DNA of 32,000 nucleotides from Fastidiosibacter lacustris (GCF_003428155.1 NZ_QLIR01000018.1:1428-33427), one strand, 5' to 3'. Positions 1 through 32,000 are shown, counted from the first letter of the stretch. Notes: generated by a model from the letters alone, not told the origin. Numbers and translations: made by a program.

Positions 1-32
1 TGCAAGCGCTCTCCCAGCTGAGCTATAGCCCC
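1..32 (-). tRNA. tRNA-Ala, 5' portion only (cut by the window edge before the anticodon)
   Basis: The reverse complement of 1-32 is GGGGCTATAGCTCAGCTGGGAGAGCGCTTGCA. This gives the acceptor stem, D-arm and 5' half of the anticodon stem, matching my memory of enterobacterial tRNA-Ala(GGC). G3 of the G3:U70 identity pair is present. The anticodon lies outside the window. Confidence 0.8.
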
Positions 33-45
33 AAGCCGAAGCTGC

Positions 46-74
46 ATTCTAGTGTGCTTTTTATGGGCTGTCAA
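46..74 (-). promoter_or_regulatory. sigma70-type promoter for the tRNA-Ala gene
   Basis: The minus strand reads TTGACA (74-69), a 17-nt spacer, then TAGAAT (51-46). The -10 element ends 13 nt upstream of the mature tRNA 5' end at 32. Confidence 0.55.
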
Positions 75-396
75 GCACTAGATTTTAATAAACAAAAAAA
101 TTACTTCTAATAGGGGTTAATTCCATACATGGTTCTGCTTATTGAGGCAAGGATTTTTATTTAGATATTGATAAATTTATTCTTTTTATATTTACGTATA
201 TTGCCGCCCATCTGAATAAAAGAATCAATAAATTGGAAGATTCACTCTTGGTTTAATTAGGTCTGAGATTATTTGTACATTAATTTCATCGAGGTTTCAT
301 GTTGCAAAAATAATTTATTTCACAGAATATGTGAATAACTACGCTATAATGATAACACGATCTAGTTAGCGTAAGTTAAAAAGAAAGTTTCCATCG

Positions 397-803
397 ATGA
401 AAAACAAACGACTCAATTTGGCAGGATTCTCGTTGATCGAATTATTGGTAGTGATTGCTGTGATTGCAATTTTAACTGCAATTGCGATTCCACTGTATAA
501 CAGTTATACGTTGCGTGCACATCGCTCAGATGCAATCAGTGCACTTAGCACAATTGCCATGAATGAAGAAGCGCATATGCTCAGTAGTGGAATCTATACT
601 GGCACTTTGAATGAGGTCTGGTTAGGTACGACAAGTACAAGAGGCTTTTATGCTATGACCTGTCAGGCGTGAATAGTAGCGGCTATGTAATAACAGCAAC
701 TCCAATTGGTTCGCAAACTTCTGATAGTGGGGACTGTCCTCATTTAACATTAGCAGCCAACGACGGTTCAATCATCAGAACACCTACTGGTTGTTGGGAG
801 TAA
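397..803 (+). pseudogene. type IV pilin (PilE / minor-pilin-like), reading frame broken near 660-672
   Basis: The 397-672 ORF starts with a class III signal: MKNKRLNLAG/FSLIELLVVIAVIAILTAIAIP, with Gly-1, Phe+1 and Glu+5. It stops at TGA 670-672. A different frame, open from 615 to TAA 801-803, encodes ...NSSGYVITATPIGSQTSDSGDCPHLTLAANDGSIIRTPTGCWE. That is a typical pilin C-terminus with a Cys...Cys disulfide loop. Confidence 0.75.
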
Positions 804-807
804 GGTA

Positions 808-1545
808 TCAAAGTTTACGCCATAAAGCGTTGCCTTTGGATTTTTTATCTAGCAGGGTTAAGTATTCTTCATGTGCTTTGGGTGTACAATTGTCAGCAAG
901 TAAATCAATAAGCCTTATTTTATTAACTTCTTCAGCTTTTGCATGTGTCTGTATGGTGGAGCTTGTGGCTAATAAATGTGTTTGTGTATTGTCGCTTATG
1001 TCAGATAAGTTAAATAAATTAAGTTGTCCGCCAGTCATTAATAAATAGACTTCAGCTAAAAGCTCGGAGTCAAGAAGTGCACCATGAAGTGCTCGATGTT
1101 TGTTATTTACGCCGTAACGTGAGCAAAGCGCATCAAGCGAGTTTTTTTGTCCTGGATGTTTTTCTCTGGCCATGAGTAAGCTATCAATGATAGTGCAGTG
1201 GTTTTCAATCTGTCCCCACTTATTTGACTTAAGGTGTTGAAGCTCCCAATTTAAAAAGGGTAGGTCAAAAGCTGCGTTGTGTATGATTAGTTCTGAGCCT
1301 TGTAGAAATGCTATGATTTCATCAATTTTGTCAGCAAAAAGTGGTTTATCTGCCAAAAACTCATTGCTGATTCCATGAACTTGGAAAGCTCCTGCTTCAA
1401 CTTCAATATCTGGCTTGAAATAAAAGTGAAGATTCTTACCTGTAAGTTTGCGACTGATCATTTCAACAGCCCCAAATTCAATGATGCGATGACCAGCTTT
1501 ATAGTCAAACCCAGTTGTTTCAGTATCTACAAAAATTTGGCGCAT
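808..1545 (-). CDS. dnaQ: DNA polymerase III epsilon subunit (3'-5' proofreading exonuclease)
   Basis: 245 aa. DEDDh exonuclease motifs are present: FVDTETTG (ExoI), IIHNAAFDLPFL (ExoII) and HGALLDSELLAEVY (ExoIII). Confidence 0.9.
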   Translation of the reverse strand: MRQIFVDTETTGFDYKAGHRIIEFGAVEMISRKLTGKNLHFYFKPDIEVEAGAFQVHGISNEFLADKPLFADKIDEIIAFLQGSELIIHNAAFDLPFLNWELQHLKSNKWGQIENHCTIIDSLLMAREKHPGQKNSLDALCSRYGVNNKHRALHGALLDSELLAEVYLLMTGGQLNLFNLSDISDNTQTHLLATSSTIQTHAKAEEVNKIRLIDLLADNCTPKAHEEYLTLLDKKSKGNALWRKL

Positions 1546-1803
1546 GAAACCTTTCTATTGGTTAGGCAAAATATGGTAGCTATTATAGCCAAGCAAATAT
1601 TGTTTTGACACAGTAATGTTTAGCAATAGTCACTATAGTTTCTCTTCCTTAAATGCACCATGATTGACAATTAATACCAAGAGCGATTCAATGAATCTAG
1701 CGCTAACTCATTAATTTCATGACTTTTATTAGGTAGAGACTTAAGAGTAAAAAGTTTTGTTATTTATGTTGCTGAGTTATAGATTTAATTTATAGCAGAT
1801 AGC

Positions 1804-2946
1804 TTATGGCAAGAAAAGGTAAATTAAGTCATTTAAAAACCGTTGTCCAATCTTGCTAGGGATAAAATATTTTCCATTTTGAATAAGCAGCTTGCGATTA
1901 ATGGCTAGATCTAACGTTTGTTCAATCGTTTCTATTCCTAAACCAGTCGTTTGCTCAAATAAGTCAGTTGAGAATCCATTGTATAAGCGTAGTGCATTGA
2001 GCATAAACTCATATGGACGATCTTCTTTCATAATTTGGGATTGCCCATAAGGAAACCTTTTTTCGCTGATATAGAGTGTTGGATGCTTGCGCTTCCAATA
2101 GCGCTTGATGATATTTTGTTGTGGATAACTTATTTTACTGTGAGCGCCTGCACCTATCCCTATGTAATCGCCAAAGTGCCAATAATTAAGGTTATGTTTA
2201 GCTTGGAGTGTTTTGCATTTGGCATAAGCAGATGTTTCATATTGATCAAAACCTTGCTCACCAATCAATGCTTTGCCTTGAGTTTCAATTTCATAAAGTA
2301 AATCTTCATCTGGCAGCTTAGGTGGTTTCACGGCAAAAGGGGTGTTAGGCTCAAGTGTGAGTTGATACCAGGATAAGTGTGTTGGTTCTAAAGCAATTGC
2401 CTGGTTTAAATCATAGATAGCATCTCCAACGCTTTGATTGGGTAAGCCGTGCATAAGGTCAAGGTTAAAGTTATTAAATCCCGCGCATTTTAGCTTTTCT
2501 ACTGCATGATAGATATTTTGGTCATTATGAATACGACCAAGGATTTGTAGTTTATCATTTTGGAAGCTTTGTACTCCAAGTGATATGCGGTTGATACCCA
2601 TAGCTTTATAATCACAAAATTTACCATGCTCAATAGTACCTGGGTTAGCTTCCAATGTGATTTCGGTGTTATTGTCGGTAAGGTTGTGTTGATTAAGGTA
2701 ATCAAAAAATTTAGATAATGTTAGGCTTGGAAATAATGAAGGTGTCCCTCCACCTAAAAAAATGGAGCTAAATTTCCTGTCTTGTAAATCTTGATGATGA
2801 CTTTCTAAATCACGAATAAGCGTTTGTAGATATTCGTTGGCTGGCAAGGATGTTCTTAATTGATGTGAATTAAAATCGCAATAAGGGCATTTTTTGACAC
2901 ACCAAGGAAAATGAACATAAAGGCTTATAGGTGGAAGTTTTAACAT
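1804..2946 (-). CDS. hemW: radical SAM heme chaperone HemW (HemN-like, YggW family)
   Basis: 380 aa. It has an N-terminal CxxxCxxC radical-SAM motif (WCVKKCPYCDF), GGGTPS, and HemN-like C-terminal length and organisation. Its ATG overlaps the stop of the upstream usp gene (TAATG). Confidence 0.85.
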   Translation of the reverse strand: MLKLPPISLYVHFPWCVKKCPYCDFNSHQLRTSLPANEYLQTLIRDLESHHQDLQDRKFSSIFLGGGTPSLFPSLTLSKFFDYLNQHNLTDNNTEITLEANPGTIEHGKFCDYKAMGINRISLGVQSFQNDKLQILGRIHNDQNIYHAVEKLKCAGFNNFNLDLMHGLPNQSVGDAIYDLNQAIALEPTHLSWYQLTLEPNTPFAVKPPKLPDEDLLYEIETQGKALIGEQGFDQYETSAYAKCKTLQAKHNLNYWHFGDYIGIGAGAHSKISYPQQNIIKRYWKRKHPTLYISEKRFPYGQSQIMKEDRPYEFMLNALRLYNGFSTDLFEQTTGLGIETIEQTLDLAINRKLLIQNGKYFIPSKIGQRFLNDLIYLFLP

Positions 2947-3392
2947 TATTTGGATTGACCAATGCGAATAACAAGTACATCACAGTGCGCGCGTTGCAAT
3001 ACACCATTTGCAGTTGAGCCAATAAAGCGCTCAACACCATAGCGACCATGGCTGCCGATAACAATAATATCACAGTTAAGCTCTTCAGCAAGCTTGACGA
3101 TTTTGCGCTTTGGTGAACCATGCAATAGATGAAAATCCGCTTCGATGTCAATTTGTGCCTCCAATGCTTTTAAATGCTTCATATTTTCTTCTTCTAGATA
3201 ATCCTCTAGATCAGAAATAGAAGGAACGCCTGAGGCCATGTAATATGGAATATTTGGTAAAACATTGACTACGCTTAATTTTGCATTATTGCGTTTAGCA
3301 AGAGATACGGCTTGTTCAATGACTGGTTGATTGTCGGCGTGTAGATCCGTCGCGAGTAAGATGTGCTTGTAATTTTTCATCAGGAACTCCAA
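2946..3392 (-). CDS. universal stress protein (UspA family)
   Basis: 148 aa. It reads YKHILLATDL...AKLSVVNV...DIIVIGSHGRYG...GSTANGVLQRAHCDVLVI, the typical Usp fold with its ATP-binding G-2x-G-9x-G(S/T) region. Confidence 0.8.
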   Translation of the reverse strand: MEFLMKNYKHILLATDLHADNQPVIEQAVSLAKRNNAKLSVVNVLPNIPYYMASGVPSISDLEDYLEEENMKHLKALEAQIDIEADFHLLHGSPKRKIVKLAEELNCDIIVIGSHGRYGVERFIGSTANGVLQRAHCDVLVIRIGQSK

Positions 3393-3562
3393 AACTATAT
3401 TAATGTTGAACGATAAGCATTTTAAAAAACTTCATCTGTAAAAGATAGTGAGAGTTATGGTGAAAAAAATATGATTGTGGTCTATTTCGCCAAATACTAG
3501 TTGAAATATAAGGGTTAAAAATTTAAGCTAGCCGCTATCGTTTTAAAGTCAATTCTAGGTAA

Positions 3563-3892
3563 ATGATGATGAATGCGAATATGGGTAAGTTCATGCAACA
3601 AGCGCAAAAAATGCAAGAGCAAATGAAAAAAATGCAAGAGGCACAAGAAAGTATAGAGGTAACTGGTGAATCAGGTGTTGGTCTTGTAAAGGTAATTATG
3701 ACAGGTAAACACGATGTTAAACGTGTTGAAATCGATCCAAGTTTGTTGACAGAGGAAAAAGAAATTTTGGAAGATCTTTTTGCTGCTGCGGTTAATGATG
3801 CAGTGCGTAGAATTGAAACAAAGGCTCAAGAAAGCATGGCGCATTTTAGCAAGGGTTTTAATATTCCAGCTGGTTTTAAATTCCCATTCTAA
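3563..3892 (+). CDS. ybaB: nucleoid-associated protein YbaB/EbfC
   Basis: 109 aa. [16 protein letters not shown]...[30 protein letters not shown]...PAGFKFPF is colinear with E. coli YbaB. It sits directly upstream of recR, as in many bacteria. Several adjacent ATGs make the exact start uncertain. Confidence 0.9.
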
Positions 3893-3916
3893 TTAATCTG
3901 ATTTAATTCTTTTGAT

Positions 3917-4522
3917 ATGACGCAAAAATTGTTTTCACCTAAGGTAGAAGCCCTGATTGAAGCATTAAAAATATTGCCAGGGGTGGGCAGAAAAAGTGCC
4001 CAGAGAATGGCGATTCAGCTGTTAGATAAAAAGCCAGATGCTGCTCAGCAATTAGCTCATAGTATTAGTGAGGCGGTACGTGCTGTAAAACGCTGTACGC
4101 AATGTAATATGTTATGCGAAACAGATGTGTGCCATATTTGTGCAAGTCCACGCCGAGACGATACACAACTTTGTGTTGTTGAGAATATGTTGGATATGAT
4201 GGCAATTGAAAGTACCGCAATTTATTTGGGCAAATATTTTATTTTACATGGACGTATTTCTCCACTAGATGGGATGGGACCTAATGAATTGAAATTACCA
4301 AGACTCAAAGCCATTGTACTTCAAAAGCAAATCACTGAGATTGTGATGGCACTTAGTCCATCTGTTGAGGGTGAGACAACGGTACACTTTATTTCAGATA
4401 TGTTAAAAGTGCACGAGTGTAAGATTACACGCATTGGCTTTGGTGTGCCGTTTGGTGGTGAGCTTGAGTATTTAGATCAAAAAACTTTAACACATGCCTT
4501 TAATGCACGCGTAAACTTTTGA
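3917..4522 (+). CDS. recR: recombination protein RecR
   Basis: 201 aa. It has the helix-hairpin-helix LPGVGRKSAQRMA, a C4 zinc finger (CTQCNMLCETDVCHIC) and a Toprim-like region (LCVVENMLDMMAIE). Confidence 0.92.
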   Translation: MTQKLFSPKVEALIEALKILPGVGRKSAQRMAIQLLDKKPDAAQQLAHSISEAVRAVKRCTQCNMLCETDVCHICASPRRDDTQLCVVENMLDMMAIESTAIYLGKYFILHGRISPLDGMGPNELKLPRLKAIVLQKQITEIVMALSPSVEGETTVHFISDMLKVHECKITRIGFGVPFGGELEYLDQKTLTHAFNARVNF

Positions 4523-4557
4523 TTGACTTTTTATGATAAGTACTAGTCTTGCTCTAC

Positions 4558-4896
4558 TTACAATGCTTCTTCATCTTTTTCGCAGGTGCGAATGCGAATG
4601 ACTTCGTCTAAATGAGTAACAGTGATTTTACCTGAGCCGATTTTATCGCTTTTATTCACCTCAACGATGGCATCAATAAACACATCTTTTTGTGTATCTT
4701 TGCAGATTACGTCTATTTTGATCTTCGGCAAAAAATCAACAGCATATTCTGCACCTCGATATAGTTCCGTGTGACCTAATTGACGACCGAAGCCTTTGAC
4801 TTCCGTCACCGTAATGCCAGATGCGCCTGCAATTAACAAGGCTTCACGAGTGCGATCCAATAAAAAAGGTTTAATATAAGCAGTAATTAGCTTCAT
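4558..4896 (-). CDS. glnB: P-II family nitrogen regulatory protein
   Basis: 112 aa. The T-loop reads TEVKGFGRQLGHTELYRGAEY with Tyr51 retained. FLPKIK (Lys58) and a B-loop KIGSGKIT are present. It is colinear with GlnB/GlnK. Confidence 0.85.
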   Translation of the reverse strand: MKLITAYIKPFLLDRTREALLIAGASGITVTEVKGFGRQLGHTELYRGAEYAVDFLPKIKIDVICKDTQKDVFIDAIVEVNKSDKIGSGKITVTHLDEVIRIRTCEKDEEAL

Positions 4897-4972
4897 GCTC
4901 GAATTAATTTATCAATTTGAATGACTATGCTACATTATGCACTATCTATAAGTAAAGAATTAAGAGTCAGCA

Positions 4973-5227
4973 ATGAAAATCAATAGCAAAATTATCGACG
5001 ATGTTGCCAATAAAATTTCTCATTCCCTTCCTAGTGGAATTAAAAGTATTGCAAGCGAATTTGAAAGCAGTTGTAAAAGCATTCTTAAAGCAAGCTTCGA
5101 GAAGTTGGATTTAGTTACACGTGAAGAGTTTGATATCCAAAAAGAGGTTTTATTGAAAACTCGTCAAAAGCTTGAGCAACTCGAAAAGAAAATCGATGAA
5201 TTGCTTGCTCAACACGATGGCAAATAG
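4973..5227 (+). CDS. ubiK: UbiK/YqiC family accessory factor (coiled-coil, BMFP-like)
   Basis: 84 aa. The C-terminal DLVTREEFDIQKEVLLKTRQKLEQLEKKIDEL is the characteristic YqiC/UbiK leucine-zipper region. Confidence 0.7.
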   Translation: MKINSKIIDDVANKISHSLPSGIKSIASEFESSCKSILKASFEKLDLVTREEFDIQKEVLLKTRQKLEQLEKKIDELLAQHDGK

Positions 5228-5236
5228 GTAGTTTAG

Positions 5237-6742
5237 ATGTCATTGGCTACTGTTTATAGTCGTGCACAACTTGGAATTGAAGCACCTTCTGTCACAGTTG
5301 AGGTCCATTTATCGCAAGGTTTGCCAAGCTTGTCTATAGTAGGGCTTCCTGAAGCTGCGGTAAAAGAGAGTAAAGATCGTGTAAGAAGTGCGATCATCAA
5401 TTCTGGCTTCCAATTTCCAACCAAACGTATCACCATTAACCTTGCTCCTGCTGATTTACCTAAAGAAGGCGGTCGATATGATCTTCCCATTGCTATTGGT
5501 ATTTTACTTGCTTCCAAGCAAATCATAGCACCTGAAGTCTTGGAATATGAGTTTGCGGCTGAGCTTTCGCTTTCAGGGAAGCTGCGTCCAATAAAAGGCA
5601 TGCTCCCTTTTGCTATTCAATGCTTAAAGAGTAGTCGCAGTCTAATATTTGCACTAAAAAACCAAGAAGAAGTGGCGCTTGTTCCCAATATGTGTGCTTA
5701 CTCTGCCAAAAACCTACAAGAAGTTGTTTTGCATTTATCTAGGACTCAACTGCTAAATAAGTTGACTTTGTCCGAAAAGCAAATGAGTACACAAAGGCTG
5801 TTAGATTTAGCAGATGTTAAGGGGCAATTTCAAGCAAAACGCGCTCTTGAAATTGCAGCTGCGGGTGGGCATAACCTATTGTTTGTTGGACCGCCTGGTA
5901 CTGGAAAAACAATGCTAGCTTCTCGCTTTAATACCATATTGCCAGCATTGACGATGGATGAGGCATTAAGTACAGCAATGATTGCCTCAATTAAGGGTAT
6001 GAGCAATATTGCAGAGCGTTTTTATGAGCGTCCATTTCGTGCGCCGCACCACACGTCATCTGCGATTTCCCTTGTTGGTGGAGGTACTAATCCCAAACCG
6101 GGTGAGATTTCTTTAGCACACAATGGTGTGTTGTTTTTGGATGAGCTACCAGAATTTGATCGACATGTATTGGAAGTTCTACGTGAACCATTGGAATCTG
6201 GCACAATTATTATCTCTCGCGCCAACGCTCAAGTTGAGTATCCTGCTAAATTTCAGCTTATTGCAGCGATGAATCCTTGTCCTTGTGGTTTTTTAGGCTC
6301 ACAAGTAAAGTCCTGTAAAGATACGGATGTTCAGATAAAACGTTATCAACAAAAACTCTCAGGACCTTTACTGGATCGAATTGATTTACAGGTGGAAGTG
6401 TTAGAAGTTGATCATCACACTTTAACTAATATAGATCGTCAAGTTTCAAGTGCTGAAATAAAAGCGCGTGTTACGGTAGCACGTGCACGTCAGCTTAAGC
6501 GCCAAAATAAAATTAATGCCGAACTTCAAGGCAAGGAAATTGATCAATTTTGTGTTTTAGGTAATAATGAGCGGCTGTTATTGGCGGATGCCATACAAAA
6601 GCTTGGATTGTCGGCAAGAGGGTATCACCGTATCTTAAAAATTGCCCGTACTATTGCTGACTTAGAGACCGCGGATTTGATTAGCAAACAACACATTCAA
6701 GAGGCAATTAGCTATCGCAAATTTGAACGTTTTCGTCAATAA
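5237..6742 (+). CDS. comM: YifB/ComM family Mg-chelatase-like AAA+ ATPase
   Basis: 501 aa. It has an N-terminal Lon-protease-like ChlI domain (VEVHLSQGLPSLSIVGLPEAAVKESKDRV). Walker A is GPPGTGKT and Walker B is VLFLDELPEF. The C-terminal region reads SARGYHRILKIARTIADL. Confidence 0.9.
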   Translation: MSLATVYSRAQLGIEAPSVTVEVHLSQGLPSLSIVGLPEAAVKESKDRVRSAIINSGFQFPTKRITINLAPADLPKEGGRYDLPIAIGILLASKQIIAPEVLEYEFAAELSLSGKLRPIKGMLPFAIQCLKSSRSLIFALKNQEEVALVPNMCAYSAKNLQEVVLHLSRTQLLNKLTLSEKQMSTQRLLDLADVKGQFQAKRALEIAAAGGHNLLFVGPPGTGKTMLASRFNTILPALTMDEALSTAMIASIKGMSNIAERFYERPFRAPHHTSSAISLVGGGTNPKPGEISLAHNGVLFLDELPEFDRHVLEVLREPLESGTIIISRANAQVEYPAKFQLIAAMNPCPCGFLGSQVKSCKDTDVQIKRYQQKLSGPLLDRIDLQVEVLEVDHHTLTNIDRQVSSAEIKARVTVARARQLKRQNKINAELQGKEIDQFCVLGNNERLLLADAIQKLGLSARGYHRILKIARTIADLETADLISKQHIQEAISYRKFERFRQ

Positions 6743-6771
6743 CATAAACATGAATAAAAATGGTAGTGTAG

Positions 6772-7686
6772 ATGAAAAAAATTAGTTCACAGTTATTAGT
6801 CTTTATACTGTATTTATGGAGCAGACTCAGCTTTGGTATGGCGCAACGTATTGGCTGGGTGATTGGATCATTATTTTATTACTTTAATAATAATATGCGT
6901 AGAGTAGCAAGTATTAACATTGATAAATGCTTTCCTGATCTAAGTGTTTATCACAAAAAGCGTTTGTTGAAAAAAACGCTTCAGCAAACGTGCATGACAG
7001 GCGCTGAAATGCCTGCTATTTTATTCAAAAGTCCTCAAAAGCTATTGCAACAAATTCGTGTGACCCATGGCGATAAACTGATGCAAAAGCTCTATGAAGA
7101 GGCGCGTGGAGTGATGGTGTTAGGGCCGCACATTGGTAGTTATGAAATAGGTTCTATGTTTTACCCAAATAGTTATCCTGCGGCAATGCTTTATACTCCA
7201 CCCAAGATCAAGACTTTGGATCGACTCATTTTACGTGCACGTTCACGCCTATGCAAAAACATGTCTCCTGCTAGTCACAAGGGTGTCAAAATGCTGTTTA
7301 AAGCACTTGCCAATAAAGAAGTCATTGCGATGCTAACCGATCAAGTGCCAGTCGATGCAGGCGGCACTTACGTTGATTTCTTTGGTCATCCTGCTAAAAC
7401 CATGAACTTTCCAACGAAGTTATACCAAAAGCTTAAACCTGCTGTTGTCTTGAGTTATGTTGTTAGAAATGGTATCGGTAAAGGTTCTACTTTATTTATT
7501 GAGGATCTTGAACCTTTGATCAAAAAATATGAAATGCTAGATGATATTGAAGACCCTGTAGCATATGCTTTTAGTAAGCGTTTTGAAGAAATCATTCGCC
7601 AATATCCAGAGCAATATCAATGGACTTATAAACGCTTTAAATATCATCCAGATGGTTTGGACTACTACGAGAAGGATAAAAAATGA
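6772..7686 (+). CDS. lipid A biosynthesis late acyltransferase family protein (LpxL/HtrB-like)
   Basis: 304 aa. It has an N-terminal hydrophobic anchor and an HX4D/E acyltransferase motif (GPHIGSYE). The downstream LTDQVP...VDFFGHPAKT block is typical of the LpxL/LpxM/LpxP family. Its stop overlaps the hemE start (ATGA). Confidence 0.7.
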   Translation: MKKISSQLLVFILYLWSRLSFGMAQRIGWVIGSLFYYFNNNMRRVASINIDKCFPDLSVYHKKRLLKKTLQQTCMTGAEMPAILFKSPQKLLQQIRVTHGDKLMQKLYEEARGVMVLGPHIGSYEIGSMFYPNSYPAAMLYTPPKIKTLDRLILRARSRLCKNMSPASHKGVKMLFKALANKEVIAMLTDQVPVDAGGTYVDFFGHPAKTMNFPTKLYQKLKPAVVLSYVVRNGIGKGSTLFIEDLEPLIKKYEMLDDIEDPVAYAFSKRFEEIIRQYPEQYQWTYKRFKYHPDGLDYYEKDKK

Positions 7687-8720
7687 GAACCTTATTTTTG
7701 GATGCGTTGCTTGGCAAGCCCGTTGAACAAACGCCACTTTGGATTATGCGTCAAGCGGGTCGTTACTTGCCTGAGTATCGTAAAACGCGTGCCAAGTTTA
7801 ATGACTTTATGCAGATGTGTCGTAATTCTGAGGCTTGCTGTGAAGTGGCTTTACAACCACTAGATCGTTATGAACTTGATGCTGCTATTGTTTTCTCGGA
7901 TATTTTAACCATACCTGAAGCAATGGGTATGGAACTTAAATTTATCTCAAGCAAAGGTCCTGTTTTTCCAACACCACTTACCACACAAAAAGATATTGAT
8001 GGATTGGATGACAAAAATGCGCTAGAAAAACTCAAATATGTGATGGACGCAGTTTCTACTACCAAATTAGCTGTAAAGAATCGAGTTCCTTTAATTGGTT
8101 TTAGTGGTAGTCCTTGGACGCTTGCAGCTTACATGGTTGAAGGTCAAGGGTCAAAGCAATTTACTGAGATTAGAAAAATGCTCTATAGTGTACCTTTTTT
8201 ACTCCACACTCTGCTCAAAAAATTAGCTCATATCGTGACTGATTATTTAGATCAACAGATCCAAGCGGGTGCCGATGCAATCATGATTTTTGATACCTGG
8301 GGTGGTGTTTTGACTGAAAAAAGTTATGCACTTTTCTCATTAAATTACATGCGACACATTATTGCTGAACTTAAAGAACGTCATCCAAATGTGCCTGTTA
8401 CGCTATTTACTAAAGGGGGTGGTTTATGGTTAGATCAGCTAGTGCAGGTAAACTGCAGTGGCGTGGGGATTGACTGGAGTATAGACATAATGCGTGCACG
8501 TGGTCTTGTTGCTGACAAAGTTGCCTTACAGGGAAACCTTGACCCAGCTGTGCTTTACGGTGATCATAACAGCATTCGTAATCAAGTAAAATATATTGTC
8601 GAAAGCCAGAAATGTCATTCTAAATTTGTGTTTAATCTTGGTCATGGTATTTATCCGGACATTGACCCAGATAAAGTAAAAACAATGGTTAATGCTGTAC
8701 GTGAGTTTGGCATGAAATAG
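7683..8720 (+). CDS. hemE: uroporphyrinogen decarboxylase
   Basis: 345 aa. It has the signature PLWIMRQAGRYLPEYR, then AIVFSDILT, GFSGSPWTLAAYMVEG and FNLGHGI. Confidence 0.93.
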   Translation: MRTLFLDALLGKPVEQTPLWIMRQAGRYLPEYRKTRAKFNDFMQMCRNSEACCEVALQPLDRYELDAAIVFSDILTIPEAMGMELKFISSKGPVFPTPLTTQKDIDGLDDKNALEKLKYVMDAVSTTKLAVKNRVPLIGFSGSPWTLAAYMVEGQGSKQFTEIRKMLYSVPFLLHTLLKKLAHIVTDYLDQQIQAGADAIMIFDTWGGVLTEKSYALFSLNYMRHIIAELKERHPNVPVTLFTKGGGLWLDQLVQVNCSGVGIDWSIDIMRARGLVADKVALQGNLDPAVLYGDHNSIRNQVKYIVESQKCHSKFVFNLGHGIYPDIDPDKVKTMVNAVREFGMK

Positions 8721-8782
8721 AAAAACGACTAACTTTAACAATTATTAGCGTTCTTAACAAACAAAATAACAACTGAGTTAAT

Positions 8783-10495
8783 ATGAAAAGAGTAAAACGA
8801 TTTGAATTTAAGCGCAATCCAGAAACAGGTGAGATGTGGGTTGAAACAGACTTGCAAGGCAAGAGCTTATTAACACTACCTTCCTTAAATAAAGGAACGG
8901 CTTTCTCAGAGCGTGAGCGTGAAGAGTTTGGACTCTTGGGTAAGCTACCTTTCCAGATTGAATCATTAGAAGAGCAAAAAACACGTGCTTATCAACAGTA
9001 CAAATCTTTTCGCAGCAATATTGGGCGCCATAGTTTTTTAAAGAACCTGCATAATATCAATGAAACTTTGTTTTATCGCTTAGTGCGTGATAATTTAAAT
9101 GAGATGTTGCCTATTATCTATACGCCAACTGTAGGTGAAGCAGTCATGCACTATAGTGAAAAATTCTTATCACCTAGGGGTTTATATGTTGCCTATCCTG
9201 ATCGCTATAAAATGCGAGAGATTTTACATAATCGTACTAACTCCGATATCGATATTATAGTTGTCAGCGATGCTGAAGGGGTGCTTGGTATAGGTGACCA
9301 AGGTGTTGGAGGTATTGAAATTCCTGTTGCTAAACTCATGGTTTATACCTTATGCGCTGGAATTAATCCTGGTAGATATTTACCTGTTTTTTTGGATGCT
9401 GGAACTAATAACAAGCATCTGCTTGAAGATCCTTTATATCTTGGGTGGCGACATGAACGTGTGCGTGGTGAAAAGTATGATGAAATGGTTCAGTTGTTTA
9501 TTGAGGCGGTCAAAGCCGAAATGCCTGATACATTTTTGCACTGGGAGGATTTTGGACGAGACAACGCACGTAAAAATTTACTCAAATACCAAAATGAAAT
9601 CTGTAGCTTTAATGATGATATGCAAGGTACAGCTGCAGTTGCACTAGCCGCATTAATTTCAGCTTCCAAACATGCGAATATTGAGTTTTGTGATCAAAAA
9701 TTTGTCATTTTTGGTTCAGGGACCGCGGGGATTGGAATTGCGGATGAAATTGTGAACGCTTTGGTTCGTTTAGGGTTTACCAAGCAGCAAGCTTATGATC
9801 ATTTTTGGTGTATTGATAAAGATGGACTTCTCATCGACGATCAGCAAATGATGGATTTCCAGCGTCCTTATGCGCGCACGCGCGAATTAGTGAAAGACTG
9901 GTCACACGATGAACAAGGCCGCATTTCACTTCTTGAAGTTGTTAAACAAGCTAAACCGACTACCCTTATTGGTTGTTCTAGTGTCGCCAACGCCTTTAGT
10001 GATGACGTCATCCTTGAAATGGCAGACAACATTGAGCGCCCAATTATTTTTACCCTTTCTAATCCCACCAGTCGATGTGAGCGTATCCCACAAGACATTA
10101 TTCGTTTAACTGAAGGTCGGGCTTTAATTGCAACGGGTAGTCCTTTTGATGACGTTGGCTACAAAGGTAAGGTATATCGCATTGCGCAATCTAACAATGC
10201 ACTTGTTTTTCCTGGAATTGGTCTAGGTATTGTTGCCATTCAAGCCAAACGGTTTACTGAAAATATGCTATGGGCAGCCTGTAAAGCTTTGGCAAATTAT
10301 TCTACGCAAGATGACGATGCGTTGTTACCAAAGCTAAGTGAAGCATATAGCGTGAGTCGTCAAGTTGCTTTTGCTGTTGCTCGTCAAGCTATTGAAGATG
10401 GTGTTGCTGAAGATGTTGATGATATTTGGCGCAAGATTGATCATGTAATTTGGGAACCAAAATATTATCCATATTATGTCTTTAAAGAAAACTGA
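8783..10495 (+). CDS. maeA: NAD-dependent malic enzyme
   Basis: 570 aa. Blocks seen: LNKGTAFSEREREEFGLLGKLP, IYTPTVGEA, VVSDAEGVLGIGDQGVGGIEIPVAKL, FNDDMQGTAAVALAA, GSGTAGIGIA and SNPTS. This length and pattern fit SfcA/MaeA. Confidence 0.92.
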   Translation: MKRVKRFEFKRNPETGEMWVETDLQGKSLLTLPSLNKGTAFSEREREEFGLLGKLPFQIESLEEQKTRAYQQYKSFRSNIGRHSFLKNLHNINETLFYRLVRDNLNEMLPIIYTPTVGEAVMHYSEKFLSPRGLYVAYPDRYKMREILHNRTNSDIDIIVVSDAEGVLGIGDQGVGGIEIPVAKLMVYTLCAGINPGRYLPVFLDAGTNNKHLLEDPLYLGWRHERVRGEKYDEMVQLFIEAVKAEMPDTFLHWEDFGRDNARKNLLKYQNEICSFNDDMQGTAAVALAALISASKHANIEFCDQKFVIFGSGTAGIGIADEIVNALVRLGFTKQQAYDHFWCIDKDGLLIDDQQMMDFQRPYARTRELVKDWSHDEQGRISLLEVVKQAKPTTLIGCSSVANAFSDDVILEMADNIERPIIFTLSNPTSRCERIPQDIIRLTEGRALIATGSPFDDVGYKGKVYRIAQSNNALVFPGIGLGIVAIQAKRFTENMLWAACKALANYSTQDDDALLPKLSEAYSVSRQVAFAVARQAIEDGVAEDVDDIWRKIDHVIWEPKYYPYYVFKEN

Positions 10496-10637
10496 TTTTA
10501 AAAACGTTGTCAAAACAATTTGCGTGTAATCGAAAGTGTAGCAACTTTTGCTTAATAGAGAGGAGTAAAACTGCTTAACCATTTCAAGCAAGATGTGCAT
10601 AATATTAAGCGTTTTAAATAAACAAACGAATTTAGTT

Positions 10638-11978
10638 ATGGCAAAAAGATATTTTGGTACCGATGGCGTGCGCGGGGAAGTAGGAAAATCACCAATGACA
10701 GTTGAGTTTGCAACAAAGCTTGGCAACGCAGTTGGTCAAGTATTACAAAACGCTAATCAAAAAAAAATAAAAGTGGTGATAGGACAGGATACCAGGCGTT
10801 CATCCGATATGTTAAAAACAGCTTTTATTGCAGGTATCACCGCCACAGGCGTCGATGTGATCAATCTGGGTGTGGTGCCAACTCCGGTTGTCGCATTCAT
10901 GGTGAGTGAGCTTGATGCTGATGCAGGCGTAGTGTTAAGCGCGTCACATAATCCATATTATGACAATGGAATTAAGCTTTTCTCTAAAAAAGGGTATAAG
11001 TTAGCAGACGAGTTTGAATATGAGATTGAGCAGTATATTGATAATGACTTTTTTTACTATCATCCACAAGGTAAATTTGGTGAGATGTCTAGTCAAGTCA
11101 ATCAAATCGAGCCATATATTGTACATTGCTTGAAACACTTTACTGATAAAATTAACTTAGCAGATAAAAAAATTATCTTAGATTGCGCTAATGGTGCGCT
11201 TTATCGTACAGCACGTGAAGTATTTAAGTGTTTAGAACTTAATGTAATTGAGATCGCATCAAAACCAGATGGCTTAAATATCAATAAAAATTGTGGTGCA
11301 GTTCACCTTGATGCTTTAAAAACTGCGGTAGTCAATGAGTTTGCTGATCTTGGTATTGCATTTGATGGTGATGGTGATAGGTTAATGCTGGTGGATGAAT
11401 CAGGTTGTGTAGTCGACGGTGATGATATCTTATTGTTGCTTGCAAGATATCCAGCGATTAGTCAAAGTGACAATGGTATCGTTGGTACGGTGATGACAAA
11501 TTTAGCAATTGAGCAGCAGCTGGCTAAGCTAAATATTGTGTTTGAGCGTGCCAAGGTTGGAGATCGTTATGTAATGGAAAAGCTATTACAAAATAACTGG
11601 ATGTTGGGTGGAGAGTCATCAGGACACATTATTAATTTACATTACAATACAACGGGTGATGGTTTGATGGCAGCCTTGCAAGTGTTGGCGATTTTAAGTC
11701 AAACTAATCAGAGTTTATCAAGCTTAATTGATGTGCAAAAAATGCCGCAGGCGATGATCAACGTACCGTTAACAAGGAAACTAGATGCCAATGACATGAG
11801 TTTGTTAATAGAAGATGTAAGCTTTACTGAAAAAGCCTTGGCAGAAGATGGACGCGTGGTATTGAGACCCTCTGGAACAGAGCCCGTATTAAGGGTTATG
11901 GTTGAAGCAAAGTCGCAAGAGCTGGCTGTGGAATGGGTGAATTATTTGGTTGAGAAAGTTAAACAAAAGATTAAATAG
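10638..11978 (+). CDS. glmM: phosphoglucosamine mutase
   Basis: I prefer the start at MAKRYFGTDGVRG (ATG 10638) over the upstream ATG at 10593. It has the active-site loop SASHNPYYDNGIK, a metal site FDGDGDR, GGESSGH and LRPSGTEP. Confidence 0.92.
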   Translation: MAKRYFGTDGVRGEVGKSPMTVEFATKLGNAVGQVLQNANQKKIKVVIGQDTRRSSDMLKTAFIAGITATGVDVINLGVVPTPVVAFMVSELDADAGVVLSASHNPYYDNGIKLFSKKGYKLADEFEYEIEQYIDNDFFYYHPQGKFGEMSSQVNQIEPYIVHCLKHFTDKINLADKKIILDCANGALYRTAREVFKCLELNVIEIASKPDGLNINKNCGAVHLDALKTAVVNEFADLGIAFDGDGDRLMLVDESGCVVDGDDILLLLARYPAISQSDNGIVGTVMTNLAIEQQLAKLNIVFERAKVGDRYVMEKLLQNNWMLGGESSGHIINLHYNTTGDGLMAALQVLAILSQTNQSLSSLIDVQKMPQAMINVPLTRKLDANDMSLLIEDVSFTEKALAEDGRVVLRPSGTEPVLRVMVEAKSQELAVEWVNYLVEKVKQKIK

Positions 11979-11990
11979 TTGGAGTTGAGT

Positions 11991-12743
11991 ATGAGAAGAC
12001 AAATTATTATTGGAAACTGGAAAATGAACGGTTCGTTGTTATCCATAAAAAGCTTGTGTGAATCATTAACTAAACTCGCACATGAGTCAGACGTGGCAGA
12101 TATTGCAGTGTGTGTGCCCAGCATTTATTTACCTTATGTGCAAACTAATCTTAAAAACATATGTTTGGGCGTACAAAACGTAAGCCAATATAACAATGGT
12201 GCATATACGGGAGAAATTAGCACAACGATGTTACAAGACTTTAATTGTCGATATGTCATCGTCGGTCATTCTGAGCGCAGAGCATTTTTTGGAGAAACAG
12301 ATGAAGATATTGCCAATAAGACCAAGCAAGTAGTGCAAGCAGGTTTAACGGCTATTGTTTGTGTTGGTGAAACATTGGAGGAGCGTACAACGGGTAATTT
12401 ACAGTCAATTTTAGCCAGACAATTACAAGTCGTATTAAATAAATTATCGACAAAAGAGCTTGAAAAACTGATTATTGCCTATGAACCTGTCTGGGCAATT
12501 GGCACGGGTTTAGCAGCAACAGCCCATCAAGTTCAAGATGTGCATCGCTATTTGCGCAAGATTGTCACAAACTTTGATGAAGAGCTTGCTAAAAACATCA
12601 AAATTATATATGGTGGCAGCCTAAAACCATCTAACGCAAGTGAACTACTAAGCTTGGAAGATGTAGATGGTGGGTTAATAGGTGGTGCTTCTTTGAACGG
12701 GAAGGACTTTGGTCAAATTATTAAGCAGGCAAAAAAAATATAA
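11991..12743 (+). CDS. tpiA: triosephosphate isomerase
   Basis: ATG 11991 is preceded by GGAG at 11981-11984; the track ORF begins at an upstream TTG (11979). It has IIGNWKMNG, VGHSERR, the catalytic AYEPVWAIGTG and YGGS. Confidence 0.92.
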   Translation: MRRQIIIGNWKMNGSLLSIKSLCESLTKLAHESDVADIAVCVPSIYLPYVQTNLKNICLGVQNVSQYNNGAYTGEISTTMLQDFNCRYVIVGHSERRAFFGETDEDIANKTKQVVQAGLTAIVCVGETLEERTTGNLQSILARQLQVVLNKLSTKELEKLIIAYEPVWAIGTGLAATAHQVQDVHRYLRKIVTNFDEELAKNIKIIYGGSLKPSNASELLSLEDVDGGLIGGASLNGKDFGQIIKQAKKI

Positions 12744-13213
12744 TGTTAGCATTGGTTATAACCATACATATAATTGTTGCTGTTCTAATCGTAGGATTGA
12801 TTTTATTACAGCAAGGCAAGGGCGCAACTATGGGAGCATCCTTTGGTTCAGGAGCATCACAAACTATTTTTGGAAGCAGAGGCGCGGCCCCTTTTATGTT
12901 TAAGCTTACTGCATTTTTAGTAGCAATTTTCTTTGTCACAAGTGTTGGTTTAAGCTATATTGGCAAACGTACAGCTGAGAATAGAGCATTGGCTGGTCAA
13001 TCTTCAGCGGGTGTGACTCAAGCGGATTATCAAAAGCAGCAAGCTCAACAGCAAGCGCTCATTGACCAAGCAAAAGCAACAGTTGAGAAGCAAACTCCAA
13101 AACCTGATTCATTAAATATGAATGACTTATTGCAAACCTCAGCAGTTACTACTGATAAAACACCTAAAGATGCTACTTACAAAAAACCCTCAGAAAGTGA
13201 AAAACACCTGTAA
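12743..13213 (+). CDS. secG: preprotein translocase subunit SecG, with a long hydrophilic C-terminal extension
   Basis: The N-terminal ~75 aa match SecG: two TM helices flank LLQQGKGATMGASFGSGASQTIFGSRG. The start overlaps the tpiA stop (TAATG). It is followed by tRNA-Leu, as E. coli secG is followed by leuU. Confidence 0.88.
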   Translation: MLALVITIHIIVAVLIVGLILLQQGKGATMGASFGSGASQTIFGSRGAAPFMFKLTAFLVAIFFVTSVGLSYIGKRTAENRALAGQSSAGVTQADYQKQQAQQQALIDQAKATVEKQTPKPDSLNMNDLLQTSAVTTDKTPKDATYKKPSESEKHL

Positions 13214-13250
13214 AAGTTAAAGGTTCAGCTGCCTCGAAATAAGTTTTATT

Positions 13251-13336
13251 GCCAAAGTGGTGGAATTGGTAGACACGCCATCTTGAGGGGGTGGTGAGTA
13301 TCACTCGTGCGGGTTCGAGTCCCGCCTTTGGCACCA
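13251..13336 (+). tRNA. leuU: tRNA-Leu (anticodon GAG), class II with long variable arm, CCA encoded
   Basis: The cloverleaf can be drawn by hand. The acceptor is GCCAAAG/CTTTGGC. The anticodon stem is CCATC/GGTGG with loop TTGAGGG, placing GAG at 13285-13287. There is a long variable arm, a T-arm GGGTTCGAGTCCCGC and a terminal ACCA. Confidence 0.92.
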
Positions 13337-13356
13337 AAAAATAAAAGGAAATAAGC

Positions 13357-13755
13357 ATGTTGCAATATAGTGTGTACCATGAGTTTTTACCGATTTTAAT
13401 CTTTTTTATTATCGCCATATGTATTGCAATCGCAATGGCTGTAGGTGGTAAAGTTCTTTCCATTATCGTTGGAGTACATAAACCTAATCCGGAAAAAAAT
13501 GCACCTTTTGAGTGTGGGTTCTCTGAGTTTGAAGATGCGCGCATCAAATTTGATGTGCGTTTTTATTTAGTGGCAATACTCTTCTTAGTCTTTGATTTAG
13601 AGGTCGCATTTATGATTCCATGGGGGGTGCTTGTCAGGGACAGTGCAGCAGGTGGCATATCTTGGGCTGCTTTTATTGCGATGATGGTTTTCTTATTTAT
13701 CTTACTCGTAGGTTTTATCTATGAATGGAAAAAAGGAGCGCTAGAATGGGAGTAG
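13357..13755 (+). CDS. nuoA: NADH-quinone oxidoreductase subunit A
   Basis: 132 aa, three TM segments, with the conserved PFECGF and [10 protein letters not shown] blocks. It is the first gene of the nuo cluster, with RBS AAGGAAA upstream. Confidence 0.92.
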
Positions 13756-14231
13756 AAGAAAACTTAAATAGTAATAAAGGCTTTATTACTGCCAGTGCTG
13801 ATTCTTTGGTTAACTGGGTGCGCACAGGTTCTTTGTGGCCAGTGACATTTGGTTTGGCTTGTTGTGCGGTTGAAATGATGCATTCAGGTGCATCGCGATA
13901 TGATCTAGATCGTTTTGGTATTGTATTTCGTCCTAGTCCCCGTCAATCAGATGTGTTAATCGTTGCTGGCACCTTGTGTAATAAAATGGCACCCGCTTTA
14001 CGTAAAGTATATGAGCAAATGCCAGACCCAAAATGGGTGATTTCGATGGGGTCGTGTGCTAATGGTGGTGGCTATTACCATTATTCTTATTCTGTCGTTA
14101 GAGGTTGTGACCGTATTATGCCAGTTGATATTTATGTTCCTGGTTGTCCACCAACCGCGGAAGCACTTATTTATGGTATTATTCAATTGCAAAATAAGAT
14201 CAAACGAACCAATACGATTGCGAGGAAATAA
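13746..14231 (+). CDS. nuoB: NADH-quinone oxidoreductase subunit B
   Basis: The N2 cluster ligands are present: [20 protein letters not shown] and PGCPP. I prefer ATG 13746, which overlaps the nuoA end by 10 nt; ATG 13725 is the alternative. Confidence 0.92.
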
Positions 14232-14233
14232 CG

Positions 14234-14902
14234 ATGTCCTTAACGCAGGAATTTATTGATGATTTAACAAAAGACTTTGGTGGAAAGTTAGTCTCTATCA
14301 CTTATGCTTATGGAGAATTTACTGCTGAGGTTCATAAATCAAACCTGATTAAGGTGATGACGCGTTTAAAGAATATATTTAAGTTTGAACAATTAATCGA
14401 TATATCAGGCGTGGATTATCTTTGTTATGGTGAAGATGAATGGAAAACAGAAAGTTCTACCAGTACTGGTTTTTCGCGTGGAATGGTAACAGGCGAGCTT
14501 TTACACAAAAAACTCAACAAAGGTAAAAAGCGTTTTGCAGTTGTGTATCATTTGATGAGTTTGGCGCTTAATATTCGTCTACGTATTAAAGTATTTTTAG
14601 ATGAACATGATTTGATGTTGCCCAGCGTAGTTGACATATGGTCTTCAGCAAATTGGAATGAGCGCGAGGCTTTTGACATGTTTGGTTTTGTTTTTATTGG
14701 TCATCCTGATTTGCGTCGTATTCTGACTGATTACGGCTTTGTGGGTTACCCCTTTAGAAAAGACTTTCCGCAAAGTGGCTATGTTGAGATGCGTTATGAC
14801 GAAGTGCAAAAACGTGTGGTGTATGAACCCGTTGAAATTGATCCGCGTATCAACACACCAAAGGTTATCCGTCAAGATAATCGCTATTTAAATGAACAAT
14901 AA
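14234..14902 (+). CDS. nuoC: NADH-quinone oxidoreductase subunit C (30-kDa subunit), not fused to NuoD
   Basis: 222 aa, with the blocks [40 protein letters not shown]. Confidence 0.9.
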
Positions 14903-14914
14903 TTGAGCGTTGTT

Positions 14915-16168
14915 ATGGCAGAATTTAAAAACTATACAATGAACTTTGGTCCAGTGCATCCAGCCGCACATGGCGTGTTGCGTTTGGTTTTAGAACTAGA
15001 CGGTGAAGTCGTTGTTCGCGCTGATCCACACATTGGTCTTTTACACCGTGGCACCGAGAAACTTGCAGAATCTAAACCATATAATCAAAGTATTGGCTAT
15101 ATGGATCGCTTAGACTATGTTTCAATGATGTGTAATGAGCATGCCTATGTATTGGCAATTGAAAAGCTTTTGGTTATTGAAGTGCCTAAACGTGCTCAAT
15201 ACATTCGAGTGATGTTTGCCGAGATTACGCGTATTTTAAATCACTTATTGTGGACGGCAGCAAATAGTCTTGACTTAGGTGCAATGACGATGTTCTTATA
15301 TGCGTTTCGTGAGCGTGAAGACTTGTTTGATTGCTATGAAGCAGTATCAGGAGCAAGAATGCATGCAACTTACTTTCGCCCTGGCGGAGTGGTGCGTGAT
15401 CTACCGTTGCAAATGCCAAAATATGAGAAATCTCGTTTTACTTCTAAACGTAAACTCAAAGCAATTAATAAAAATCGCCAAGCTTCTCTCTTAGACTTTA
15501 TTTGGGATTTTACGGAACGCTTTCCAAAATGTATTGATGAGTATGAAAATCTTTTAACCAATAATCGAATTTGGAAGCAGCGTACAGTTGGTATTGGGGT
15601 GGTTAGCGCTGAACGAGCAAAAGCATTAGGCTTTGGAGGCCCTATGCTTAGAGCTTCAGGTATCGCCTGGGATTTGCGTAAAAAGCAACCATATGATGTT
15701 TATGATGAGGTGGAATTTGATATTCCGATTGGCAGTCATGGTGACTGCTATGATCGTTATTTAGTGCGCATGGCTGAGATGCGTGAATCAAATAAAATCA
15801 TTCGTCAGTGTGTGAAATGGTTGCGTGAAAACGAAGGACCTGTAATGACGCCAAACCATAAGGTAACACCGCCTAAGCGTGACGAAATGAAAAACGGTAT
15901 GGAAGCCTTGATTCACCATTTTAAACTGTTCTCCGAAGGCTATTGTGTGCCAGAAGGTGAAGTGTACGTAGGGACAGAGCATCCGAAGGGTGAGTTTGGC
16001 ATTTATTTAGTATCAGATGGTGCAAATAAACCCTATCGTGTCAAAATACGTGCACCAAGTTTTACTCATTTAAGTTCAATGAATGAAATGTTAAGTGGTC
16101 ATATGTTGTCAGATGTACCAGCCATTATTGCCACGCAAGATATCGTATTTGGCGATGTAGATAGATAA
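14915..16168 (+). CDS. nuoD: NADH-quinone oxidoreductase subunit D (49-kDa subunit)
   Basis: From ATG 14915 it reads [36 protein letters not shown] and the C-terminal DIVFGDVDR are present. The track ORF starts at an upstream TTG (14903). Confidence 0.93.
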
Positions 16169-16181
16169 TTGGGATTGCCAT

Positions 16182-16673
16182 ATGTTAGAAAAAAAACAAA
16201 TTTTTCCAGGTCACATTACTGAGTTGCTAGAAAACTGGGAAAAACGTTACCCAAAAGATCAACAAAGATCGGTGATTATTCCAGGTTTGCATATATTGCA
16301 GGACCATAACAACGGCTATTTGACGATAGAGCTCATGGATAAATTGGCGCAATATTTGTCTGTTCCTGTAGCACATGTTTATGAAGTGGCAACTTTCTAC
16401 AGTATGTATGATTTACAAAAAGTAGGTCGGCATAAGCTTAATGTGTGCACAAATTTATCTTGTATGCTCAATGGTGCTAAAAAAATTATGACGCATATTG
16501 AAAATCGATTGGGCATCAAAGCAGGTGAAACAACGCCTGACGGGCGTATAACACTTAAGTCTGTTGAGTGCCAAGGTGCTTGCTGTGGTGCGCCCATGCT
16601 TGAAGTTGATAAGGTTTTTTATGAAAATCTAACGATCGGAAAAGTTGATCAATTACTAGATTCTTTGGAGTAG
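16182..16673 (+). CDS. nuoE: NADH-quinone oxidoreductase subunit E (24-kDa, 2Fe-2S)
   Basis: 163 aa. The cysteine pattern is CTNLSCMLNG...CQGACCGAPM. Confidence 0.92.
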   Translation: MLEKKQIFPGHITELLENWEKRYPKDQQRSVIIPGLHILQDHNNGYLTIELMDKLAQYLSVPVAHVYEVATFYSMYDLQKVGRHKLNVCTNLSCMLNGAKKIMTHIENRLGIKAGETTPDGRITLKSVECQGACCGAPMLEVDKVFYENLTIGKVDQLLDSLE

Positions 16674-16676
16674 CAA

Positions 16677-17948
16677 ATGGCGAATGAAGTTTGTTTTAGA
16701 ACACTCCACCTTGAGCGACCTTGGTCGCTTAAATCATATGAGTCAGTTGGTGGTTACTCATATTGGAAGAAGATTTTAGATGAGAAAATCCCACCTGAAC
16801 AGATTATTGAAGAGCTCAAAAAATCTGGACTGCGTGGTCGCGGTGGAGCGGGTTTCCCTGCTGGACTTAAGTGGAGTTTTATGCCACGTAACTTACCAGG
16901 GCAAAAATATGTTGTTTGTAATTCAGATGAAGGAGAACCAGGTACGTGCAAAGATCGTGAAATCCTGCGCAACAATCCCCATCAATTGATTGAAGGCATG
17001 GCAATTGCAGGTTATGCCACGGGTGCAAGTGTTGGTTACAATTATATTCGTGGTGAGTTTTATGAACCGATTGCACGTTTTGAAGCTGCACTCAATGAAG
17101 CAAGAGCGATGGGGTTAATTGGTTTTAACATAAGAAGCTCTGGGATTGATTTTAACCTTTATTGTTCCATTGGAGCAGGTGCCTATATTTGTGGTGAAGA
17201 AACTGCACTTTTAAACTCCTTAGAGGGTAAGAAAGGTCAGCCTCGATTTAAGCCACCATTTCCTGCGAATAAAGGCTTATATGGTTGTCCGACTAATATC
17301 AATAATACTGAAACCTATGCTTCAGTTCCACCGATTCTAGAACATGGTGGAGAGTGGTTTCAGAAACTCGGTACTGAGAAAAGTGGTGGTACCAAGCTTT
17401 TTTGTGTATCAGGTCACGTTAATCAACCAGGGGTATTTGAGGTAGGCTTAGGTATTCCATTTAAAGACTTGTTGGCAATGGCAGGTGGTGTTCGTAGTGG
17501 TAAAAAGATTAAAGCAGTTATTCCAGGTGGAAGTTCCTGTAAAATTTTGACGGGTGAAGAAATGCTTGCACTGACGATGGACTATGAAGCAATTGCTCAG
17601 GCAGGCTCTATGCTGGGATCAGGTGCGGTAGTCGTCTTAGATGAAGATACGTGCATGGTTGAGCTTCTAGCACGGTTGGCCGATTTTTATTATGAAGAAT
17701 CATGTGGTCAGTGTACCCCATGTAGAGAAGGGACAGGTTGGATGGCGCGTACACTTGAGCGAATATTGCACGGTGAAGGCAGATTAGAGGATATTAATAA
17801 CTTGATTCGTGTGGCCTCCAATATTGAAGGAAATACGATTTGTGGTTTGGGTGATGCAGCAGCTTGGCCGGTCCAAAGTTACCTTAAGAAATTCAGACAT
17901 GAATTTGAATATATGATTGAGAATAAACGTAGTATTGTCGCGGTTTAG
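16677..17948 (+). CDS. nuoF: NADH-quinone oxidoreductase subunit F (51-kDa, FMN/NADH site)
   Basis: 423 aa. It has [26 protein letters not shown] and the 4Fe-4S motif [12 protein letters not shown]...CGLGDAA. Confidence 0.95.
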
Positions 17949-17986
17949 ATAATTTTGAGTAAGAAGAATTTAAAGTAAAGTTAAGG

Positions 17987-20398
17987 GTGAGTCCCGTGTC
18001 AGAAAAAGAAACACCAAAACAATTGAGCATTGAAATAAATGGTCAAAACTATCTAGCACATCCTGGTGAGATGGTCATTCAGGTGGCAGATAGGCATGGT
18101 ATTTATATTCCACGTTTTTGCTATCATAAAAAGCTTTCAATTGCAGCAAATTGCAGAATGTGTTTAGTAGAAATAGCAGGTGCCAGAAAGCCGTCTCCAG
18201 CATGTGCAACGCCAATCATGGATGGTATGAAAATATTCACAAAATCACCTACAACGATTGCATATCAGAAGAGCGTGATGGAGTTTCTGCTAATTAATCA
18301 TCCATTGGATTGTCCGATTTGCGATCAAGGTGGTGAATGTGAACTGCAAGATATCGCAATGGGTTATGGTAGTGATGCTTCTAAGTATAGTGAAACCAAA
18401 CGTGCCTTTGATGATCCAAGTTTAGGTCCATTGGTGGCAACCGATATGACGCGTTGTATTCAGTGTACGCGTTGTGTGCGATTTGGTGAGGAAATAGCAG
18501 GGGATAAGGAATTAGGTGCAATGGGGCGTAGCGATCACATGGAGATTAGCACTTATGTTGCAAAAACAGTCAACTCTGAGTTATCAGGTAATATCATCGA
18601 TCTGTGTCCAGTTGGTGCGTTGACCTCTAAACCATTTAGATTTAATGCTCGTGCATGGGAATTACTGCAGTACTCAACGATTTCGGGTGCAGATGCAGTG
18701 GGTGCTAATATTTATGCGCATGTAAGACGCAATCAAATTATGCGTGTGATACCAAAAGAAAATGATGAATTAAATGAAACTTGGCTTGCCGACAAAGATC
18801 GTTTTTATTATACAGGCGTTTATAGTGAAGATCGTGTGACTTCACCAATCATTAAGAAAAATGGACATTGGATCGAAGTATCATGGGAAGAAGCGCTTGA
18901 TTTTGTGAAGGTTGCAATTGAGCACACAAAAGAAAATGAAGGTGTTAATACCATTTCAGCCTTAGCATCTGAGTCAGCAACAACAGAAGAATTGTATCTA
19001 TTGCAAAAGCTCATTCGTAAACTTGGTTCGAATAACATTGAAACACGCTTAAAACAAGGATCAAATGCTAAAAAATTACATACAGGAGTCGGTTTTGATT
19101 GCAGTTTTGCGGAGATTGAACAATCGGATGCAATTTTATTGCTTGGAAGTTACTTGCGCAAGGAAATCCCATTAATTAATCATCGCGTGCACAAAGCAGC
19201 AAAAAATGGTGCTAAGGTGTTAGCTATAAATAGCCAATATTACAGCTTTAATTATGAAATTCAAACCACATGTGTAGAAGCCAATGAATTCGTTTATGCT
19301 TTAGCAAGTTTGGTTAAAGCAATTGCCCAAAAGGTTGCTACCCCAATTCAGTCTGAAACTGTAAAATCAGTTATTGATGCAATTGAGGTTTTCCCTGAAA
19401 TTGAACACATTGCAGCTGAGCTTGGATGTTGTAAGAATCCTTTACTGATATTAGGTTTTGATGCTATTTTAAATAAGGATTTTGCTGAAATTTATGCACT
19501 TTTCTTTGAGCTTAAACATTTACTTAATGCTAAAGGTGGTGTGTTGAGTATGGGGGCAAATAGCAAAGGCGCACTTTTAGCAGGTGCCTCAGTAGATTAC
19601 TCACCAGGTGGCGAAGAAAATCTGCAACATGGTTTAGCTCTACATGATATGTTGAGTAGTAAAACTAAGCTTATGCTAAGCTTTGGCATTGAGCCTGAGT
19701 TAGATTGTATTGCTGGTAGTAAAGTGCTAAATGCATTAAAAGAGATTGATATCGTGGTTGCTTTCTCTGCTTATGCTAATGAAGCCATGCGTGAATATGC
19801 TGATATTATTTTACCAATCACAACGCACTTTGAAACCGATGGTTCATTTGTGAATATTAATGGTCAAACCCAGCGCTTTAAAGCGGTAATATCTCCATAT
19901 GAAGATAGTAAACCATTGTGGAAGGTACTGCGTGTATTAAGTAATTTATTAGCTATAGAAGGTTTTGATTACCAGACGTTAGATGAGGTTTATGCTGAGT
20001 ATGCAGCCATTGAAAAAGTAGCACCTGTGCCGGTTATAGATGATTATTTAAAGAATGGATTGCCAAATTTGGCAGAAGGTTATTCGATTTTACCAACTGT
20101 TTCAATGTATAGTACATCAAGCACATTAAGGCGTGCGAAGCCATTGCAGAATACTCAAGATGCGATGTACTATAAAGCGGTAAGGTTGTCAGCTAAGTTT
20201 GCTGTAGATAAAGGTATCGTTGACCAAACTGAAGTAAGCATTGGTATATCTGATCAATTTTACCAATTACCGATTGTGATAGATGAAAATTTAGCTCAAA
20301 ACACGATAGTAATTCCGTTCCAACTTCTGCCTCCTTGTAGTAAAAATTTAGCAAATGTTACAATTGCTGTAGTTAAAAATGAAGTGGTGGACATATGA
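17987..20398 (+). CDS. nuoG: NADH-quinone oxidoreductase subunit G (75-kDa)
   Basis: 803 aa from a GTG start. It has the N-terminal 2Fe-2S region ([20 protein letters not shown]), [18 protein letters not shown] and [11 protein letters not shown] molybdopterin-oxidoreductase-like domain follows. The stop overlaps the nuoH start (ATGA). Confidence 0.92.
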
Positions 20399-21408
20399 TT
20401 TTAGATATTATTTGGATCGTTTTGAAGATTTTATTGATAGTCATCCCATTGATACTTGTTGTTGCTTATTACACTTATGCTGAACGTAAAGTGATCGGTT
20501 ATATGCAGGATCGTATAGGTCCAAATAGAGTGGGTTCGTTTGGTCTTTTACAGCCAATTGTTGATGCAATTAAGCTTTTATTAAAAGAGATTATTATTCC
20601 TGCGAAATCAAACCGATATTTATTTTTTATTGCGCCGATGTTGGCTTTTGCTCCAGCTTATACTGCTTGGGCGGTTGTGCCATTTGGTCAAGGAGTTGTG
20701 TTAGCAAATATTAATGCAGGTGTGCTATATATTTTGGCGATGACTTCCATTGCAGTATATGGGGTGATTATTGCCGGCTGGGCTTCTAACTCGAAATATG
20801 CGATGTTTGGAGCATTACGTGCGGCAGCGCAAGTGGTCTCATATGAACTTGCAATGGGCTTTGCGATTATTGGTGTGCTGATTGCTGCTGGCTCCTTGAA
20901 CCTAAGCACGATTGTCGAAACGCAAAAAGGGGGCTTTTGGCATTGGTATTTTATTCCACTTTTCCCGCTTTTCATTATTTATTTTATTGCAGGAGTCGCT
21001 GAAACTGGGCGTGCGCCATTTGATGTGATTGAGGGGGAGTCTGAAATTGTAGCGGGTCACCATGTCGAATACTCAGGTGCACGCTTTGCGCTATTCTTCT
21101 TGGCAGAATATGCCAATATGATTTTGATCAGCTTATTAACAGCTGTTTTTTTCCTAGGCGGCTGGATGTCACCATTTGAGCAGATTCCGGTGTTGGATAA
21201 ATTCTTTAACTTTGTGCCGGGTATAATTTGGCTATTCTTAAAGACAGGGGTATTTATGTTTATGTATCTTTGGATTCGTGCTACTTTTCCAAGATACCGT
21301 TATGATCAATTAATGCGTTTGGGTTGGAAGATTTTTATTCCAGTTACCCTAGTATGGGTAATTGTAGTTGCTTTCATGGTTAAACTTGGCTTAAGCCCTT
21401 GGTGGTAG
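20395..21408 (+). CDS. nuoH: NADH-quinone oxidoreductase subunit H
   Basis: 337 aa polytopic membrane protein. It has [20 protein letters not shown] and [27 protein letters not shown]. Confidence 0.94.
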
Positions 21409-21424
21409 GAGAGGAGGTTTAGAT

Positions 21425-21916
21425 ATGTTTAAAACAATTAAACGTTATTGTCAGACTTTCTTGCTGTGGGAGTTAGTAAAAGGTCTTAAGATTACAGGTA
21501 AGCATCTTTTTACGCGCAAGGTAACCGTGCAATATCCTGATGAAAAAACACCACAATCAGGTCGTTTTCGTGGTTTACATGCTTTACGTCGTTATGAAAA
21601 TGGTGAAGAGCGTTGTATTGCATGTAAATTGTGTGAAGTGGTATGTCCTGCTTTGGCAATTACAATAGAAGCAGCGCCGCGCAAAGATGGTTCAAGGCGC
21701 ACCACAAAATATGAAATTGACTTATTTAAATGTATTTTTTGTGGCTTGTGCGAAGAATCTTGTCCTGTCGATTCTATTGTTGAAACACGTATATTTGAGT
21801 ATCACTTTGAGAATCGTGGTGAAAATATCATGACAAAAGCAAAACTGTTGGCAATTGGAGATCAGTATGAACAGGAGATTGCCAGGGATCGTGAAGTGGA
21901 CAAGGCATTTAGATAG
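21425..21916 (+). CDS. nuoI: NADH-quinone oxidoreductase subunit I (2x 4Fe-4S ferredoxin)
   Basis: 163 aa, with two CxxCxxCxxxCP motifs: [12 protein letters not shown] and [12 protein letters not shown]. Confidence 0.94.
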
Positions 21917-21924
21917 GAGCCAAG

Positions 21925-22527
21925 ATGAGCGTTAACATTATATTTTACGTTTTTGCAACCCTCACTGTTTTAGGTGCTTTGCTGGTGATTAGTGCTAAAA
22001 ACCCAGTGCGAGCAGTGATTGCTAAGGTATTTACTTTCTTTGCAGCAGCGGGGGTGTGGTTAACTATGCAACAAGAATACTTGGCTTTACTTTTAATCGT
22101 TGTTTATGTCGGTGCGGTTTTGGTTATGTTCTTGTTTGTGGTGATGATGCTTGATATCGATATCATCATTAAGCAAAAAAAGCTTGTTTTCTATTGGCCG
22201 ATTGTAATTGTGCTTTGTGTTTGTTTGGCTGTGTTGATTTCAATTGTGGCGACACATACGTTTAGCGGTAAAGTGCTCACAGGGGGATTAGGTACAGTTG
22301 AAAACCTAGGACGTGAGCTGTTTTCTGATAAATATCTCTATACTTTTGAGCTTGCAGGTATGATTTTGTTAGCTGCAATGGTTGCGGCTATCACGCTTAC
22401 TTTCCGTGGTAAAAAACCAGGTAATAAATCTATGAACCCCGCATTACAAATCAAAACTCAGGCTAAAGATCGTTTGACAATGGTTAAAATGAAGTCTGAA
22501 AAGACTAATAAGGGAGAACCTAAATGA
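21925..22527 (+). CDS. nuoJ: NADH-quinone oxidoreductase subunit J
   Basis: 200 aa hydrophobic protein at the expected operon position. It has the [16 protein letters not shown] block, and its stop overlaps the nuoK start. Confidence 0.88.
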
Positions 22528-22841
22528 CAAGTATTCCTGTGCCCTTAACGCATTATCTTATTTTTAGTGCCATTATTTTTTCACTGAGTGTTGCTGGTAT
22601 TATCATCAATCGTCGTAACTTGTTGATCTTATTGATGTCAATAGAGTTAATGTTATTGGCGATAAATACGAATTTTATTGCCTTTTCAAGTATGCTAAAG
22701 CAAAACACAGGTGAGGTGTTTGTATTCTTCATTTTAACTGTTGCAGCAGCAGAAGCAGCGATTGGTTTAGCGATTGTTGTGGTGTTATTTAGAACACGTA
22801 AGACAATTGATGTTGGTCAACTTAATACACTAAAAGGTTAG
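22524..22841 (+). CDS. nuoK: NADH-quinone oxidoreductase subunit K
   Basis: 105 aa, three TM helices. It has [10 protein letters not shown] and [11 protein letters not shown]. Confidence 0.9.
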
Positions 22842-22845
22842 GTCA

Positions 22846-24855
22846 ATGGGTATTGATTTTATTATTGCTATCATCATTTTGGCGCCAGCATTTGGTGCAA
22901 TTGCGGCGGGCTTTTTTGCTAAGAAAGTCCAGCCTATTGGTGTGAATTGCATTACCATTGGCTTGGTTGGGTTGTCGTTTATTCTAAGTGTGGTCTTAGC
23001 TTTAGGCGTGTATCTAAATAATGCTGTTTATACAGCAACTTATTTTAACTGGGCTCTTTTTCCAAGTTTAGGCATGAAAGTAAGCTTCACTGTCGATAGA
23101 CTTTCTGCTTTTATGATGGTGATTGTGACTTTCGTATCAGCTTTAGTCCATATCTATTCAGTTGGTTATATGCGTGGTGAAGCAGGTTATGCGCGCTTCT
23201 TTGCTTACATTTCAGGCTTTACTTTTGCTATGTTGTGCTTAGTCATGGGTAATAACTTTTTATTACTTTTCTTTGGTTGGGAAGGTGTTGGTCTATTCTC
23301 GTATTTGCTTATTGGTTATTACTTTGATAAAGACTCAGCCAATGAGGCAAGTTTACGTGCATTTATTATTAATCGGGTTGGTGACCTTGGCTTTTTATTA
23401 GGCATTGCTGCGGTCATTTACTACTGCAATTCCATTGATTATAGTACGGTGTTCACTACTATAGCCAATTTGGATAATAACCAAGTGATTTCCTTTTTAG
23501 GCATGAAGTTTAGTCCAATTACCTTAATGTGCGTGCTGTTGTTTGTTGGTGCAATGGGTAAATCAGCTCAGTTTCCATTACATACCTGGTTAGAAGGCTC
23601 AATGGAGGGTCCAACACCAATTTCTGCTTTGATCCATGCTGCAACGATGGTAACAGCAGGGGTGTTTATGGTAGCGCGCTTATCTCCGATGTTTGTTCAC
23701 TCGACAACGGCTTTAAGCTTTGTGATGATTATTGGCGCCATTACGTGTTTGTTTATGGGGTTGATTGCAATTGTGCAGATGGATATTAAGCGCGTTATTG
23801 CTTATTGTACATTATCTCAATTGGGTTATATGATGGTTGCTCAAGGCGCATCGGGTTTTTCAATCGGTATGTTCCATTTAATGACCCATGCGATGTTTAA
23901 AGCTTTACTATTTTTGGCAGCAGGTTCGGTGATTGTTGCGCTTCATCACGAGCAAGATATGCGTAAAATGGGTGGATTGCGGAAATACATGCCTATTACC
24001 TATATTTGTATGATCATTGGTGGTTGGGCGCTTGCAGCTATCCCTCCATTTGCAGGTTTTTTCTCAAAAGATTTAATCATTGAAACAGCAGAAATCACTA
24101 CTTTACCTGGTCATGAATTTGCGTATTATTTAGTATTGGCATGTGCATTTGTTACTCCATTCTATACTTTTAGAATGATTTTTATGACTTTTCATGGTCA
24201 GCCAAGAATGGACGCGCATACTAAGGCACATATAAAGGAATCACCTTGGAGTATTTTGATTCCACTTATTTTGCTAGCCATTCCATCGATTTTTATGGGT
24301 ATGTTGTTCTTTGAACTAGCGTTAACACCAAATACAGCTAATTCAGACGGGTTCTTTGGCAATACTATTGCGCAATATATGCAACCGCAATTAGGTAACA
24401 TGACCGTAATTAGCGTATTGGCAGAAGAAGCAATAACGAAAACACCTTGGGACTACATTATGCACTCCCTGCATACTGCTCCTTTTTGGTTAGCAGTCTT
24501 AGCTTTGATTCTAGCCTATATCTTTTATGTTTTGATGCCAAATATTCCAAAGACACTCGCCAACGTACGCTCAGGTATGGGTATTTTGCATTATGTGTTA
24601 GTAAAAAAATACTTTATTGATGAACTGTATGACTTGGTGTTTGTTAAAGGTACGAGGTTATTGAGTAAATTTTTATGGGTTGTCGTTGATATCTTTATGA
24701 TCGATAAAATTGCTGTGCAAGGTAGTGCAAATTTAATTTATTTCACTGGTAAGAAACTGACCAAGGTTCAGCGTGGTTATTTGTTTGATTATGCGTTGGT
24801 GCTTTTGATCGGTGTATTGGCATTAATCACATGGCTTATTTTTTGGGTAAACTAG
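22846..24855 (+). CDS. nuoL: NADH-quinone oxidoreductase subunit L
   Basis: 669 aa antiporter-like subunit. It has GWEGVGLFSYLLIGYYF, GKSAQFPLHTWL..MEGPTPISALIHAATMVTAGV and a long C-terminal lateral-helix region. Confidence 0.94.
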   Translation: MGIDFIIAIIILAPAFGAIAAGFFAKKVQPIGVNCITIGLVGLSFILSVVLALGVYLNNAVYTATYFNWALFPSLGMKVSFTVDRLSAFMMVIVTFVSALVHIYSVGYMRGEAGYARFFAYISGFTFAMLCLVMGNNFLLLFFGWEGVGLFSYLLIGYYFDKDSANEASLRAFIINRVGDLGFLLGIAAVIYYCNSIDYSTVFTTIANLDNNQVISFLGMKFSPITLMCVLLFVGAMGKSAQFPLHTWLEGSMEGPTPISALIHAATMVTAGVFMVARLSPMFVHSTTALSFVMIIGAITCLFMGLIAIVQMDIKRVIAYCTLSQLGYMMVAQGASGFSIGMFHLMTHAMFKALLFLAAGSVIVALHHEQDMRKMGGLRKYMPITYICMIIGGWALAAIPPFAGFFSKDLIIETAEITTLPGHEFAYYLVLACAFVTPFYTFRMIFMTFHGQPRMDAHTKAHIKESPWSILIPLILLAIPSIFMGMLFFELALTPNTANSDGFFGNTIAQYMQPQLGNMTVISVLAEEAITKTPWDYIMHSLHTAPFWLAVLALILAYIFYVLMPNIPKTLANVRSGMGILHYVLVKKYFIDELYDLVFVKGTRLLSKFLWVVVDIFMIDKIAVQGSANLIYFTGKKLTKVQRGYLFDYALVLLIGVLALITWLIFWVN

Positions 24856-24879
24856 GGCATTTAGAGGAAAGTTAATATT

Positions 24880-26493
24880 ATGTTTATAACTCATTATTTA
24901 CTGAGTTTACTAATTTGGGTGCCGGTTATTGGCGGCTTTATTGTGCTTGCGGCAAAATCTCCTGATGGCAAGAAAGAAGCAGCGCGTTGGACGGCACTGG
25001 CAGTGGCGGTGATAACGCTTCTATTGTGTATTCCTTTATATCTTGAGTTTGATCCAACCACTGCACAAATGCAGTTTGTTGAGCGTGTACGTTGGTTTAG
25101 TTTGTTTGCTAATAAAGATGCCGTTTATTACTATCTTGGTGTAGACGGTTTTTCTGTATTGTTTATTATTTTGACAAGTTTCACCAACCTTGTAATTGTG
25201 CTGGCGGCTTGGCATAGTATCAAGGTGCGTTTAAGACAGTACATGGCGATCTTTTTGATTACAACAGGCTTAACCAATGCTGTTTTTATGGCACAGGATA
25301 CTATGCTTTTCTATATTTTCTGGGAAGCATTATTAATTCCAACAACTCTGGGTATTGGTATTTGGGGCGGTAAGAAAAAGGCCTATGCAGCTCTTAAATA
25401 CTTTTTGTATACCTTTGCAGGTTCTATCTTCTTATTGCTTGCGTTTTTATACATACAACGACAAGTAGCCGCTTTGCCCACTAGCTCACTTGTGGATAGT
25501 GGCACGTTCTCGATCCAAAACTTTATCTTCTGGGCAACGGAAGTTAATAACATAGGGCAATTGATCAATATTACGCTAACGACGCAATTGCTATTGTTCG
25601 GTGCATTTTTCTTGGCTTTTGCCGTTAAAATACCGATGTGGCCGTTTCATTCATGGTTACCAGATGCGCATTCAGAAGCACCCGCGGGTGGTTCGGTTGT
25701 TTTGGCTGCTTTGATGTTAAAGCTAGGTGCATATGGTTTCCTACGCTTTGTGTTGCCTCTGATTCCAGCAGTTACTGCTATGTTGGATTGGTTTTTAATT
25801 GTTATGTCCCTCATTGCTATTGTATACGTTGGGATTGTTGCAATTGCTCAAACTGATTTTAAACGCTTAATTGCTTACTCATCCATCTCACATATGGGAT
25901 TAGTGACATTGGCAATGTTTTCGATCTTTCTTTTAGTAAAAAATAATCCAGATCACATGCTTGGAATGGCGGATGCGCAGTTTGCCATTCAAGGTGCGGT
26001 GTTTCAGATGATTGCTCACGCTTTTTCGTCAGGTGGAATGTTTATTGGTTGTGGTTATTTATATTTACGGATGCAAACACGTAATATTGCTGATTTTCAA
26101 GGTGTTGCCCGTTCAATGCCAATATTTGCGACTTTTTTTATGTTATTTTGTTTAGCAAACGTCGGACTCCCAGGCACAAGTGGTTTTGTCGGTGAGTTTT
26201 TAATTATTTTAGCTGTGTTTAAATATTCTCCTTGGGTGGCACTGTTAGCAGGATTGACACTTATCATTGCACCTGCTTATACGCTTTGGATGTATAAGAG
26301 GGTGTTCTTTGGTAAAGTAGTAACCACACAAGTGGCGACACTTAAAGATATTTCTGGACTTGAGATTTTTGTGCTTGTGTTGTTGGCAATACCAACGATT
26401 TTGTTTGGTGTTTATCCTGAGCCGATTTTACAACTTTCTTCTGCGGCTTCAACGCATATCATCCAAGCTGCACATGCGATAACGATAGGATAA
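24880..26493 (+). CDS. nuoM: NADH-quinone oxidoreductase subunit M
   Basis: 537 aa antiporter-like subunit. It has FAVKIPMWPFHSWLPDAHSEAPAGGSVVLAALMLKLGAYG. Confidence 0.94.
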   Translation: MFITHYLLSLLIWVPVIGGFIVLAAKSPDGKKEAARWTALAVAVITLLLCIPLYLEFDPTTAQMQFVERVRWFSLFANKDAVYYYLGVDGFSVLFIILTSFTNLVIVLAAWHSIKVRLRQYMAIFLITTGLTNAVFMAQDTMLFYIFWEALLIPTTLGIGIWGGKKKAYAALKYFLYTFAGSIFLLLAFLYIQRQVAALPTSSLVDSGTFSIQNFIFWATEVNNIGQLINITLTTQLLLFGAFFLAFAVKIPMWPFHSWLPDAHSEAPAGGSVVLAALMLKLGAYGFLRFVLPLIPAVTAMLDWFLIVMSLIAIVYVGIVAIAQTDFKRLIAYSSISHMGLVTLAMFSIFLLVKNNPDHMLGMADAQFAIQGAVFQMIAHAFSSGGMFIGCGYLYLRMQTRNIADFQGVARSMPIFATFFMLFCLANVGLPGTSGFVGEFLIILAVFKYSPWVALLAGLTLIIAPAYTLWMYKRVFFGKVVTTQVATLKDISGLEIFVLVLLAIPTILFGVYPEPILQLSSAASTHIIQAAHAITIG

Positions 26494-26501
26494 GATTAAA
26501 T

Positions 26502-27944
26502 ATGATGTTAGCAAATATTATCACTGTATTACCTGAAATTACCTTGAGTATTGGCGCACTTGTAGTGATGTTATCTGACTTGTTTTGGGGCAAGAGAGTT
26601 AAGAATATCGCCTATATTTTGACTCAGTTATTTTTAATTATTGCGTCTTGGATTTTATTGAAGTCTTTGTTAAGCCACGTCCATGTCGGTTTTGAAGGGC
26701 AAACTCTATCCAACGAACTAACTTTTGTATTGCAAGAAGTTATTGTGTTAGTTGCGTTTTTCGTGTTTATCTATTGTAAAGAATACATAGAAGATAGGCA
26801 GTTACCGCAAGGTGAGTTTTATGTGTTAGCACTTTTGTCTATTTTGGGGGCGCTGGTGTTAACTTCAGCACATAGTTTATTAACTATTTACATTGGATTA
26901 GAGCTTTTATCTTTACCGCTTTATGCACTTCTTGCGATTCGCCGCGGATTTGCTAAAGGTGCTGAAGCAGCAATTAAATACTTTGTATTAGGAGCGATAG
27001 CATCAGGCTTGTTATTATATGGAATGTCGTTTATCTATGGTATTACTGGCAGTCTGGATTTAACTGAAATTGGTAAATACCTTACCAATCCAACAGCTGC
27101 ACATATGGATATCGTGTTAATCGCTATGGTATTAATGATTACAACGGCTACTTTTAAGCTTGGAGCTGTGCCTTTTCATATGTGGGTACCAGATGTTTAT
27201 GAAGGCTCACCTAATGCAGTGACTGCTTTTTTAGCGTCAGTACCAAAAGTTGCCGCTTTTGCAATGCTTGTTAATATTCTAATGATTGCAATGCCAGCAC
27301 AATCCTTTGCCTGGACAAAAGTATTAATGGTATTGGCAGTGATTTCGATCTTCTTTGGTAACTTGATGGCGCTAGCCCAGAAGAACCTTAAGCGTTTATT
27401 AGGTTATTCCACGATTTCGCACGTCGGATTTGTGTTGTTAGCGCTTATTTTGAATCCCACTGCTTTTGCGGTATCAACTGCATTATTTTATGTTATCATC
27501 TATGTACTTATGTCAGCAGCAGCTTTTGGTGTACTTATCGTATTGAGTGTTAAAGGTAATGATGTTGAAAACCTAGGTGACTTTGCAGGACTGAACCGTC
27601 GTAATCCGTGGATTGCCTTTCTAATGTTGATCGTCATGTTTTCAATGGCAGGTATTCCACCGTTATCAGGTTTTACAGCTAAGCTTTTTGTGATTATGGG
27701 CTTGGTTGATACAGGGCATCTAGGTTTGGCTATTTATGCACTTATCATGTCTGTCATTGCTGCATATTATTATTTACGTGTTATTAAAGTGATGTACTTT
27801 GAGTTACCTAAAAACCAGACCCCTGTTTATGCCAATAAAGTTACTTTGTTTGGCTTGAGTATTAACACCGGACTGATTTTACTATTAGGGGTATTCCCAG
27901 CACTTCTTGTTACACTTATTACACCAATTTATATGCTGTTTTGA
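26502..27944 (+). CDS. nuoN: NADH-quinone oxidoreductase subunit N
   Basis: 480 aa antiporter-like subunit and the last nuo gene. It has FKLGAVPFHMWVPDVYEGSPNAVTAFLAS. Confidence 0.93.
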   Translation: MMLANIITVLPEITLSIGALVVMLSDLFWGKRVKNIAYILTQLFLIIASWILLKSLLSHVHVGFEGQTLSNELTFVLQEVIVLVAFFVFIYCKEYIEDRQLPQGEFYVLALLSILGALVLTSAHSLLTIYIGLELLSLPLYALLAIRRGFAKGAEAAIKYFVLGAIASGLLLYGMSFIYGITGSLDLTEIGKYLTNPTAAHMDIVLIAMVLMITTATFKLGAVPFHMWVPDVYEGSPNAVTAFLASVPKVAAFAMLVNILMIAMPAQSFAWTKVLMVLAVISIFFGNLMALAQKNLKRLLGYSTISHVGFVLLALILNPTAFAVSTALFYVIIYVLMSAAAFGVLIVLSVKGNDVENLGDFAGLNRRNPWIAFLMLIVMFSMAGIPPLSGFTAKLFVIMGLVDTGHLGLAIYALIMSVIAAYYYLRVIKVMYFELPKNQTPVYANKVTLFGLSINTGLILLLGVFPALLVTLITPIYMLF

Positions 27945-28158
27945 TTTTTATTATTAGGAGTATTTCTAGCACTATAGAGTCCTAACTTTCTATCTTAACT
28001 TTACTTTAAGTTGTTTCAGTAATTACCAGTGATGTATAGTCATTCTAATAAATATTCACATTATCCAATCTATATTTCAAAATGGTTATCATAAGATATA
28101 GGATAGATTTGACACTTAGAAATTTAAAATGTTAGATGTGGTCTGTGGAGCGCTTACA

Positions 28159-29874
28159 TTAAGCCAACCAAAAGAAAATTACTATGGCTATACAGATCGT
28201 AATGAAAAAGAAAATCTTAGTAGAATTGTCATCAATATTTTTTCTTTCCAATGGTTTATTTACTGAGCTTTTAGTATTTAATTTAGATAATGAATTATGA
28301 GAATTGTTAGAACTGAAAGGTGATTTCTGACCAAAATGAGTATTACGGTTTCCATTATTTTTAATAGTAGATTGACTAACAGTTTGTGGTTTATTTATTG
28401 TGTTTTTCATCGATTTTATATCATTTAATAAACTAATGTTTTTATTTGATTGTTGTGGAAATGAAGTAATCTTACTTATTGTTTTATCATGATTTTTAAT
28501 ATGCTTTAAATCATCTAAAATACCTTTATTATTATCCTTAATATTAGGAATTACAGCTTTAGTTTTATTTAATCGAAACTTTGCATCTTGTTCATTCATA
28601 ATAAATAGCTGGTTAATATTTTTAAGCTCCATTTGTATTTGATTAGGTGCGCTTTTATGAGTTAAGAACATCCCACTAACACTTATCCATTTTGAAACTA
28701 AGTTATCTAAACTACCAACTCTTTTAATATCATTAGGTGTACAATTCCATACTACTATTTTTATCATTTTTTTTCCTTTAGAATAGGAGCTAAAATTTAA
28801 AAAAACGTATGGTTGATTAATTGTTGTCGTGCCTGATTTGTAGTTATGTATTTTCCCAATTAATTCTACTTTAGTTCCAATCAAAGAATATGCTAGATTA
28901 TAATCGGTAGCATCAACCACTGGAAATGCTGCAATATAATTCTTTTCACTAAATGGAGTTAATGAATGATTGCTAGTAGGAATGTTGCAACCATTTAAAA
29001 AATCGCTAAGAGTTGGTATTGATAGATAAGAGCTTTTGCAGATAGACATAAACCATTTAGCTTTATCCTCTAACTCATTTATTCTTAAAATACTATTGAA
29101 AATTTTAGAAGATTCTGGATCTCTAAAATCATTAGCCTTAAATACAATTGCATCACCTGAAGCACTTTCATTCCATATATCAGGTCTTTTTTGTAACACG
29201 TCTATTGCTAGAGAAAGTGATATAAATGAGAATCTATCAAGTTTGTTATCATAAGGGTTTATTTTTTCTCTTTCTGGATGTTGAAAGTTTCGCTGCCCAA
29301 GTTCAGCACTACCTAAATTTTTTATACCTTCAAAAAACATTCCATCATAATCTATTAATTTCACAGAGTAGTCAGAACTATTCACAATAAGATTATCAAT
29401 TTGAATATCTCCATGTGCTATATTATTTTTTTCTAAAAATATATTTAAACCCAATAATGATTGATTAAGTTTTATTAAAGCACTTGGATTATTTAGATTG
29501 TTCTCAATAAATTCACCAAGGGTTTCTCCATTAGCCCAATCCATTTTTATAATTGGGTATTTTTTCCCTTTTACTAATATGCCATTAGCTATAAAATCAA
29601 AATTAAGAAAATAATTTGAATTTAGTTTGTTAATATTTTTAGATATTTCCGCATAACGTGCTTCAAGTGATTTCGATTCTTTATGAAAGCAGCGAATTGC
29701 ATATTTTTTGTGATTATATTGAGCTATGTATGTTAATGCAAATCCACCACATAATGCTAATGGAACTCCTAATCCAGTTTTTTTGAAAATAGCATATTTA
29801 AGCTCATGATCACTAAAACATCCTTTAGGATTTTGTAATGCTTCTTGGTAATTTTCAAGGCTTGGATAAGGCAT
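28159..29874 (-). CDS. Hanks-type Ser/Thr protein kinase with an OB-fold-like middle module, an N/S/K-rich linker and a C-terminal TM tail anchor (kinase of a TerY-P-type triad)
   Basis: 571 aa. The glycine-rich loop is LCGGFALTY and the catalytic loop is HGDIQIDN (H154-N161). DYDG at 175-178 stands in for DFG, and GQRNFQHPE is the APE-like segment. Residues ~315-425 are beta-rich. Residues ~430-550 are low complexity. The last 19 residues, IFFFITICIAIVIFFWLA, are hydrophobic. The start lies 8 nt after the phosphatase stop. Confidence 0.8.
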   Translation of the reverse strand: MPYPSLENYQEALQNPKGCFSDHELKYAIFKKTGLGVPLALCGGFALTYIAQYNHKKYAIRCFHKESKSLEARYAEISKNINKLNSNYFLNFDFIANGILVKGKKYPIIKMDWANGETLGEFIENNLNNPSALIKLNQSLLGLNIFLEKNNIAHGDIQIDNLIVNSSDYSVKLIDYDGMFFEGIKNLGSAELGQRNFQHPEREKINPYDNKLDRFSFISLSLAIDVLQKRPDIWNESASGDAIVFKANDFRDPESSKIFNSILRINELEDKAKWFMSICKSSYLSIPTLSDFLNGCNIPTSNHSLTPFSEKNYIAAFPVVDATDYNLAYSLIGTKVELIGKIHNYKSGTTTINQPYVFLNFSSYSKGKKMIKIVVWNCTPNDIKRVGSLDNLVSKWISVSGMFLTHKSAPNQIQMELKNINQLFIMNEQDAKFRLNKTKAVIPNIKDNNKGILDDLKHIKNHDKTISKITSFPQQSNKNISLLNDIKSMKNTINKPQTVSQSTIKNNGNRNTHFGQKSPFSSNNSHNSLSKLNTKSSVNKPLERKNIDDNSTKIFFFITICIAIVIFFWLA

Positions 29875-29882
29875 AAGTAATC

Positions 29883-30605
29883 CTAAAGTTTAAGACTAAT
29901 TAAAGTTGTATCATCTAGTCTAATGGAGTTATTTTTTCTATTATGCTCTATTAAATTCAAAAAGCTTTCTGTATCTTCTATTTCTAAAAGTTGACTCCAT
30001 TCAGATGTATTATTTCTTTCATACATTTTTAAAAACCATTCACCTAAAGCATCAGACATAACTAAAATATGTGGAAATTCAAAATGCTGTAAGTCCCATA
30101 CTCCTGTGTTAATTTCACTAATAACGTCATCATTACTAAAACTGTCATATTTACTTTCAGATGCTAACAATAAAGGTCGATGAGAGAACTCACAAGATTC
30201 AAGATAATGAAAAGTATTAATTTTCACATTGCCATCAAAAAGGATAGCTATACAATCGCCAATAGATAATAATTCAACTTTCTTTTTATCTTCATCAAAA
30301 GTAAGACCTAGTAAAGTTGAAAAACTACCCCGGCTATATGATGCTAATTTAGACCAACTAAAGTCAGATTTATCAAATTGAATAGAATAATTAAATCTGG
30401 CTTTTTCAAGCCATTCGGCATTGATGCATTCTGATTCAATATACTGATTAGCCAATACAGTTGCCCATTCTTTTGCCGCAAATGATTCACTGGCACCATC
30501 GCATAGTACAACCTTTTTATTGTCATAATTTATACAGAACACATCTTCATTACTTGAAAATTCAGTGGATTCTTTAGGAATTGTTCCTTGAAATTTAACT
30601 TTCAT
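29883..30605 (-). CDS. PP2C-family Ser/Thr protein phosphatase (PP2C_2-like)
   Basis: 240 aa with the ordered metal-binding motifs NEDVF, VLCDGASES, SIGDC, VMSDALGEW and LDDTTLISL. It starts 3 nt after the vWA reading frame ends. Confidence 0.8.
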   Translation of the reverse strand: MKVKFQGTIPKESTEFSSNEDVFCINYDNKKVVLCDGASESFAAKEWATVLANQYIESECINAEWLEKARFNYSIQFDKSDFSWSKLASYSRGSFSTLLGLTFDEDKKKVELLSIGDCIAILFDGNVKINTFHYLESCEFSHRPLLLASESKYDSFSNDDVISEINTGVWDLQHFEFPHILVMSDALGEWFLKMYERNNTSEWSQLLEIEDTESFLNLIEHNRKNNSIRLDDTTLISLKL

Positions 30606-30608
30606 GTT

Positions 30609-30893
30609 TTATCTTAATTGACTAGCTCTAGTTCCAATATCAAAGAAATCAACTATTTCAGGTGCATCAGCATTAAACATAAATCCTCTAGATTCAGCAG
30701 ATACATGATGCCCCTTATTTTGAGCAAATCTAACTAAGTGTTCTGGTAATTGGCTAGACATTTTAAATAACATTTTAGCAAATTGATCGGGTAGATTATG
30801 ATCATGAGATGGAAATCTTATTGCATCATCTTTAAGCATACTTATATGAATATTAAGTAATAAAACTTGTCCATCTTTCGTAGATATTTGCCG
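30609..30893 (-). pseudogene. in-frame continuation (C-terminal part) of the vWA gene downstream of the internal TGA
   Basis: This is the same frame as 30894-31442 (31481-30839 = 642 = 3 x 214). The 18 codons between the TGA and the annotated 76-aa ORF are open, reading RQISTKDGQVLLLNIHIS. The frame continues MLKDDAIRFPSHDHNLPDQFAKMLFKMSSQLPEHL... to TAA at 30609-30611. Confidence 0.65.
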
Positions 30894-31442
30894 TCATTTA
30901 TCGGCAACACATGATGGATCACCATCATTTGATTCACCATCTGTGAGATGTAATATAGTAGGGGGATATGTGTCTAGATGTATATCGCACCAATTCACTA
31001 ATTCTTCAGCCACTTTAGTTAGACCTGCACACATAGGAGTTCCTCCGGATGCTTCAGGCTCAAACCATACTGGAAAGTGAATTTCTTGTTCAATTATACC
31101 GCCTGCACCATCATCTTCTTTTTTAAGTCTCTTTTCAATTCTAACTGGATTAGCTTCGATCTTTGAAATAGGTTGCATTATTTGATTACCAAGATCACCA
31201 GATAAACCATTTCTAACTTCACCATCACCATAGCCAATAACTCCAACGTGGAAATAATCTCTAGTGCCGTCAGATTTTGTACAACGTGTAATAAGATTCA
31301 TTAATGTTCTGTTTAATGCATCAGAAACAAACTCAGCCTTACTCTTCCCAGAACTCATTTTATCTGTCATTGATAAAGATTGATCAATTAAAAAAATAAA
31401 GGCAGTTGGGTTAGTTCTACTAATTTCTGCTTGATACATCAT
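30894..31442 (-). CDS. von Willebrand factor A (vWA/MIDAS) domain protein, TerY-like; frame closed by a TGA at 30894-30896 that looks premature
   Basis: The full MIDAS signature is present: FLIDQSLSM (DxSxS), SGGTPMCAGL and LHLTDGES. I prefer ATG 31442, preceded by GGAGG (31452-31448); the track ORF starts at an upstream TTG (31481). Confidence 0.8.
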   Translation of the reverse strand: MMYQAEISRTNPTAFIFLIDQSLSMTDKMSSGKSKAEFVSDALNRTLMNLITRCTKSDGTRDYFHVGVIGYGDGEVRNGLSGDLGNQIMQPISKIEANPVRIEKRLKKEDDGAGGIIEQEIHFPVWFEPEASGGTPMCAGLTKVAEELVNWCDIHLDTYPPTILHLTDGESNDGDPSCVADK

Positions 31443-31484
31443 ATTAACCTCCATATTTATAAGCTGCCATATATCATACAAAAT

Positions 31485-31500
31485 TTACAATTATTTGTAA
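31485..31500. promoter_or_regulatory. perfect inverted repeat TTACAA-ttat-TTGTAA upstream of the vWA-PP2C-kinase operon (candidate operator or promoter element)
   Basis: Read directly: 31485-31490 TTACAA and 31495-31500 TTGTAA are reverse complements. The repeat lies 43 nt upstream of the preferred vWA start. On the minus strand, TTACAA could also act as a -35 element. No convincing -10 was found. Confidence 0.25.
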
Positions 31501-32000
31501 TCCTATATTATGCAGTTTGATGTGAATGATTCAAAATCCACAACCGCGATTATGATTTTTTGACTTTTTAAAGTTTGCTGATTTCGACTGTGTAATCTAT
31601 TGTTCTATTATTCTCTTATCATCCATAATTTCTGTTATCTGTGGTGAGTTTTTATGAATATGGTGATCCCAAAATAAACCCTACTTATGTAATAGTGCCA
31701 ATTGTTATCAAAAGTTTATGAAATGAATGTCATATAGTTTAGAACTGAGAAAGCAAAGCGCTTTTATGTCCTTCATTTGTATGAACAAGCCATAACGAGT
31801 GAGTGGTTTAACCAATAGCTTGAAATACGACAAAATTACTTGGTGTTAGCATTGATCAACGTAAAACAACAACTCTTTACAACAAAGCATTACAGCGATA
31901 CTGGAATTTTAAGATACCATCTGTATTTGAGGTAAAGTGAATGTAAGGAAACCTTAGATGATTAAAAGTGTTGTTCTAAAGTATCTTCAAGCGACACTTT

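Follow-up and report, generated by a model that had tools for sequence, protein, structure and literature searches.

A 32,000-nt stretch of the Fastidiosibacter lacustris genome (hereafter the window) carries, behind its nuo operon, three tightly packed minus-strand genes, and the locus raises the question of whether these form a known signalling or defence system and whether that system still works. The original prediction, made from the sequence alone, read them as a TerY-P-type vWA-PP2C phosphatase-Ser/Thr kinase operon. We give a probability of about 0.8 to the reading that the locus is an acquired, self-contained anti-phage cassette of the STK_OB-type TerY-P family, in which a very recent change of Leu183 of the vWA gene from TTA to TGA has probably left the system inactive or attenuated. 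The F. lacustris TerY-P is an ordinary, probably disabled member of an already known family.

Table 1 Features of the TerY-P locus in the window
Feature	Position	Strand	Basis or remark
Low-GC patch (about 28-33% GC) holding the cassette	27945-32000	.	starts directly after nuoN, reaches window end
TerY-P kinase, STK_OB type	28159-29874	-	571 aa
C-terminal hydrophobic tail of the kinase, KIFFFITICIAIVIFFWLA, aa 553-571	28162-28218	-	hydropathy
N/S/K-rich linker ahead of the tail, aa ~441-552	28219-28554	-	sequence
OB-fold domain of the kinase, ~aa 312-440, divergent in the F. lacustris copy	28555-28941	-	AF2 model and Foldseek
Kinase catalytic domain, ~aa 1-300	28975-29874	-	Pfam Pkinase and profile alignments
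PP2C-family phosphatase	29883-30605	-	240 aa
vWA reading frame, TerY-like	30609-31442	-	277 codons, in-frame TGA at codon 183
vWA remainder beyond the stop, codons 184-277	30609-30893	-	still in frame, 80% identical to P0121
Premature stop TGA, vWA codon 183, followed by C at 30893	30894-30896	-	sequence and homologue alignment
Upstream non-coding region, probable operon promoter region	31443-31560	-	Shine-Dalgarno and weak sigma-70-like sites

The genes lie in the order vWA, PP2C, kinase (Table 1), with gaps of 3 nt (30606-30608) and 8 nt (29875-29882), and both the spacing and the lengths of the phosphatase and kinase products agree with the original prediction. The kinase gene is convergent with the plus-strand nuoN, which ends at 27944, and the low-GC patch that had been described after the nuo operon is borne out: GC is 29.9% in the triad versus 38.8% elsewhere in the window, and GC3 is 17-19% in the triad versus 27-36% in the nuo genes. 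A GGAGG (Shine-Dalgarno) at 31448-31452 stands 5 nt ahead of the vWA ATG, and weak sigma-70-like sites, identified by consensus matches only, lie upstream at 31534-31507 and 31501-31473; in promoter and terminator scans of the locus, matches were no commoner than in shuffled sequence. As had been noted, there are no ter genes in the window, nor did we find a tRNA, an integrase or flanking repeats within it, and a search for mobile-element boundaries around the cassette returned no meaningful direct or inverted repeats, no Rfam element and no tRNA. Among mobile records, the vWA was found on no phage record and on only two plasmid records. The closest relative locus (L082) has the cassette after uvrC-pgsA, and this different context, together with the low GC and GC3 of the triad, indicates that the F. 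lacustris cassette is horizontally acquired.

Profile searches and a survey of gene neighbourhoods had both been proposed as checks on the TerY-P assignment, and both uphold it. Each of the three proteins matches its PADLOC model nearly end to end, namely TerY (8e-151, 1-277 of 277, with the stop read through), PP2C (1.7e-75, 1-239 of 242) and STK_OB (7e-176, 1-525 of 562), while Pfam Pkinase scores just above its cut-off and a PP2C profile leads to solved PP2C structures (see below). Across many phyla, 77/80 homologous loci keep the vWA-PP2C-kinase order on one strand (median gaps 7 and 5.5 nt), and two of the three exceptions are loci cut by contig ends. Within 4 kb of these loci no fourth gene recurs, save that a single clade of alphaproteobacteria has a second vWA paralogue. 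With PADLOC E-values from 1.7e-75 to 7e-176 and this degree of synteny, the resemblance to TerY-P is far beyond chance.

The motifs by which the vWA gene had been recognised are all present and make up a complete MIDAS set (DxSxS, T, D), with DQSLS at residues 21-25, T135 in GGTPM and D168 in LTDGES. Identity to homologues is 44-71% (77 loci); these homologues are single ORFs of 275-289 aa, nearly all of exactly 277 aa, and the top 120 vWA homologues are likewise single proteins of ~277 aa. The vWA fold was confirmed by way of an AF2 model of the homologue P0121 (74% identical to the window vWA, pLDDT 85), which matches the vWA domains of integrin I, TFIIH p44 and Ku80. Mean column identity across phyla reaches 72-74%, and in the TerY-P family the vWA is by far better conserved than the phosphatase and kinase.

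The vWA gene has, however, no intact ORF, and no local feature matters more than the TGA at codon 183, to which the original prediction had given just a passing mention. As sequenced, the gene breaks into a 182-aa fragment and, in what is left of the frame, a 76-aa ORF that starts with ATG (30609-30839), and since RefSeq carries both products (WP_204723382.1 and WP_204723381.1), the stop is present in the deposited assembly. The homologous residue is Leu in 80/88 alignments, and otherwise I, V or M, while TTA accounts for 55/99 Leu codons in the triad, so that a single TTA-to-TGA transversion explains the stop. In the P0121-based model the part beyond the stop comprises a strand (194-199), two helices (220-228 and 234-242), a further strand (254-256) and a last helix (260-276), and it also bears the invariant FFDIGTRASQLR end; truncation costs the protein two core beta-strands, three helices and the invariant C-terminal motif. 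Identity to P0121 is higher beyond the stop (80%) than ahead of it (71%), and the vWA has only three private changes at otherwise invariant columns, on par with intact relatives. The lack of decay beyond the stop argues that the stop is recent or a sequencing error. The F. lacustris locus is a TerY-P member by descent, but a disrupted one, and the system, as sequenced without a complete vWA protein, has probably lost its activity or most of it.

A UGA that precedes C terminates weakly in E. coli. The TGA could also be an assembly or sequencing error or be partly read through, and the system would then be functional. An alternative genetic code in which TGA encodes Trp was rejected, as the nuo genes are full-length under table 11 and the residue found there in homologues is Leu and not Trp. 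Selenocysteine insertion or programmed recoding at codon 183 was likewise discarded: no homologue has a stop there and the homologues are single proteins, so nothing suggests programmed recoding.

The PP2C and kinase genes of the cassette are still intact. In the phosphatase the predicted NED, CDGAS, IGDC, MSDA and DDTT motifs were recovered, and the invariant acidic residues of PP2C enzymes are kept (E20/D21, D36-G37, D117, D185 and D231/D232), in line with a PP2C-family Ser/Thr phosphatase. The window protein itself has no Pfam match; 11 of its 22 homologues match Pfam PP2C_2, and a profile built from the 22 matches the S. aureus Stp1-type PP2C structures 6ihl and 5f1m (2.5e-5). In public annotation this protein is 'hypothetical'.

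The kinase, which is 100% identical to the NCBI 'protein kinase domain-containing protein [Fastidiosibacter lacustris]', is a Ser/Thr kinase with a C-terminal OB fold. Pfam Pkinase matches it at 2.7e-8 (34 bits versus a cut-off of 31.7), its profile aligns to CDPK, MEK and IKK, and the quoted GGFALTY, HGDIQIDN and DYDG motifs are found as the GGFALTY loop, H154-G-D156-IQ-xx-N161 and D175-Y-D-G, with R61 at the β3-Lys position. The label 'Hanks-type' given to it proved loose: the catalytic Asp, the Asn and the DFG-equivalent Asp of classical Hanks-type kinases are kept, but the protein has YAVR for YAVK (Arg61 for Lys), HGD for HRD, Gln for the loop Lys and DYDG for DFG. The Arg at the β3-Lys position is invariant across the TerY-P kinase family, and the best NCBIfam matches are to Bud32 and Kdo kinases. 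These features place the enzyme in the protein-kinase-like superfamily, in an apparently atypical, Bud32/RIO-like subgroup, and the Arg at the β3-Lys position and the Gln in place of the catalytic-loop Lys mean that its substrate may be something other than protein.

The modules behind the catalytic domain had been called unusual, a description that does not hold, since the OB fold is a hallmark of the family and the tail a common minority variant. An AF2 model of aa 296-450 (pLDDT 82, pTM 0.75) led Foldseek to nucleic-acid-binding OB folds (the AspRS anticodon domain, Teb1, MCM10-ssDNA, PriB, SSB and RPA), and the modelled fold is similar to domains that bind ssDNA and tRNA. In the F. lacustris copy the OB domain has only 31% identity to the family versus 42% for the sister sequence P0002, holds 8/10 of the private substitutions in the kinase and is without the near-invariant 'EPPY' loop; this faster divergence than in the sister could reflect decay or a changed specificity. 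The C-terminal tail (mean Kyte-Doolittle hydropathy 3.0 over 17 aa) is a probable membrane anchor. A similar hydrophobic tail occurs in at least 15/120 kinase homologues, while at least 73/120 have the CFI-box-CTERM domain NF041770 in its place. Across TerY-P kinases a membrane tail, borne by a sizeable minority, and a CFI-box domain thus take each other's place at the C-terminus. The identity of the cassette is backed by independent fold evidence for the vWA, the PP2C, the kinase and the OB domain.

Among known systems, the closest counterpart is the TerY-P with an OB-fused kinase (PADLOC TerY/PP2C/STK_OB; DefenseFinder Gao_TerY), with which the F. lacustris locus shares gene content, order, strand, tight spacing and near end-to-end matches to all three PADLOC models. 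Both are stand-alone, the F. lacustris module being without a conserved fourth gene, and the patch of foreign composition fits the expectation for a defence island. Unlike these systems, the F. lacustris copy has a vWA broken by the TGA, a divergent OB domain and no EPPY loop; its kinase ends in a plain hydrophobic tail, whereas most TerY-P kinase homologues end in CFI-box-CTERM. The E. coli orthologues, which are identical over the query to our locus L008 (70%, 36% and 41% identity to the window vWA, PP2C and kinase), adjoin a type I R-M system and are named 'TerY-P anti-phage system ...' by RefSeq. The original prediction had treated the family as listed among candidate defence systems only, which is out of date: as described in PMC11090510 and PMC7699616, Gao et al. 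2020 found OB-fused TerY-P modules to be a stand-alone defence against T7-like phages, an experimental validation to which bioRxiv 10.1101/2022.08.12.503731 adds protection from Autographiviridae, whether the MOI is low or high, with survival of most cells. By analogy with these homologues, from which alone such protection is known, the F. lacustris copy may, if intact, protect against phage.

Other triads are more distant. TerY-like vWA, PP2C and Ser/Thr kinase are shared with the triads of CoCoNuT type II/III-A, McrBC-like or ter-associated clusters (PMC11090510; H. pylori island, PMC4978471), but there a zinc ribbon is fused to the kinase and the genes are part of bigger operons with helicase, nuclease or secretion functions (PMC11090510), in contrast to the OB-fold kinase and the flanks of the F. 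lacustris locus. The window holds no ter or McrBC/CoCoNuT genes, none recurs beside homologues, and the C-terminal domain of the window kinase is an OB fold and not a zinc ribbon. E. coli K-12 yegL-pphC(yegK)-yegI, which had been named as a relative, also brings a vWA protein, a PP2C-like phosphatase and a Ser/Thr kinase into one neighbourhood, but yegJ separates the genes and nothing in YegI matches the OB region. BLASTP against YegL, PphC and YegI gave E-values of 4e-4 (a 47-residue patch of the vWA), 7 (PP2C) and 0.08 (kinase), and the K-12 proteins had no match to the PADLOC TerY-P models, so that the kinship is one of architecture and not of family. PD-T4-6, BREX PglW, MADS MAD6 and the KKP of Pf prophages have a protein-kinase-like catalytic core in common with the window kinase, which matches PD-T4-6 and mad6 weakly (1e-6 to 1e-2), as its homologues do PglW; only the catalytic-loop region aligns, and these systems are without a vWA partner or an OB fusion.

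Could the cassette nevertheless be fully functional, with the TGA a sequencing or assembly error or with UGA-C readthrough yielding enough full-length vWA? The intact and better conserved frame beyond the stop speaks for this, as do the retention there of all the invariant vWA residues, the intact PP2C and kinase ORFs with every catalytic residue in place, and the source, a draft contig of 33,427 bp. We nonetheless consider it doubtful, because the deposited assembly contains the stop and RefSeq accepts two CDSs, a stop at codon 183 occurs in 0/88 homologous alignments and the top vWA homologues are uninterrupted, and near-invariant residues have been lost in a lineage-specific manner from the OB domain of the kinase as well. 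It is improbable that the stop is something other than simple damage, either a leaky UGA-C that throttles the dose of vWA or the mark of a vWA-independent, membrane-tethered kinase/phosphatase whose fast-evolving OB domain, stripped of the EPPY loop, recognises a different ligand; if either were true, the locus would be a natural variant separating the roles of the three TerY-P components. Equally hard to credit is that the kinase-phosphatase pair works without vWA, as a two-component remnant such as a toxin-antitoxin-like or phosphorylation-based abortive module in which loss of the vWA was tolerated or selected. In its favour, the vWA alone is broken, KKP from Pf prophages can defend without a vWA partner (PMC11341870), and PADLOC includes single-gene kinase defences (PD-T4-6) with weak matches to the window kinase; yet a vWA adjoins the pair in every homologous locus that is not contig-cut or degraded, and neither of the other two proteins is as well conserved as the vWA, a sign that the vWA is essential. 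The stop in the first gene may also lower downstream expression by polarity.

That the triad is not a defence system at all but a signalling module, such as a metal or tellurite stress switch perhaps tied to the adjacent respiratory operon, is also improbable. Such a role would draw on the hypothesis of Anantharaman et al. 2012, as summarised in PMC11090510, that TerY-P triads form a metal-sensing, phosphorylation-dependent switch, and the vWA, at 72-74% mean column identity, is unusually conserved for a defence protein. The window, however, has no ter genes, the cassette converges on nuo without being co-transcribed with it and is foreign in composition, and the closest relative lies in an unrelated context. 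Moreover, the orthologous E. coli copy sits in a defence island beside the type I R-M system, and OB-type homologues are experimentally anti-phage (PMC11090510; bioRxiv 10.1101/2022.08.12.503731). An acquired and probably disabled anti-phage cassette is the reading we retain.

Our literature search found no paper on the mechanism of TerY-P and, as the original prediction had stated, no trigger, substrate or effector step is established in any paper found. With nothing but the identified domains and the phenotypes published for homologues as given, we infer for an intact member of the family a scheme in which the C-terminal tail would hold the kinase at the inner membrane, where the OB fold might sense single-stranded nucleic acid, or a protein mimicking it, early in infection by a T7-like phage. 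The kinase would then phosphorylate Ser/Thr residues of its partners, of phage or host proteins, or of both, and the MIDAS site of the vWA could act as a metal-dependent adaptor for an acidic or phosphorylated ligand. PP2C would keep the switch off in uninfected cells and reset it afterwards. Phage replication would be blocked with most cells surviving, an outcome distinct from abortive infection.

TerY-P is a validated defence system, and the F. lacustris copy adds little on its mechanism. The locus extends the family to Fastidiosibacteraceae, where public annotation misses it, with the kinase entered as 'protein kinase domain-containing', the phosphatase as 'hypothetical' and the vWA split in two, and the vWA gene offers a natural example of early inactivation. 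The traits seen across the family, namely the conservation of the vWA, the invariant β3 Arg, the likeness of the OB domain to known folds and the alternating C-terminal ends, could guide experiments on intact homologues.

The cassette lies on the minus strand, facing the convergent nuoN (end at 27944), and comprises vWA, PP2C and kinase genes whose frames and inner features are collected in the table. The original prediction had described three packed genes with gaps of 3 nt (PP2C/vWA) and 8 nt (kinase/PP2C), and these are borne out by the ORF coordinates; every motif that it quoted was recovered from the three frames, and the low-GC patch that it placed after the nuo operon is real (29.9% GC vs 38.8% elsewhere in the window), with GC3 at 17–19% in the cassette vs 27–36% in the nuo genes. 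The observation itself is confirmed, and its interpretation is supported with the corrections described here. A further minus-strand frame (31962–32000), ending in KVSLEDTLEQHF before a stop at about 31962, lies upstream of the cassette within the low-GC patch; it extends past the end of the window, with 12 codons visible.

Features of the TerY-P-type cassette in window coordinates
Feature	Position	Strand	Remark
Kinase frame	28159-29874	-	571 aa
Hydrophobic C-terminal helix of kinase	28162-28218	-	
OB domain	28555-28941	-	kinase aa 312-440
PP2C frame	29883-30605	-	240 aa
vWA frame	30609-31442	-	277 codons; in-frame TGA at 30894-30896 (codon 183)
GGAGG in Shine-Dalgarno position	5 nt upstream of first ATG (vWA)	-	

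Assignment to a TerY-P-type triad held up in profile searches, in which the three PADLOC TerY-P models matched nearly full length: TerY against the vWA frame (8e-151, 1–277 of 277, with the stop read through), PP2C against the phosphatase (1.7e-75, 1–239 of 242) and STK_OB, the model for kinases with an OB fold, against the kinase (7e-176, 1–525 of 562). The Pfam evidence taken alone was weak (Pkinase matched the kinase at 34 bits with a cut-off of 31.7, VWA_2 stayed under its cut-off for the window vWA, and the search with the window phosphatase gave no match), and each fold was therefore checked independently. An AlphaFold model of P0121, a gap-free vWA homologue with 74% identity to the window protein, reached a pLDDT of 85 and a pTM of 0.86 and matched integrin I domains and the vWA domains of TFIIH p44, Ku80 and the anthrax receptor. 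For the phosphatase, a profile of 22 homologues (11 of which matched Pfam PP2C_2) hit the Stp1-type PP2C structures 6ihl and 5f1m at 2.5e-5 and aligned with them in the ED, DG and GD motifs.

The three genes also stay together in other genomes, as the original prediction required. A scan restricted to one genome per species returned 382 kinase relatives, and among the best 80 loci of these, 77 carry vWA, PP2C and kinase in this order on the same strand, separated by median gaps of 7 and 5.5 nt, in Alpha-, Beta- and Gammaproteobacteria, Acidobacteria, Nitrospirota, Clostridia, Campylobacterota and others; of the three exceptions, two run into contig ends and one is a degraded copy. Clustering of all flanking ORFs within 4 kb gave no fourth conserved gene. 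Since the linkage extends to three genes and no further, the triad is a self-contained module. The sole recurrent flanking gene encodes a second, paralogous TerY-like vWA in 12 Bradyrhizobium/Xanthobacteraceae loci, where it lies directly upstream of the triad at about 5500–6200 in locus coordinates (L055–L058, L060–L064, L067, L068, L071), a four-gene variant of the system. The degraded copy (L076, 3407–4720, in a MAG) is a kinase relic with neither an intact ORF nor partner genes, and a locus in another MAG (L036, 6419–7908) looks degraded too, its vWA shortened to 157 aa and its PP2C to 210 aa; this points either to inactivated TerY-P copies being not uncommon or to errors in the MAGs. The closest relative of the window cassette (L082; kinase 49% and vWA 74% identical) follows uvrC-pgsA, and this different context, together with the base composition, argues for horizontal acquisition.

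The orthologous E. coli cassette shows full identity over the query to L008, whose proteins share 70%, 36% and 41% identity with the window vWA, PP2C and kinase, respectively; among 5,426 complete genomes of E. coli, 4–5 carry it. In E. coli EC291 (L084, 9407–15260) the cassette is immediately followed by a type I restriction–modification system (M, S, a DUF4268 protein and R) and preceded by genes for a YagK/YfjJ-domain protein and an HTH regulator, surroundings that resemble a typical defence island. The K-12 genes yegL-yegK(pphC)-yegI, originally offered as a relative, resemble the window triad in architecture only. The system had also been termed a candidate for anti-phage defence, which understates its standing: OB-fused TerY-P modules work as a stand-alone defence (Gao et al. 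2020, as summarised in PMC11090510), activity against T7-like phages is described in PMC7699616, and a P. aeruginosa TerY-P is reported to act against Autographiviridae at both low and high MOI, most of the cells surviving (bioRxiv 10.1101/2022.08.12.503731). As homologues have published defence phenotypes, TerY-P counts as validated, and the locus is a new member of this known defence family, although probably one that was recently disabled.

The kinase departs at several positions from the predicted Hanks type. Its catalytic core aligns to CDPK, MEK and IKK and retains Asp156, Asn161 and the DFG-equivalent Asp175, but R61 (29692–29694, minus strand) aligns with the β3 Lys (YAVR vs YAVK of CDPK), a position that is an invariant Arg across the TerY-P kinases, and the family has HGD for HRD and Gln for the catalytic-loop Lys, while the top NCBIfam matches are Bud32 and Kdo kinases. 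Judged from these sequence features, the enzyme is best described as an atypical protein-kinase-like enzyme, probably outside the classical Hanks kinases, and a protein substrate for the family would not be self-evident. The C-terminal modules, earlier called unusual, include the defining feature of the system: a model of residues 296–450 gave an OB fold (pLDDT 82) that matches nucleic-acid-binding OBs (AspRS anticodon domain, Teb1, MCM10-ssDNA, PriB, SSB and RPA). In this domain the window kinase shares 31% identity with 16 family members and its sister P0002 shares 42%, whereas the kinase domains of the two lie equally far from the family (51.5% and 52.0%); 8 of the 10 private changes at otherwise invariant kinase columns fall within the OB domain, where the near-invariant EPPY loop is lost as well. 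This faster divergence could mean that selection has begun to relax or that specificity has changed. Behind a low-complexity linker, at least 73 of 120 kinase homologues end in a CFI-box-CTERM domain (NF041770, 69 aa) and at least 15, the window copy and its sister included, in a plain hydrophobic helix.

The vWA is far more conserved than both enzymes (mean column identity across phyla 72–74%, vs 44% for PP2C and 51% for the kinase) and almost always exactly 277 aa long, which suggests that it contacts an invariant partner and is no arms-race sensor. Conservation this strong is unusual for a defence-system component. Its DDGAGG motif is invariant and lies in a region modelled as a β-hairpin insertion (strands 101–110 and 116–125).

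At codon 183 of this protein, Leu is found in 80 of 88 homologous vWA alignments and I, V or M in the rest, with a stop in none; TTA is the dominant Leu codon of the cassette (55/99), so a single T→G change accounts for the TGA. In the model, helix 176–183 ends at the stop, which removes strand 194–199, helices 220–228 and 234–242, strand 254–256, helix 260–276 and the invariant FFDIGTRASQLR C-terminus; the truncated protein would keep its MIDAS residues, and by the model its fold should not survive. RefSeq splits the gene into WP_204723382.1 (182 aa, ‘vWA domain-containing protein’) and WP_204723381.1 (76 aa, ‘hypothetical protein’), and the stop therefore belongs to the deposited assembly. 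Identity to P0121 is 80% after the stop vs 71% before it, and no excess of private substitutions was seen in the window vWA, so that the event is either very recent or an error. In E. coli, termination at UGA is weak when C comes next, and some readthrough is thus conceivable.

The established basis for a mechanism consists of what the domains are, the obligate linkage of the three genes and the phenotypes published for homologues. In our sketch, the C-terminal tail would tether the kinase to the membrane, the OB fold would respond, when a T7-like phage infects, to single-stranded nucleic acid or something that mimics it, and the kinase would phosphorylate its partners and/or phage or host proteins; the vWA MIDAS might serve as a metal-dependent adaptor that binds an acidic or phosphorylated ligand, and PP2C would keep the switch off and then reset it. 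A literature search found no paper establishing a TerY-P trigger, substrate or effector, in agreement with the original prediction, and we accordingly rate the sketch as a whole at somewhat less than an even chance.

In RefSeq, the window PP2C (WP_116964512.1) is a ‘hypothetical protein’ and the locus bears no TerY-P label, unlike its E. coli orthologues, which are named ‘TerY-P anti-phage system-associated VWA domain-containing protein / serine/threonine phosphatase / serine/threonine kinase’. The public annotation of the F. lacustris cassette thus misses its membership of a defence family.
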